Origin: Promethearchaeia archaeon
GTDB lineage: Archaea > Asgardarchaeota > Lokiarchaeia > Sigyniarchaeales > SOKP01
Assembly (NCBI GenBank): GCA_029856045.1
Contig: JAHQWG010000028.1
Location: 64,001 to 128,000, forward strand
Direction: 5' to 3'
Length of the DNA: 64,000 nucleotides
The notes beneath the pieces were generated by a model. The model was given only the letters and a program-made list of their open reading frames with translations, was not told where the DNA came from and searched no databases. Numbering within the stretch: position 1 is the first letter of the stretch; each line of letters opens with the position of its first letter. Shown here piece after piece: positions 1-64,000 of the stretch. The position numbers and the translations under genes were made by a program.

Positions 1-2
1 AT

Positions 3-1691
3 ACTGAATTTAAAAATAGAATAATCTTAGTTTGTTTCTTTCTCTCATTATTTATTATTGCGACAATTTTCATGTTCATTACGCCAACTTCGATAAAGGT
101 TACACGTGGAGATGCAGTTACAACTTCAGATGGTGAGACTATTTCGTTTAATGTATTTGAACCAGTAGGTAGAGAAGCCGAAAAAAAACCAGCTGTAATA
201 ATTGCTCATGGAATTATGGCAAGTAAAGAAATAATGAATGGATACGCAGTGGAATTAGCTGCTGCGGGTTTCATAGCTGTGCCATTTGATTTCCGAGGTC
301 ACTCTCAAAGTTCAGGAATTCTTGATACGAGTAAAATACTTGAAGATGTTATAGCAATAAAAGACTACTTAAGTACACGGAGCGATGTGGATATACATAA
401 TCTCGGTTATATTGCATATAGTATGGGCGGCTTTCCTGGGAATATAATCATTAAAATAGACCCAGATTTCAAATGTTTTATAGGAGTTGGAACGTCATTA
501 GCTACTAACGCTTCGGATATAAGATTGGGAAATAGTACTGACCCACTTAATGTGTTAATTATTCAGGCAAAATTTGATGAGGCTATTCAATTATCGGGCA
601 CAAAAGCGGGAATAGGTTTAAGAATAGGTTTGGATGCTAATGATGTTGATGCTAATAAGTTGTATGGGAGTTTTAATGACGGAAATGCTACAAAGATTTT
701 TTACGATGATAACACAGATCATTTATTATTAGCTTGGGATCAAGATTTCATAAGGGAATCACGTAATTGGGTAATTAATACGTTTTCTTGGGTAAGACCC
801 GTTGATGAAAACTTTTATGTCAATGCTAGAGGCCTCATCTTGATTCTTCAGTGTATAGGAGGAATTGGATTTTTCTTTCTAATCTTAGAGCCACTCTCTA
901 ATTTAATTGTGAAAGCAAAGGAAGAAGATAGATATAAAATAGAATTACAAGATGAGACAATAAAAAGTCTTTCAATAAAAACAATTGGTTATTCATTGGG
1001 TCTCGGTGTAATAGGAATGATTATATTAATGCCATTTTTCCTCTTCCTTCCCTTATCTGTAGCAGGGATGATGGCAATGTTTAATTTCGGCTCTGAGTTT
1101 GCACTATTTATTATGCTATGGAGAACAGGTAAAAAAGCAGGTATATCGGTAAAAGAAATGATAAAAGGGGTATTTAAACGACCTCAAGGGAAATTAATGA
1201 GAGAAATCGTATTAGGGGTAATATTAGCAGCAGGGTTGTACATAATAATATATCTTTCGATTGGTTTAAATTATTTTTCTATGGCACCATATTTCATTAA
1301 AATTTTATGGATTCCACCGTATTACGCTGTTTTTTTCATTATTTTTCTAATATCAGGCGTGTTATTTCAATCTATAATTCAAGTAAAATTTGAAACCGAC
1401 CTCAAAAACACATATAAAGTATCGTTATTAATATTCGGTTTTAGATTTGTTTATTTTATAGTCTATATTTTGCTATTGAGTCTTCTAATGCGTTCTACTT
1501 TTTTCCTGCTCTTTACATTCGTAGCCATTCCAATACTTTTGCTGACAAGCTTTGTTTCCACTTTTCTTTATCAAAAAACAGGAAATATTATTCCATCTCT
1601 CATAGTAAATACAACTATATTTGTACTTGTTATTGGCACAGCGTCACCTTTTTTTCTTGGATTAAATATGCTTGCAATATTCAGCCATTAA
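3..1691 (+). CDS. Membrane-anchored alpha/beta hydrolase with C-terminal multi-pass membrane domain (5' end lies outside the window)
   Basis: The frame is open from position 3 (TEFKNRIILVCFFLSLFIIATIF, a TM helix, precedes the ATG at 72). Contains IIAHG, DFRGHSQS and the AYSMGG nucleophile elbow; C-terminal half is hydrophobic. Confidence 0.75.
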   Translation, partial: TEFKNRIILVCFFLSLFIIATIFMFITPTSIKVTRGDAVTTSDGETISFNVFEPVGREAEKKPAVIIAHGIMASKEIMNGYAVELAAAGFIAVPFDFRGHSQSSGILDTSKILEDVIAIKDYLSTRSDVDIHNLGYIAYSMGGFPGNIIIKIDPDFKCFIGVGTSLATNASDIRLGNSTDPLNVLIIQAKFDEAIQLSGTKAGIGLRIGLDANDVDANKLYGSFNDGNATKIFYDDNTDHLLLAWDQDFIRESRNWVINTFSWVRPVDENFYVNARGLILILQCIGGIGFFFLILEPLSNLIVKAKEEDRYKIELQDETIKSLSIKTIGYSLGLGVIGMIILMPFFLFLPLSVAGMMAMFNFGSEFALFIMLWRTGKKAGISVKEMIKGVFKRPQGKLMREIVLGVILAAGLYIIIYLSIGLNYFSMAPYFIKILWIPPYYAVFFIIFLISGVLFQSIIQVKFETDLKNTYKVSLLIFGFRFVYFIVYILLLSLLMRSTFFLLFTFVAIPILLLTSFVSTFLYQKTGNIIPSLIVNTTIFVLVIGTASPFFLGLNMLAIFSH

Positions 1692-1837
1692 ATAAAAAAT
1701 AATTCCAAATTCTTTTTTTTTTATTTTTGAAAGAAGTATATAGCTAAATAATTATTGTTTCATCGTTTTTTAAGAAAAAATCGCTACGATAAATTGTTTC
1801 AACTTCGCTATATTACTCTATTAGCGAGATTTAAGCA

Positions 1838-4027
1838 TTACCAAGATATTCCTTTTCTGAACTTTATATCTGAAATAATTGAGTCCTTTAAATCTTTCGG
1901 AACGGGTTGAAATGAATGAAAGATATTTTGCCAAAATGCTCTACCTGAGGTTTTATTTCTTATATCTTCGGCAAAATCCATGGCGTATCTAACTGGCATA
2001 AAAAAATCAATTAATGTTTGATATTCATTATCTTGAAACATTTTATTAACTTTTAATTGGTATTTAGCCAATAGATTTAATGCTTTTTTTATCAATTCAG
2101 GAGGAAGTTGGATTGTGGTTTGATAAATTGGTTCAAGTAAAACCAATCGAGCCTCATTTAAACCTTTTTTAATAGCATCATATATCATAGTAGTTAATTC
2201 TGAAATTGAACTCTCTTCTTCTTTGGATGAAATGTTAATAGCTTCTATTATAATTTTTATTTCTGTAAGAACCTCACCACAGAGGGGGCCATTCAAACAA
2301 ATTTTATTAATGATGTCAATGATTTTGTTCTTATCTTTGTCATTTAGTTTGATATCCTTAATATCCAACGGAGTATTGATTAATACATTTAAATTATTAT
2401 CACAATTAAGAAATCCTTCAATTTCTTTTGATGGAAGATTAGTTTTTTCTTTTAAAAATTCTTTTAATTTATTTAATGGCTTAATAATTTTATGTTCGCC
2501 AGATCTAAAGAATTGAAGTGTTTTGTGATCTAAGCGTTTGATTTTGATTTGAATTGAATTTTTCCCATTTGGTGAAATGGATGAAATTGATGATGATTTG
2601 GTCATACAGGATTCCTTAAAAACGCTTCGTGGCTTAGACATATCAACTCCAATACCTCTTTTTTTAATTTCATTAACACTAACCTCTAAATGCAATGGTC
2701 CCATTCCAGAGAGCAATAATTCACCAGTTTCTGGACTTTCAGTATATTGCAAATTTGGATCTTCAATAAGTAAATCTTCGATATGAGCTTTTAATGGATC
2801 CAAATCCTTCAGGTATTCGGGTTCCACTGATACAGTAATAACTGGTGTAGTAATGTATTTCACATTTTCAAATGCAATCATTTGATCAGAGAATTTTGTC
2901 TCGATTAGTGTTTCCCCACTTTTTATATTCTTTAAACCTCCAATTGCAGCAATATTTCCAACAGGTATCTCTTCTACAAGGTCTCTTCTTGCACCCATAA
3001 ATATTGCAACAGATTGTATAATCTGTTCATTATTTTCTCTTAAAAGAAATGTTGGATTTTTTATTCTTAATACACCAGAAAATATTCTTCCAGTTCCAAT
3101 TAATCTACCTTTATCATTTATAACTTTACTAAGGCAAATTATTAATGGCCCATTTGGATCACATTCTATCATAGCCTTTCCGATCTCTGAGGTGATATCT
3201 CCTTCCCAAATTTTTTTGATTCGATACTTTTGAGCTTCTTTAGGATTTGGAATGTGATCTACAACCATTTCTAATATTGCTTCATGGATTGGATTTAAGA
3301 CAGCTAGTGATTCAAAACCATTATTAAGATATTTATTTCGTAGGTCTTCAAAAGATATTTTATTTTTCTCGAATATAGATAATGTAAAGCCCCATTTATG
3401 CAGAGCCGAACCAAATGCAACTGTTCCAGCTGCAGGAGACACTTTCCATTCATCTTTAAATTCCGAATCTGCGTATCTTTCAATTAATTTATTAAAATCA
3501 TTTATTATTCGAGAAATTTTTTTCCTAATTTGATTAGGCTTTAATTTTAATTCTCTAAATAATCGATCTAACTTATTAATGAATAGAACAGGCTTTACAC
3601 CTTCTTGTAATGCTTGTTTAATCACCGTTTCTGATTGTGTTATAATTTCCTCCACTGCATCAACTATAACAATAACTCCATCAATCAATCTTAGAGCTCT
3701 TGTAACTTTACCGCTAAAATCTAAATGTCCTGGAGTATCAACTAAATTTATTAAAAATTCCTCGTTTCTACCTAATACTTTCTCATAATATAAAGAGATA
3801 TTAGTTGATTTCATAGTGATACCACGCCTTTGTTCTTCTTCTAAGTAATCTAAAACTCTCGCTTCTCCCGCAAGATCAGGTGAGAGTAATCCAGCTTCAC
3901 TCAAAAGTGAATCAGATAATGTTGTCTTACCATGGTCAATATGGCCAACAAGACCAATATTTCGAATTTTTTCAACTTTATGCATAAGTTTTAAAATCTC
4001 TATGATTTCCTTAGATCTACGAGGCAA
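1838..4027 (-). CDS. fusA: Elongation factor 2 paralogue (aEF-2p-like translational GTPase lacking the diphthamide His)
   Basis: GHIDHGKTT, RGIT, DTPGH, NKLD and GSAL motifs; GMGPLHL and LLEPIY; full EF-2 length. The domain IV loop reads AINISSKEEESSISEL instead of the usual HEDxxHRGPAQ. TTG start. Confidence 0.9.
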   Translation of the reverse strand: MPRRSKEIIEILKLMHKVEKIRNIGLVGHIDHGKTTLSDSLLSEAGLLSPDLAGEARVLDYLEEEQRRGITMKSTNISLYYEKVLGRNEEFLINLVDTPGHLDFSGKVTRALRLIDGVIVIVDAVEEIITQSETVIKQALQEGVKPVLFINKLDRLFRELKLKPNQIRKKISRIINDFNKLIERYADSEFKDEWKVSPAAGTVAFGSALHKWGFTLSIFEKNKISFEDLRNKYLNNGFESLAVLNPIHEAILEMVVDHIPNPKEAQKYRIKKIWEGDITSEIGKAMIECDPNGPLIICLSKVINDKGRLIGTGRIFSGVLRIKNPTFLLRENNEQIIQSVAIFMGARRDLVEEIPVGNIAAIGGLKNIKSGETLIETKFSDQMIAFENVKYITTPVITVSVEPEYLKDLDPLKAHIEDLLIEDPNLQYTESPETGELLLSGMGPLHLEVSVNEIKKRGIGVDMSKPRSVFKESCMTKSSSISSISPNGKNSIQIKIKRLDHKTLQFFRSGEHKIIKPLNKLKEFLKEKTNLPSKEIEGFLNCDNNLNVLINTPLDIKDIKLNDKDKNKIIDIINKICLNGPLCGEVLTEIKIIIEAINISSKEEESSISELTTMIYDAIKKGLNEARLVLLEPIYQTTIQLPPELIKKALNLLAKYQLKVNKMFQDNEYQTLIDFFMPVRYAMDFAEDIRNKTSGRAFWQNIFHSFQPVPKDLKDSIISDIKFRKGISW

Positions 4028-4107
4028 ATTTCAAATCAACGATTTAAGATTAGTTAGTATATAAAGAAATAAATAATCAGTTTAATATCTTATTGTTCTA
4101 ACTTGGG

Positions 4108-4225
4108 GGGAAATGATTTTAGCAACTCAAGATCTTCGTCATAGAAATTATAATTTACGGAAATTTTTAGAAATTTCACCAATTTAATTCTCAGCTGGGT
4201 CAGATTGCTCATTAAATCATTTCCC
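4108..4225. repeat. Intergenic inverted repeat enclosing small hairpins
   Basis: GGGAAATGATTT (4108-4119) is the exact reverse complement of AAATCATTTCCC (4214-4225), extended inward by AGCAA/TTGCT. Confidence 0.6.
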
Positions 4226-4349
4226 TATTTTAATTATTAAATATACATATATAAGAATTCGCTTTATTGAGTAAATTGAGAATTGTTAAAAATTTAACAA
4301 GTTATTTTTAAAGATAAGTTTAGTTTAATAATAATAGGAATATAGAATC

Positions 4350-4910
4350 ATGATGATCACGAAATTTGCTGTTGTTGATATTGAAACTACTCATACTAAT
4401 TCGACCGAGGGAACAATAGTAGAAGTTGGGATTTGTTGTGTAGATTTAGAGAATAAAAAATTTATAAAACTTCTTGATACTATCGTAAGGGAACCTAATT
4501 TTAAGAATTATAATGCATGGATCTTTGATAATTCATCACTTACTATTGAAGATGTTCTAAACGCCCCTGAGTGGGTAGAAATACAGCCTAAAATTATTGA
4601 GATTTTTAAAAGATTTCCAGTTACTGCATATAGTAAGCTTTTTGATTTCACTTGGTTAAAGCATCGTGGGGTATATACAGTAAAAGAACTTCCCGACCCA
4701 ATGCTTGAATCTACTAATATTCTAAAATTATCACAATTAAATCCTGAATTAGGCGAATATAAATGGCCAAAAGTCGAGGAATGTTGGCAATATTATTTTC
4801 CAAATATTCCCTACAGAGAAAGACATCGAGCATATGATGATTGTATCCATGAAGCCGCTATTATTTATGAAATGTATCGTCGTGGGCACTATATTTTGGA
4901 AATAGAGTAA
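4350..4910 (+). CDS. DEDDh 3'-5' exonuclease (DnaQ-like)
   Basis: ExoI VDIETT, ExoII-like YSKLFDF, ExoIII HRAYDDC. Confidence 0.85.
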   Translation: MMITKFAVVDIETTHTNSTEGTIVEVGICCVDLENKKFIKLLDTIVREPNFKNYNAWIFDNSSLTIEDVLNAPEWVEIQPKIIEIFKRFPVTAYSKLFDFTWLKHRGVYTVKELPDPMLESTNILKLSQLNPELGEYKWPKVEECWQYYFPNIPYRERHRAYDDCIHEAAIIYEMYRRGHYILEIE

Positions 4911-4916
4911 TTCCAT

Positions 4917-5126
4917 TCATTCTTTCCTTTTAATAAAATATTCGCAATTTAAAATTGGCATATCCCAAGGTTTTGCAAATCCAATTGCGTTGAATTTCAA
5001 ACAAAGAAGCGGCAGATCTTCTTTAGGACGTTTTGCGAATTTACAGAATAAACAGCTTTTAGAATATTGTTGCTGATAAATTTTTTTTTGGGTTTTTTCT
5101 ATTTTATTTTCAATCAATTTTAACAT
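4917..5126 (-). CDS. Small Cys-rich hypothetical protein
   Basis: 69-aa ORF with CLFC...C...C, a possible Zn site; converges on the exonuclease gene. Confidence 0.45.
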   Translation of the reverse strand: MLKLIENKIEKTQKKIYQQQYSKSCLFCKFAKRPKEDLPLLCLKFNAIGFAKPWDMPILNCEYFIKRKE

Positions 5127-5503
5127 CGCTTTTTTGTATTAAATTAACAAAGAAATAAGTATATTTAAAGAAAAAAACAAGGTTGTGTACAAAATTCAGT
5201 GATGACTGACAGGTGAATTCAATTGAAAATTAGATCTCGAACAAACGATTAAGGAAATTTTAAATTAATCCAATAAAAATTATAATAAGAAAAATAATGT
5301 TCTATTTGTTCTGAAGATGAATTTAAATATGCCTTCCATGAAGGAGAAATATTGCCCACAATGGTTTATAAATTTTAATCTTTTTATCAAGGGATTCTCT
5401 AAATTCACTGACATTATTGTAAAGTATGATTAAATTGAATTCGCCAAAACCAGTCTCTTTATCCAAGTTAGGAAATAGAATATTTAAATAATTAATTCTC
5501 TAT

Positions 5504-6277
5504 TTGATCCATAGCATGCTCCAAATTTTTATATTGAACGTTCAATTGGAGTTCATATCGTTTTTCATATTTATTACATTATTGGCGGGAGAATTTTTAA
5601 TTCTTTTTGTATATTATGTTAAAGGAGGATTTCAAAAAGAAAATGCAAAATCTGGCCTATATTTTTTAATTCTGGTTTTTTATTTTATTTATTTTGGTCT
5701 AAGTTTCATAAATCTATTTATTTTTGTAATATCATTTAGTATTTTATTTTATTGGTCCTCTTATATTTATGTAAAATCCGAATTTTCAAATAAAAACGAT
5801 GGTTTATTGCAAATTAATTGGTATTGGTCATCGGTTTTCTTTTATATGTATATGCTTTATTTTTATTTTAAAAATTTTAATACTCTTAATGGACTTATAT
5901 TCTCTTCAATTATTCAAATGATGCTTGTATTATGGCTATATTTTACGTTTAATCGTTATTTATTTAATAAAAAAAAAGCAGTTTCTTTTAGAAACAAAGC
6001 TCGTGAAGAATTAGACAAAAAAAAATATGAAGAGGCATTAAATTTCCTTAAAGAAGCAGTTCAGGCTTCAAACAATATAATCGGCATAACAAAATTAGAG
6101 ACTCAATTGGAGATAGAATTTAAAAATATGGAAACCGCTATTAAAGAAGGTAATTTTAAAAATCTTGAAAACATATTACCTGAAATTATTAATCAGAAGA
6201 CTCAAATTTTAGCATATTTTATTATTTGTTCTATCTTTATATTTATAATAGTCTTATTTCTAATTTTCATTTTTTGA
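5504..6277 (+). CDS. Hypothetical membrane protein with a TPR-like helix pair (start may be ATG 5516)
   Basis: Several TM segments, then KAREELDKKKYEEALNFLKEA and a C-terminal TM. Confidence 0.6.
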   Translation: MIHSMLQIFILNVQLEFISFFIFITLLAGEFLILFVYYVKGGFQKENAKSGLYFLILVFYFIYFGLSFINLFIFVISFSILFYWSSYIYVKSEFSNKNDGLLQINWYWSSVFFYMYMLYFYFKNFNTLNGLIFSSIIQMMLVLWLYFTFNRYLFNKKKAVSFRNKAREELDKKKYEEALNFLKEAVQASNNIIGITKLETQLEIEFKNMETAIKEGNFKNLENILPEIINQKTQILAYFIICSIFIFIIVLFLIFIF

Positions 6278-6438
6278 CTATAATTAATATAATAAAATCG
6301 TTTTTGAAAATTTTCTTTATAGAGTAGTTCCCACCAAAAAAGATTAGAATGTTACTTAGCGTTTTAAACCCCATCACTGGATTTTGCAACCACCCAAAAA
6401 CAAAGAAAAAGAATTAAAAAAAAAAGAATTAATTAAAT

Positions 6439-7404
6439 CTACTTTATAAAAGATTTTTTTTTCATTTTAAGCCCTAAATAAAGTATTGATATCAATGAAA
6501 CAATACCAATAATTCCAAATGGAAATCCGGGGATCTCTGACGTTGAAATATCTTGATAAACCTCGCTTGGATATATTGCATTTAGGGTATGTAGATATGT
6601 ATTACTAGTTATATCCTGTTCCTTGGTATTATTATTAAATTCAGACAATGTCATGTTCATATCTAATGTAGCCAAGCGAAGTACATTAGTATTTGCGCCA
6701 TAAAACACTTCTCCTGTCATTATTAATGTTGAATTGGTCCAAGCATTTGATTCTGTAGGATATGAACCAAGCAATTCGATTTGGACACCCAGTGTTATTA
6801 CATAATTTATACTACGTGCGGTTTTTGAGATAACTTCAGTGCTATTAGAAGAGGTTTCAATATCACCCGTTTGTTTATCAATTGACAATAAATTTCCGAA
6901 AACCCAAAAAAAGATAGCAACAAGCATAATTGGAGAATTAACAAATACTAAGGGAACATATTCATTATCAAGGCTAGCCAGAGAAACATCCTTTGCATTC
7001 CAAAATCCTTGATAATGTGTTAAGATAGTATCGTTTATATAATAACTTGAGTTACCTCCCCAAGCCGAAAACCCAGGACCATTTTGATAGTCTGGTGCTG
7101 GCGTCATATCACCATCTCTCTCGTAATACGCACCTGTTATATTCACTGCATTTCCAAAAAATGGATAATTTCCTATTTCTACAGATTCTGCCTTGAATCG
7201 AATATGTGATGTTCGTATAGGAGTATTAAAAGAGTCTCCCAACTGATCTATTCCATATTCATTAATCTTGCTTTTCCAGAGTACAACATTTTCCTCTCCA
7301 TTTTCCCACCAAACATCGTTAATAGTGATAGCTAAAACAGTAGGCATAAAATTCAGATATATTAAAAAGCAAATTGAAATAAGTATTATTTTTTTTTTTA
7401 TCAC
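6439..7404 (-). CDS. Secreted/surface protein with C-terminal PGF/Loki-CTERM-like sorting signal
   Basis: N-terminal signal peptide (MIKKKIILISICF...VLA); several N-x-S/T sequons; C-terminus EIPGFP + TM helix + KMKKK. Confidence 0.8.
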   Translation of the reverse strand: MIKKKIILISICFLIYLNFMPTVLAITINDVWWENGEENVVLWKSKINEYGIDQLGDSFNTPIRTSHIRFKAESVEIGNYPFFGNAVNITGAYYERDGDMTPAPDYQNGPGFSAWGGNSSYYINDTILTHYQGFWNAKDVSLASLDNEYVPLVFVNSPIMLVAIFFWVFGNLLSIDKQTGDIETSSNSTEVISKTARSINYVITLGVQIELLGSYPTESNAWTNSTLIMTGEVFYGANTNVLRLATLDMNMTLSEFNNNTKEQDITSNTYLHTLNAIYPSEVYQDISTSEIPGFPFGIIGIVSLISILYLGLKMKKKSFIK

Positions 7405-7696
7405 TTTATACTACACCCAATAAAAATTTAAATTAGAATTAATCAAAAAATATATCCAAGTTCTTATATTTATTATTTAAGGTTTTTTTTGAATAACAAG
7501 TAAATATTTCGATAATTATAAAATCGAATTCCCTTTAAAATTGATGAAATAGGTGTTAAAAATTCTTGATTATCTTTCTTAAAGATATCCTTTAAACAAA
7601 AAAGTAGCATGTGTTTATAAATATCTAGATAATTAAGTTGTAATGATGAGATTCCTTTATTTTATAAATTCTTTTTAATGAGATTAATAATTGATT

Positions 7697-8331
7697 TTAA
7701 TCCAAATGAACTTCCCCATTAATTCTCACAATCCGACCTTCTACTTTCAATCGGCCATCGCAATATAATTCAATTGCTTTTGGAAAAATTTTATGCTCCC
7801 CTTTAAATTTCTTGCTCCAAGTGTGTCTTCGGTGTCGGTATCATATGCAGGAACACATTTTTGAATAATTATAGGTCCATGATCAGAATGATGATCTACA
7901 AAATGAACAGTACAACCTGATACTTTTACTCCGTATTCTACTGCATCTCGCTGGGCATGCATACCCTTGAATGAAGGGAGAAGGGCTGGGTGTATATTCA
8001 TGACATTTCCTTTAAATTGGTCAAGAAAATATTGGCTTACTAACCTCATGTACCCCACTAAGACAATTAAGTCGCAAGAGTATTCTTTTAGAATCTTTAC
8101 TAATTTTTTATCAAATTCCTCTCTTGTTCCTTTATGTTTATCCGATTCAATTAAATAGTAAGGGATATTAAAGTTCTTAGCACGTTTCATACATAGAGCC
8201 CCCGGTTTATTACAAATGAGTACAACAACTTTTGCTTTATTTTTTAGGATGCCCTCTTCCGTTGCTTTAATAATTGCTTCGAAATTAGATCCCGACCCTG
8301 AAGCTATAGCTCCAATTTTTACAAGTGTCAT
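7697..8331 (-). CDS. purN: Phosphoribosylglycinamide formyltransferase, with a -1 frameshift near 7800
   Basis: SGSGSNFEAI, GYMRLV, NIHPALLPSFKG, GCTVHFV and DHGPII motifs. The conserved C-terminus EHKIFPKAIELYCDGRL is in the -1 frame, ending at TAA 7699-7697; the 0 frame stops at 7747. Confidence 0.9.
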
Positions 8332-8629
8332 GGTTAATCGAATTATTAATTTTTAGAATTTTAAAATTATTTATTATTATAATAAACTTTTTATAATTAT
8401 GCTAATATAGTTTATTTGGAATAAGCTCTTTAATGAAAATTTTATAGCAATTTTATTAATGAAATACAAATAAAAGAGATTTAATCTCTCGTAATAAATA
8501 ATCTCATATTAATCTGATTAATTATATCTTTATTTGATATGTATATATTTTAATGTTTTATTATCATAAATTGCAAATCATATAAATTATTTAATAAATA
8601 AGAAACTGATTCTTTAAATACTGAGTAAA

Positions 8630-10537
8630 ATGAGTTGCGAACGTGAATTAAACAGAATAAAAACTGTAATTAAAAAAAATCTTCCAGAAGAAATAAATAT
8701 AAAAAAGATCGAATTTGAGGGTCCTGATATAGCGGTTTATTCTGAAAATCCTAAAATTTTAATAGAAGAAGCTAATATTTTAAAAGAATTAGCAAAAAAG
8801 ATGCGTAAAAGGATTGTGGTTAGATGGAATGTTGAAAAACGTAGAGATATGGGAGAAACCGAGGAATATATTAAAAATTTAGTTGGAGAAGATGCAGAAA
8901 TTTCAAATATCGAATTTGATGAGAATAAAGGAGAAGTAATTATTGAATCTGTGAAACCAGGATTGGTTATTGGCAAAAAAGGAAATAACTTAACAGAGAT
9001 AAGAAAAAATACATTTTGGCAACCATTAACGATAAGATCTCCACCTATAGACTCTAAAACGATTAAGTTAATTAGAGGTATGTTAAAGACTGAACGCTCT
9101 AAACAAAAGCAAATTCTTCTTAAAATTGGAAAAAGAATACATCGACCTACTCTATTTAACGATTTAAGAATACGAATGACTGCTTTAGGAGGTTTCAGAG
9201 AAGTTGGGAGATCATGTATTTTAATCCAAACAAATGATAGTAATATATTATTAGATTGCGGAATAAATGTTGGAAATAGTAATAATCAATTTCCCTTTTT
9301 TGAGGTCCCACAATTTACAATAAAAGATTTAGATGCAGTTATTTTAAGCCATGCCCATTTAGACCATTCAGGGTTTATTCCATTCCTTTATAAATATGGT
9401 TATCGTGGTCCACTTTATTGTACTCTTCCAACACGTAATTTATCAACAATGCTTCAATTAGATTACATTCAAATCGCTGAGAGAGAAGCACGACCACCTC
9501 CCTATTCAAAAAGGGATGTAAAAACCACTGTACTACATACAATTCCATTATCATATGGGAAAGTTACAGACATCGCTCCAGATGTTAAATTAACATTGCA
9601 TAATTCAGGACATATTCTTGGTGGATCAGTTATTCATTTACATTTTGGAGATGGTGGGTATAATTTTGTTTATACTGGAGATTTTAAATTTCAGAAAACA
9701 AGATTATTAGAACCCGCGTCTGTGAACTTTCCCCGAGTTGAATGTCTTTTGACTGAATCTACTTACGGTGGAGCACAAGATCGAATTCCAAGCCGTCATG
9801 AATCTGAAAAGGAACTTAGAAATGTAGTTAACGCTCATATCAGGAAAGGTGGAAAAATATTAATTCCTGTTTTAGCAGTGGGACGAGCACAAGAATTAAT
9901 CATTATTCTTGAAGAATTTATTTCTCATGGATTAATTGATAAGGTTCCTATTTTTTTAGACGGATTAATCAGTGAAGCGACAGCTATACATACTGCTAAT
10001 CCAGACTTTTTAAGTAGCGATTTAAGAGAAAAAATCCTTCATCAAGGGAAAAATCCTTTTTTAAGTGAATATTTCACAACTATAAATTCAAAAGATGAAC
10101 GAAAGGATGTACTTAAAGGAGGTCCGTGCATTATTTTAGCTACATCTGGAATGTTGATTGGTGGACCTTCATTAATATATTTAAAAGAATTAGCTAACGA
10201 TCCGAAAAATGGATTGATATTTGTATCATATCAAGTTGAAGGAACATTAGGTCGCAGGATTCAAAAAGGTTTTAAAGAATTTCAATACGAAGATACAAGA
10301 GGACGAACCCAACTCGTTAAAATAAATTTAAGTCTTTATACAATAGAGGGATTCAGTGGTCACAGTTCAAGATCGCAAATCTCTCAATATATACGCAAGA
10401 TCAACCCATCTCCCCGTCTAATTATTGTAAATCACGGAGAAGAATCAAAAACGGTGAGTCTTTCATCATTGCTACATAAGAAGCTAAAGCGAACGACTAA
10501 AAGCCCAGCTAATATGGAAACACTTCGTCTAAAATAA
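8630..10537 (+). CDS. fttA: Beta-CASP ribonuclease aCPSF1 (transcription termination factor FttA)
   Basis: N-terminal KH domains (EFEGP, KPGLVIGKKG), LGGFREVGRS, SHAHLDH, GHILG, ESTYG, FSGHS, NHGE; 635 aa. Confidence 0.95.
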   Translation: MSCERELNRIKTVIKKNLPEEINIKKIEFEGPDIAVYSENPKILIEEANILKELAKKMRKRIVVRWNVEKRRDMGETEEYIKNLVGEDAEISNIEFDENKGEVIIESVKPGLVIGKKGNNLTEIRKNTFWQPLTIRSPPIDSKTIKLIRGMLKTERSKQKQILLKIGKRIHRPTLFNDLRIRMTALGGFREVGRSCILIQTNDSNILLDCGINVGNSNNQFPFFEVPQFTIKDLDAVILSHAHLDHSGFIPFLYKYGYRGPLYCTLPTRNLSTMLQLDYIQIAEREARPPPYSKRDVKTTVLHTIPLSYGKVTDIAPDVKLTLHNSGHILGGSVIHLHFGDGGYNFVYTGDFKFQKTRLLEPASVNFPRVECLLTESTYGGAQDRIPSRHESEKELRNVVNAHIRKGGKILIPVLAVGRAQELIIILEEFISHGLIDKVPIFLDGLISEATAIHTANPDFLSSDLREKILHQGKNPFLSEYFTTINSKDERKDVLKGGPCIILATSGMLIGGPSLIYLKELANDPKNGLIFVSYQVEGTLGRRIQKGFKEFQYEDTRGRTQLVKINLSLYTIEGFSGHSSRSQISQYIRKINPSPRLIIVNHGEESKTVSLSSLLHKKLKRTTKSPANMETLRLK

Positions 10538-10634
10538 TCATTTCTAAGCGTTAAGTGTAAAATATTTTTTCATAAAAATTATAATAAATCTATTTTTAAT
10601 TTATTAATATCCTCAATAAAATATGTAATTTTTT

Positions 10635-11594
10635 GTGAATTATCTTTTGACGCCAGTTGATAAAGAACATAAAAAGAGACCAAGATATATTTCAATACTT
10701 CGTGTTACTATTCAGATTTTAAGCTTTTTTTTGATTAATTACATAATAATTGAATTAATTTTTCAAATTGATATGGATTTGTTTGAAGGATTAATTAAAA
10801 TCCTCCCCATTTTAAATTCCCCTCGAAATCCAATTTCGAATGGAGCTGGATTTGTGGAAGTTATTGTATACATGATTGGTCAAGCAGAATTTCCATTTTT
10901 AATAATTGGAGTACTGATATTAATATCTTTATTAAGTTCCCGTTTATTTTGTGGATTTATTTGTCCAGTTGGTTCAATTCAAGATTTTTTATCAATATTT
11001 CGTTCAAAGAAAAAACAATTCTCAAGAAAGACTCATAAATTTTTGACTCATATTAAGTTAGTTATATTATTAATCATAATTATTGCGATAATGGCTTTAG
11101 GTATTGCGAAAGTGATAAGCCCAATTTTTTATATCGATTATAAAAATAATTTAGGAGATTTTGCGGATAAACCGCTAGGTTATTTTTCTTTATCTGAATA
11201 TTTATTTGTTTTCCTCCCGGAAATAATTCAAGATATAATTAATTCTGGTGATATCTTAATTTTATTTAATGATTTTGTGACTTTTTTCATATTTTTCTTT
11301 TATATTATAATTCTAATATTTGCAGTGTATTATCCCAGAATGTATTGCAGATATATATGCCCATATGCGGCTTTAAGTTCACTATTTAGTGAATATTCTT
11401 TTTTGAAATTAGCACGTAATCCGGTAAAATGCGCGGGACGAAAAGAGTGTGGGATTTGCGAAAAAGTATGTCCAATGCAGATTAGAATTTTAGATGAAAA
11501 ATTTGAAGGCTTTACCGGGGGAGGGGAATGTATATTATGTTTGAAATGTGTTGAGAAGTGTCCTTTTAATGCTTTAAAATTAAAATTTGGTTAA
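10635..11594 (+). CDS. NapH/MauN-like membrane ferredoxin (4Fe-4S binding)
   Basis: TM helices with FCGFICP and YCRYICP; C-terminal CxxCxxxCP and CILCLKCVEKCP clusters. Confidence 0.85.
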   Translation: MNYLLTPVDKEHKKRPRYISILRVTIQILSFFLINYIIIELIFQIDMDLFEGLIKILPILNSPRNPISNGAGFVEVIVYMIGQAEFPFLIIGVLILISLLSSRLFCGFICPVGSIQDFLSIFRSKKKQFSRKTHKFLTHIKLVILLIIIIAIMALGIAKVISPIFYIDYKNNLGDFADKPLGYFSLSEYLFVFLPEIIQDIINSGDILILFNDFVTFFIFFFYIIILIFAVYYPRMYCRYICPYAALSSLFSEYSFLKLARNPVKCAGRKECGICEKVCPMQIRILDEKFEGFTGGGECILCLKCVEKCPFNALKLKFG

Positions 11595-11612
11595 TTTTTT
11601 AATTAGTATCTT

Positions 11613-12821
11613 TTACTTTTTCACACGTTCAGAAATTTCCTTGAAGTAACCATCACTCATACCTGCGATATAATCCCTCACGATCCAGCCAAGCCTATCT
11701 TGTTCCTTATACTTCTTATAATATTTTGAAAAATCTCTATCGTCTATATATTCTATATGGTCTTTAAAAATGGGTGATTCATGATTCTCCATTTTTAAAT
11801 CTTTTAAAGAGGATTCAAAAATCAAATTGAACTTGTCTCTTAACTTTTCTATAAAAGTCTTACCAGAATTATCTTTGATAGATAAATCCCTTCTTGAATA
11901 AATATAGTCGTAGTTAAATTGTTTTAACTCTTTAAGTGCTTTAAATATTTCGTCAGAATAACCAATATACCCCTCCTTATTCTCAAAACTAAAGTCTATT
12001 AGGTCTTTTATTAAAATATTCATTATTTTACGATTAGTGTCCCCAAGAACTTCTCTACAATTCTCGGGGATTTCAGAACGATTAATAAATTTTAAAAGAA
12101 TGGCATCCTCAATATCTTTCCCTATATAGGAAATTGTATCACAAAATCTAACAACAATACCTTCATAAGACATTGGTATCCTTTTTGTTTTATTTTCGTG
12201 AAAACAATCATTATATTCTTTAAAATGATCATCCCAAGTCTTTCCATTTATTTCCACGGGTTTTAGCCGTTTTTCATTAACTTCACCATCATGACATAAT
12301 ATACCATCTAGAACTTGTAATGTTAAATTTAATCCTTCTGCAGGTTTTGTTGGAAACCTCTTTTCTAGATAAAATAACCATCGAACTCCTTGAGCATTAT
12401 GTATAAAAGTGCCTAAACCGTATTTTTCAGTTATTTCATTTAGAATTTCTTCACCTAGATGTCCATAAGGAGTATGACCAATATCGTGCCCTAGAGCAAT
12501 GGCTTCAATCAAGTCTGTATTTAATGTTAAAATCCTACCAACTTGACGAGCAACTCTAGAAACTAAGGTAACATGTAGCGAACGGTGAGTAATATTAGCA
12601 TTATTTACTTCAAAGAATACTTGCGATTTATCTATATATCGGCTGAAGGAAAGGCTGTGTCCTATTCTATCTACGTCTCTAAAAAAAGGAGGTCTGATAT
12701 CTAAATCCTGATCTTTTTCTTCATAATATCTTGAGGCCATAGAATCTAGAATACCAAGTGGACCAACCGAATTATCTTTAGATAAACGAGCCTTAAATAG
12801 ATTGAATCTATCAATATCCAT
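11613..12821 (-). CDS. HD-domain dNTP triphosphohydrolase (dGTPase-like)
   Basis: FFRDVDRI, KSQVF, HRSLH, GHDIGHTPYGHLGE, HNAQG, DGILCHDG, DTISY, VRDYIAGMSD. Confidence 0.88.
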   Translation of the reverse strand: MDIDRFNLFKARLSKDNSVGPLGILDSMASRYYEEKDQDLDIRPPFFRDVDRIGHSLSFSRYIDKSQVFFEVNNANITHRSLHVTLVSRVARQVGRILTLNTDLIEAIALGHDIGHTPYGHLGEEILNEITEKYGLGTFIHNAQGVRWLFYLEKRFPTKPAEGLNLTLQVLDGILCHDGEVNEKRLKPVEINGKTWDDHFKEYNDCFHENKTKRIPMSYEGIVVRFCDTISYIGKDIEDAILLKFINRSEIPENCREVLGDTNRKIMNILIKDLIDFSFENKEGYIGYSDEIFKALKELKQFNYDYIYSRRDLSIKDNSGKTFIEKLRDKFNLIFESSLKDLKMENHESPIFKDHIEYIDDRDFSKYYKKYKEQDRLGWIVRDYIAGMSDGYFKEISERVKK

Positions 12822-12854
12822 AAAAAATTTGTAAAATTATTAATAATATTAAAT

Positions 12855-13043
12855 TTATTTTAATAATTCTTCATTTAAGTACTTTTCTTCATACCAATAC
12901 CAAAATTCAGGTAAATTCACATTTGGATCACAATTTTTATAACGCTCAAAATCTTCAAAAAATGGTTTATAAATAATGGTGCAAAATTTCTTATCTTTGC
13001 GGGTATTCTTTTGATAGTATGTGGCCCAGATTACGGTCTGCAT
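12855..13043 (-). CDS. Small hypothetical protein or gene fragment
   Basis: 62-aa ORF with protein-like composition filling the gap upstream of the HD gene. Confidence 0.35.
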   Translation of the reverse strand: MQTVIWATYYQKNTRKDKKFCTIIYKPFFEDFERYKNCDPNVNLPEFWYWYEEKYLNEELLK

Positions 13044-13076
13044 TACTTTAAAATAATTTAATTAAAAAGTAGGGAA

Positions 13077-13214
13077 AAATATAAAATAGAAGATAAATTA
13101 GGTTGGATTGTTAGAGATTATATTGCAGGAATGAGTGATGGATATTTTAAAGAAATGACAGAATGGGTTAAAAAAAAAATTAATGAGATTTTAACTATAA
13201 TTATTTATTATTAA
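13077..13214 (+). pseudogene. Start-less fragment homologous to the C-terminus of the neighbouring HD dGTPase-like gene, in inverted orientation
   Basis: Translates KYKIEDKLGWIVRDYIAGMSDGYFKEMTEWVKK versus KYKEQDRLGWIVRDYIAGMSDGYFKEISERVKK. In-frame TAA at 13059 and no start codon before the homology begins. Confidence 0.85.
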
Positions 13215-13287
13215 ATACAAAAATATGAAAAATAAAAGTTCGATAAAATTTTAATTTCATGTTAGATAATATTTAACGTAGATAATT

Positions 13288-13360
13288 AGCTCCGTAGTGT
13301 AGTGGCCAAGCATCTGGGGCTCTGAATCCTGGGACGGCGGTTCGAGTCCGCCCGGAGCTA
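13288..13360 (+). tRNA. tRNA-Gln (anticodon CUG), intronless, CCA not encoded
   Basis: Acceptor stem AGCTCCG/CGGAGCT + A (A1-U72 as in archaeal tRNA-Gln), D arm GTGTAGTGGCCAAGCAT, anticodon loop CT-CTG-AA, T arm GGCGG-TTCGAGT-CCGCC; followed by a T tract. Confidence 0.95.
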
Positions 13361-13468
13361 TTTTTTTGATTTGATAGAGATTAATATTAAATATCGACAA
13401 ATACATTAAAATAGTATAATCACTAATTAAGTATAAGAATACCAAAAAATATTAAAAAAATTATTAAA

Positions 13469-13885
13469 ATGCCAATTATTAGTTTTTCAGTTAATGATCA
13501 TTTGAAAAAATTTTTAAATAAATTAGTTACTAAAAAATATTATCCAAATCAGTCAAAAGTTATAAGAGACGCACTATTAAGGCTTATGTCAACAATGGAA
13601 ATTTCAGAAATCGATAGAGATGTAGTAATAGAAAAGATACAAAAGGATATAGTTGGAAACGCAATGATAGTGATAGAAAATGATGATGATCTAACAATTA
13701 AAAAAATTTCCAAGCTAGAAACTGATTTTAAAGAATCTATCGTAGGTAAATCTCAATTCTTATACTCTAAATATAAAACAATATTATTTGTTTTTGAAGG
13801 TGAGGTAGATAGTTTTCATAGTTTTATTTCAGAATTAAATGCTATTGAAAATTTAAAGAATTTTAGATACATAATTATTAGTTAA
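13469..13885 (+). CDS. Ribbon-helix-helix (CopG/NikR-like) transcription regulator
   Basis: MPIISFSV...YPNQSKVIRDAL RHH signature; C-terminal ACT-like domain without the NikR His ligands. Confidence 0.8.
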   Translation: MPIISFSVNDHLKKFLNKLVTKKYYPNQSKVIRDALLRLMSTMEISEIDRDVVIEKIQKDIVGNAMIVIENDDDLTIKKISKLETDFKESIVGKSQFLYSKYKTILFVFEGEVDSFHSFISELNAIENLKNFRYIIIS

Positions 13886-13900
13886 TCTAAAAGAAGAAAT

Positions 13901-16267
13901 TTAGAGTTTCATTGCCCTTCCTATAACATTTTTAAAATTTTCTATGTCATCGGCTAATTTTTCCGCATCATCATCATTAATATTATCTTCTTTACTGTAT
14001 TTATTTAAAGCCGTTAACCAAAACTCAATTCTATCTAAAACGGGGTGACTCTCTCCTAAAATTTTTCTTATTCTCACAAATGTATCTTGAAGCTTAATAC
14101 GGATATTATTTGCACGCCATTTTAACATACAATAATCAGAAATTTCCATTAAATTTTGAGTAATGACCATTATGTCAAGTGTTTTTTCACGTTCTTCAGA
14201 TTTTATTTTTCTAATAATATTTATTTGCTCAAATAAGATTTCAATAATTTTTGCTAACCAACCAGTTAATTGTCCGGGATTACCGCACCAAACTCTTAAT
14301 TCTAGTGATTGATTTTTAGCATTAATAAATATTCTAGTAATTATTCTCCCACCGGTTACTTTTGCTTCAGCACAATACCATGCTTCAGCTTGGTAATTAT
14401 CATCATGCCCGTCTTCATGAGAAGTAACAATGGTAGTTTCAAAACTTTTTAGAGTTCTTTGGGCAGCTCTGAAAGCCAACCGAGGATCGAGATCGGCAAT
14501 CATAAATGCTCTTGCATCACTCGGTAGGTCTTGGATCGCTAATTGACAATCTTCCACATTGTCGAGAGTAGCGATGACTAATGGACATTTTATTTGCACA
14601 TTTTTTTTCTTGAGATATATGGTTTTTTTTTCACCTTTTGGAGACTTATAGATAACTGTTCCACCGATTGAAGATATTCCACATTCACGGGGTTCTAGGT
14701 AAAAATCAACTCCTCTTGAGTTATTAGGTTCAATTACAGGAATTGAAATTATTTCATTTTTTATATTATAACTAGAAGGGGCATCAAGTATAATCTTAAT
14801 AGAGTGAATTGCCACATCATTATGATTTCGAACTACTATTTTAAAGTGTAATTGACCTCCTTGAAAATCATATTCTCTAAGAACTTCAACCTTATCAGAT
14901 AACTTTAAGTCATCAGTTGGAATCTCATCTAATTTTATTGAATATTGAGATGGGATGGGAGTTACTTTTTCAAGAATGAACATTTTATTTAAAGAATCAA
15001 TATATCCTTCAATGGAGCCCCGTGATATCAGAATTGCTAATTTTTCCTCAATATTTGACTCAGTTATTCCTAAACGTCTCGCTAATTCTGTTAATGAAAT
15101 TTTCCTATAAACTTTAGTTACTTCTTTTATTTTGATTTCTAAGTGTTTTTGAGTCATAAATTCTCTTCTCTGAGTAAATACACCCTTAAGTTCTCCACTT
15201 TGTATAAGATTAAATAAAGTTCTCCGATTTAATTCCACAGCGATTTTAAGATCTTCTGAAATTTTATTAAGTTTAAAAATTCCTTTATCTTTTGCATATT
15301 CCTTTATTTCAATATTTAATTGATTTTGGGTGATTATTTCTTTTCCTTTATCTGCAAAAAAAGCAAATAACTTCTCTAATTTCATTAGATTTACGCAAAA
15401 ATTTTTAATATTTTCTTGAGGTAAATCTAATTCTTCACTAAGTTTTATTATTGAAATTCTGCCCTTTAAATTAATAATATCAATTATTTTATCGAAGATA
15501 TATTGTTTAGTATAATATTTCTGCTTGCTTATCGTAAAAGAACCTTTGATTTTATATTCCTTAATCAACTTTAAGATTAATTTTATTATATTATCAGAAC
15601 TCATATCTAACATTGAAGATAGATTTTGATTCTCAATAATTCCATCTTCTTCAATTTTTGAAACAATTTTTTGTTTGATTTCTGATGAGATATAATAAAA
15701 TAAATTATGAATATTATCGGTAATTCCATAAACTTTATTTTCATTAATAAAATTTTTAATAATTCCAACAATCTCGTCTGAACTGACGTTAAACATTGTT
15801 GATAACGTAGTAAAATTAGTAATTGAGGCACTTTTTAATACTGCTAAAAGACATTGGGGGCATACTTCCTTACCTTCGAATTTTCTTAATTTTTTATTGC
15901 ATACTTCATCAAATTTTATTATACCAAGTCTTTTTGCATCTCTAAGAACTCTTTCTTTATAAGGATAAAATATTCCAGGAGATTTTAAATACGAATTCCA
16001 TCCACATTTTTTATCAGTGCATTTTAAATAGAATTGACCAGATGATAATCTATCTAACTGTAGTAGCGCTTTACATTCAGGACATGAACTTCTTTCTATT
16101 ATGGAACAGCGATATCTTAGATCTTTAGCATTAACTCGTGAATAATATAAATTATGATCTTTACAATACCATTTCTCTGTACTAATCACATGGTTTATGC
16201 AAAAGGAAGCTCCACACTTCTCACAAGTAAATACTACGTTTTCATCTTCACAAAATTCGCATTTCAT
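13901..16267 (-). CDS. Multidomain protein: Zn fingers, tandem winged helices/PCI, Ig-like beta-sandwich plus platform domain
   Basis: N-terminal CEFC/CEKC/CINH/CPEC motifs; repeated G-x-I-x-x-x-x-L-S-x-x-L units; PCI-like YRKISLTELARRLG...GSIEGYID; beta-rich FKIVVRN...VDFYLEP domain. Confidence 0.75.
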   Translation of the reverse strand: MKCEFCEDENVVFTCEKCGASFCINHVISTEKWYCKDHNLYYSRVNAKDLRYRCSIIERSSCPECKALLQLDRLSSGQFYLKCTDKKCGWNSYLKSPGIFYPYKERVLRDAKRLGIIKFDEVCNKKLRKFEGKEVCPQCLLAVLKSASITNFTTLSTMFNVSSDEIVGIIKNFINENKVYGITDNIHNLFYYISSEIKQKIVSKIEEDGIIENQNLSSMLDMSSDNIIKLILKLIKEYKIKGSFTISKQKYYTKQYIFDKIIDIINLKGRISIIKLSEELDLPQENIKNFCVNLMKLEKLFAFFADKGKEIITQNQLNIEIKEYAKDKGIFKLNKISEDLKIAVELNRRTLFNLIQSGELKGVFTQRREFMTQKHLEIKIKEVTKVYRKISLTELARRLGITESNIEEKLAILISRGSIEGYIDSLNKMFILEKVTPIPSQYSIKLDEIPTDDLKLSDKVEVLREYDFQGGQLHFKIVVRNHNDVAIHSIKIILDAPSSYNIKNEIISIPVIEPNNSRGVDFYLEPRECGISSIGGTVIYKSPKGEKKTIYLKKKNVQIKCPLVIATLDNVEDCQLAIQDLPSDARAFMIADLDPRLAFRAAQRTLKSFETTIVTSHEDGHDDNYQAEAWYCAEAKVTGGRIITRIFINAKNQSLELRVWCGNPGQLTGWLAKIIEILFEQINIIRKIKSEEREKTLDIMVITQNLMEISDYCMLKWRANNIRIKLQDTFVRIRKILGESHPVLDRIEFWLTALNKYSKEDNINDDDAEKLADDIENFKNVIGRAMKL

Positions 16268-16393
16268 TTTTTAAAAACTATTCTTCTTTTAGTAAAGATA
16301 TATATTGCATTATTAAAAATTTTTATAGTCCAATAATTATTATTTAGAAATTTAACCTACAATATGAAAAAAAGAAGTTGGTAATTTATACTC

Positions 16394-17086
16394 CTAAATG
16401 ATAGGAAAAATATCAATTTGAAATATTGAAAGAATTAATATCACAATATTAAAAAAAATTATCAAAATAATCATTATTAGAGAAACTTTATTGGATCTTT
16501 GAGTTTCTATCCTTCTTCTTCTTGAACCAAATTCGCTTATAATTGCTAAAGGGAACAATCCAAGAAATGTGCCTAAAGAAAAGGATAAGATTGTTAACAA
16601 TCCACTTATTAAGCCGTAGCTTAATGTCCAAGTAAAACATTGAGTATAAATTATTATTTCAAATATACATGGGGGAATACCAGCTAAAATCCCAATGATA
16701 TAAGGTGTTCTTTTTCTTTTCCAATCAATATCCATCTTTAATTCATCAGCATATCTAGAATGAGGGGCATAATGGTGAGTAATAATATAAATCAACATAT
16801 AAACTGATACTACACAGCTTATTAATGCCCCGAAAAAATTATTAACATAATTTTCTGTAGGAATCAATGTAAAAATTAAACTAAATAATGAAGTAAGTGT
16901 GCCAATAAGCACATTAGCTGTCATTAGTCCAGCACCATATATTATTAAAGTTATCATACTACTTTTCCAATCCTTACTTATACCAAATGACCAAAAACAA
17001 AAAATTGCTTTATCTTCACACGGCATAATTGTATGTAATAAGCCTATGACAAAAGCTGGCCATAATACAAGCAGTTGTTCAAGAAT
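16394..17086 (-). CDS. Multi-pass membrane protein (LysE superfamily: NiCoT/DsbD_2/TauE-like); probable non-canonical start upstream of ATG 17026
   Basis: The frame is open upstream to 17110 and adds a TM helix plus GLLHTIMPC; second motif GILAGIPPC; about six TM helices. The start position is uncertain. Confidence 0.6.
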   Translation of the reverse strand: MLEQLLVLWPAFVIGLLHTIMPCEDKAIFCFWSFGISKDWKSSMITLIIYGAGLMTANVLIGTLTSLFSLIFTLIPTENYVNNFFGALISCVVSVYMLIYIITHHYAPHSRYADELKMDIDWKRKRTPYIIGILAGIPPCIFEIIIYTQCFTWTLSYGLISGLLTILSFSLGTFLGLFPLAIISEFGSRRRRIETQRSNKVSLIMIILIIFFNIVILILSIFQIDIFPII

Positions 17087-17253
17087 CTTGGATTCCCCTG
17101 AAAAGAAATGTTAAGTTAATATTTAATATATAGATTTGTATCTTCCTTATTTTAAATTTTATATTTAATATTAAGATCTGTTTATTTATTATTATTATTT
17201 TATCTAATTGCCTTTATGATCGAAGAATCTCTTAATAAAATTTTTTGTGATAA

Positions 17254-18519
17254 TTATAACTGATTTCTTCCATTTTTCTTTAATGCAAATTTAATTAATC
17301 CATAGAAACATAATAGTAAGAATATAGTTGGAATAAAATTATAAGGAAATAGGTCGTGAATCAGATACCAGAGACCAGTAAAAAGCATACTAAAAAAACT
17401 CAATCCAAAGAAACCGGGTTTTACATATTTTTTAAAGATTAAAGGGCTATTTGAGGAATAAAAGAATGTGATTGATAAAATTGGTACCAAAATTACAAGG
17501 TGATGGTCCCAACTATCAAAATAAACTAATAACATAATTACTAATCCAAAACTAAAAGCATGAGTTATATCAAATTGTGGATTAACCTTTATAAAATATA
17601 TGAAAATACCAAATATGCCAATTAACATAAAAATTACAAAAAAAACTATAAAAGAACTGCTAGAAATTCCACTTAAATTAAGTGCATTTAAAACCAATCG
17701 CGTAATACTAAATGAATGATTTACAATTTCTGGGGTTGAACCTAAAAAATTTACTTCTAAAAAGCCATTCCATAAACTTGGAATAAATATGAAAAATAAA
17801 ATATTGAAACTTAATGGGAATATAACACCAATCAATCTCAGTATGCTTCTAAAGAAATCAATATTAATTTTTTTATTTTTTAAGTCAATTTTTATTAATA
17901 ATAAAAAAGGAACTATGAAAACTGTTATTGGTTTTATAATTATACTTATTCCTAAGCAAATACCTCCAAGAATTTCCATAAAAAGCGATGTTTTTGTTTT
18001 AAAAAAATAAATCGAAATTAATAGAAAAAAAGTAACAAAAAGGTTGATTTGTCCAAGAATATAATTAATTGAATGCGGAATAATTAAGAGAAAAATGCTA
18101 ATATAAAGAATTACTCTTTTCTTATCCAAGTCTTCAACATTGGAATTTACTGAAATGCATTTAACCATTAATACACAAATCGAATAGGTAGTAATTAAAT
18201 TCAATAATTGGAATCCAATAAAACCTAAATCATAACCTAATAAATAAAATGGGACAAAAATAAATGCGGAGAGCGGAAAATACCTGAACGGCCAATCATA
18301 ATTTGCCTCATTATATAAGTCTGGGAGGTTAGTGATCACCTGTTTTCCTACATTATAATACGTTAAGAAATCGTTTTGATTATGTAAAATAGTAAAAAAT
18401 AATATTAGAGAAAGAGCAAAATAAAATAAATGTATAAAAAATGCGATTTTAAATAATTTTTCATTCCAAAATTCTTTGAAGTTATTCTTTTTGTTTAATA
18501 GAAAAGATTTAAAATCCAT
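17254..18519 (-). CDS. GT-C membrane glycosyltransferase (GT87/DUF2029-like)
   Basis: NDFLTYY, PFRYFP, LGQIN, IKP, NHS and SWDHH motifs among many TM helices. Confidence 0.8.
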   Translation of the reverse strand: MDFKSFLLNKKNNFKEFWNEKLFKIAFFIHLFYFALSLILFFTILHNQNDFLTYYNVGKQVITNLPDLYNEANYDWPFRYFPLSAFIFVPFYLLGYDLGFIGFQLLNLITTYSICVLMVKCISVNSNVEDLDKKRVILYISIFLLIIPHSINYILGQINLFVTFFLLISIYFFKTKTSLFMEILGGICLGISIIIKPITVFIVPFLLLIKIDLKNKKINIDFFRSILRLIGVIFPLSFNILFFIFIPSLWNGFLEVNFLGSTPEIVNHSFSITRLVLNALNLSGISSSSFIVFFVIFMLIGIFGIFIYFIKVNPQFDITHAFSFGLVIMLLVYFDSWDHHLVILVPILSITFFYSSNSPLIFKKYVKPGFFGLSFFSMLFTGLWYLIHDLFPYNFIPTIFLLLCFYGLIKFALKKNGRNQL

Positions 18520-18592
18520 TAAGAAAATAGAAAATAATTTTTCAAAAAAGTCTTACTAAAATTTTTTAATTTTAAACTATAAAAGTTAAATT

Positions 18593-20032
18593 ATGTCATT
18601 AATCGATAAAAAAAGACAATTAATAAAAGTTACTTTTGGTGTAATAGTCGGAAATAGAGATGTTTTTCCAGACCAACTTGCAAAATCTGGTAGAGTAGAA
18701 ATTATTGAAGTTTTAAAAGAATTAGGTTGCGATTATGTCATTTTAAATGAAAAGGATACTAGATTTGGAGTTGTAGAAACCCTTTCAGACGCAAAAAAAT
18801 GTGCAAATTTATTTAAAGCCAATCGGGATAAGATTATGGGAATTATTGTTGTTTTACCTAATTTTGGTGATGAGAAAGGAGTTGCAAACTCTATAAAGAT
18901 GGCGGATCTAAATGTTCCGATATTAATTCAAGCCTCATCTGATGATATAAAACAAATGGATCGAAAATTTAGAAGAGATGCTTTTTGTGGGAAAATCTCA
19001 GTATGCAATAATCTATATCAGTATGGAATTCCCTTTACCTTAACAAAATCCCATACATGTCCGATTACTTCAAAAGAATTCAAGAATGATATCATAAAGT
19101 TTGAAGCAATCTGTAGAATCGTTCATAAAGTGAGAAATGCAAGATTGGGACAAATTGGAACAAGACCGGCGGCTTTCAATACGGTTCGATATAGTGAAAA
19201 GATCTTGGAAAAAAATGGAATTTCTATAGAACCAATAGATTTATCAGAAATTCTGGCTGCAATAAATAACTTAAGCAATGATGATTTAGATGTAAAAGAG
19301 ACAGTGGAGTATATAAAAAACTATACAGAAACTAAGATATTCCCTGAAGAAGGTATAATAAAATTAGCCAAATTAACAGTAGTTATAAAAAATTGGGTAA
19401 AGGAGAATGATTTAGATGGTTTTGCATTTCAATGTTGGCCTAGCATTCAAGATAATTTCGGTATTGTGCCTTGTGCAGTATTAAGTATGTTTAGTGAAGG
19501 ATTAATACCGGGGGCATGTGAAGTAGATATTTCTGGATTAATAGGAATGTTAATATTACAATTGGCTTCGAATAACCCTTCAGCAATATTAGATTGGAAT
19601 AATAATTATAAGTATGAAGAAGATAAAATGGTAACATTTCATTGTTCAAATCTACCGAGATCATTTTTAAAAGGAGCACAGATTACAACTCATCCAATTA
19701 TATCTGATGGAAAAGGAGCAGAAAAATCATTCGGCGCTATACAAGGTAGAATTCTTGCTGAATCTTGCACATTTCTTAGAATTGAAACCGATGATATCAA
19801 TGGAAAAATTAAATGTATATTAGGTGAAGGAAAATATACTGAAGATCCTTTACAAACTTTCGGAGGATATGGTGTTCTTCAAATTCCACATTTACAGAAA
19901 TTATTAAAAAAAATTTGCACGAGTGGATTTGCCCATCATGTTGCAGTTACCCTAAATAAAGTAGGAGATATAATAAATGAAGCAATAACCACATATTTAG
20001 GATGGGAAATTGATTATCACACAAAAGAGTAA
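18593..20032 (+). CDS. L-fucose/L-arabinose isomerase family protein
   Basis: NFGDE, RRDAFCGK, QCWP, ACEVD, FHCSN, FAHHVA. Confidence 0.85.
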   Translation: MSLIDKKRQLIKVTFGVIVGNRDVFPDQLAKSGRVEIIEVLKELGCDYVILNEKDTRFGVVETLSDAKKCANLFKANRDKIMGIIVVLPNFGDEKGVANSIKMADLNVPILIQASSDDIKQMDRKFRRDAFCGKISVCNNLYQYGIPFTLTKSHTCPITSKEFKNDIIKFEAICRIVHKVRNARLGQIGTRPAAFNTVRYSEKILEKNGISIEPIDLSEILAAINNLSNDDLDVKETVEYIKNYTETKIFPEEGIIKLAKLTVVIKNWVKENDLDGFAFQCWPSIQDNFGIVPCAVLSMFSEGLIPGACEVDISGLIGMLILQLASNNPSAILDWNNNYKYEEDKMVTFHCSNLPRSFLKGAQITTHPIISDGKGAEKSFGAIQGRILAESCTFLRIETDDINGKIKCILGEGKYTEDPLQTFGGYGVLQIPHLQKLLKKICTSGFAHHVAVTLNKVGDIINEAITTYLGWEIDYHTKE

Positions 20033-20061
20033 TAGTTTATTAGAAATTTATCCCATTTTTA

Positions 20062-23000
20062 TTAGAAAAAATATTCAAATACCCAGAAAACTGTAAATAA
20101 TCCAGTAGCTCCGAGTAAAATCCAGAAAAGAAGTTTAATAAACCCACTACTCAGAAATGTTATTGATTTAATGAGTATATTCCTTAACATTTTTACTTTT
20201 CCAACTGTGAAACTATCTTTATTAACAAAAAAAAGATGCTTATTTAAAAGATGCTGATTGTCCATTTGTTGAATTAACCGTTTAACTTTGTTTATCGCTT
20301 TGAATTGTTTATTTTTATCAGGAGAATTTATATGTTTAAAATTAAGAATTGTACCAATCACTTTATATTGAATATCGGTTCCATCTGGTTTTTTTTTTAT
20401 AGAGTCTTTAACAAACTTTAATAAATATTTTAAATTAACAATTTTTTCTGGATCAGGTTCCAAAAATGTTTCTGGTGCTATATATTGGATGAAGACCTTC
20501 TCGTTAAATAAATCGCTGTTAATTATTATTTCAAGATCATTATTTGACAGAGGAGGTATATGTTCTTTAATTTTTTTTAAATCAACAGCAAAGGACTTTC
20601 TGAGATTAAACCCATCACCAATATTATTAATTTGACTATTTTTTAAATATGTATAGAGTTTAAAGCAACCATTTTGATATGTTTTATCTATAAATTTTTC
20701 AATCTCTTTTTGATTTCTTTCCTTGATTTTTACTTTTACATCTTTATAAACATTCAGCACCTCATTTATTATTAATCTCTTTAATTTAATCTCTGTATCA
20801 ATTGTAAATCTCAATTTATTGAAAGTATTCTTGATTTCAAAACCATCTAAATTATAAAAACAATATTTTATCAAATGGTTTAATTTTAACTTATTTAGTC
20901 TGGTAATTTTCTTGTTTATAGATGAAGTCTTTCTTATTAAAGATTCTAAAAGTAGATTCAATTTATTATAAAATGTGATATATTTATCGGCAACTTCTTC
21001 TTCTTTGCTTATTTTTGGTTTTTTAATCGATTTTGATTCAAAATGTTGATGATAATATTCAATTGAGCCATTATAATCGTCCTTTAGAGAAGAAATAAGT
21101 TCGGAATCAAACTCACTTAGATTAATTATTGGGTTCAATTCTAATGCTTTTTTATAGTATTCAAATCCAATTTTTTTCTTCTCTTTTTTAAAATACACTA
21201 CTGCTAAATTTATCATCGCTAATAGGTTATTTGGATTATATTTAAGGGCTTTTTTGAATTTCTTAATAGCCTTTCTAAATAAGTTATTTTTGTAGTAACA
21301 GATTCCAAGATCATTTAAAATAGAAATATCGGAGGTATATATTTGAAGAGCAATTTCGAAATATTTAGCAGCGTAAGAATATCGTTTCTTATTGAAATTA
21401 GAAAAACCAGCATTACATAATTCAATTTTAAAAAATTTTATCAAATCATTTTTTAATCTACTGGATTCTAATACGTCTAAATAAGCTTTCTTTATTTGAT
21501 AATTAAGGTAATTATTAAAATTAAATCCAAGTTTCTGAAGCGTTTTTTTAAAATCGTTAATTTGACTTTTAAATCTTTTATCGTAGGTTTTAATAGGATA
21601 CTTCTCAAATTTTTTAATGTCATAATAGTCATAACTATGATAATCATAATCACGAGGATAGCGAGAATTTTCATATTTCACCATTTCAGATTTGAATTCT
21701 TGTTTAATTTTTTCTGACAAATAAGAAAGATCATCTTTAATAAGACCTTCTAAATTCTCAATTTTATTAAATTCAATTACACCTTTTTTTTTTTCCAATT
21801 TTAGGGTTTTTATTAGATCTCCAACAAAAATAGCAAAAATTGAACTTATAACAATTAAGGTTATCACTAGAGTTATAAATGGATTTAAAAAAGCATTTCT
21901 TGGATTTGAAATCCATGAAATTTCCAATATATCATTAATCCCATCCAAATCGGTATCTTTTTGATTTGGATCTGTAAAATATGTGTTAATCTCCTCCCAA
22001 TCCGATAATCCATCGCCATCTGTGTCAGAGTCATTCGGATTTGTAGTAAAATTTTCTTTTTCTAGAATATCTGCAATAGAATCTCCATCTGAATCTATCT
22101 GATATTTTAGAATATTCATATCATAACCCCCGTTGTTTGTTTTAGCGACAATATATGTATTATTTAAAGAATCAAAGGCAATTCCTCTTCCCACATTTCT
22201 CTCATCTAAACCCCATGTAACATTAGTAATCAAATTACCAGAATCACTAATTGATAAATAGATTAGATTTTTCTCAAAGCTACCATAACTAGAGGTACTT
22301 CCTGTAATATGAATATTATTTAGCGAGTCCAATTGTAAATCAAACCCATCTTCTGATTCAGTTCCACCCCAAGTTTTATTCCAAACTTGCTGACCATCAT
22401 TATCAAATTTAATAAGTAATAAATCGCTCTTATTACTTTCGCTCTGGTTATATCCAACAATATAAAGATTGTTAAGTGAATCAATAGCAATATTTCTTCC
22501 CCATCCATGTTTATTAGCATGCCACTGAGTGTTCCATTTCATATCACCAGTACTATTGAATTTTGTTAAAAATATGTCATTATTACGATTTGTTACGACG
22601 TAAAAGTTGTTATCTTTATCTAAAACAATCCCCTCAGGATTTCTAAATTCTTCTAATGTCCATTTTTTCGACCATTTTTGAGATCCCGAACTGTTAACAT
22701 ATATTATAGTTAATTCTCCATTTAATTCGCCTAAAACATAGACATTATTTAATGAATCTATAGCAATACCTCTTCCATAATCATCATACATTGAAGTCCA
22801 TGTTTTAGACCACTCAAAAATTCCCTGGTTATTAAACTTTAATAAAAAAATATCATATTTTTGATTAGTGGGTTCGGTACTCCCCACAACATAAATATTT
22901 CCATTTGAATCTATTTGCATTTCTGCTGGAAACTCATAATTTGTACCACCCCATGTCTGATTCCAAATTTGAGATCCTTTACTGTTATACTTAACTAGAA

Positions 23001-23283
23001 TAATATCATAACTACCTACACCATAACTTCGCGTGTTACCTACAATAAAAATATTATCTTCAGAATCTATATCAACATCATAAGGGTTATCAGAATAATT
23101 TCCAGGCCACTCTTTATTCCATTCAATAACGTAAGTAGGGTTATCTAAGAATATAGGATTAATGGGATTATAATAACTATGTATAAAACATGTTAACAGC
23201 AAAATTGAGGAGATTGTTAAGATGAAAAATATACTCGAATTTACTAATCTAATTATAATTTTATTAACCAAATTAATAACCAT
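20062..23283 (-). CDS. Membrane protein with SBBP beta-propeller, DxDxDG Ca-binding repeats, TM and cytoplasmic TPRs
   Basis: Repeated IAIDSxNNxYxVG...DIxLxKF...WxxTWGG units; DSDGD/DTDGDG/DTDLDG; TM; TPRs (NDLGICYY, INLAVVYF); C-terminal TM. Confidence 0.8.
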   Translation of the reverse strand: MVINLVNKIIIRLVNSSIFFILTISSILLLTCFIHSYYNPINPIFLDNPTYVIEWNKEWPGNYSDNPYDVDIDSEDNIFIVGNTRSYGVGSYDIILVKYNSKGSQIWNQTWGGTNYEFPAEMQIDSNGNIYVVGSTEPTNQKYDIFLLKFNNQGIFEWSKTWTSMYDDYGRGIAIDSLNNVYVLGELNGELTIIYVNSSGSQKWSKKWTLEEFRNPEGIVLDKDNNFYVVTNRNNDIFLTKFNSTGDMKWNTQWHANKHGWGRNIAIDSLNNLYIVGYNQSESNKSDLLLIKFDNDGQQVWNKTWGGTESEDGFDLQLDSLNNIHITGSTSSYGSFEKNLIYLSISDSGNLITNVTWGLDERNVGRGIAFDSLNNTYIVAKTNNGGYDMNILKYQIDSDGDSIADILEKENFTTNPNDSDTDGDGLSDWEEINTYFTDPNQKDTDLDGINDILEISWISNPRNAFLNPFITLVITLIVISSIFAIFVGDLIKTLKLEKKKGVIEFNKIENLEGLIKDDLSYLSEKIKQEFKSEMVKYENSRYPRDYDYHSYDYYDIKKFEKYPIKTYDKRFKSQINDFKKTLQKLGFNFNNYLNYQIKKAYLDVLESSRLKNDLIKFFKIELCNAGFSNFNKKRYSYAAKYFEIALQIYTSDISILNDLGICYYKNNLFRKAIKKFKKALKYNPNNLLAMINLAVVYFKKEKKKIGFEYYKKALELNPIINLSEFDSELISSLKDDYNGSIEYYHQHFESKSIKKPKISKEEEVADKYITFYNKLNLLLESLIRKTSSINKKITRLNKLKLNHLIKYCFYNLDGFEIKNTFNKLRFTIDTEIKLKRLIINEVLNVYKDVKVKIKERNQKEIEKFIDKTYQNGCFKLYTYLKNSQINNIGDGFNLRKSFAVDLKKIKEHIPPLSNNDLEIIINSDLFNEKVFIQYIAPETFLEPDPEKIVNLKYLLKFVKDSIKKKPDGTDIQYKVIGTILNFKHINSPDKNKQFKAINKVKRLIQQMDNQHLLNKHLFFVNKDSFTVGKVKMLRNILIKSITFLSSGFIKLLFWILLGATGLFTVFWVFEYFF

Positions 23284-23382
23284 TGAAATATAGTATAATA
23301 TCGCTTTATATTGCGTTTTTCATATATTTAAAATTACTTTATTAAATGTTAAATTTTTTTAAAATCTAAATTTGACTATATT

Positions 23383-24465
23383 TCATTTTCCTCTTAAAAT
23401 TTCAATCGTTTTATTAAAGAATCCCGATTTAATAGCTTTTAAAGTCTTTTCATTTTTTACAGCCAATAATTGTATTGGATAAAAATCAATGTTTCTGGTA
23501 TTTCTAACTCTTTGTTTTAAAAATTTTTGTATGGCAATTGAGATAGCATATTTTGAAATATCACACCCAATCCATTTGCGATTTAATCTCTGTGCCACTT
23601 GCAAAGTTGTTCCAGAACCACAAAAAAAATCAGCAATTAAATCTCCCTCATTACTTCCTATCTGGATTAATCGTTCTAATAACATCGGATGTTTTTGAGT
23701 AGGATATCCGGTCCATTCCGAAGAAGCTGGTTGAATACAGGGAATTTTCCAAACATCATCGGCTTTTTTATCATGAACAATTCTGTATTTTACATGACCA
23801 TTTTCATCCTTTACATTCTTTAAGACACCATTTACCGATTCTCGCATTAATTGCTTGATTGGTTTATCTCTTTTAAGGCGGAGCTCATTAAAAGTATAAG
23901 ATCTTCCTTTAGAATAAATTAAAATATTATCATGAGCTCTTGGAAGATTATTCTTTCCAGCTGAATATTTATTGTAGTAATACCATATAATTTCATTAAC
24001 AAATCGCTCCTTTCCGAATATTTCATCCAATATTGCCCTTATGTAATGTGAAACGTGCCAATCTAAATGTATAATAATAAGACCATTACTTGCTAAAAGC
24101 TCTTTCATTAAAATTAAACGTTCATACATCATTTGGAGATATGAATCAATATTCTTTCCCCAATTATCTTTATACCCAAATTCCTTAATTATATTTCCAT
24201 CTAACCGAATTTTTAAAATATAATTGGAACCCGTTGCAAAGGGAGGATCAATATAAATTAAATTAATTTTGTCTGTAAATTTTGAGAGTAAATAGAAAAT
24301 TACATGCTTATTATCCCCCCAAAAAAGTTTATTAGACCAGACATTAATCATTTCACCGGAAGAATTAATTGGTCTAATTAACTTTACTCTCTCAAAATTT
24401 ATGCTATTATCCTTTAATTTATTAACGTCTAAATCTTTTTTATTAGTCCAAGAGAGTCTAACCAT
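23383..24465 (-). CDS. Site-specific N6-adenine/N4-cytosine DNA methyltransferase (beta class, Mod-like)
   Basis: Catalytic IYIDPPF precedes YPTQK and the SAM-binding DFFCGSGTT. Confidence 0.9.
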   Translation of the reverse strand: MVRLSWTNKKDLDVNKLKDNSINFERVKLIRPINSSGEMINVWSNKLFWGDNKHVIFYLLSKFTDKINLIYIDPPFATGSNYILKIRLDGNIIKEFGYKDNWGKNIDSYLQMMYERLILMKELLASNGLIIIHLDWHVSHYIRAILDEIFGKERFVNEIIWYYYNKYSAGKNNLPRAHDNILIYSKGRSYTFNELRLKRDKPIKQLMRESVNGVLKNVKDENGHVKYRIVHDKKADDVWKIPCIQPASSEWTGYPTQKHPMLLERLIQIGSNEGDLIADFFCGSGTTLQVAQRLNRKWIGCDISKYAISIAIQKFLKQRVRNTRNIDFYPIQLLAVKNEKTLKAIKSGFFNKTIEILRGK

Positions 24466-24515
24466 TTTATTATTCCTAAATAGTAAATAATATTTTTAAA
24501 AATTTACATTTAAAT

Positions 24516-27500
24516 CTAATAATTGTAAGCACCTTGATTTTCGGGATAAATAAACTCGAATTTATTAGTGAGAGATTTATGATTAAGCCATTTTTTTATA
24601 TTTTTATCCCAGAGATGACAATCCAATGGATTCGGATGTTTGAATTTATCAAATAAATTATTAACAAAAAGATCTCCTTTAACTAAATCAAAAAATAAAA
24701 GATAATGTTCTATTCCAAAATAATTGAATAATTGAGTAATAATTTTCTTGAAATGATTAAAGGCGGAATCTGGTAAATAAAATTTCAAAAATAATCCATT
24801 TTCAAATTTAATTATTTTATCATCTTCTTTAAAACAATATTCCCCCTCTATTTCATAAATGAATCCATAATTAAGGAAATTAAAAATCTTAGTAATTATT
24901 TCGATTTGTTCTCGTGTCAAATTCGGTATAATTGCATAAAATTTAAATTTAAGACCTGTATTTTCTCTAAGTTTTATTTGGGGAAAAATTAATTTTTTAT
25001 TAATCAAATCTTTAATGTTGTTTAACCTTGATTTGTGTCTTAATTTTATCATATCTAAAAAATTTTGACCATTAAAATCTATGATGTTCTGGAAATCTTG
25101 GTTGATTTTTCCTTTAATATTTTTATCTTCTCTTTTAGATACATTAAAAACTTTTAAATCAATTGAAGGGTTAAAATTCTTATCAAATAGTATTTTTTGA
25201 ACAAATATTTCAAAAGTCTGGTATCCAAAATAAAAACCATCAGGGCCAATATTAAAATTAAAATTCAATATTGAAAAGATTTTTTTAACTGAAAATGATA
25301 AATATTCATCAATTTCTCTTTTACTTTTTAAAACCCAGTTCAGATATGAGAAATTGGGATTTCTTGAGGGGAAAATGTATTGAAAAAGGTATGAATTTGA
25401 ATTTTCTAATGAAGCTGTATATTTAAGATTTTTAAAACCTAATGGAAATAACATTTTCCAGTCAATTTCATTACCTTCACTTGGTTTTAAGTATAAATAG
25501 TAATTTTCTAAACCAAATGTTGAAAAATTTATAAAAAAATCAATATTTTTAATATATCTAGAATATTTGATAATAGTTGAAAGATCTTTATTCTGAGTAA
25601 GTATATCTTCAAGATTATTGTGTAAATCTCCAATATCTTTAAAAGTTTCTAAACTAGCTAATTCACTCTTTTTTGATTTTAGATTTTCGGCAAATTGTTC
25701 AAAAGATATTTTTTTAAATAAATTTTCGTTTAATTTAATAGATTCGATCTTACTTTCTCTATGATTTGAAAAAAGCTTTTGGTCTTTAACAAGAGCAATA
25801 CTATATTTAGATAGCTCATCAAAAAAATCTGGAGTATAAAAAAAATCATTATTTTCGACATCAAAAAAATCCTCAAGGCTAAAAATCGATATTAGGTACG
25901 AAGTGAGGAATTCTTTTAAAAGAATTAAATCACTCTTAAATAAATTATAAATAAAACCTAGCAAGTTTAATTTTTCTTTGTCATTTAGCTCAACACTATA
26001 TAAATGTAAATAGATATATTTTTTGCCAGTGATTATGTCAATACTTCTATTAATATTTATTCTAGGAAATATTTGTTTGAGAGCATAAATCTTTTTATCT
26101 GCAGCAATAGAATCCTTTATTATTAAAGAATAAAAAATTGGGCAAATTTTTCTGGCAGAAATAGAGGTAATTAAAAATGGAACTGCTCCTGGGGGATCAG
26201 CTTGAACAGTTTGAGTTAATCTTGTATCTATATCTTCAAATGTAATTTTCTTTATTCGATATTCCTTTAAAATTTTTTTTATTTTCTGAATTTTTGAAGA
26301 ATATAAATTTTCCGCTAATTCCTTCTTTGTTAAAATTACTCCAATCGTGTTTAGATTGAAAATTTTAAGCTTTTCAAAAACCTTTAGTAAGCGTAGGGTA
26401 TTTTGATAATTTTCTTTTTTCTTGCCATAATCAGAATATTTATTAAAATAAACAACAAATAAATTAAACACGTCTTTTTTAAGCTTAAAGAAATGATATT
26501 CAATATTTTCTTTGAATTTGGGGCCAATCCCGTTTTGTTCAATAAAATCAAATAGCATATATTCATTTTTTAGTTCTGGGTGGATTTGTAGAAGATTTTC
26601 TACGTGAATTATTAACTTTAAAATGGTAGAAATTTGTTCTTTGATATAAAAAAATCCGAATGATTTATTTAAATTAATAACATTGAGACAAATTTGTTTT
26701 AATTCCGGATTCGCATAAAAAACATTTATAATCTCTTTTAGATCCTTAATATTATTTCTCTGAGTTAATAAATAACTAAATAGATCACTTTTTACTTTCT
26801 TTAATTGTTTCCATTTTTCCTCAAAACTAAAACCAGTGGCGGAGAACCATCTAATTCTATCAAGGAGTATAATATCTAATAGATCCAATTTCTTTTCTTC
26901 TTTAGAAGCATATTTTAGAGAAGGAGAAAATATTAGATGCTCATTAAAATCTTTATCATCTCTAAGTAATAGTTTTTTATTCATAAATTTCTTTTTAAAA
27001 TAATTTAAATTAAGATAGTTTTCATGAAAATCAAATTTTAGTAGAAAAAATTTCTTGATAATCCCAAAATTTTTTAACGTTCTAAAATATTTCTTTAAAT
27101 CATCATTGTATTTCTTAGGTATAACAAAAATTCCTGTAAGTTCAATCCCAAATTTCGATTCTTGGGATCTATTTACCCAATAAAACGGTAAATGCTCTAA
27201 TATTTTTTGTATCCTATAATTTCCTAGTTGAGGGTTAAAATACAAATAACAATAAATCGTATTTAAAAAATAATAATCAGAATTTACTTGATAATTCGGA
27301 GATATCATTGAAAGCGGTAAAAAGTCCTTAAAATACTTGTTAAATTTCTTTGGAGTGAAGGTAGTTTGAATTTTATTCTCTAATGTTAATCTCTTAAAAA
27401 TATCTTTAAAATCTTTTCTTCTTATATACCGTTTTTTAATTTGAAAAATCTCAAAAATGAGGTAAAAAAATTCTAACTCATCTTCATTCTCAAAATGACC

Positions 27501-28055
27501 TTCCATTACGTTATATTTATGAATATCAGCAAAAACATCATATTCCTCATCAAGATTTATAAATAAAAATGAATATTTATGGATATAATCAAATAGAAAT
27601 TTTATATTTTTTATTATTATATTCCCAATTCTAAATCTATATCGAGCGTATAATAGATTTTTTTTAAATTTCTCTTCCCATATATCAAAATTTGGAAGTT
27701 TCCTTAAGATTTCTGAAGTAATTAATAAAATTATTATTATTAAAGTAGAATAATTTTCCAACGATTCAGGAATAAAACAATAAAAAATCTCACGTAAAAG
27801 TATAAATTTAATAATATTTTTTAAATTAAAATCTATTTCCAAAATATATCTTTCTTCCTCATGAATTCTTTTGACTCCAAAATCAATCGAAATATCTTCA
27901 AATTTTATGGAAGTATTATCTTTTATAAGTTCAATTTTATAAGGCTGGCGTAATGGATCTCTTTCTATGTGGCTTCCAATTTCACACAAAAGATAATTAA
28001 ACCAATAATTGATATTTTCTTGAGTAATTTGAGCTTCAAAATATTCTTCTAACAT
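24516..28055 (-). CDS. Large hypothetical protein with internally repeated Lrp/AsnC-like modules
   Basis: 1179-aa ORF; two similar segments (YQVNSDYYFLNTIYCYL... and FFINFSTFGLENYYLYL...). The fold assignment is inference. Confidence 0.6.
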   Translation of the reverse strand: MLEEYFEAQITQENINYWFNYLLCEIGSHIERDPLRQPYKIELIKDNTSIKFEDISIDFGVKRIHEEERYILEIDFNLKNIIKFILLREIFYCFIPESLENYSTLIIIILLITSEILRKLPNFDIWEEKFKKNLLYARYRFRIGNIIIKNIKFLFDYIHKYSFLFINLDEEYDVFADIHKYNVMEGHFENEDELEFFYLIFEIFQIKKRYIRRKDFKDIFKRLTLENKIQTTFTPKKFNKYFKDFLPLSMISPNYQVNSDYYFLNTIYCYLYFNPQLGNYRIQKILEHLPFYWVNRSQESKFGIELTGIFVIPKKYNDDLKKYFRTLKNFGIIKKFFLLKFDFHENYLNLNYFKKKFMNKKLLLRDDKDFNEHLIFSPSLKYASKEEKKLDLLDIILLDRIRWFSATGFSFEEKWKQLKKVKSDLFSYLLTQRNNIKDLKEIINVFYANPELKQICLNVINLNKSFGFFYIKEQISTILKLIIHVENLLQIHPELKNEYMLFDFIEQNGIGPKFKENIEYHFFKLKKDVFNLFVVYFNKYSDYGKKKENYQNTLRLLKVFEKLKIFNLNTIGVILTKKELAENLYSSKIQKIKKILKEYRIKKITFEDIDTRLTQTVQADPPGAVPFLITSISARKICPIFYSLIIKDSIAADKKIYALKQIFPRININRSIDIITGKKYIYLHLYSVELNDKEKLNLLGFIYNLFKSDLILLKEFLTSYLISIFSLEDFFDVENNDFFYTPDFFDELSKYSIALVKDQKLFSNHRESKIESIKLNENLFKKISFEQFAENLKSKKSELASLETFKDIGDLHNNLEDILTQNKDLSTIIKYSRYIKNIDFFINFSTFGLENYYLYLKPSEGNEIDWKMLFPLGFKNLKYTASLENSNSYLFQYIFPSRNPNFSYLNWVLKSKREIDEYLSFSVKKIFSILNFNFNIGPDGFYFGYQTFEIFVQKILFDKNFNPSIDLKVFNVSKREDKNIKGKINQDFQNIIDFNGQNFLDMIKLRHKSRLNNIKDLINKKLIFPQIKLRENTGLKFKFYAIIPNLTREQIEIITKIFNFLNYGFIYEIEGEYCFKEDDKIIKFENGLFLKFYLPDSAFNHFKKIITQLFNYFGIEHYLLFFDLVKGDLFVNNLFDKFKHPNPLDCHLWDKNIKKWLNHKSLTNKFEFIYPENQGAYNY

Positions 28056-28134
28056 ATTGCAATAGTTATTTTTCTCTAAATTCTCTTTATAATATTAGAT
28101 CTATTTTAATTTTTAAGATTTATTTTCAAAATCT

Positions 28135-29733
28135 TTATTTTTTGAAATATTCACGACATTGACATTGTTTATGTGGGATTACAGGAATTTTTATTATTTC
28201 ATAATTAAATAAATCTACAATGATAAAATGACCTTGAGATGAATTTATATAACCACATATATCATTGATAATGTTCTGCGAAATTATTGAGCCTGTAGCT
28301 ATTACAACATCTCCAATATTTCCTGTTTTTCTAAGAGAATTAAATATAGATTGTTTATTTGTCCTAAACCGCAAATATTTATCTCCAAAAATGCACCTTA
28401 AACAAGCAGTTTCCTCTGGGTAATAGTTGAATAAATCTCCAGTAGTTTGATTTACTACTCCCCAATAAAATGGTTTCTTATTTTTTATACATAGATCATT
28501 AATTAAATAGGGTGCTCCAAATAAATCAAGAGCATTTATAATATAATCACTCATCTTTATAATTTTATTAATTTCATCAATATCCCTTGGATATTCAGCC
28601 TCATTGATTTCTAATATATTTATTTCTTTAGGATAATTTATATTAATATTATGAATTTCTATATTAGCATTCGGGTTTATTTTTAATAATCTTTCTTTAG
28701 CTTTCTTAACTTTTATTTTTCCAATATCTTCTGGTGTATATAATGTTTGTCGATTTAAATTAGATAATTCAATCTTGTCATGATCTACTAAAATGAAATT
28801 ATGAACACCACTATAAATTAATCCTAGTAAAATGTTAGTTCCAATCCCACCAACACCAAAAACAACAACTCTTGCATCTCGAATTTTTTTCTGATTAATC
28901 AGAGGATGTGAAATTTGGCGATCCCATCTTTCAATATCATTATCGTTTAACATTGTATTATTTTGATTTCTAATAGTCTGCTCTATTAGTTTGTAATATT
29001 CATATTGTCTAAGAAAAATCTTTAATTTGACCTCCTTTAATTCACTTTGTTTAAAATATCTTTTTTCCACAATATTTTTTATTATCCTTTTTCTGATGTC
29101 TTCTTCACTTTTTGGAGAAACATATCCTGTTTTTATTTGTTGATCTTTTCTCAAGGATTTTTCTACCTTTCCTTTTTCAAAGAAGATCTCCTTTCCTAAT
29201 CCCTCTGGAATATTCTCTCTTAAATCTAGATCATAATATTCCAAATCTTCTAATTTATTACTGACCTTTACAAAATCTTTTAAAACACATCTAAATTTAA
29301 AATTCAGTTTATTGAGAAGATATTTCATATTTAAATTTCTTGATAATGTATTACAAGTAACCCATTCAAAACCTTTTTCTTCAATTTTTTTTATTGTTTC
29401 TGAAAAAAAATGAGTGCCGATTCCTTTTTTTCTATATTTACTCTTAATAATCACTCCCATATTAACAGATTTTGGAAATATCGGGTTAAAATCGTTTATT
29501 ACCGTATATTCACAAATACCAATAATATCTTTCTTATAATCTTTATTATTAAAGTAAATTACATTAACATAATATTTCGGATTTTTCAGTTGTTTGAAAT
29601 AGAGATTTTGGGGTATCTTAACTGCAAATGAATCGGAGTAATAATCTTCAAAAAGTTCCCATAATAAATCCCTTAATTCAAATTTTTCTTTATATTCTAA
29701 AGTTTTGAATTTTAATGAATCAATAATAACCAT
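28135..29733 (-). CDS. GNAT acetyltransferase fused to ThiF/MoeB/E1-like adenylyltransferase
   Basis: N-terminal YRKKGIG and N-x-x-M...L-x-F GNAT motifs; C-terminal WDRQI, VFGVGGIG, DHDKIELSNLNRQ, CLRC and terminal CQC. Confidence 0.85.
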   Translation of the reverse strand: MVIIDSLKFKTLEYKEKFELRDLLWELFEDYYSDSFAVKIPQNLYFKQLKNPKYYVNVIYFNNKDYKKDIIGICEYTVINDFNPIFPKSVNMGVIIKSKYRKKGIGTHFFSETIKKIEEKGFEWVTCNTLSRNLNMKYLLNKLNFKFRCVLKDFVKVSNKLEDLEYYDLDLRENIPEGLGKEIFFEKGKVEKSLRKDQQIKTGYVSPKSEEDIRKRIIKNIVEKRYFKQSELKEVKLKIFLRQYEYYKLIEQTIRNQNNTMLNDNDIERWDRQISHPLINQKKIRDARVVVFGVGGIGTNILLGLIYSGVHNFILVDHDKIELSNLNRQTLYTPEDIGKIKVKKAKERLLKINPNANIEIHNININYPKEINILEINEAEYPRDIDEINKIIKMSDYIINALDLFGAPYLINDLCIKNKKPFYWGVVNQTTGDLFNYYPEETACLRCIFGDKYLRFRTNKQSIFNSLRKTGNIGDVVIATGSIISQNIINDICGYINSSQGHFIIVDLFNYEIIKIPVIPHKQCQCREYFKK

Positions 29734-29964
29734 TGTAATATTCTCATTATAATGAATAAATGAAGTCTAAGATATTGTTATTAATTAGATGTATTAAAAC
29801 CATTTATTTTCGAAATTTTTTCTATATCTTAAGAATTTTTAATATTTTAAAGTTTTATTAAGAGTAAGAGTTTAGATTTAATTTTTTATTATTAAAAAAT
29901 TATTTAAATTCTGGTATTATATTCAAGATTAAGTTTAATAAAATAAATTTTTAAACTGATAATT

Positions 29965-30945
29965 ATGGGATTTATTTCTGGATTAAAAGAATTATTTAAG
30001 AAAGGTATTTTTGCTTTTATCTTATTATCGTTTATTCTATCTTGGTTTTTAATCTTATTCGGAATAACTTTCATTCCTTCCGCTAATTTTCAAATTTTTG
30101 CAGGATGGTTTATTGCCATTTTAATTGGATTTAATATAGTTTTATTTATCTTTTCGTTTTTTAAATCTGTTGATAAAATGGGAACAGCTCTAATAATAAT
30201 TGCATTTATAATTTCATTACCCTTATTAATTATTTTTGCTGCAATCGTTGGATTATTTTTTATATTTTGCTTCTTCGCCAATCTTATTTTAACATCATTT
30301 TTCTACTTTAAAGGTTCAATAGACTCCGCTACAAAAGTAGATGATTATTTATATAAAAAGAAAGGCTCCAGAAAAGTAACTCGAACACTAGAATTTTTAA
30401 TTTTTGGAATTCTTGATTTAGGGTTATTAATACTCACAGCTATTTTTTTTAGGAGTATAAACCCAGCAAGCTTTATCATATTCCAAATTATTTTCTATGT
30501 TAATTTAATATTAATAGGATTTGTAATATTGAGACTTTTATTTACAAAAAAATTCGCTGCATATATCACCTTATTTTTTCTATTATCATTATTTTATATT
30601 ATTTACATAATTATTGATATATTTGCTGAAATACTTTTTACCGGTCTTGGAACTTATAATTGGATTTCGTTCTTCATTGATTTGGTTCTATTTTTATATA
30701 TTATTGGGGCGATTTACGACAGAGTTGATTACTTAAAAGAAAAACTCATAATATTTAGAGCAGATACAATTGCTTTATTCGTCATAATAATTAAGCTCCT
30801 CGTAAAAATTAATGAATTATTGAATTTAGGAGCTCCACCAAATGTCACTGAAGAATTGATGGTACTATTTGTATTTATTGCCTTTAATTTGCTAATTGGA
30901 ATTTATTCGATTTTTGCTCATAAAGAGGGAAAAACTGGAAAATAA
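29965..30945 (+). CDS. Hypothetical polytopic membrane protein (tandem paralogue 1)
   Basis: Many TM helices; shares DDYLYKKK, TRTLEFL, KFAAYITLF and RVDYLKEK with the next gene. Confidence 0.75.
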   Translation: MGFISGLKELFKKGIFAFILLSFILSWFLILFGITFIPSANFQIFAGWFIAILIGFNIVLFIFSFFKSVDKMGTALIIIAFIISLPLLIIFAAIVGLFFIFCFFANLILTSFFYFKGSIDSATKVDDYLYKKKGSRKVTRTLEFLIFGILDLGLLILTAIFFRSINPASFIIFQIIFYVNLILIGFVILRLLFTKKFAAYITLFFLLSLFYIIYIIIDIFAEILFTGLGTYNWISFFIDLVLFLYIIGAIYDRVDYLKEKLIIFRADTIALFVIIIKLLVKINELLNLGAPPNVTEELMVLFVFIAFNLLIGIYSIFAHKEGKTGK

Positions 30946-30961
30946 TCATCTGGTGAAATCT

Positions 30962-31963
30962 ATGCGTTTCATTTCAGGTATAAAAGAATTATTTAGAAAT
31001 CCATTATATGCGATAATCATAACAACCTTTCTCTTAGCTTGGTTTTTAAGTTTGATCGGATATACCATATTTCCTGAAGTGAATGATTTTAAAAATTTTG
31101 TGTATTTTTTTATCCAGATTTTCATTGGATTTATTTTAGTTTTACTTGTGTTTTCTCTTAAAAAACCAATTAATGAAATGAGTGTAAAATTAATAATAAT
31201 TGCATTTTTAATTGGATTACCTGTTTTATTATTTTTTAGTATATTTGTGTGGCTTTTTTATGGTATTTGTTTTTTTGCTAATACATTTTTTACTTCTTTC
31301 TTTGCCTTTTTAGTGTGTCGTGATACTTCTACTCAACTGGATGATTACTTATATAAAAAAAAGAAATCTAAAATAATCACCCGAACGTTAGAATTTCTAT
31401 TATTCGGTCTTCTTGATTTATGGATTATTAATATTGCCACTGATTTTTTAAGTAATGAGATTGGGGGAATTAAAACCATTTTAAATATTATTTCTATTTT
31501 TTATATAGTGTTAGTTGGATTAGTGATTTTGCGTTTATTATTTAAAAGGAAATTCGCAGCATATATTACTCTATTTTTAATACTTGCCTATTTCTATCTT
31601 TTTTATAATATTCTCAGTTTCATAATTGAAGAAATTTTAATAAATGCTTTATATTTTGTTTGGTTTTCTTTTATTATTGATTTATTACTATTTTTTTATA
31701 TCCTTGGTTCAATTTTCAGCAGAGTTGACTATCTAAAAGAGAAAATAAAAGTATTTTCAGCTGACACGATTTCTTTATTTGTTATAATCATGAAGTTAAT
31801 AGTTCAAATTTCCTACATTTATCCAGACTTACCAGGAGTTAATATTGCCGAGAACGTAGACCTAGAGGGAGCGGTATTATTAATCTTCCTAGCTTGTACG
31901 CTCTTTCTTGGGACACATACAATTTTTACCCATAAGCATGAAGAAGCGATAATACAAGATTAA
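30962..31963 (+). CDS. Hypothetical polytopic membrane protein (tandem paralogue 2)
   Basis: Start set to ATG 30962 (MRFISGIKELF) by alignment to paralogue 1 (MGFISGLKELF). Confidence 0.75.
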   Translation: MRFISGIKELFRNPLYAIIITTFLLAWFLSLIGYTIFPEVNDFKNFVYFFIQIFIGFILVLLVFSLKKPINEMSVKLIIIAFLIGLPVLLFFSIFVWLFYGICFFANTFFTSFFAFLVCRDTSTQLDDYLYKKKKSKIITRTLEFLLFGLLDLWIINIATDFLSNEIGGIKTILNIISIFYIVLVGLVILRLLFKRKFAAYITLFLILAYFYLFYNILSFIIEEILINALYFVWFSFIIDLLLFFYILGSIFSRVDYLKEKIKVFSADTISLFVIIMKLIVQISYIYPDLPGVNIAENVDLEGAVLLIFLACTLFLGTHTIFTHKHEEAIIQD

Positions 31964-32034
31964 TCAAATTTTATTAATTCACTATTTATTTACATATTTA
32001 ATATTTAAATTCTCGGTAGATCACAAAGCTTTGT

Positions 32035-32538
32035 ATGGATGATAGAATTGATGATCTTTACAATAAACTTGGACAATTATTTGTAGAAGTGGAAAAAATA
32101 ACCGATAATGTTGGATTAATAAAAAATAATCTTGATACGATTTCTAAGACTAAGGGCTCATTTGGTTTAAAGGCGATTGCAAAATCAAGCCTTCTAAAAG
32201 ATTTTGAACCTATTGAAGGAATTGGAACTAGCACTAAAAGATATAAATTATTTTTCAGGTTTATTAAGGATGAATGGAAATCAACTGTAAATGATTTTCT
32301 GATTGGTATAAAACAACAAGATCGATCCTCTAATTACGACTTAAAAGCATTGGGTATAAGGATCCATATTAATGATACACGAAAATTACGACAATTAGCT
32401 AAACAAGTTATTTCGCTCCTCCATATTTCATGCGAGATTAATAGTATTGATAGTACCACTATTTTACGTGAGATTATCCAAGAAATAAACGCAAAAAGTG
32501 ATACTATGGTTAGAAATATAAAGGAAAAAATTCATTAG
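32035..32538 (+). CDS. Hypothetical protein
   Basis: 167-aa ORF with an N-terminal coiled-coil-like stretch, co-oriented with neighbours. Confidence 0.6.
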   Translation: MDDRIDDLYNKLGQLFVEVEKITDNVGLIKNNLDTISKTKGSFGLKAIAKSSLLKDFEPIEGIGTSTKRYKLFFRFIKDEWKSTVNDFLIGIKQQDRSSNYDLKALGIRIHINDTRKLRQLAKQVISLLHISCEINSIDSTTILREIIQEINAKSDTMVRNIKEKIH

Positions 32539-32555
32539 CACAAGTAAAAATCATT

Positions 32556-33479
32556 ATGAAAGAAAATACGATACTACAAAATTTTTATAAAACCTTAGAA
32601 ATAAATGGTTATAGAGGGCAAATTATTTCTGCAAAATATATTCCAGACTTGCGGAACGACATTCGAAAGCATTATGAACAAAATCTTATTTATCCAGAGT
32701 TATATAAAGAATATAAAGCATATTTTGAGTTTGAACCAGATGTGGATTTCGCTCAGATAAATTCTCTTTTCATAATCGCGGTTCCCGTGCCTCAATTTAA
32801 GGTTATTTTCCATTGGAATAAAAAAAAGATTTCTTTACTTATACCCCCTACATATTTACATAATCTTGAGATAATAAACAAAGTGAAGGAACTCCTAACC
32901 GAGATATTCAAGCCGGATGGGTATAATTTCGCATATGCCAACCTTCCTGAAAAAACCTTAGCAGTACGTAGCGGATTAGCCGAATATGGGAGAAATAATA
33001 TCACTTATGTGCCGGGAATGGGTAGTTTTCATTACTTAACAGCATTTTATTCGGACTTTCTTGTCGAACAAAATAATTGGCAAGAATTACGAATCATGGA
33101 TATGTGTAAGGAGTGTTCTGCCTGTGTTCGAAAGTGTCCCACCGGAGCAATCCCAACGGATCGCTTTCTATTACGTGTTGAGAAGTGTCTTACATATCAT
33201 AATGAACTACCAGGAGATATCTCCTTTCCAGATTGGATTGATCCTACATGGCATAATTGTTTAGTTGGTTGCCTTCATTGTCAGAAAGTGTGTCCTGCAA
33301 ATAAGAAAGTTATAAATTGGATCGAACCTGGACCAACATTCAGTGAAGAGGAGACAAAATTGATCTTAAGTCGAAAAAATGTAGATCAACTGTCCGAAGA
33401 GACGAGAAAGAAAATAGAAGAGCATGATTTGCTTGATTATTTTGAGCTTATTCCACGAAATTTAAGTGTTTTATTATAA
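32556..33479 (+). CDS. Epoxyqueuosine reductase QueG-like 4Fe-4S protein
   Basis: EKTLAVRSGLAEYGRNN...GS, CKECSACVRKCPTGAI, CLTY, GCLHCQKVCPAN. Confidence 0.8.
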   Translation: MKENTILQNFYKTLEINGYRGQIISAKYIPDLRNDIRKHYEQNLIYPELYKEYKAYFEFEPDVDFAQINSLFIIAVPVPQFKVIFHWNKKKISLLIPPTYLHNLEIINKVKELLTEIFKPDGYNFAYANLPEKTLAVRSGLAEYGRNNITYVPGMGSFHYLTAFYSDFLVEQNNWQELRIMDMCKECSACVRKCPTGAIPTDRFLLRVEKCLTYHNELPGDISFPDWIDPTWHNCLVGCLHCQKVCPANKKVINWIEPGPTFSEEETKLILSRKNVDQLSEETRKKIEEHDLLDYFELIPRNLSVLL

Positions 33480-33705
33480 GAGAATTCCTATAAAAAGATT
33501 AATACAACGTTTGCTATACTTAATTGACGATATGTTTGATAATTTGAAAGAAGAATTGATTAAGGTCTTGAGATATAGTTCTAACAACTTGTTGAATCAC
33601 TTTTGTATTTTTATCATAAAGAGAGATTTTTTAAATATATTAAGTTAATTTTAAGTGATAAACCTTAAAAAATGAAATTTTTGAAATATTATAGAGTTGA
33701 AAAAA

Positions 33706-34494
33706 ATGAGTTATGAAGATATAATTTATGAAAAAAAGGAGGGGGTTGCTCGCATAACTATCAATCGACCTCAGCGCTATAACGCATGTACACAGCACAC
33801 TGTTCATGAATTGATCGACGCTTTCAATAGGTGTATGGATAATGAAATTGGCGTTGTGGTATTCACCGGTGCAGGGGAGAAGGCGTTTTGTACCGGTGGG
33901 GATCAAACGACCCGCGAGAAGGGCGGATACAAGGGGGAGTATATGTTACCGTTGGAGGTGGGCTGGCAACGCGTGACGCTTCTGATCCGCACTCTACCCA
34001 AACCGGTCATCGCTCGAGTGAACGGGTACGCGATCGGAGGAGGTCATGTATGGCATGTTAATTGTGATCTCAGCATTGCAGCAAAACATGCGCAGCTTGG
34101 GCAAGCAGGTCCTCGCGTAGGTTCTTTTGATCCAGGGTATGGAACTGGTGACTTAATGCGTGCCGTGGGCATGAAACGTGCCAAAGAAATTTGGTTTCTA
34201 TGTCGTCGATATACAGCACAACAAGCATTGGAAATGGGACTTGTGAATGCTGTTGTACCGTATGAAAAATTGGACGAGGAAGTGGATAAATGGTGTCAAG
34301 AACTGTTAGAAAAGAGCCCAACAGCGCTGAGAATGCTCAAATATGCTTTCTTGGCCGAAACTGATGGAGTAACAGGTATCACACAGTTAGGAGTTGGGGG
34401 ACTAGGTCTTTACTATGGCACCGAGGAGGCTGTGGAAGGAAAGAATGCATTTTTAGAAAAACGCAAACCTGATTTTAATAAATTCAGAAAATAG
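33706..34494 (+). CDS. Crotonase-family MenB/BadI-like enzyme (DHNA-CoA synthase or ring-cleaving CoA hydrolase)
   Basis: INRP, AFCTGGDQ, GYAIGGGHV, GPRVGSFDPGYG, AKEIWFLCR, EGKNAFLEKRKPDF. ATG at 33706; the ORF track starts at TTG 33697. Confidence 0.85.
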   Translation: MSYEDIIYEKKEGVARITINRPQRYNACTQHTVHELIDAFNRCMDNEIGVVVFTGAGEKAFCTGGDQTTREKGGYKGEYMLPLEVGWQRVTLLIRTLPKPVIARVNGYAIGGGHVWHVNCDLSIAAKHAQLGQAGPRVGSFDPGYGTGDLMRAVGMKRAKEIWFLCRRYTAQQALEMGLVNAVVPYEKLDEEVDKWCQELLEKSPTALRMLKYAFLAETDGVTGITQLGVGGLGLYYGTEEAVEGKNAFLEKRKPDFNKFRK

Positions 34495-34502
34495 TGAGGG
34501 TT

Positions 34503-35354
34503 ATGGATATTAAAAAAATTTGTATAATTGGAGCAGGTATTATGGGTCATGGGATTGCGCAATTAGTTGCAACTCATGGATATGATGTAAACCTTGTAGA
34601 TGTAAATGATGAAGTTTTAAATAAAGCAAAAGCCTCTATTGAAAAGAGTCTCAACAGATTTTTTGTAGCAAAAAATAAGATTACTGCTGAAGAAGCTGAA
34701 AAAATTCTAGATAGGATTAGTCTAAATGTTAATAGGGATGATGCAGTTAAAGACGTACAAATGGGAATTGAGGCTGTGTTTGAAGATATTACTTTAAAGC
34801 AGCAATTATTCTCTGAGCTGGATGCTATATGCGATAAAGATGTAATTCTTGCGTCTAATACATCTTCATTGAGTATTACAGATATTGCTATAAAATCTAA
34901 AAATCCAGATAGGATCGTAGGGATTCATTTCTTCAACCCGGCTCCAGTTATGAGATTAATAGAATTAATAAAAGGGAAGAATACATCTGATGAAGTCTTA
35001 AAAACGTCAAAAAAGTTCTCTGAGAGCTTAAATAAAACTGTAGTGACCGTAAATGATGCTCCTGGCTTCGTAACAACTCGGCTCATTTATGTATTATGTA
35101 ATGAAGCTGCAAACATGAAAATGGAAGGAATCGCCAGCACAGAAGATATTGATATTGCTTGTAAATTGGCGTTCAATTTTCCCATGGGTCCTTTAGAACT
35201 AAGTGATCTCGTAGGGAATGATATTTATTTGCATATAGGAGAATATTTAGAAAAGGAATTCGGAGATAAATATAAACCGTGCCCTATTCTAAAAGAAATG
35301 GTTGATAAAAATTTATTGGGAAGAAAATCTAAAAAAGGCTTTTATGAATATTAA
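34503..35354 (+). CDS. 3-hydroxyacyl-CoA dehydrogenase
   Basis: IIGAGIMGHGIAQ, EAVFE, ASNTSSL, GIHFFNP, PGFV, PMGPLEL. Confidence 0.92.
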   Translation: MDIKKICIIGAGIMGHGIAQLVATHGYDVNLVDVNDEVLNKAKASIEKSLNRFFVAKNKITAEEAEKILDRISLNVNRDDAVKDVQMGIEAVFEDITLKQQLFSELDAICDKDVILASNTSSLSITDIAIKSKNPDRIVGIHFFNPAPVMRLIELIKGKNTSDEVLKTSKKFSESLNKTVVTVNDAPGFVTTRLIYVLCNEAANMKMEGIASTEDIDIACKLAFNFPMGPLELSDLVGNDIYLHIGEYLEKEFGDKYKPCPILKEMVDKNLLGRKSKKGFYEY

Positions 35355-35396
35355 CTTTTAGCTTAAATCATTACCTTAATTTTTTTCTTTTATTTT

Positions 35397-36539
35397 TTAT
35401 TTTAACTCTTCCCGTGCAATGATTAAGTTCTGTATCTCGGAAGTTCCACCTCCGATCATAAAGAATTTAGCATCTCTCATATATCTTTCAACAGAATAAT
35501 CGTCTGTATATCCATCTCCACCGTGAATCTGAACTGCTTCTGATGTGATTTCTACAGCAGTTTTACTTGAGAAAACTTTTGCCATTGAAGCTTCCTTAGT
35601 TATATTCATGTTCATTTCATTTAATTTTGCAGCATTATAAGTTAATAGTCGTGCAGCCTGTAACTTTGTAGCCATTTCTGCAATTTTTAATTTAATAAGT
35701 TGAAATGATGAGATTGGTTTATTAAATTGAATTCGATTTTTTGCATAATATTTGGAATCCTCTAAAGCCGCCAGAGATATACCATTACTCTCGGAACTCA
35801 AGGTCAACCTTTCTATATTAAAAGTAGCCATCAAACTTTGAAATCCACTTCCCTCTTCGCCGATAAGATTTTCTTCTGAAACTTCTATATTTTTAAACTG
35901 AAGAATCCCATTATATATTCCATTTATTCCCATTAAACCATAAGGATTTTCAATTGTTAAGCCGGGAGTATCTTTTTCCACTAAGAATACACTCATTCCA
36001 TTTCGGGGATCAACATTATTATTTGTAATGCACCAAATAAAATAATAATCTGCTATTCCCACATTAACAATAAATCTTTTAGAACCATTTAGGAGATAAA
36101 TGTCTCCCCTTTTTTCTGCTACAGTTTTTATTCCCGCCACATTAGAACCTGCATCTTTTTCTGTAACACAAATACTGCATAATTTTTCTCCGGTAGCAAT
36201 TTTTTTCAGGTAATTTTCTTTTTGAACTTCATTTCCAAATTTATTAAGAAGGAATCCATCTAAAATACAAGGCGTTCGAGTAACACTGATTGAGGTATTA
36301 ATTCTCGAAATTTCTTCAGTTATCATACAATGAGCAATCATTCCAAACTCCGAACCATTGTATCTTTTTGGAATTAAAGGTCCAATTAATCCCTTTTTTC
36401 CAATTTCTTTAATCAAAGAAGGAGGAATTTTTCTATTCTGATTAATTTCATTCTTTATCGGTTCTAATTCTGTTAATAAAAACTTTCTTACATCTTCCCG
36501 TAATGCGTAGTGTTTCTCTGAAAAAAATAATTCGTTCAT
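35397..36539 (-). CDS. Acyl-CoA dehydrogenase
   Basis: TEKDAGSN, LNGSKRFI, RIQFNKPI, EASMAK, VQIHGGDGY, GGTSEIQ. Confidence 0.92.
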   Translation of the reverse strand: MNELFFSEKHYALREDVRKFLLTELEPIKNEINQNRKIPPSLIKEIGKKGLIGPLIPKRYNGSEFGMIAHCMITEEISRINTSISVTRTPCILDGFLLNKFGNEVQKENYLKKIATGEKLCSICVTEKDAGSNVAGIKTVAEKRGDIYLLNGSKRFIVNVGIADYYFIWCITNNNVDPRNGMSVFLVEKDTPGLTIENPYGLMGINGIYNGILQFKNIEVSEENLIGEEGSGFQSLMATFNIERLTLSSESNGISLAALEDSKYYAKNRIQFNKPISSFQLIKLKIAEMATKLQAARLLTYNAAKLNEMNMNITKEASMAKVFSSKTAVEITSEAVQIHGGDGYTDDYSVERYMRDAKFFMIGGGTSEIQNLIIAREELK

Positions 36540-36691
36540 CTAATCATCACTAATTTGTTTTTCATACTATTTTATATTATGAGTTAATTTTAAATATTAA
36601 ATTTTTAATTAATTAAAAAATACATCTCCTAAAACAATTATGCAAATTATACCTAAAATCATAAAAGTAATGCCATTATAAAACATTTAAA

Positions 36692-37087
36692 ATGAAAGGA
36701 ACCTACATTTTAGAAATCAGCTTTCAAAATGATATCGAATTATCAATTGGAAGTTTAGGTTTAATTCATTTTAAAAAAGGTTTCTATTACTATATCGGAT
36801 CAGCAATGGGTTCTCAAGGTTCCTCTGCTTTACTTAATCGTGTTAAGCGTCATCTAAAGAATTCTAATGAAAAGAAAAGATTTTGGCATATAGATTATCT
36901 CCTTGAAAGTAAGAATGCTCTTTTAACCAAAATTATTCTTATCCCCTGTCAAATCAAATTAGAATGTGAGTTTGCAAGAAGTTTTTTACAATTGACAGAT
37001 AATTTTATTCCAAACTTTGGAAGTAGCGATTGTAATTGTAAAACTCATTTATTACATTTTACAAAATCCAATAATTTGTTCAAATAA
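36692..37087 (+). CDS. DUF123 GIY-YIG-like endonuclease
   Basis: KGTYIL, YYYIGSA, RVKRH, WHIDYLL, FGSSDCNCKTHL. Confidence 0.85.
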   Translation: MKGTYILEISFQNDIELSIGSLGLIHFKKGFYYYIGSAMGSQGSSALLNRVKRHLKNSNEKKRFWHIDYLLESKNALLTKIILIPCQIKLECEFARSFLQLTDNFIPNFGSSDCNCKTHLLHFTKSNNLFK

Positions 37088-37171
37088 TCAATTGAAAGAA
37101 AGAAAAAATCAAAATTAATATTCAATTTTTCATTTATATTTAAAAAAGAAAAATAAAGTTGATTTTTACAA

Positions 37172-37660
37172 TTGCAGATGGTTACTCACTTTTTGGTCGG
37201 AATTATCATACAGAAATATCTTTTTGGAATAATTCCGTTTCCCTTTGATATTATATTAATATTAATATTGGCATTTTTATCGCATATTCTCGTTGATTGC
37301 CTTTCAAGATTGACATTTCATACACCCGAACCACAAAAAGGTGATAAAATCTGGCTATCCTGGCATATTATTATTTATGTGGCGAGCTTTCTGGTTTTCA
37401 TAATTTTTTTTAATCCGTATTGGCTGGCTATGATTGCATCAATCTTATTCGATATTTGGGACTGGTATACTCTAAGGGCAATACAACGTCATATTAAAAA
37501 AGATCCAAACTGGGGAAAAAAATATTTTTTACATCCAATAGTCGATAAAATAAGAAGTAAATTCTTTATGTGGCTCCCAGATCTTACCTACAACCATAAA
37601 GGTATAATAGTTGAGATAGTTATCATAATTTCATTATTGTGTATTATCTTATTTCTCTGA
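37172..37660 (+). CDS. Membrane protein, possible metal-dependent hydrolase
   Basis: TM helices carrying THF, SHILVD, FD and LH motifs. Confidence 0.55.
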   Translation: MQMVTHFLVGIIIQKYLFGIIPFPFDIILILILAFLSHILVDCLSRLTFHTPEPQKGDKIWLSWHIIIYVASFLVFIIFFNPYWLAMIASILFDIWDWYTLRAIQRHIKKDPNWGKKYFLHPIVDKIRSKFFMWLPDLTYNHKGIIVEIVIIISLLCIILFL

Positions 37661-37761
37661 AATAATTTCGTTTTTAAATACAAATAATAAGATCTGTTTA
37701 TTCTAATTATTTATAGTTAAATTCTATAATAACATTAATTTCACAAAAAGGTAAAGAAAAA

Positions 37762-39231
37762 ATGGAAAATATAACCCAAAAAGAATTGAGAAAAATACAG
37801 AAGCTGGAAAAACGCCAAGGAATGTTGACAGCATATGTAAGTAAAGTAGGAAAATTGCTACTTTATATTCTTCCACTGGTACTTGTGGTAATTACAATAC
37901 TAACACTCTTTCAAATCTCAATGTATGCTATCTTCTATGTAGTTTTGTTAATTTACGGAATAAATTCATTGATCTTATTCTATGGCGCAAGTTTAACAAA
38001 GAAATCATTTCAATCCAGATTAAAGTTTGAAAGAAGACGTGGTCGACCCATCGATTCTCTTGATGGATTTGATTTGCTCTCTTCTAAAGTCCAGCGGGTG
38101 ATAAATTTACTCAAAATTATTGCTCTTGTGTGTATTGTGTCTTTAACATTATTTATCATTATGTTGGCATATAATACAGTCGAATTAGGTTATGCAGCGA
38201 TTGGTTTTACTTTGGTGGGGTTGGGTTTAGCTTTAATAATCAGAAGTTTGAATTTAAAGGTTTCAGAGGTAAATGGCCTCCAAGATTTTTACAAACCAAC
38301 AACACATCAAATCTTTTTAGATAACTTTTTCGCAGAAATCTTTTCAAATCATTTGGACCCTGTAACATTTCTTAAATGGGATGATTATATGTTAGGGCTC
38401 CAAAAGATTTTGAATCCCAATTTCGTCCAAAAAATTAAAGAGCAAGAGCCAGATGAGATGCCAATAACGTTTGCGATAGAAAAAATGCTCTTTCTATTTT
38501 ATTTGAAATATCAAAATGTATTATCTGATGAATTAATAGCTCAAGAACTGAAAGAAGTAATCAACATTGACGATAAAGTCTTTAATATTGAAAAGGGGTT
38601 GTTAATGGAAAATAATTGGTATTTCTCCAAAAATGATATCTATAAAATATTTAAATTCATCAAGAGATATAATCCTGGTTTTTTCAATATAATAGACCGA
38701 CTACAGTTAGAATTAGCAGATAATATCGAGCGACTTTCCAAGGATCCAATATACATGGACTCCTCATCCCAAGAAATTGTCTATGTAAATGATGAACTTA
38801 ACATTATGATTTATCTATTTAACAATACATCAACAGGAAAAAAATATTCAGTGAGGGTAATCGCCCCAGGCTTTGATCCGAAGGAACTCGTTTTAGATAT
38901 TGAAGTTGAAGGACGAGGGACCTTTAAGATCCCTGAAAAACCAATTCCATTAACAGCAATGGGCGAAACGGATATTTGTGGAGTATTATCTGTGATGTTA
39001 GAAAACGGCGATACCACCTGGATAACATTGGAACCGAGAGAAGTTGGTGAGCAGACTATTCAGATATTTTTAGAATCTGTAGATGGAACAATTATTGAAG
39101 GAAAGACAAGGTCTGTGAAAGTTGTTAAAAATTTTAAGGATAATCTTAAGAAAATAACCTCGATCGGATCTTTGCTTGGTGGGTTGGCTGTTCCCCTTTC
39201 AAAAGTGATTCTACCAGGTATAATGCCTTAA
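37762..39231 (+). CDS. Hypothetical membrane protein (four N-terminal TMs, large soluble domain, Ig-like C-terminus)
   Basis: 489-aa ORF; hydropathy pattern. Confidence 0.7.
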   Translation: MENITQKELRKIQKLEKRQGMLTAYVSKVGKLLLYILPLVLVVITILTLFQISMYAIFYVVLLIYGINSLILFYGASLTKKSFQSRLKFERRRGRPIDSLDGFDLLSSKVQRVINLLKIIALVCIVSLTLFIIMLAYNTVELGYAAIGFTLVGLGLALIIRSLNLKVSEVNGLQDFYKPTTHQIFLDNFFAEIFSNHLDPVTFLKWDDYMLGLQKILNPNFVQKIKEQEPDEMPITFAIEKMLFLFYLKYQNVLSDELIAQELKEVINIDDKVFNIEKGLLMENNWYFSKNDIYKIFKFIKRYNPGFFNIIDRLQLELADNIERLSKDPIYMDSSSQEIVYVNDELNIMIYLFNNTSTGKKYSVRVIAPGFDPKELVLDIEVEGRGTFKIPEKPIPLTAMGETDICGVLSVMLENGDTTWITLEPREVGEQTIQIFLESVDGTIIEGKTRSVKVVKNFKDNLKKITSIGSLLGGLAVPLSKVILPGIMP

Positions 39232-39376
39232 TAATAATTTTTTTTTTTATTTTCTTTTTTAAAGAATGCTTATATTAGGTTATTTATTCATATTAGCCAA
39301 GAATTTAAAGATATAATTAATTTAAATCCTCTAATTTTAATTTTTCTGGCAATTATTTAATATTATGGAAATAACT

Positions 39377-39955
39377 TCAATTTTCTTGAACTTCTATTTT
39401 CCTTTTTTTGAAACCATGTTCGATTAAATTTTCAATTATCGGTTTCATCGTTGGACAAACTTCCCAATTACCCTTATATTCACACCGCTCACACTCTTTA
39501 GTAATGTGATTAGCTCTAACGTAAGCTATTACTCCAGTATAGAAATTTACTAGAAATAGCGATAATATTTTTAATATAAGAAATATCGGAAGATATATTA
39601 CGGCAACAATATAGAATCCCGTTCCAATTCCTATTGACACTTTTGAAAGAATTTTAAGAATTTTAAATTTTGTCAGATGGAAGATATTCAATAAAATTGC
39701 CAAAAAAAAAAGAAACGAAAGAAAATATAAAATAAAAAGATTTTGTAAACTCAAATCTATGAAGAGAATTGAAAAGATAATTGTAAGAATAATTGTAGGG
39801 TAATATGTAAAGCATCCTATACAAAACCTATATTTTCCAATATGATACACATGATCAGAGAAATGTTCACAATTGGGATGGTGAGATAAAACTATAGGTT
39901 TTATATCAGAAAAAAATAAAGAGACTCGTTTGAATTTTATCTTTAAACTTGTCAT
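39377..39955 (-). CDS. Cys/His-containing membrane protein (DUF2085-like)
   Basis: SHHPNC...H...FCIGC, four TMs, C-terminal CERC...CP. Confidence 0.6.
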   Translation of the reverse strand: MTSLKIKFKRVSLFFSDIKPIVLSHHPNCEHFSDHVYHIGKYRFCIGCFTYYPTIILTIIFSILFIDLSLQNLFILYFLSFLFFLAILLNIFHLTKFKILKILSKVSIGIGTGFYIVAVIYLPIFLILKILSLFLVNFYTGVIAYVRANHITKECERCEYKGNWEVCPTMKPIIENLIEHGFKKRKIEVQEN

Positions 39956-40037
39956 GCTTTTACTTATTCTTGATTTAATATAAAAGGAAAAAAAAAGATA
40001 ATTAAAAAATTAAATTTTATCTTAACAGAATCTCTTA

Positions 40038-40253
40038 CTACTTACGTACAATCAGGTAGATGATACATCCTATACAACCAGTGATAAGTACAATGATGAG
40101 CCAAAGGGCTCCTCCCATTTCTCTTTTCTCGGCATCTCTGTAGACCCATACACATAACGCTATTGATACTATGCACCAGATAACAAAAAGTACGATGAAG
40201 ATGGTCATAAAACCAGCAAGCGCAGCAAGAGGATCATAGTCAATTAATAACAT
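40038..40253 (-). CDS. Small two-TM protein (PLDc_N-like)
   Basis: WVYRDAEKREM...WLIIVL...IIYLIVRK; paralogue of the next gene. Confidence 0.75.
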   Translation of the reverse strand: MLLIDYDPLAALAGFMTIFIVLFVIWCIVSIALCVWVYRDAEKREMGGALWLIIVLITGCIGCIIYLIVRK

Positions 40254-40537
40254 TTTTTATCACATTGAATTTTTTATTTTTTTGTTTTCAAAATATTTTA
40301 ATTATTGAATTAGTATTCAACGTATAATAATTATGCAACCTAGTTATTTAAAGTTTCATTATTAAATGCACATTAATCATAATATTATTTGTAAGATTGT
40401 GCTGCTTAAATAAATCTCTGAAATCTTTGAGGTTTTAAAGAAGTTAGCGACAAAAATGATTCTTTTAAAAATCTAAAAAAAATAGAAAGAAATAGTAAAA
40501 AATTTTTAATTTTCTTATTTTAAGCAATATTGGCGCC

Positions 40538-40963
40538 TTATACTTTACTTCCACAATGGGGGCAGAATGTAGCTTGCGCTGGAATGGAAGCTCCGCAAGT
40601 AGGACAGAATTTTTTGTCCTTTTCTATTGGTTTTCCAGTTTCAGGTGGTGCGGGTGCTCTCTCCTCATACGGAGTTGTTGCTTGAGTAGTTGTTGGAGCG
40701 GTATAACTGGGAGGAGCTTTTTGTTCTCCTCCAATTGGTTTTCTTACAATTAAATAAATAATACATCCTAAACAACCTACGAGAAGCACAATAATTAGCC
40801 AAACCGTGTTATCCATACCCCGTTTTTCTGCATCTTTATAAACCCATACACCTAAAATAATTGGAATAATACAACCCAAAATAATAAGGGGTATCAATAA
40901 TACCATCATCATACCCATAATTGCTTCATAGGGGTCATAACCATATAACATTTTTTCACTCAC
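40538..40963 (-). CDS. PLDc_N-like membrane protein with Pro/Thr linker and zinc ribbon
   Basis: WVYKDAEKRGM...IIYLIVRK, PPSY/PT-rich linker, CPTCG...CPHCG. Confidence 0.8.
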   Translation of the reverse strand: MSEKMLYGYDPYEAIMGMMMVLLIPLIILGCIIPIILGVWVYKDAEKRGMDNTVWLIIVLLVGCLGCIIYLIVRKPIGGEQKAPPSYTAPTTTQATTPYEERAPAPPETGKPIEKDKKFCPTCGASIPAQATFCPHCGSKV

Positions 40964-41137
40964 TTTTACTTTATTTTTATGTTTATTTTTTTTTTTTTGA
41001 ATTTCAATTAAATTTATTGTAATAAGATTATTTAAAAATTTATAAAGGTTTTGAATGATTGTTTGATTAATAAATATTTGGTTTAATTATGCTAATAATT
41101 AATAAAATTTTTAATTAATTTAAATTTTTGATATAAA

Positions 41138-41503
41138 ATGAAAGATCTGTTAGGAATAAAAAATTTGAAAAGTGATTTATCTGCAATGAAAAATGAGATG
41201 ACTAAAATCAGTTCAGAAATTTCTAAGATGAGCGAAAACATAATATATCTTAGTGATAAAACATCGCAGAGTATGGACAGAGTATCCTCAGAACTTCATG
41301 AAATGAATTTAACAATAAGGGAAGCAATGAAAATAACTTCTGATACAATTAAAGAGATGAGTGAAAACTTTTCAAAAGCATTAAAAGATGCGCTGAGAGA
41401 TATGTCTGAAATGAAAGTCAAGGTTGAGGTTAGAGATTCGATTTTGAAAACTCTTGGAATTGATAAACTTCTTCCGGAGTTTTTAAAAAAATCTAAAAAA
41501 TAA
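41138..41503 (+). CDS. Coiled-coil hypothetical protein
   Basis: Heptad pattern rich in M/I/L, 121 aa. Confidence 0.6.
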   Translation: MKDLLGIKNLKSDLSAMKNEMTKISSEISKMSENIIYLSDKTSQSMDRVSSELHEMNLTIREAMKITSDTIKEMSENFSKALKDALRDMSEMKVKVEVRDSILKTLGIDKLLPEFLKKSKK

Positions 41504-41514
41504 AAATATAGAAA

Positions 41515-42927
41515 TTATAAATTTTTAAGTTTTTCTTCATGCAATTTTGTCAATTTTATTCGATTTTCTGCTAATTGTTTTCCTTTGATGGGATAGAAAT
41601 ATAATCCAATGGCACCGATCAATAGAACAATACATGGAAAAATTCCTATTAAAAATCGAAGACCTGTTATTACATCAGCTCCTGGGTTCGGTGTGTAAGT
41701 TGACCATTCAGTGCCTGAAAATACCAAGCCAATTACTGCAAAATTAATGACCGCCGATAACCTGATAAGGAAATTGATGATTCCATAATAAATACCGGCT
41801 CGTCGTGTTCCATGCTTGATTTCATCTTCATCAATGATCTCCGCAAGACATTGGTCATAGAAATAAATAGTTGCACCCAATCCGACACCGGTGAATATCA
41901 TCACAATGAGACCCACAATATAATCTGGTGTTAACATGTAAATCAACATACACAATCCCCAAACTATCATTCCTATCATTCCAACTATGCGAGCGCCTTT
42001 TTTTTTACGCAATTTTTCCCAAAAAGGAATACTAAAAAAAGCTACTATAAAAGCCGCAAGCAAAACTAATCCTATTAGTTCTGAATCTAGCACTCCATGT
42101 ACGTGTGTCTCAAATAGAGGAATTAATGTAGGTAATAGATTAACACAGATCCAATAAGTAAGTCCAGGGATGAGAAATACTAGAAATGACTTATTTTTAA
42201 ATGTAAATTTCATTGTGTTTATAAAAGACGGTGCGGTTTCAGCATCTTTTACAAATATTTTAGGTTCTCGAAGACCCCATTTCACTGCGATGAAAAGAAA
42301 AACAACAACTATAATTGCAATAATGATTCCTGTAAGTTGATATTGACCCAATGTATCAGGAAGACCCAATTTATTTGCCATATCTTCAATAATAAGTGTA
42401 GGCATAACAAAAGCAAAGATTAATGCAATAAGAACGAACATTACACGGGTTCGCCCTACTTCACTCCTTTCTTTCATAGAAACGAACATTTCCGAAAAAA
42501 TTGCATTATAATTTAAATTAAATGCCGTGTAAACCGAGTCAAATATAATAAGTATAATCAATAAATAAATAAGATTGACTACATCGGAGTTAGCATAGAT
42601 AGGGGGTGTAAAAAGTAAAATCATTATAATCGCTAGTGGAATAATAGCACCGACCATCCATGGAGTTCTGCGTCCCCACTTAGATTGTGTCCGATCAGAA
42701 AGATAACCAATGAGCGGATCATTAATACTATTCCATATACTCCAAAGGATAAAAGCTAGACTAATCCATAGAACTGGCAATCCAATCACAGTGAAATAGA
42801 AAAGAAAAATCAAAAATGAAAAACTCTGGTAGGCAACATTATCTCCAACTTCAGCAAGAGAGTAAGCCAATTTCATACGAGAATCTTTTCGAGGTTTCAC
42901 TTCGTTCTTAGAGTTCATTTCGTTCAT
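41515..42927 (-). CDS. MFS transporter, GPH (MelB-like) family
   Basis: WNSINDPLIGYLSDRT..WGRR.PW, EIIDEDE...RRAGIYYG. Confidence 0.9.
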   Translation of the reverse strand: MNEMNSKNEVKPRKDSRMKLAYSLAEVGDNVAYQSFSFLIFLFYFTVIGLPVLWISLAFILWSIWNSINDPLIGYLSDRTQSKWGRRTPWMVGAIIPLAIIMILLFTPPIYANSDVVNLIYLLIILIIFDSVYTAFNLNYNAIFSEMFVSMKERSEVGRTRVMFVLIALIFAFVMPTLIIEDMANKLGLPDTLGQYQLTGIIIAIIVVVFLFIAVKWGLREPKIFVKDAETAPSFINTMKFTFKNKSFLVFLIPGLTYWICVNLLPTLIPLFETHVHGVLDSELIGLVLLAAFIVAFFSIPFWEKLRKKKGARIVGMIGMIVWGLCMLIYMLTPDYIVGLIVMIFTGVGLGATIYFYDQCLAEIIDEDEIKHGTRRAGIYYGIINFLIRLSAVINFAVIGLVFSGTEWSTYTPNPGADVITGLRFLIGIFPCIVLLIGAIGLYFYPIKGKQLAENRIKLTKLHEEKLKNL

Positions 42928-43086
42928 TTTTTTAACCTTTTTTTTTATAAATATTTTGAATCATAATGATTAAATTTTAAAAATTAATTATATTTTAACT
43001 CTTTGATTAATATCAATATAAATATTTGCTAAAAAAAGAGACTATATAAGATCCAGAAACGAAAAAATAGAAAAAATAAATAATAT

Positions 43087-44295
43087 TTAAGTAATTTTTT
43101 TCTCTTTTAAGAAGAATGCTAGAATGGATATAACAATGAGCAATATGGATTGTATTATCAAAACAAGAAAATAATCACCGTTGAGCAATTTCAAACCTTC
43201 GAAACCGAGGATAAAAATAACTCCTCCTATTTGTCCAAACATTAATAAAAATCCGTTTGAACTTGCTTCTGAAACGGGGCTTGTAATATCTATAGCGTAT
43301 TCTAAAGCAACTGGTGCAGCGGAGATTAAACCGAATCCAAAAAGAAAACCGAAGAGATATAATAAATTTTCATCATATGCAAATAAAATAATGAATAGAG
43401 AAATAGTTGCAATTATACACGATAAAATTATTAGAATTTCTCGTTTCTTGAATTTATCTGATAAAATAGACATTACTAAACATCCAATGATGCCACCTAT
43501 TAAAATTATACTTCTAAATATACCTGTAAATATGGCATCATAACCTCTAGGTACAAAAATTTTTTCTATATATATCGTTATTGTATGAGAGACGCCAAGT
43601 CCAATGAGAAAAACGATAACTAATATTAGAAATTTTTTATTTGTAAATAGTTTTTTAAGACCTGCAAAAATAAATACCTTTTCTTCTGAAATTTCTTTTG
43701 AAGGTGGACTAGGAGGTTTATCTTTCACAAAAATTATGAAAAGTAAACCTGATATTAAGGCTATTACCCCATAAATCGATAGCATGGCTTGGAAACTAAT
43801 GTCTTCGACAATAAATGGTGTTATAAAAAAGCCTAAAGCGATGCCAAGGAACTGTGAAATTAATGAAATCCCAGTTGCAGTTGTGCGTTCTGATTCTGGA
43901 AACCAGTTTGCAGATAATTTGGTAACACTATTTAACATAAAAGGCTGACCAATTGCAATTCCTATTTGAAATATTAAAACAAGCATAAAATCACCCATTG
44001 TAAAGATACGTAAAAACCCAAAGATTGCTGCAAGTAATGCTCCAAGTCCAGCTCCGATTTTAAAGCCAAATTTATCAATCACCCATGATGCGAGAAATGT
44101 AACTGGGATATAGACAACCATAAATGTCATTGACAATAAATAAATTGATAATTCATCGACGCCATAAAATGTCATTGCAGAAGAGGTTACAGCTGCAAAA
44201 CTTATCCAGAGAATTTGAATTACTATGTTTGAGAACATAAATAATAACAGAATAGTCCAACGCATTAAGTATATTTGTACTTCTTTATAAGTCAT
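43087..44295 (-). CDS. MFS transporter (FLVCR/SLC49-like)
   Basis: RWTILL, WISFA, IGQPF, WFPESERTTAT, PPSPPS, LSDKFKKR. Confidence 0.85.
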   Translation of the reverse strand: MTYKEVQIYLMRWTILLLFMFSNIVIQILWISFAAVTSSAMTFYGVDELSIYLLSMTFMVVYIPVTFLASWVIDKFGFKIGAGLGALLAAIFGFLRIFTMGDFMLVLIFQIGIAIGQPFMLNSVTKLSANWFPESERTTATGISLISQFLGIALGFFITPFIVEDISFQAMLSIYGVIALISGLLFIIFVKDKPPSPPSKEISEEKVFIFAGLKKLFTNKKFLILVIVFLIGLGVSHTITIYIEKIFVPRGYDAIFTGIFRSIILIGGIIGCLVMSILSDKFKKREILIILSCIIATISLFIILFAYDENLLYLFGFLFGFGLISAAPVALEYAIDITSPVSEASSNGFLLMFGQIGGVIFILGFEGLKLLNGDYFLVLIIQSILLIVISILAFFLKEKKIT

Positions 44296-44594
44296 AATTT
44301 TTCATCAATTTAATGGATATAATTATATTTTTTAAATTAAATTATATTTAAATTAACAATATATTTAATGTTGTAAATAAATTTTTATTAAAAACAAATT
44401 CTGAATTACCTTGAAGTTAAAAATTAAAGATCCAAAAAACCCAATATCTAAAAGGTTTTGAGATAATTATTTCTAAGGGAGAAATTGAAAAAAGAGATTA
44501 CGAGAAATTAATATTTCTAAAATTCAAAACTGAGGGTATTCATACAATCAAAATCATAAAAAAAGCCTGAATAAAAAAATTCTTTTTATTTTTT

Positions 44595-45335
44595 CTATTT
44601 CCCCAATCGGCGAGTTCTTCTTAGGTATTCTCTAATATCTTTTATCAGCATTTCCTCATTATAATCAGGCCAAAAATCGTCGCGAAATCTAAACTCTGCG
44701 TATGAAGCATCCCACAATAAAAATCCTGAAATTCTTTTGCCATCTTTCATTCCTGTCCGGATAATGTAATCTAATTCGGGAAAATCTTTAGTGTATAAAT
44801 AATTTTTAATTAAATCAATATTTACATCCTTTGGGTCTATCTTATCCTCCAAGATTGATTTTACTGCGTCGATTATCTCTAATCTCCCATCATACATTAT
44901 GCATATATTCAAAAATTTTTGGTCGTGGTCTTTTGTCTTTTCAATAAGTTCATTAATTTTTTTTCTTACATCAAGTGGCAATAGTGATAATCTACCGATT
45001 ACATTTATTCGAACTTTCTCTTCTTTTATAACCGGATCGTTGCTGATAATATCAATTACATTAATAATCAAACCATAAATATACTGAAGTTCTTGGGGAC
45101 TTCGTTTTTTAACGTTTTCATTTGATAATGCAAAGATGCTTAAATATTTAATACCCAGATCTAACAAGCTAAATAATATTTTCCTTAAAGTTTCATACCC
45201 TGCCAAGTGTCCCAAATTAACATTAAGATTTCTTTTTTTTGCCCATCGGCGATTTCCATCAAGAATAAGTCCAATATGTCTGGGTAATTTGCCCTTTGCT
45301 TCTTTTTTCAATTTTTCCAAGCTGTTTGCCACCAA
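44595..45335 (-). CDS. uppS: cis-prenyltransferase (polyprenyl diphosphate synthase)
   Basis: PRHIGLILDGNRRWA, GHLAG, FALSNEN, IIRTG, RISGFLLW. Confidence 0.95.
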   Translation of the reverse strand: MVANSLEKLKKEAKGKLPRHIGLILDGNRRWAKKRNLNVNLGHLAGYETLRKILFSLLDLGIKYLSIFALSNENVKKRSPQELQYIYGLIINVIDIISNDPVIKEEKVRINVIGRLSLLPLDVRKKINELIEKTKDHDQKFLNICIMYDGRLEIIDAVKSILEDKIDPKDVNIDLIKNYLYTKDFPELDYIIRTGMKDGKRISGFLLWDASYAEFRFRDDFWPDYNEEMLIKDIREYLRRTRRLGK

Positions 45336-45615
45336 GATATAATAAATAAATTATACTAAAAAATTTTAATATCTTTTCTAAATGGATACAGTAATCAATT
45401 AATCGAATTTTGATTTAAAATTTAACTTTTTAACATTATTAATAATATGAACAGTTTAAATTATTAAAATTAAGAGAATTTTTAAAATAGATGTTATCCT
45501 TAAGAAAAACAATTATTAAAATCATGTTTTATTTTAATAAATAATTGTTTATATATTTCACATTTTTTTTCGAAGAAAAAAAGAAATTAAACAATAAAGA
45601 AGTGAGAAGATTTCT

Positions 45616-47259
45616 ATGAAGAATGGTAAAATTCAGTTTAGCGATATAGGAATCGACTCTATTGGTTTTTATGCACCAAGATTTTGCTTAGATTTAAAAG
45701 ATCTTGCAATTTTACGGAAAGTTGATCCAAATAAATATAAAAAGGGATTGCTTTTAAAAGAGATGAGATTCCCTGAAATTGGTGAAGATATTGTATCAAT
45801 GGGTTTAAAAGCCGCTCATAATGCTTTAATTAGGGGTCGTATTGAGCCAAAAAATATTGATGCCGTATTTGTTGGAACTGAAACAATAACTTATGCTGTT
45901 AAATCAGTTTCAAATATACTTGCTCAATTATTAGGGATTTCAATAAATTCTTTAACTCAAGATGTATATAATGCTTGTGCTGCAGCTACACTTGCTATAC
46001 TTAATGCAATTGCTTTAATCGAAAAAGATGTAATTAAAAGAGCATTAGTAATTGGAGCCGATGTGTCTTCCTACAATTTAGGTAGTCCTGGAGAGCCCAC
46101 ACAAGGAGCAGGTGCAGTTGCTTTAGTTTTATCCAAAAATCCACGAATTGCGACCTTTAGTAAGAAATTTGGAAAAATTTCAGGAAATGTTAATGATTTT
46201 TATAGACCTGTTAATAAAGAAGTTCCAACTGTATTTGGACGATATTCTGTTGATTCTTATCTTAATTTTCAATTGGGAGCATTTGATGATTTAACCAAGA
46301 ATATTGGTGATTTTTATGCGGACTACTATGTATTTCACGCTCCTTATTCGAAACTCGCATTAAAATGTATGCAACAAATAATTCTTAAGCGGTGGACTGC
46401 GAAAATACGTGACGTATTAAAAGTTGAACCTAATCATATAAGAGCTTCAATAGCTCGAAAAATTAATGACTTTTTCCAAAATATAAGCATTATTCCTGAA
46501 TTTATTTCCGTTAAATTGAAAGATAAAGGTTTTGCATTAACCCAGTTAGACCATCTCAAAAATTGGGTGCTTGCAAATATCAAAAATAGAGTAATACCTC
46601 AATTAAGGGTTCCTCAACATTTTGGGAATATGTATAGTGCCTCAGTATGGGCTCAAATATTATATATTTTTGAGAATTTTTCTCGTGTGAATGATACAAT
46701 TTATTTTGGATCCTATGGTTCAGGAGCAACTTGTATTACTGGTTTGTTAAAAGTTCAACCAAGATTTCATAGTGTTGTTAAAAGAAAACCACAAATAAAT
46801 GATTATTTTAAGATAAAGGAACTTAAAAGTGCTGAAGAATACGAGCAAATAAAGCAAGGTCTATTAACTCCACGTATTAGCTTGGGACATATAGAGGAAT
46901 ATCAAAAAAATAAAGCAAAAGGTTTTACACTGCATTTTTGTGATGAAGGATGTATAATTCCACACATGGAGGGATTAAATTATTGTCCTAAAGGGCATTC
47001 TGGTTTTTATACGAAGTTTTTCCCACTATTTGCGGTGTTAATTTCTGATCCGATAGATGCAAATGGAAATAACCTTAGGTTTCTAAAAGAGGATTTAGTA
47101 AGAATTCAAGGTTACCCAAAAATCGGAAATCTTTTAGAATGTGAGATGCGCCGTGTTGAAAGTACATTTGAAGATCAATCATTAAGTAGTGGATTGTTAA
47201 ACTGGACCCCTACTTATATTCCTTTAGATAAATCAGTTTATCATTACATTCAGCCTTAG
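45616..47259 (+). CDS. mvaS: HMG-CoA synthase with C-terminal DUF35-like (Zn ribbon/OB) extension
   Basis: VGTET, NACAAAT (catalytic Cys), EPTQGAGAVA, FHAPY, GNMYSAS, SYGSG; about 130 additional C-terminal residues. Confidence 0.9.
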   Translation: MKNGKIQFSDIGIDSIGFYAPRFCLDLKDLAILRKVDPNKYKKGLLLKEMRFPEIGEDIVSMGLKAAHNALIRGRIEPKNIDAVFVGTETITYAVKSVSNILAQLLGISINSLTQDVYNACAAATLAILNAIALIEKDVIKRALVIGADVSSYNLGSPGEPTQGAGAVALVLSKNPRIATFSKKFGKISGNVNDFYRPVNKEVPTVFGRYSVDSYLNFQLGAFDDLTKNIGDFYADYYVFHAPYSKLALKCMQQIILKRWTAKIRDVLKVEPNHIRASIARKINDFFQNISIIPEFISVKLKDKGFALTQLDHLKNWVLANIKNRVIPQLRVPQHFGNMYSASVWAQILYIFENFSRVNDTIYFGSYGSGATCITGLLKVQPRFHSVVKRKPQINDYFKIKELKSAEEYEQIKQGLLTPRISLGHIEEYQKNKAKGFTLHFCDEGCIIPHMEGLNYCPKGHSGFYTKFFPLFAVLISDPIDANGNNLRFLKEDLVRIQGYPKIGNLLECEMRRVESTFEDQSLSSGLLNWTPTYIPLDKSVYHYIQP

Positions 47260-47264
47260 GGTCA

Positions 47265-48473
47265 ATGATGTTTAAAAATGTTCCCAAATCTATTGCAAAT
47301 CAATTAAAAAACGACCATAATGAGATTTTAAACTATCTAATTAAAAGGAATTATAATATTCATTCTCTCCCTACAAACAGAAAGGCAATATCTAAAGAGG
47401 GAGAAGCATATACACTGGCATATCCTATTCAAGGAGTACTTAAATATCATGGGTTAGTAAGTAAAGAACACCGAATCTCTTATTTTCCCAGTGTTTCTTT
47501 TAATAATAATGCAGGTTTTACAGTCACTTATTTAAAATTTGATAAGCAATTAAAAGAAGATATTGCAATTTTAAATGGAGAAAAATTATCAAACAATAAT
47601 TTAAAGAGAATTGTAATTTCTTTAGATCTAATTAGAGAATATTCAAAAATTAAGGTAAAAGCTTTATTAATTTCAAGTAATTTTTTAAATTCTTCGCATA
47701 AATTGTTAACTGGTAAAGGATTAGGAACATCTGCTTCTGGATCTGCAGCTCTTGCTTTAGCTGCAATTTCGGTATTATATAACAATGAATCAGAATATAT
47801 TGAAAATAATCGATTAATTAGCTTATTTTCTAGATATTTAGCTGGATCTGGAACACGTAGTGCCGCAGGAGGATTCGCACTTTGGTTGAGTCATCCTACA
47901 ATAGATCCATTTGACTGTTTTGCAATCCGCCTTGATAGAGAAGAACACAAAAAATTTGTTAATAAAATTTCCCTTATAACTATTCCAATCAATTCTGATT
48001 TAAAAACCGAACAGGTTCATAAGATTGCCCCAAAATCGCCTTTTTTTCCTTCTTGGTTAAAAGAACGGAAAAGAAAGGTTTTTGATTTCTTTTACGCATT
48101 AGATAATTGTGATTTGAATAAAATTGGAGAATTAGCGGAATATGATACAATGTGTTTGCATTTAATAACAATGACTGCCCAACAAAAACAAAATATTATT
48201 GCTTGGAAACCAGATACTCTAGCGATTATGCTTCGAGTTCAAGAACTACGTGCATCCGGTTATAATGTATATTTTTCAATCGATACGGGTCCTTCAGTGG
48301 TATTATTAACATATAAAAATGAAAAAAATAGTTTAATTAATAATTTAAAAGATTTAAATCCAAATTTTGACATTATTGAGGGACAAATTGGAGGAGCAAG
48401 TAAGTTAATTCATGCTAATTCTCCCAATGCTCAACTGCTAAAAGAAGATATAAATAAATTTAATATTTCTTAA
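47265..48473 (+). CDS. mvaD: Phosphomevalonate decarboxylase (GHMP family, haloarchaeal/Chloroflexi type)
   Basis: AYPIQGVLKYHG (PMD-type, versus NIALIKYWG in diphospho-MVA decarboxylases), GLGTSASGSAALA, RSAAGG, SIDTGPSV. Confidence 0.8.
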   Translation: MMFKNVPKSIANQLKNDHNEILNYLIKRNYNIHSLPTNRKAISKEGEAYTLAYPIQGVLKYHGLVSKEHRISYFPSVSFNNNAGFTVTYLKFDKQLKEDIAILNGEKLSNNNLKRIVISLDLIREYSKIKVKALLISSNFLNSSHKLLTGKGLGTSASGSAALALAAISVLYNNESEYIENNRLISLFSRYLAGSGTRSAAGGFALWLSHPTIDPFDCFAIRLDREEHKKFVNKISLITIPINSDLKTEQVHKIAPKSPFFPSWLKERKRKVFDFFYALDNCDLNKIGELAEYDTMCLHLITMTAQQKQNIIAWKPDTLAIMLRVQELRASGYNVYFSIDTGPSVVLLTYKNEKNSLINNLKDLNPNFDIIEGQIGGASKLIHANSPNAQLLKEDINKFNIS

Positions 48474-48490
48474 ATTATATATGTAAAATA

Positions 48491-49771
48491 ATGAATGATA
48501 TCAACTCTAATATTCCTGGATTTTATAAATTATCAATTGATGAACGTCAACAAGTAATAACTAAACTTGTTAATCTTAATACAGAAGATCTTAAGTTGTT
48601 AAAAAATTATGGATATATTTCTCCTTCTCAACTAGATACATTAATAGAAAACGTTATAGGAAGCTTTCACTTACCACTTGGTATTGCCTGTAATTTTAAA
48701 ATTAATAATAAAGATTACATAATACCAATGGTTATTGAAGAACCATCTGTTGTGGCTGCAGCTTCAAACGCTGCAAAAATTGCGAGAAAATTAGGTGGTT
48801 TCTATTCTGAAAAAGTCAAGTCAATTATGTTTTCTCAGATACAAATCACGAATATAAAAGATATTAAAACTGCAAAAGACAATATTCAAAAAAATAAGGA
48901 AACTATCCTAAAAATTGCAAATGAACAGGATCCCTTGTTAGTAAGTTTAAATGGTGGAGCAATTGATCTTGAAATTCGGGAAATATCAACAAGAAAAGGA
49001 CCCATGTTAATTATCCATTTATTAGTTAACGTTTTGGATGCAATGGGCGCAAATGTCGTAAATACCATGGCAGAAGCGGTGGCTCCATATTTAGAAGATA
49101 TTTGTAATGGTCATATTTATTTACGAATTTTATCTAACTTAGCGATACATCGTCTTGCAAGGTGTAGAGCTGTTTTTGATAAAGAGTTATTAGGTGGAGA
49201 TAAGGTAGTTGAGGGAATAATAAATGCTTATGAATTTGCACTCGCTGATCCTTTCAGAGCAACAACGCATAATAAAGGTATAATGAACGGAATTATAGCT
49301 TTAACAATGGCTACAGGAAATGATACCCGCGCTATTGAAGCTGGGGCTCATGCATTTGCGGCATTAAGTGGAAATTATTCTCCTTTGACAAAATTTCAAG
49401 TTGATTCAGATGGAAACTTAGTTGGAGAAATAGAATTACCTCTTGCTCTTGGCATTATAGGGGGTATGACTAAAATACATCCAATGGCGCGGTTAGCGTT
49501 AAAGATTTTGGATATTAAAAGTGCTAATGAGCTTTCTCAAGTAGCTGCGGCTCTTGGCTTGGCTCAAAATGTAGCTGCTCTAAGGGCTTTGGCTTCAGAG
49601 GGAATTCAGAAAGGACATATGTCCCTACATTCGAGAAATATTGCAAAACTGGCGGGTGTACCTGAAGAATTAATAGAAAAAGTTGCACAAAAGTTAGTGG
49701 AAGATAAAAAAATTAGAGTTGATTATGCGAAAGAAATATTGCAAAAAATAATTGATGGTGAAAACCTTTAG
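48491..49771 (+). CDS. mvaA: HMG-CoA reductase, class II
   Basis: IENVIG, EEPSVVAAAS, DAMGAN, THNKGIMNG, GNDTRA, GIQKGHMSLH. Confidence 0.95.
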   Translation: MNDINSNIPGFYKLSIDERQQVITKLVNLNTEDLKLLKNYGYISPSQLDTLIENVIGSFHLPLGIACNFKINNKDYIIPMVIEEPSVVAAASNAAKIARKLGGFYSEKVKSIMFSQIQITNIKDIKTAKDNIQKNKETILKIANEQDPLLVSLNGGAIDLEIREISTRKGPMLIIHLLVNVLDAMGANVVNTMAEAVAPYLEDICNGHIYLRILSNLAIHRLARCRAVFDKELLGGDKVVEGIINAYEFALADPFRATTHNKGIMNGIIALTMATGNDTRAIEAGAHAFAALSGNYSPLTKFQVDSDGNLVGEIELPLALGIIGGMTKIHPMARLALKILDIKSANELSQVAAALGLAQNVAALRALASEGIQKGHMSLHSRNIAKLAGVPEELIEKVAQKLVEDKKIRVDYAKEILQKIIDGENL

Positions 49772-49862
49772 TTTTTAAAATTTGTTAATTTAACTTTTCT
49801 AAAAAAAGATAATAATGTAAATAATTGTATTATTAAAAATAAGTCTTAGATGATTGAAATTT

Positions 49863-51164
49863 ATGGGATTTAGAGAATATATAAATCAAATTGATGAGAA
49901 AGGCCTTCTTCGAAAGGTGGACATTGAAGTATCTAAGAAATTAGAGATCTCTGGAATTTTAAAAGAGATTGAACCAACCCCAGTAATGTTTAATAATATT
50001 AAAGGATCGGAATTTCGCGTGATTGGAAATTTATTCTGTACTAAGAATGTAATTGCTTCATATTTCGACGTATCTCCGGCAGATCTCATACCAATGCTTT
50101 CTAAAGCGATAACTGAACGCTCAGAACCAGAGATCGTGTCAAACGCCCCTTGTCAAGAGATAATAGAATCAAGCGTAGATTTAGATAAATTACCAATTTT
50201 ATTCCATTGCGAAAAGGACGGCGGAAATTACATTAGTTCCGCAGTTGTTATCACTAGAGATCCTGATTATGGACAAAACCTGGACTTTCATAGAGCCATG
50301 CAGTTTTCCAAAGATAAATTTGCTACTCGAATAGTTAGAGGTCGTCATTTTCATAAATTTTTAGAAAAAAATGGTGAACTAGAAGTCGCTTTTTGTATTG
50401 GAAATAGCCCTAACATTCTTATTGCAGGAGCAACTTCTGTGGATATTGGAGTTGATGAATTGCATATTGCAAATGCATTAGAATCAATAAAAGTTGTTAA
50501 AGCAAATTCAGTTGATCTTTTAATTCCTGCAGAAGCTGAATTTGTTTTAGAAGGAAGGGTCTATATGGAAGAAAACCATGCTGAGGGTCCCTTTGTCGAT
50601 TTGACAGAAACCTATGATGTTATAAGAGAAGAACCTATTTTTGAAGTTAAAAAAATCACACATAGAAAAGATGCGATTTGGCAAGCCTTATTACCGGGGG
50701 CGCTTGAACATAAAATATTAATGGGTATGCCAAGAGAACCAACGATTTTTAATAAAGTGAATGAAACAGGAGTTAAATGCTTAGATGTTAATATAAATCC
50801 TGGGGGATGCTCCTGGTTACATGCAATTGTGCAAATTGATAAAAAATCAGAAGAAGATGGAAAAAAAGCTATTAATGGTGCTTTTACTGGCCATACTAGT
50901 TGTAAACACGTGTTTATTGTAGATAAAGATATTGATATTTATAATCCATTATCTGTGGAATGGGCAATGGCAACTCGCTTTCAAGGTGATATTAGAATGA
51001 TTATTAAAGATAAAGAACCAGGAAGTAGTTTAGATCCTAGCGCAGAGCCAGGTACAAAAATGACAACTAAAATTGGATTTGATTTAACAAAACCACTTGT
51101 AGTTAAAGGAAAGAGCTTTGATATAGCGGATTTCCCAAAAGTAGACTTGAACAAATATTTTTAA
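49863..51164 (+). CDS. UbiD-family decarboxylase, probable trans-anhydromevalonate-5-phosphate decarboxylase
   Basis: EFVLEG, EGPFVD, EHKILMGMPREP, GGCSWLH, VDKDID, GSSLDPS; context next to AcnX in an MVA operon. ATG 49863, or TTG 49854. Confidence 0.85.
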   Translation: MGFREYINQIDEKGLLRKVDIEVSKKLEISGILKEIEPTPVMFNNIKGSEFRVIGNLFCTKNVIASYFDVSPADLIPMLSKAITERSEPEIVSNAPCQEIIESSVDLDKLPILFHCEKDGGNYISSAVVITRDPDYGQNLDFHRAMQFSKDKFATRIVRGRHFHKFLEKNGELEVAFCIGNSPNILIAGATSVDIGVDELHIANALESIKVVKANSVDLLIPAEAEFVLEGRVYMEENHAEGPFVDLTETYDVIREEPIFEVKKITHRKDAIWQALLPGALEHKILMGMPREPTIFNKVNETGVKCLDVNINPGGCSWLHAIVQIDKKSEEDGKKAINGAFTGHTSCKHVFIVDKDIDIYNPLSVEWAMATRFQGDIRMIIKDKEPGSSLDPSAEPGTKMTTKIGFDLTKPLVVKGKSFDIADFPKVDLNKYF

Positions 51165-51177
51165 TATAGAGGAGTCG

Positions 51178-52377
51178 ATGAGATTGAAATTAACATCAGA
51201 AGAAAAAGAGATGTTGGAAGGTAAGCAAGGAAGATCTGCTCAAAAATCCATGGAGATATTAACCACATTAGGTGAAATATTTGATGCAGAATGTATGATT
51301 GAGGTTTATAGCGTGCAAATAGCAGGAGTTTCCTATGCAAATTTAGGGGAAGCAGGTCTAGAATTTTTAAATGAGATGGCAGAAGATGGAAAGGTTAGGG
51401 TTTTAACAACTTTAAATCCAGCTGGAATGGACCGAGAAAATTGGCAAGCTTTAGGAATTGAAGAAGAATTTGCTATTAATCAAAACCGTGCTATAGATGC
51501 TTTTGCAAAAATGGGTATAATTACAACATGTTCTTGTACACCATATTTAATAGGAAATGTACCTCACTTTGGTCAGCATATTGCTTGGGCTGAGAGTAGT
51601 GCTGTCTGCTATTCAAATTCTGTCATTGGTGCTCGAACAAATCGTGAAGGTGGTCCGAGTGCGCTAGCTGCTGCTTTAACTGGAAAAACACCAAAATATG
51701 GTTATCATCTAGACAAAAATCGTCATGGACAGGTCTTATTTGAAGTTAAGGTTCCAGTGAAAGGTACAGATGAATTTGGCGTGTTAGGAAAAATAATTGG
51801 GGATAAATTGGTTGAATTAGGAAAGAAAATACCTTATATTACTGGAATTTCTTCAGCAACAGTTGAGGAACTTAAGTCATTTTGCGCTTCAGTGGCTACT
51901 TATGGAGGTACAGCATTATTTCATATGGAAGGCATAACCCCAGAATATAATATGTATCCTAAGCCAAAAGATGATATTTTTGAAATTAATCAGGATAACC
52001 TTAATAAAACTCGGTCTGATCTTATTGATGATGATATTGAAATTGATTTCGTTAGTATTGGGTGTCCTCACGCTTCAATTCACGAAATAGCAACAATTGC
52101 AAGTTTATTGAAAGGTAATAAAGTAAATAAAGAATTTTGGATTACTACTGCTCGACCTACAAAAAGAATTGCAGATGAAGCTGGCTATTCTAAAATTATT
52201 GAGGATGCTGGGGCCAAATTCGCTTCAGATACATGTTGTGTTGTAGCTCCTATTAAAGGTCGCTTTAAAGGAATTATGGTAGATTCAGCTAAAGCGTGTT
52301 ATTATGGCCGTGCAAAGAATAAATTTAAAGTAAAAATTGGCTCAATCGAAAAATGTGTTGAGGAGGCGGTAAAATGA
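51178..52377 (+). CDS. Aconitase X catalytic subunit, probable phosphomevalonate dehydratase large subunit
   Basis: GVSY, TTLNPAG, CSCTPY, WAESSA, GARTNREG, IGCPH, DTCCVVAP, SAKACYY; preceded by GGAG. Confidence 0.9.
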   Translation: MRLKLTSEEKEMLEGKQGRSAQKSMEILTTLGEIFDAECMIEVYSVQIAGVSYANLGEAGLEFLNEMAEDGKVRVLTTLNPAGMDRENWQALGIEEEFAINQNRAIDAFAKMGIITTCSCTPYLIGNVPHFGQHIAWAESSAVCYSNSVIGARTNREGGPSALAAALTGKTPKYGYHLDKNRHGQVLFEVKVPVKGTDEFGVLGKIIGDKLVELGKKIPYITGISSATVEELKSFCASVATYGGTALFHMEGITPEYNMYPKPKDDIFEINQDNLNKTRSDLIDDDIEIDFVSIGCPHASIHEIATIASLLKGNKVNKEFWITTARPTKRIADEAGYSKIIEDAGAKFASDTCCVVAPIKGRFKGIMVDSAKACYYGRAKNKFKVKIGSIEKCVEEAVK

Positions 52378-52763
52378 AGTTAGAAGGAAGAAAAATTTAT
52401 AAAGGAACTGCTGAGGCAGAAGCAATTGTAACAAAAGATGGTATTTCATTTTATGGTGGCGTTGACCCTGATACTGGTAAAGTTGTCGAGGTTGGACATG
52501 AACTTGAAGGTCAATCCATAACAGGAAAAGTTTTAGTCTTTCCTACTGGTAAGGGTTCAACTGTAGGGTCATACACAATGTATAGAATGAAAAAAAAAAA
52601 TACGGCACCAGTAGCAATCGTAAACAAACAAATAGATACAATCGTAGCAGTAGGTTGCATAATTAGTGAAATTCCTTGTGTAGATAAAATTAATATTAAT
52701 AATATTAAAACCGGACAAAAAGTTATTGTTAATGGTTCCGAAGGTACTGTGGAGGTGAAATAA
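52374..52763 (+). CDS. Aconitase X swivel subunit, probable phosphomevalonate dehydratase small subunit
   Basis: ISFYGGVDP.TG, HEL.GQSI.GKVLVFP..KGSTVGSY; overlaps the upstream stop; AGGAGG upstream. Confidence 0.9.
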   Translation: MKLEGRKIYKGTAEAEAIVTKDGISFYGGVDPDTGKVVEVGHELEGQSITGKVLVFPTGKGSTVGSYTMYRMKKKNTAPVAIVNKQIDTIVAVGCIISEIPCVDKININNIKTGQKVIVNGSEGTVEVK

Positions 52764-53730
52764 ACGGGAACTGGAAAAGGATATGGAAAGACCATCCTTT
52801 TTGGCGAAATTTTTTTCCCACTTCGGGGATAAACGCAATCATTTTGTGGTTTATGGTCTTCCCGCAATCGCATCGGCGTTAGGCGCTAATACAATCGCAG
52901 AAGTTAAAGTTGTTGAGGGACAAGGGTGGACTGTTGTCGATCAGAGACCCGCTACGACCGGCTATAAAAAAAAGAAATATGATGAAGGAATGCAATCAAT
53001 TAAAAATGTAATCAAGCATTTAAAAATAGATACAGAGAGTCAAAAACTTGGAATAACTTTTGCTGGAGATTTAATTGCTGCGAGTGGAGTTGGTGCTTCA
53101 GCGGCTCAATGTACATCACTAGCTCGGGCTTTAAACGACAGCTTTAATCTAAATTTAGACGATGAAAAGATAAATGAAGCTGCGTATGAAGGAGAGAAAG
53201 CATATCACGGAACCCCATCTGGTATTGACAACACAGCTTCAACTTATGGAGGATTGATTTGGTTTGTGAAAAACTTGAATGGTGGGAAAAATACTATGGA
53301 CCTCTTGCAATCACCAATAAAAATGCCATTAATAATCGCTAATTCAGGAATAACTGCTTCTACGATAGAAGTAGTTGCTGATGTTCGGCGTTTAAAAGAT
53401 AAAAATCCTAATAAATTTGAGAAAATTTTTAAGGAATATAAAGAAATAGCAGATAAAGCAAAAATGGCCTTACTTGAAGGAAATATTATTTCTTTAGGTA
53501 ATTTAATGAATCAAAACCACAAATTACTCCAAGAAATTACGGTTTCAGGAGAAATAAATGATAAATTAGTTCAAATAGCGTTAAAAAATGGAGCGATTGG
53601 TGCTAAAATGACAGGAACCGGGCGTGGTGGTTTAGTAATTGCTTTAGCTGAAAATAAAGAAATACAAGAAAAAATAGCCAAGGCAATCGAAAAAGGGGGT
53701 TATGATGCCTGGAAAACCATAATTGGATGA
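52764..53730 (+). CDS. mvk: Mevalonate kinase, split gene: exon 1 52764-52808, exon 2 52840-53730 (311 aa after joining); ACG start
   Basis: The joined product reads (M)GTGKGYGKTILFGE|HFVVYGLPAIA, followed by GVGASAA, HGTPSGIDN, LMNQNH and GAKMTGTGRGG GHMP motifs. Confidence 0.85.
52809..52839 (+). other. Candidate 31-nt bulge-helix-bulge (BHB/BHL) intron in mvk mRNA
   Basis: Insert ATTTTTTTCCCACTTCGGGGATAAACGCAAT lies between GAA and CAT. Helix GGCG/CGCA is flanked by 3-nt bulges AA^A and AT^C; cutting after the second bulge base restores GEH. Confidence 0.75.
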
Positions 53731-53742
53731 GATTGATTTAAA

Positions 53743-54552
53743 TTGAATAACAATAATGAAATTTATCTATTGAAGTTAGGTGGAAGTTTATTAACTGATA
53801 AAAATAGACCCTTTTCTATTAGGAAAAATGTTGTTAAAAGCGCAGTTCAACAAATTATAGATGCTAATGAAAAATTAATATTAATTCATGGAGGAGGTTC
53901 GTTTGGCCATCCTCTTGCAAAAAAATACAACCTTTCAAAAGGAATAGATGCATCGATTCAAAATCAAATTCTTGGACTTACTGAAACTCACCAATCAATG
54001 AACAAATTCAATTCCTATTTAATTAATCAATTTTTAGAAAAAAAATATCCTGTATTATCAATTCAAGCTTCCAGCATTTTCATCAAAGATTCTCAAAATA
54101 TCTCAACTCAATCGATTAATGTTATTGAAACCGCCTTAGATCTTGATATTTTACCTATTTTGTATGGAGATATAATCCTTGATTCAAAGGGGTCATTCTC
54201 AATTATTTCTGGGGACCAAATCATCGTTGAATTATGTGAAAAAATTAAAAAGTATAATATCTTTAAAGTTATTTTCGCTATTGAAAAAGATGGATTATTC
54301 ATTAAAGAAAGAGTTAATAGCAAATTGAATATAAAACTGGCGAGAGAATTAAAATTCGAAGATTTAGATATAATTGAAATCGCTGATTTAGAAAGTAAAA
54401 TTGATGTAACAGGCGGAATTAAAGGTAAAATTAATAAAATCAAACAAATTTGTCAACAAAATATTCCCGTTCAAATAATAAATGGTTTAAAAGATGAATT
54501 TATACTTAAAGCATTAAAAAATCAAAATATTATTTCAACCAAAATAAAATGA
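53743..54552 (+). CDS. ipk: Isopentenyl phosphate kinase
   Basis: LKLGGSLLTDK, HGGGSFGH, GD, ISGD, DVTGGI.GK. Confidence 0.92.
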   Translation: MNNNNEIYLLKLGGSLLTDKNRPFSIRKNVVKSAVQQIIDANEKLILIHGGGSFGHPLAKKYNLSKGIDASIQNQILGLTETHQSMNKFNSYLINQFLEKKYPVLSIQASSIFIKDSQNISTQSINVIETALDLDILPILYGDIILDSKGSFSIISGDQIIVELCEKIKKYNIFKVIFAIEKDGLFIKERVNSKLNIKLARELKFEDLDIIEIADLESKIDVTGGIKGKINKIKQICQQNIPVQIINGLKDEFILKALKNQNIISTKIK

Positions 54553-54562
54553 GCAAAGAATT

Positions 54563-55645
54563 ATGAATGAAAATGATATAAATAAGAGAAAACTGGATCA
54601 TCTAAAAATCCCAATTGAGGAGGATGTTCAACATTCTGAAAATTACTTCAAATATATTAAATTAATGCATCATTCTCTCCCTGAGGTAAATTTTGAAGAT
54701 ATCGATTTAACTACAAAATTTTTTGATAAACAAATATCGGCACCTATTTGTATTGCGGCTATAACTGGCGGACATGAAATTTCTAAAGAAATCAATAGGA
54801 TTCTTGCTACAGCCGCAGAATCAGAGAAAATCATAATGGGAGTGGGTAGTCAACGTGCTGGATTAGAAGATCTATCAACAGAGAACTCCTTTAAAGTGGT
54901 TCGAGAAGTTGCGCCTAATATTCCACTAATTGGAAATATTGGTATAGGGCAAATAAGTGAGAAAAATTTCAAAATTGAAAATTTTAAAAAATGCATTGAT
55001 ATGATTAACGCTAACGTAATGGCAATACATTTCAATGCTTTACATGAATTAGTTCAGGATAATGGGAATATCTCATATAATCTTTTCCGTTCAAATTTTC
55101 AAAAAATAAGAGAAAATATTAAGATTCCAATAATAGCAAAAGAAGTTGGAACTGGAATTAGTAAAGAAATGGCTTTAACACTTGAAAATCTCGGATTTGA
55201 TGGATTTGATGTAGGGGGTTCAGGTGGAACAAGTTTTGCTGCAATTGAATCAAAGCGAAAGAGTTATGTCGTTGAAAAATATTCACGTAACCCAGCAGAT
55301 CTTTTTAAAGATTGGGGAATACCAACTCCTGTAAGTATAATTAATGTAAGGAAAGTTTCAAATAAATTTATTATTGCGACCGGTGGACTTAGAAATGGAG
55401 TTGATATTGCTAAATCCATTATTTTAGGTGCTGATATTGGCGGATTTGCTTATAATTTCCTAGTATCTGCGTGGAAAGATTATCAAAATGATACTATTAG
55501 CAATACCATAAAGGAAATTAGAACTTTAAAGCATGAGATACGCTCTTGTCTATGGTTAATGAATTTAAAGAATATAAATGAATTAAAGAATAGTTCTAAT
55601 AAAAGAGTTATTCTTGGTATATTATATGAGTGGTTAAATCAATAA
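54563..55645 (+). CDS. fni: Type 2 isopentenyl-diphosphate delta-isomerase
   Basis: RKLDH, ITGG, GVGSQR, HFNALHE, KEVGTG, GGTSF, WGIPT, TGGLRNG.D.AK. Confidence 0.95.
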   Translation: MNENDINKRKLDHLKIPIEEDVQHSENYFKYIKLMHHSLPEVNFEDIDLTTKFFDKQISAPICIAAITGGHEISKEINRILATAAESEKIIMGVGSQRAGLEDLSTENSFKVVREVAPNIPLIGNIGIGQISEKNFKIENFKKCIDMINANVMAIHFNALHELVQDNGNISYNLFRSNFQKIRENIKIPIIAKEVGTGISKEMALTLENLGFDGFDVGGSGGTSFAAIESKRKSYVVEKYSRNPADLFKDWGIPTPVSIINVRKVSNKFIIATGGLRNGVDIAKSIILGADIGGFAYNFLVSAWKDYQNDTISNTIKEIRTLKHEIRSCLWLMNLKNINELKNSSNKRVILGILYEWLNQ

Positions 55646-55651
55646 TTCTGC

Positions 55652-56719
55652 TTAAAACTTACGCTCAATGACATATTTTAGTAAATTTTCAAAAAATTCT
55701 GCCTCAGATTGATTAATATTTGGAATTAACTCATCAAGCTGAATCCTAGCAATTTTAGCATAATCATTTACTAGGTTCTTACAAGAATATACAGTCTCAG
55801 CTTCAAGAAATAAATCCTTGACTTCTTGAATTTCCTCATCTTTTATATCAGGATTTCCAATTAAATCAAGGATCTTTTCTTTTTTATTGTAATCTAATTT
55901 TTCAAGAGCATCTATTAACAAACAAGTTTTCTTACCTTCCCTTATATCTCCATTTGTAGGTTTTCCAGTAATTTTTTCATCTCCAAAAGTTCCTAATATA
56001 TCATCGGTCATTTGAAAGATGATTCCTAGATTAATCGCATATTTAGAGATGTTTTGAAGAAATTTATCCTCAACTCTAGCATAATTCGCGCCAATTAACA
56101 TTGCTTTTTCTATTAATGCACTGGTTTTTAATGAAATCATTTCAATATATTCTTGCATTCGTAAAGATTCTCGATTTACCATGTCTAATTCGATTAATAC
56201 ACCATTACTGATCTCTTTAAATGCCTGTTCATAATATTTAATAGCTGTAAGATTTTGGTCGAGATTAAACTCATTATCAAAAAAAGCTTCTAAACCAAAA
56301 AAGAACGCTGAATCTCCACCTATAATCCCTATAGAATTACCATAATCTTCTTTATTCATTTTTTGAAACGTTAACTTCGAATAGTATTGTTTAAATCTAT
56401 AATGAAATGCGGGACAATTTCGCCTAAAATCATCCTTATCTATAATATCATCATGAATTAATGAAGCGTTATGAAGAAATTCTACACCTACACTGGGAGA
56501 AACAATCTTATCATCTCTTTCGAGGTTAAATGCGTTATATGTAGCAATGCAAATCAAAGGTCGTAAACGTTTTCCACCAACTAAAAAATAATCCATTAAC
56601 TCTTGATAATAATCTTTTAAAAATGGATTCTTTACCTCATTTAACTTCTTTTCATAAATTCTCTTTATCGCATTATTGATTTTAGGCTTGTACATATTCA
56701 AATATTCTGGAACTTTCAT
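55652..56719 (-). CDS. idsA: trans-polyprenyl (geranylgeranyl) diphosphate synthase
   Basis: GGKRLRP, SLIHDDIIDKDDFRR, KTSAL, FQMTDDIL, GKP..GDIREGKKT. Confidence 0.92.
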   Translation of the reverse strand: MKVPEYLNMYKPKINNAIKRIYEKKLNEVKNPFLKDYYQELMDYFLVGGKRLRPLICIATYNAFNLERDDKIVSPSVGVEFLHNASLIHDDIIDKDDFRRNCPAFHYRFKQYYSKLTFQKMNKEDYGNSIGIIGGDSAFFFGLEAFFDNEFNLDQNLTAIKYYEQAFKEISNGVLIELDMVNRESLRMQEYIEMISLKTSALIEKAMLIGANYARVEDKFLQNISKYAINLGIIFQMTDDILGTFGDEKITGKPTNGDIREGKKTCLLIDALEKLDYNKKEKILDLIGNPDIKDEEIQEVKDLFLEAETVYSCKNLVNDYAKIARIQLDELIPNINQSEAEFFENLLKYVIERKF

Positions 56720-57031
56720 AATTTCAATATTTCAACTTGTAATGAATCAATATAGTAAATATTAATTAAAGAAATATTATTAAAAGAATCTAAATATTTT
56801 TATATTTTTTCAGAACTTTAAGCGTTTAAATTTTTAAAAGTTATTAAATAATTTTATTTATTTTTTCTTGATTTTTTTTTTCTTAAAGTGAGAATGTATA
56901 TTAGTTAAGAAAATGTGAAAGAAATTACGTAAGTAAATAGAAGAAAAAGTTTTACTTTTTTATAAAAAAAAATTATGTTTATAAATAATAATGACTCCAT
57001 ATTAGATAGAAAAACCAATGGTGGATAATTT

Positions 57032-57355
57032 ATGATAAATAATAAAAATGAATGGAATCAATTAAAATTAAATTTAATTAAGGCAGATGCTAATTCTAGA
57101 AAAAATATTTCAAAAGCCATATTAAAATCCTTAAGAAAAGAATTAATTGAAAAATTAAATAAGAAACTAGACATACTTAAGGGAAAATTTTTTAATATTG
57201 ATTTCGATTCTAAAACTAAAACCTATTCTATGTATGATCCCACCATCACTGAGAAATATTGTGATATTGTCGGTGAAGATGAAATTAGCTTTTTTTTAGA
57301 AGCATTATTATATGAATATATTGGGTTATATGAATCACGAAGAGTAAGAATCTAA
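57032..57355 (+). CDS. Hypothetical protein
   Basis: 107-aa ORF with ATG start in an otherwise empty region. Confidence 0.5.
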   Translation: MINNKNEWNQLKLNLIKADANSRKNISKAILKSLRKELIEKLNKKLDILKGKFFNIDFDSKTKTYSMYDPTITEKYCDIVGEDEISFFLEALLYEYIGLYESRRVRI

Positions 57356-57520
57356 AAAATAAAGCAAGGTACTCTCTTTTTACTTCATTTCAAGTGTTAA
57401 TTTTATTAGAAAATTGATTATATTATAATATTATAAGTCCAAAGAATTACTAGTTAACACTTATACTTGGGAAAGCGCTACTTGGTTGTTCTAAACACTA
57501 TATATTCATTAAAAAAGTGA

Positions 57521-57727
57521 AAAAAAGAGAAACAGATAAAAATTGCAACTCTAGCCATAGCACATGGTGGAAATATACGATTAGGAACTGAAGATTATCC
57601 TTTTATTAAGAAGTGGATTCCTGCAAAAGATAAAGCCGAACTTATAGCTCGAATGGTAAGAATATGTAAAGAAATGGGACGAGAAATTGCAGATCCATTG
57701 GATGCACAGAAAATTTTAGGGGTCTAA
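57521..57727 (+). pseudogene. C-terminal remnant of a beta-keto acid cleavage enzyme (BKACE/Kce, DUF849)
   Basis: The frame reads KIATLAIAHGGNIRLGTED...AELIARMVRICKEMGREIADPLDAQKILGV*, matching the GGxVRVGLED...GRxIAxP family end. TGA at 57518 and no start codon for the homologous part. Confidence 0.75.
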
Positions 57728-57849
57728 TCTAATTGTCGGTTTATCAAATTTTATTGGTATAAGAAAAAAAAATTTATATATTTTTATCTTAAGTGAAATT
57801 ATCATTAATAAGAATTTATTAAATTAAATTTAAATAAAGAGTTAAAAGT

Positions 57850-59328
57850 ATGAAAATTCAAATAGTATTTATTGGTAAACCTCAATGGGAGGCTGGCTGG
57901 CCTTATTTAGGATATGATAATGAACCTTTGAGAACATCCATTCTCAACCATCTAAACAAGAAATATCCTAAAGTTGAGTTTAGCCAGAGTGAAATGGTTT
58001 CAACTGACGATGAGCAATTAGTTAAGAAAATCAAAGAAGATATTTTTAACGCAGATGGGATATTAATCTATACCATTGGTCACTATGGTGAGCCAGCAAT
58101 AGTAAAAGCAGGCATAGAATTTATCGAAATTGGGAAACCTACAATTTTAGCAAATTATATCTATGGGGGAGATCATACATTTACAAAAATTTACACCACA
58201 ATAAAAGATAAGAATTTACCTGTAATTCCTATATCTTCACAAAATATTGAAGATTTTGATAAACAAATTGAAAATATGATTAATATCCTAAATATTAAAG
58301 GAAAGAAAGTCTTAGTTTATGCCACCGATTCAAAAAAGATAAATTGGGAGGGACTTTTGGGATTGGTAAATCCAGAAAGGAAAAAAGTTTTGAAAGAACA
58401 TCCAGAATTCATTGAACAAATTGGAAAAATGAGAGAGGGAGAATCTGAATTGTATCTCGATTTAATTGGACTTGACCAAGCACATCAATGGAGAAGAGAT
58501 GAGGATAAATACAAAGAAAATCTTAAAAAGATTTTTGGAATTGAGATGATAAGAGAAAATCCAGAAGACATTAGAAAGTATTATGATGAAATAAGTGAAG
58601 AAAAAGCTACCAAAATTGCAGAGAAATGGATTAAAAATGCAAGAGAGATTGAACCTACTGAAAAAACCATTTTAAATTCTGCAAAATTATATCTGGCGTT
58701 TAAAAATATCTTAAAAGAAAAGAAATACGATTTTGTTGCTCCTGACTGCGGAACTCTTCTTATAAGTGGTATTTTTCCAGCTTATCCTTGCATGGCTTTC
58801 TTCGAATTAAGTAATGAAGGTCTTTATGGAATTTGCGAATCGGACATGGATTCTGCTACAAGTTATATTTTTGGTTTATATTTAACTGGACGACCGGGAT
58901 ATGTTTCAAATCATGCTCTTGATTTAGTCAATAATCAAGTTACTTACATGCATTGTCTTGCTCCAAATAAATTATATGGTGTCGATGACCCTTCTGCCGA
59001 ATATGATATTGTATATCACGGAGAAACTGGATTTTTAGGAGCGACTCCTCGCGTTAAATTCCCAATAGGAGAGATTGCAACAACGATAAAAATCAGTGTA
59101 TTTGAAAAAAAAATTGCCATCCGTCAAGGAAAGATTATAGATAATGTCGTAGATAAAAAAGGATGCACCTCGAAGATGCTTGTAGAAAGTGATGTGAAAG
59201 CGATTTTGGAAAATTATGACTGGGAGACCTTTGGCTGGCATAGAGTAACTTTTATTGGAGACTGGAAAGAAAAATTTGTAATTGGCGCTAAATTGCTTGG
59301 ATTAGATGTTATAGAAGAAGATAAATAA
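57850..59328 (+). CDS. Fucose/arabinose isomerase-like protein
   Basis: AYPCMAF, ICESD, MHCLAP, HGE, GWHRV motifs. Confidence 0.7.
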   Translation: MKIQIVFIGKPQWEAGWPYLGYDNEPLRTSILNHLNKKYPKVEFSQSEMVSTDDEQLVKKIKEDIFNADGILIYTIGHYGEPAIVKAGIEFIEIGKPTILANYIYGGDHTFTKIYTTIKDKNLPVIPISSQNIEDFDKQIENMINILNIKGKKVLVYATDSKKINWEGLLGLVNPERKKVLKEHPEFIEQIGKMREGESELYLDLIGLDQAHQWRRDEDKYKENLKKIFGIEMIRENPEDIRKYYDEISEEKATKIAEKWIKNAREIEPTEKTILNSAKLYLAFKNILKEKKYDFVAPDCGTLLISGIFPAYPCMAFFELSNEGLYGICESDMDSATSYIFGLYLTGRPGYVSNHALDLVNNQVTYMHCLAPNKLYGVDDPSAEYDIVYHGETGFLGATPRVKFPIGEIATTIKISVFEKKIAIRQGKIIDNVVDKKGCTSKMLVESDVKAILENYDWETFGWHRVTFIGDWKEKFVIGAKLLGLDVIEEDK

Positions 59329-59462
59329 ATAGATTTTGATATAACTTTTTGAATCTATGCCCAAATGAATAATCCTTAAAAAACCAGAAAATCTTAAATA
59401 TTGCCTAATCTGATTTGGAAATAACTTTATATACTCAGAGAATTAAATTTAATTTGATTACT

Positions 59463-60824
59463 ATGAATGAAAAAAAAGTAAAAGATAAAGTACATTCTTT
59501 AAGCGGACATCTTCTGTATTCTCTGGGAGCTATTCCTTCATCACTTCCATATCAAATAGTAGGTTCTTTTATTGTATTGTTTTATCAAGTAACAATTGGA
59601 CTTGATCCTCTTCTATTTGGTACTTTATGGGTAATTTATGGTATCTGGAATGCAATTAATGATCCTTTAGCTGGGTATTTAATGGATAAAAAGGTGACTA
59701 AATGGGGTCGTCGAGTTCCATACATTATCGTTGGAACTATTCCTTTTACTGTTGGATTTATGCTTTTATGGTGGGTTCCATGGACAGATCAGATAGCTAT
59801 ATTTTTTCATGCTTTACTAATGCTATTTTTATTCGACCTTGGTTTCACATTGGCAATGACTGCTTGGTCTGCATTGTACACGGAAATGTATGAAGATGAA
59901 GCAGAAAGAGCAACAATGGTAGCTATGAAAGATACCTTTGCGTTTATGTCAGGTATGGTTGGTGTTATAATAGCTCCTATGGTTGCTTCAGCTACTAATT
60001 GGACACTGACAGGTATAATTTTTGGATTAACAATACCAATCTCTATGTATTTATCACTTCTCGGAACTGAAGAAAGAAAAGAGTATCAAATAGATAAACC
60101 TTTATCATATATTCCTGCATTTAAAGAGACTCTTACGAATAAGCCATTCTTAATTATTACATTGACATATGCAATTACTGACACTGTATTTGGCTTAACC
60201 ATGATGGTTCTTCCTCTTTATGCTTTATTTGTTCTGGAAGTGGAAGAAGGATTGGTTGGTGTTGGTCTCTTGGGAATCGCATTAGGAATTCTTATTAGTG
60301 TGCTATTTTGGAGATGGATGTATGCAAAAAAAGGACCAAAATATGGATTACTCCTATCACTGGGAATATTTACGGCAACAATTTGGCCTATTTTTCTTGT
60401 AAATGATTTTACCATGCTAATACTTATAACAATCATACCAGGTTTTGGAGTAGGTGGAATGTTGATGACTGAACCAGCAGTCAGCGCAGCGATTGATTAT
60501 GATGAATTGAAAACTGGAAAAAGACGTGAAGGAACGTATAACGGAGTTTTTGGATTTATAGTAAGGTTATCTCTTGTGTTCACGGCTGTAACTCTAGCAA
60601 CTGTTCAAATATTTACTGGCTTTGAATCGGGAGCAGACACTCAATCACCCACTGCTTTATTCGGTTTAACATTATTAATGTCACTAGTTCCTGTTCTTGG
60701 AGGATTATGTGCCTTAATAGCTTTTAAATTCTTCCCAATAAACTACAAAAATTTCTGCGAACAACAAGAAAAACTAAAGGTTCTTCATGAAAAACGATTA
60801 ACTGAATTAGAAAAAACTCAATAA
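59463..60824 (+). CDS. MFS transporter, GPH (MelB-like) family
   Basis: WNAINDPL.GY.MD...WGRRVPY, IDYDELKTGKRREG. ATG 59463; the ORF track starts at TTG 59415. Confidence 0.9.
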   Translation: MNEKKVKDKVHSLSGHLLYSLGAIPSSLPYQIVGSFIVLFYQVTIGLDPLLFGTLWVIYGIWNAINDPLAGYLMDKKVTKWGRRVPYIIVGTIPFTVGFMLLWWVPWTDQIAIFFHALLMLFLFDLGFTLAMTAWSALYTEMYEDEAERATMVAMKDTFAFMSGMVGVIIAPMVASATNWTLTGIIFGLTIPISMYLSLLGTEERKEYQIDKPLSYIPAFKETLTNKPFLIITLTYAITDTVFGLTMMVLPLYALFVLEVEEGLVGVGLLGIALGILISVLFWRWMYAKKGPKYGLLLSLGIFTATIWPIFLVNDFTMLILITIIPGFGVGGMLMTEPAVSAAIDYDELKTGKRREGTYNGVFGFIVRLSLVFTAVTLATVQIFTGFESGADTQSPTALFGLTLLMSLVPVLGGLCALIAFKFFPINYKNFCEQQEKLKVLHEKRLTELEKTQ

Positions 60825-60980
60825 ATCATTAATCTAAAATTTTTTTTTCTTTTTTTAATAAACGGGAGCTATAATTAATATTTAATCAAAAATTTCTTAT
60901 GGTCATTTACAGAATTTTTATTAGTTTATTTATTCTACAATTAATTAAAAAGATTTTTATGAATAATATGTGAAAAAATT

Positions 60981-62333
60981 ATGAATGAAATGGAAATAGT
61001 ATCTCGGGGTAAAAGTTCAACGAATAGAAATGTTATGTTTGGTTTACCAAAATTGGGAACATCTATTATCATGGGATTTGCGGATTTTGCTTTAGCTACT
61101 CTTTATATTTTAGGTTATCAAATAACTCCATTTCTCGTTGGTGTTGCTTTAGCATTGGGAAAACTTACGATTGCTTCGTCTCAGTTCTTTTTTGGGTGGA
61201 TTAGTGATGCTAAATATACTCGATTGGGTAGAAGAAAGCCATATTTAATAATTATGAGTCCAGTACTTGGATTATCTTTTATATTATTATTACTTCCAAG
61301 TCTGATATTAGACCTCAATGATCTTAATATAATATTTATTTGGTTAGTTGTATGGTATCAAATTTTTAATATATGCTATGGAGTTACTTCCCCATACAAT
61401 TCTTGGATGGCTGAACAATTTAGAGTTGAAGACAGACCCAGAGCGTCTCAATACCAACAATTTTTTGGAATGGTTGGAATGGCAATAATTACAGCCTTTT
61501 CAATGGTTGTTTTAACATCTTTTATTGATAAAATAATAGAAGACCCAGAGAGTATTCCGTCAGAGTTTTTATATAGTGTGATAATATTTGGGATTATCCC
61601 TATAGTATTATTTTATTTAGTTAGCTTTTTATTACCTATAGAGCCAAAATTCAAAATCGAATCAAATTTATTCCAAAATTTAAAGACTATTCTAAAAAAT
61701 AAGAATTTTGTATTAGTAACAATTATGCAAGGTATATCTAGCGTTGCTACTATGATGATTACTGCGATAATGTTACTATTCATCGAAGTAGTTTTAGATT
61801 TTAATACTACTGAATATTATGTCGCTGCAGCTATTATGATTTTTGGTATATTAGGTTTTTTATATATTTGGAGAAAGTTGATAGAAAAATTAGGAAAAAA
61901 ACGAAGTCTTCTATATATTTTTCTATCAAATGTTTTTGTCACTCTATTAACTTTATTAGGATTATTACCCATGGAATCATCTTTTATATTTGGTATTTTG
62001 TTTATTCTTGGATTGGCAGGGTGCTTAGGTGGGTGGTCTTTATTTCCAGCTATTATGTATGCAGATATTGCTCAAGATGATGAAATAAAAACAGGAGAAT
62101 TAAAAGCAGGAATATATATAGGTTTTCCTAGTATAACTCTAAATCTTTTTCAAGCTCTATCTCTATTCATTATGGGGATTATATTAGAATTACCTGATAT
62201 TACTGTTGGGAGTTTGCAATATTCTATAGGTTTAATATTATGGGGGCCAATTTGTTCGCTAATATTCATTATTACTTATTTATACACGAGAAAATTTATA
62301 CAACTTGATTTTGAGTGGGAAAAAAATCAATAA
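60981..62333 (+). CDS. MFS transporter, GPH family (tandem paralogue 1)
   Basis: GWISD...LGRRKPYL, DDE.KTGE..AG.Y.G; about 12 TMs. Confidence 0.9.
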   Translation: MNEMEIVSRGKSSTNRNVMFGLPKLGTSIIMGFADFALATLYILGYQITPFLVGVALALGKLTIASSQFFFGWISDAKYTRLGRRKPYLIIMSPVLGLSFILLLLPSLILDLNDLNIIFIWLVVWYQIFNICYGVTSPYNSWMAEQFRVEDRPRASQYQQFFGMVGMAIITAFSMVVLTSFIDKIIEDPESIPSEFLYSVIIFGIIPIVLFYLVSFLLPIEPKFKIESNLFQNLKTILKNKNFVLVTIMQGISSVATMMITAIMLLFIEVVLDFNTTEYYVAAAIMIFGILGFLYIWRKLIEKLGKKRSLLYIFLSNVFVTLLTLLGLLPMESSFIFGILFILGLAGCLGGWSLFPAIMYADIAQDDEIKTGELKAGIYIGFPSITLNLFQALSLFIMGIILELPDITVGSLQYSIGLILWGPICSLIFIITYLYTRKFIQLDFEWEKNQ

Positions 62334-62477
62334 AACAAAATTAAATCAAGAATTTTAATTTTCTTTTATTTAATTCTAATATTTTTCAAAATGTTTTTAT
62401 TTCAATATTAAATATTTTTTTTACAAGTTGTTTTATTATTTTGTATAATAAATATTTTAAAAAAAGATGAAATTCTT

Positions 62478-63851
62478 ATGAGTCAAGAAAAAGAGGATTT
62501 ATGGACTAAAAGTAAAAAAGGTAAATTTTTAACTTTTGGAATGCCAAAATTTGGGACATCGCTTATTATGGGATTTGCAGATTTTGCGCTATTAACTCTA
62601 TATACTTTAGCTTACCAATTGCCTCCAGTTCCCACTACTTTTGCTTTAGGCTTAGGAAAACTTACGATTGCTGCCGCTCAATTCGGTTTTGGATGGATTA
62701 GTGATGCTAAATATACTCGATTTGGGAGAAGAAAACCTTATTTAATTATTCTGAGTCCAATACTTGGATTATCTTTTATATTTTTACTATTGCCAAGTTT
62801 ATTAATAGATATAACTGATATAACAGCATTATTTCTTTGGTTGTTAATATGGTATCAAATTTTTAATGTATGTTACGGTGTTACTTCACCCTACGGATCT
62901 TGGATGACCGAACAATTTATAATTGATGATCGGCCAAAAGCGTCTCAATACGAACAATTATTTGGTATGATCGGAACTGCAGTAATTTCGGTTTTTTCAA
63001 TGGTTGTTTTAACGGCTTCTATTGAGGATATCCAAGCAAACCCAAATATTATTCCATCAGAGTTTTTATATAGTGTGATAATATTTGGGATTATCCCCGT
63101 TGTATTATATTATCTGGCAACCTTTTTAATGCCCACAGAGCCCCATTTTAAGATAGAATTAAATGTATTTCAAAACCTAAAAATGACGTTAAAAAACAAG
63201 AATTTTATATTAGTAACTCTTATGATTGGTATTGCTAGTTTAGCTTGGACTCCAGTAGGTAATCTAATTTTATCTTATATAGAAGTGGTTTTAGTTTTTG
63301 ATTTTATGACTAATATTATAGCTTCAGCTATTTTCGTTATAGGGATACTTGTTTTCTTATATGTATGGAGAAGGCTTGTACATAAATTGGGAAAAAAAAG
63401 AAGTATTTTATATGTATTTCTAATAGCAATTGTTATCCTTCCATTCTCTTTATTAGGCATGATCGCGATGGATTCAACTTTAATATTTGGATTACTTTTT
63501 ATGCTTGGGTTAACAGGGTGTATAAGTGGTTGGTTTTTACTTCCTCCAGTTTTTTTCTCAGATATTACTGAAGATGATGAAAAAACAACAGGTGAATTAA
63601 GATCAGGAATTTATAAAGGTTTTCCTAGTATTTTTCTAAACATCTTCCAATTTCTAGGTTTATTAATGGTAGGATTTTTATTAGATTTACCTGAAATTAA
63701 CGTAGGAACTTCAAGTTTTTCTATAGGATATGTTATTTGGGGCCCAATATGTTCTTTAATATTGATTGTCGCCTATTTATACTCTAGAAAATTTATTAAA
63801 CTTGATTTTGAGTGGGAAAAAAATTCAATAAAAGAAAAAGAAATAAAGTAA
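62478..63851 (+). CDS. MFS transporter, GPH family (tandem paralogue 2)
   Basis: Collinear with the previous gene; same motifs. Confidence 0.9.
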   Translation: MSQEKEDLWTKSKKGKFLTFGMPKFGTSLIMGFADFALLTLYTLAYQLPPVPTTFALGLGKLTIAAAQFGFGWISDAKYTRFGRRKPYLIILSPILGLSFIFLLLPSLLIDITDITALFLWLLIWYQIFNVCYGVTSPYGSWMTEQFIIDDRPKASQYEQLFGMIGTAVISVFSMVVLTASIEDIQANPNIIPSEFLYSVIIFGIIPVVLYYLATFLMPTEPHFKIELNVFQNLKMTLKNKNFILVTLMIGIASLAWTPVGNLILSYIEVVLVFDFMTNIIASAIFVIGILVFLYVWRRLVHKLGKKRSILYVFLIAIVILPFSLLGMIAMDSTLIFGLLFMLGLTGCISGWFLLPPVFFSDITEDDEKTTGELRSGIYKGFPSIFLNIFQFLGLLMVGFLLDLPEINVGTSSFSIGYVIWGPICSLILIVAYLYSRKFIKLDFEWEKNSIKEKEIK

Positions 63852-63951
63852 TTTTTTGAATTCCTTAAATAAAAAACCATTAAAACCAGTAGAGAAAACT
63901 TAATAACCTATTAAACTATTTTTTTTTTTAATTGAATTAAAAGCGATAAGA

Positions 63952-64000
63952 GTGAAATTAAAAGATGAAGTGGGGGTTATTCCCAGAGCTGGAGCAGGTA
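63952..64000 (+). CDS. Possible 5' end of an SDR oxidoreductase (truncated by the window)
   Basis: GTG-initiated MKLKDEVGVIPRAGAG resembles the SDR start MKLKDKVAxITGAxxG. Confidence 0.3.
   Translation, partial: MKLKDEVGVIPRAGAG

What the first reader, a model, noticed from the sequence alone, without database searches (positions are those of the whole stretch)
52788..52860. Candidate bulge-helix-bulge intron in a protein-coding gene (mevalonate kinase)
Seen: a 31-nt insert (52809-52839) splits the conserved GKxILFGE|HxVVYG motif, shifts the frame and adds a stop. The RNA can form a central helix GGCG 52803-06 / CGCA 52834-37 (three G-C pairs plus one G-A mismatch), with a 5' bulge AAA 52807-09 and a 3' bulge AUC 52838-40. 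The intron stem pairs UUUUUUUCC 52810-18 with GGGGAUAAA 52825-33 (one U-U, two G-U). Exon-exon pairing is possible via ACCAU/GUGGU or the perfect 8-bp AAGACCAU 52788-95 / AUGGUCUU 52853-60. Established: archaeal splicing endonuclease cuts after the second base of each 3-nt bulge, which gives 52808|52809 and 52839|52840. These are exactly the junctions that protein conservation independently requires (GAA+CAT). Archaeal mRNA introns of this type are known from very few genes, such as crenarchaeal cbf5. Inference: EndA/RtcB-type mRNA splicing gates a key lipid-synthesis enzyme in a probable Asgard archaeon, which bears on intron origins and on IRE1/HAC1-like splicing. Caveats: the exon-side helix next to the bulge is weak (relaxed BHL-like), and the ACG start keeps pseudogenisation possible.
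Basis: partly seen in the sequence, partly recalled or inferred. Interest (0 to 1): 0.95.

Follow-up and report, generated by a model that had tools for sequence, protein, structure and literature searches.

The report
tRNA-type mini-intron in Asgard mevalonate kinase
The only mevalonate kinase gene of this Loki-type Asgard archaeon is split inside its active-site motif by a 31-base hairpin shaped like an archaeal tRNA intron, so the mRNA almost certainly has to be cut and rejoined before this lipid-pathway enzyme can be made; the papers I could search report this for only one other archaeal protein gene (cbf5).

Summary
A 31-nt insert (52809-52839) separates GKTILFGE from HFVVYG, shifts the frame and carries a TAA. 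It is real DNA: the junction region is identical in five independent assemblies.

Among 73 distinct related mvk loci, 29 carry a 30/31-nt insert at exactly this site and 44 lack it cleanly. A covariance model finds one copy in 56 of 135 genomes of the family. The intron hairpin and the exon-intron helix covary, including GGC/CGC to GGU/CAC.

Synonymous exon sites are frozen only where the insert is present: Gly GGC 28/29 vs 5/33, Phe TTT 29/29 vs 13/33, and a perfect 8-bp exon-exon helix 24/29 vs 1/33.

The genome has one mvk under purifying selection. It has two EndA paralogues, of which the alpha-like one carries the broad-specificity loop, and one RtcB. A textbook BHB intron sits in another of its protein genes.

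Best reading: an EndA/RtcB-spliced relaxed BHB mRNA intron (confidence 0.87). No RNA evidence could be obtained here.

Seen here, and not mentioned in the scan notes I retrieved: within the genus, intron-present and intron-absent states lie on a ~0.7-kb recombinant tract. The ACG start recurs in nine species.

This scan had already found the same mvk intron in other genomes.

The parts
52751..52758 (+). Shine-Dalgarno-like GGAGGTGA, 5 nt upstream of the mvk start position, inside the end of the upstream AcnX small-subunit gene
   Evidence: Read directly. The same motif precedes ATG/GTG starts in orthologues.
52764..52808 (+). mvk exon 1: 15 codons, TGTGKGYGKTILFGE. The first codon is ACG, directly after the upstream gene's TAA.
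   Evidence: Orthologues have ATG, GTG or TTG at the same codon. ACG is found in 9 species.
52809..52839 (+). 31-nt intron. It shifts the frame by +1 and holds TAA (52830-52832) in the exon-1 frame.
   Evidence: A 30/31-nt insert sits at the same junction in 29 of 73 distinct loci. Model R1 scores it 62.3 bits, and it is the only strong hit in the genome.
52840..53730 (+). mvk exon 2: 296 codons plus the stop, starting HFVVYG
   Evidence: TIGR00549, 209.5 bits. dN/dS against relatives is 0.08-0.30.
52803..52806 (+). 5' strand of the central helix (GGCG: Gly codon plus the first base of Glu). It pairs with 52834-52837.
   Evidence: G-C/C-G/G-C kept in 27-29 of 29, one compensatory change to U-A (L083) and two G-U. 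The Gly codon is GGC in 28/29 intron-bearing genes against 5/33 intron-less ones.
52834..52837 (+). 3' strand of the central helix (CGCA, intronic)
52807..52809 (+). 5' splice-site bulge AAA. Predicted cut at 52808|52809.
   Evidence: Sequence, together with the BHB rule that the cut falls between the 2nd and 3rd bulge base (PMC2738675). The junction is required by the GE|H motif and by the intron-less alleles.
52838..52840 (+). 3' splice-site bulge/loop AUC. Predicted cut at 52839|52840. Only one flanking exon pair (U52802:A52841) follows, so this side is a loop (BHL-like).
   Evidence: Phe codon TTT (U52802) is found in 29/29 intron-bearing genes against 13/33 intron-less ones.
52810..52833 (+). 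Intron hairpin: 52810-18 pairs with 52825-33, loop 52819-24
   Evidence: 5 of the 9 pairs change on both sides across 29 sequences
52788..52795 (+). 5' strand of the distal exon-exon helix AAGACCAU. It pairs with 52853-52860.
   Evidence: all 8 pairs are present in 24/29 intron-bearing genes against 1/33 intron-less genes of the same clade
52853..52860 (+). 3' strand of the distal exon-exon helix AUGGUCUU
52340..53040 (+). Approximate recombinant tract around the intron. It is 80-82% identical to the three intron-less genomes of the same genus, inside flanks that are 94-97% identical.
51178..52763 (+). Upstream operon genes: AcnX-type (phosphomevalonate dehydratase-like) large subunit 51178-52377 and small subunit 52374-52763
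   Evidence: PF01989 AcnX_swivel
53743..55645 (+). Downstream operon genes: isopentenyl phosphate kinase 53743-54552 and type 2 IPP isomerase 54563-55645

Best explanation
The 31-nt insert is an archaeal endonuclease-type (bulge-helix-bulge family) intron in the mvk pre-mRNA.

**Proposed fold and reaction (inferred)**
1. The transcript folds so that exon bases GGCG pair with intron bases CGCA. This is the 3-4-bp central helix.
2. The helix is flanked on the 5' strand by the 3-nt bulge AA|A and by a 9-bp intron hairpin.
3. On the 3' strand it is flanked by AU|C in a looser loop. An 8-bp exon-exon helix closes the whole motif.
4. The host's EndA, encoded as two paralogues whose alpha-like member carries the Crenarchaea-type specificity loop, cuts after the second base of each bulge.
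5. RtcB joins the exons as ...GGC GAA|CAT TTT.... This restores GKTILFGEHFVVYG and a 311-codon mevalonate kinase. The intron is released, probably as a small circle.

**What happens without splicing (shown from the sequence)**
The exon-1 frame stops at TAA inside the insert. The only other open frame (ATG 52783, the 315-aa form found in databases) lacks the GK..LFGE motif.

**Shown versus inferred**
- Shown: the DNA anatomy, orthologous conservation, covariation, exon constraint, presence of the enzymes, single-copy status and purifying selection.
- Inferred: actual cleavage and ligation, the enzymes responsible, and any regulatory role.
For: 1. Exactly 30/31 nt are inserted at GE|H in 29 of 73 distinct loci and cleanly absent in 44. 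The R1 model finds one copy per genome in 56 of 135 genomes of the family.
2. Structure: 89.6% of cells are paired against 36-45% when slid. Six pairs have compensatory changes, including exon GGC to GGU matched by intron CGC to CAC. None of 500 shuffles reached the observed pairing or covariation score. RNAalifold on 7 sequences predicts the same fold on its own, and it is already the minimum-energy fold in many relatives.
3. Exon synonymous sites are frozen only when the insert is present: GGC 28/29 vs 5/33, TTT 29/29 vs 13/33, full 8-bp exon helix 24/29 vs 1/33.
4. The two 30-nt (in-frame) variants still carry in-frame stops, and several inserts end in TAG in the exon-2 frame. Neither frameshifting nor the alternative ATG therefore gives a general solution.
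5. There is one mvk in a genome estimated 100% complete. The other GHMP kinases score below the cut-off, and the nearest has the galactokinase GEHxDY motif. dN/dS is 0.08-0.30.
6. EndA alpha has the Y/H/K residues, and its KPR loop aligns to the A. pernix catalytic subunit 3p1z_B. There is also a beta-like paralogue and RtcB. PMC5829648 reports the (alpha-beta)2 type with the L1 loop for Asgard archaea and ties that loop to cleavage of relaxed motifs.
7. The same genome holds a textbook hBHBh' intron in a B12-binding mutase gene.
8. The junction DNA is identical in five independent assemblies.
Against:
- The motif is relaxed. In this genome the central helix has only 3 Watson-Crick pairs plus a G/A mismatch. 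The 3' site has a single flanking exon pair. The BHB conformer lies 3.4 kcal/mol above the minimum-energy fold.
- On all 29 sequences RNAalifold prefers an alternative exon-exon pairing, GCGAA/UUUGU. It shows no covariation.
- Exon 1 has no ATG, GTG or TTG start.
- Kin are not independent, so the contrast between intron-bearing and intron-less genes overstates the number of independent events.
Confidence: 0.87

Rival explanations
1. Translational recoding. The ribosome bypasses the 31 nt (a hop, as in phage T4 gene 60) or shifts frame within it, and the RNA is never cut.
For: A hairpin with an in-frame stop lies just after the take-off region, as in gene 60. The T7 run 52810-52816 could be slippery.
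Against: - No landing codon matches GAA at the 3' end of the insert (CGCAAU|CAU, and variable in relatives).
- Frameshifting would add 10 residues between the invariant E and H. It also cannot rescue the 30-nt variants, which carry in-frame TAA.
- The exon GGC/intron CGC covariation and the frozen exon-exon helix fit a BHB substrate, not a bypass signal.
Confidence: 0.03
2. The gene is a broken or decaying copy (pseudogene), or the real protein starts at ATG 52783 and simply lacks the N-terminal motif.
For: Exon 1 has no canonical start. Gene callers annotate the 315-aa ORF from ATG 52783.
Against: - mvk is single-copy in a complete mevalonate operon.
- dN/dS is 0.08-0.30.
- The exon-1 peptide is kept intact out of frame in 29 species, and the insert's structure is conserved across five genera.
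- The exon-2 frame is closed by TAG at the insert's end in some species.
- ACG also occurs in intact intron-less orthologues.
Confidence: 0.03
3. The insert is removed from the RNA, but by machinery other than EndA/RtcB (an unknown nuclease and ligase, or a self-cleaving element).
For: The 3' site is not a canonical bulge and the central helix is imperfect in this genome. Nothing here tests which enzyme acts.
Against: - 31 nt is far too small for group I or II introns, and no Rfam family matches.
- The geometry (3-nt bulge, 4-bp spacing, cut after the second bulge base) is exactly that of EndA substrates, and it gives the junction the protein requires.
- Relaxed motifs are the known substrates of the loop-bearing heterotetrameric EndA (PMC5829648, PMC2738675).
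Confidence: 0.05

Closest known systems
cbf5 (pseudouridine synthase) pre-mRNA intron of Crenarchaeota (Watanabe 2002; Yoshinari 2006; Yokobori 2009, PMC2738675)
   Same: [quoted passage not shown]
- The exon-intron borders lie in an often relaxed BHB motif, cut between the 2nd and 3rd bulge bases.
- The host has a hetero-oligomeric EndA with relaxed specificity.
- Its phylogenetic distribution is patchy, explained by one gain and secondary losses.
   Different: - The gene differs (mevalonate kinase, isoprenoid lipid pathway), and so does the lineage (Lokiarchaeia-type Asgard rather than Crenarchaeota).
- The 3' splice site lies in a loop closed by a distant 8-bp exon-exon helix.
- For cbf5, splicing was shown by cDNA and in vitro cleavage. 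Here it is only inferred.
- In this genus the intron state sits on a recombinant tract.
Non-canonical archaeal tRNA introns with HBh'/BHL motifs (Marck and Grosjean 2003; PMC5829648; Asgard tRNA census, bioRxiv 10.64898/2026.10.13.758758)
   Same: - Size class (about 30 nt) and an internal hairpin abutting the central helix.
- A 3-nt bulge and a 4-bp spacing rule.
- Dependence on a broad-specificity EndA and on RtcB.
   Different: - The host RNA is an mRNA, so the exon half of the motif has to be written in codons.
- No sequence relative of the mvk intron was found elsewhere in this genome.
IRE1-dependent HAC1/XBP1 mRNA splicing in eukaryotes
   Same: Protein-only endonuclease cuts at two stem-loops in an mRNA, ligation by tRNA ligase or RtcB, and a frame change on splicing.
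   Different: The nuclease is unrelated (IRE1 kinase/RNase). HAC1/XBP1 splicing is a regulated stress switch. Nothing here shows regulation, so this is an analogy only.

Membership tests
Archaeal EndA-dependent (BHB-type) intron | [quoted passage not shown] | tested here: met
   Met in the relaxed form only. The 5' bulge AAA, the 3+1-bp central helix and the 9-bp intron helix are clear. The 3' site AUC is followed by a single exon pair and then an internal loop closed by an 8-bp exon helix. In 11 of 29 relatives the fourth central pair is G-U.
Archaeal EndA-dependent (BHB-type) intron | Cuts after the 2nd base of each bulge give a functional mature RNA | tested here: met
   Cuts at 52808|52809 and 52839|52840 join GAA to CAT and restore GKTILFGEHFVVYG. 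Intron-less orthologues have exactly this junction.
Archaeal EndA-dependent (BHB-type) intron | Motif helices maintained by compensatory change across orthologues | tested here: met
   6 pairs change on both sides, 0/500 shuffles reach the observed score, and slid controls give 36-45% paired against 89.6%.
Archaeal EndA-dependent (BHB-type) intron | Host encodes the splicing endonuclease (a broad-specificity type for relaxed motifs) and RtcB ligase | tested here: met
   Two PF01974 paralogues are present. The alpha-like one aligns with the A. pernix catalytic subunit, including the KPR loop and the Y/H/K residues. There is one RtcB. That the two paralogues assemble as a heterotetramer is inferred.
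Archaeal EndA-dependent (BHB-type) intron | Spliced RNA and excised (circular) intron observed; cleavage by EndA in vitro | not testable with these tools
No look-up by sequence gave a spliced form.
Programmed translational bypass (T4 gene 60 type) | Matching take-off and landing codons flanking the coding gap | tested here: not met
   The take-off codon GAA has no GAA/GAG landing site at the 3' end of the insert in this genome or its relatives.
Self-splicing group I / group II intron | Catalytic RNA core of hundreds of nucleotides | tested here: not met
   The insert is 31 nt and has no Rfam match at E<=1.
Mevalonate kinase (TIGR00549) | Score above the curated cut-off; N-terminal GK.ILFGEH.VVYG motif | tested here: met
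   The score is 209.5 bits against a cut-off of 163.05, even without exon 1. The motif is complete only after the 31 nt are removed.

The most novel reading that the evidence does not exclude
Lokiarchaeia-type Asgard archaea splice several messenger RNAs with the tRNA-splicing enzymes. In this genome that means at least mvk and a B12-mutase subunit, plus dnaG and ychF according to earlier unchecked scan notes. In these genes the exon codons co-evolve with the intron to keep the cleavage motif. Intron-bearing alleles also spread or vanish by homologous recombination between lineages. If splicing efficiency is limiting, it would act as a post-transcriptional gate on membrane-lipid precursor supply.
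Probability: 0.35. Interest if true: 0.85.

Novelty: new member of a known kind. Interest (0 to 1): 0.74.

Why it matters
In the papers I could search, endonuclease-type splicing inside an archaeal coding sequence is documented only for cbf5 in Crenarchaeota (PMC2738675; PMC5829648, refs 22-24).

Here an essential, single-copy lipid-pathway gene in the archaeal group closest to eukaryotes depends on it. The dependence is kept in 56 of 135 species-level genomes of one family.

- It shows codons being selected for RNA structure: the Gly, Phe, Lys-Thr-Ile and Tyr-Gly-Leu codons are frozen only when the intron is present.
- It explains a systematic annotation error. Public records give a 315-aa 'MERP...' protein that lacks the active-site motif.
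- It offers a tractable case for how protein-gene introns are gained, kept and lost in the lineage nearest to eukaryotes, including loss or gain by allele replacement.

Tried and rejected
- **Spliced forms by protein look-up.** The cluster for this species has five members, all 315 aa and intron-bearing. The 311-aa members of neighbouring clusters differ from the 315-aa members at several residues, so they are intron-less strains and not transcripts.
- **Exact spliced-junction search.** A 34-nt junction pattern gave 0 hits in JGI metagenome contigs. This is uninformative.
- **Paralogous introns.** The core model R1 finds only mvk in this genome. The next hits, at 19 bits or less, are bare AT-rich hairpins without a central helix and without tRNA genes nearby.
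- **My own genome-wide scan** (relaxed BHB plus ORF joining) gave as many hits as its slid-partner controls (about 18,000 each). It has no discriminating power and was abandoned.
- **RNAalifold on 29 sequences** returned an alternative GCGAA/UUUGU exon pairing without covariation. I rejected it in favour of the covarying fold.
- **Direction of the recombination event** in the genus could not be resolved. Both tract haplotypes are 80-85% identical to the nearest sampled lineages.

Full report
**1. What is there**

The window is AT-rich (about 29% G+C). Positions 51178-55645 hold a co-oriented mevalonate-pathway operon:
- AcnX-type dehydratase large and small subunits
- mevalonate kinase
- isopentenyl phosphate kinase
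- type 2 IPP isomerase

Directly after the small subunit's TAA (52761-63), the frame from 52764 reads TGTGKGYGKTILFGE up to 52808. After 31 further bases, the frame from CAT 52840 reads HFVVYGLPAIA... for 296 codons. This part alone passes the curated mevalonate kinase model.

Read in the exon-1 frame, the insert reaches TAA at 52830-32.

**2. The insert is real DNA and the gene is the only mvk**

- The 121-nt junction region, including TAA-ACG and the insert, is identical in five contigs assembled independently from five samples.
- The genome (3.34 Mb, estimated 100% complete) has a single mvk.
- The two other GHMP kinases score below every curated cut-off. The closer one carries the galactokinase-type GEHxDY motif.
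- Exon 2 is under purifying selection, with dN/dS 0.08-0.30 against twelve relatives.

**3. Comparative anatomy**

Relatives are MAGs named Promethearchaeota or Promethearchaeia, that is Loki-type Asgard archaea.

- Of 73 distinct mvk loci, 29 have a 30- or 31-nt insert exactly between the Glu and His codons. The other 44 have GAA/GAG directly followed by CAT/CAC.
- A covariance model of the core motif finds exactly one copy in 56 of 135 species-level genomes of the family, spread over 5 of 13 genera. Within its own genus it is found only in this genome.
- On a quick protein tree, all intron-bearers fall in one well-supported clade whose deepest branches carry the insert. Thor-, Hermod- and Hod-labelled outgroups lack it. 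This fits one gain followed by several losses: 12 changes at minimum, of which 5 are forced by well-supported branches.

**4. RNA structure**

RNAalifold on seven sequences independently returns the following fold:
- an exon-exon helix
- an internal loop
- a 3-bp central helix between exon GCG and intron CGC
- a 3-nt 5' bulge
- a 9-bp intron hairpin

Counted on 29 sequences, the named structure has 89.6% of cells paired, against 36-45% for slid partners. Six pairs change on both sides, and none of 500 shuffles reached the observed pairing or covariation score.

The most telling case is L083. There the synonymous exon change GGC to GGT is matched by the intron change CGC to CAC.

The motif is relaxed (HBh'/BHL-like). 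The 3' cut site is followed by only one exon pair (U52802:A52841), then a loop closed by the 8-bp helix AAGACCAU/AUGGUCUU. In this genome the BHB conformer lies 3.4 kcal/mol above the minimum-energy fold. In many relatives it is the minimum-energy fold itself.

**5. Exon codons are constrained only when the intron is present**

Within the intron-containing clade:

| Feature | Intron-bearing genes | Intron-less genes |
|---|---|---|
| Gly codon GGC | 28/29 | 5/33 |
| Phe codon TTT | 29/29 | 13/33 |
| All eight exon-exon pairs present | 24/29 | 1/33 |

Kin are not independent, so these are not probabilities. The direction is nevertheless what a structure-dependent splicing signal predicts, and what a pseudogene or a translational trick does not predict.

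**6. Rivals**

- **Frameshifting** would insert ten residues between the invariant E and H. It cannot rescue the two 30-nt variants, which carry in-frame TAA.
- **Bypassing** needs matching take-off and landing codons, and these are absent.
- **The database ORF from ATG 52783** (315 aa, 'MERPSFLAK...') is exon 1 read out of frame. In some species that frame is closed by TAG at the insert's end.
- **A self-splicing or otherwise known RNA element:** no Rfam family matches.

**7. Machinery**

- The genome encodes two EndA paralogues. One aligns end to end with the catalytic subunit of the Aeropyrum pernix enzyme, including the KPR loop and the Tyr/His/Lys residues. The other is divergent and beta-like.
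- It also encodes one RtcB.
- PMC5829648 reports the (alpha-beta)2 type with the L1 loop throughout Asgard and TACK archaea, and links that loop to cleavage of relaxed motifs.
- A second protein gene of this genome, a B12-binding mutase subunit, carries a 32-nt insert in its DxHxxG motif with a textbook hBHBh' fold.

**8. Points specific to this genome**

*(a) Recombinant tract.* Against the three intron-less genomes of the same genus:
- The flanks are 94-97% identical.
- A tract of about 0.7 kb (window ~52340-53040), centred on the intron site, is only 80-82% identical.
- The three intron-less genomes are 95-97.5% identical to one another across that tract.
- Trees of the 5' and 3' parts of the gene disagree.

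So in this genus the intron state changed by homologous recombination with a divergent allele, not by in-place deletion or insertion. The direction is unresolved.

*(b) ACG start.* ACG at the start position, behind GGAGGTGA, recurs in nine species, among them intron-less intact genes. This points to a near-cognate start rather than to decay.

**9. What is missing**

No RNA data could be obtained. Splicing, the enzymes involved and any regulatory role therefore remain inferences.

**10. Literature and earlier notes**

In the library I could search, coding-region BHB introns are published only for cbf5. A 2026 preprint covers Asgard tRNA introns but not mRNA introns.

Earlier agents of this scan reported the same mvk intron in other genomes, and reported dnaG, ychF and mutase introns in this genome. 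I re-derived the mvk evidence independently and checked the mutase case by sequence. The dnaG and ychF notes were not checked.

Noticed in passing
window 52761-52766 (and L007, L035, L041, L046-L048, L050, L055): The mvk start position is ACG, directly after the upstream gene's stop and 5 nt behind GGAGGTGA. This holds in nine species-level genomes, while orthologues have ATG, GTG or TTG at that codon. It is a likely near-cognate (ACG) initiation or a termination-reinitiation site.
   Followed up: partly
window ~52340-53040 versus L004, L005, L006: A mosaic tract of about 0.7 kb is 80-82% identical to same-genus genomes inside flanks that are 94-97% identical. It carries the intron-present versus intron-absent difference and an 18-nt intergenic indel. 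This is a signature of homologous recombination with a divergent allele.
   Followed up: partly
G000:C32:5684-5715 (+) = L120:1470-1501: A 32-nt insert with an in-frame TAA splits KPGID|GHWRG (the DxHxxG B12-binding motif) of a mutase small-subunit gene. The fold is a textbook hBHBh': exon helix GCCCG/CGGGC, central helix GCAU/AUGU, bulges AGA and UUA, and a 10-bp intron hairpin.
   Followed up: partly
window 52783-53730: Public protein records give the intron-bearing mvk as a 315-aa protein starting MERPSFLAK... or similar. This is exon 1 read out of frame and then through the intron. In other species 293/294-aa truncated calls occur. It is a systematic annotation error.
   Followed up: yes
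L002:643-1758 (G000:C36:282418-283533): A 371-aa GHMP kinase with GRICLFGEHQDY (galactokinase-type motif) scores below all NCBIfam cut-offs. It is conserved across the family, and its substrate is unknown.
   Followed up: partly
record titles of L060, L061, L064, L065, L067, L069, L078: Several MAGs that carry this Lokiarchaeia-type mvk operon are labelled Bathyarchaeota, Nitrosopumilales or even Nanopelagicaceae in their records. This probably reflects mislabelled or mis-binned contigs.
   Followed up: no
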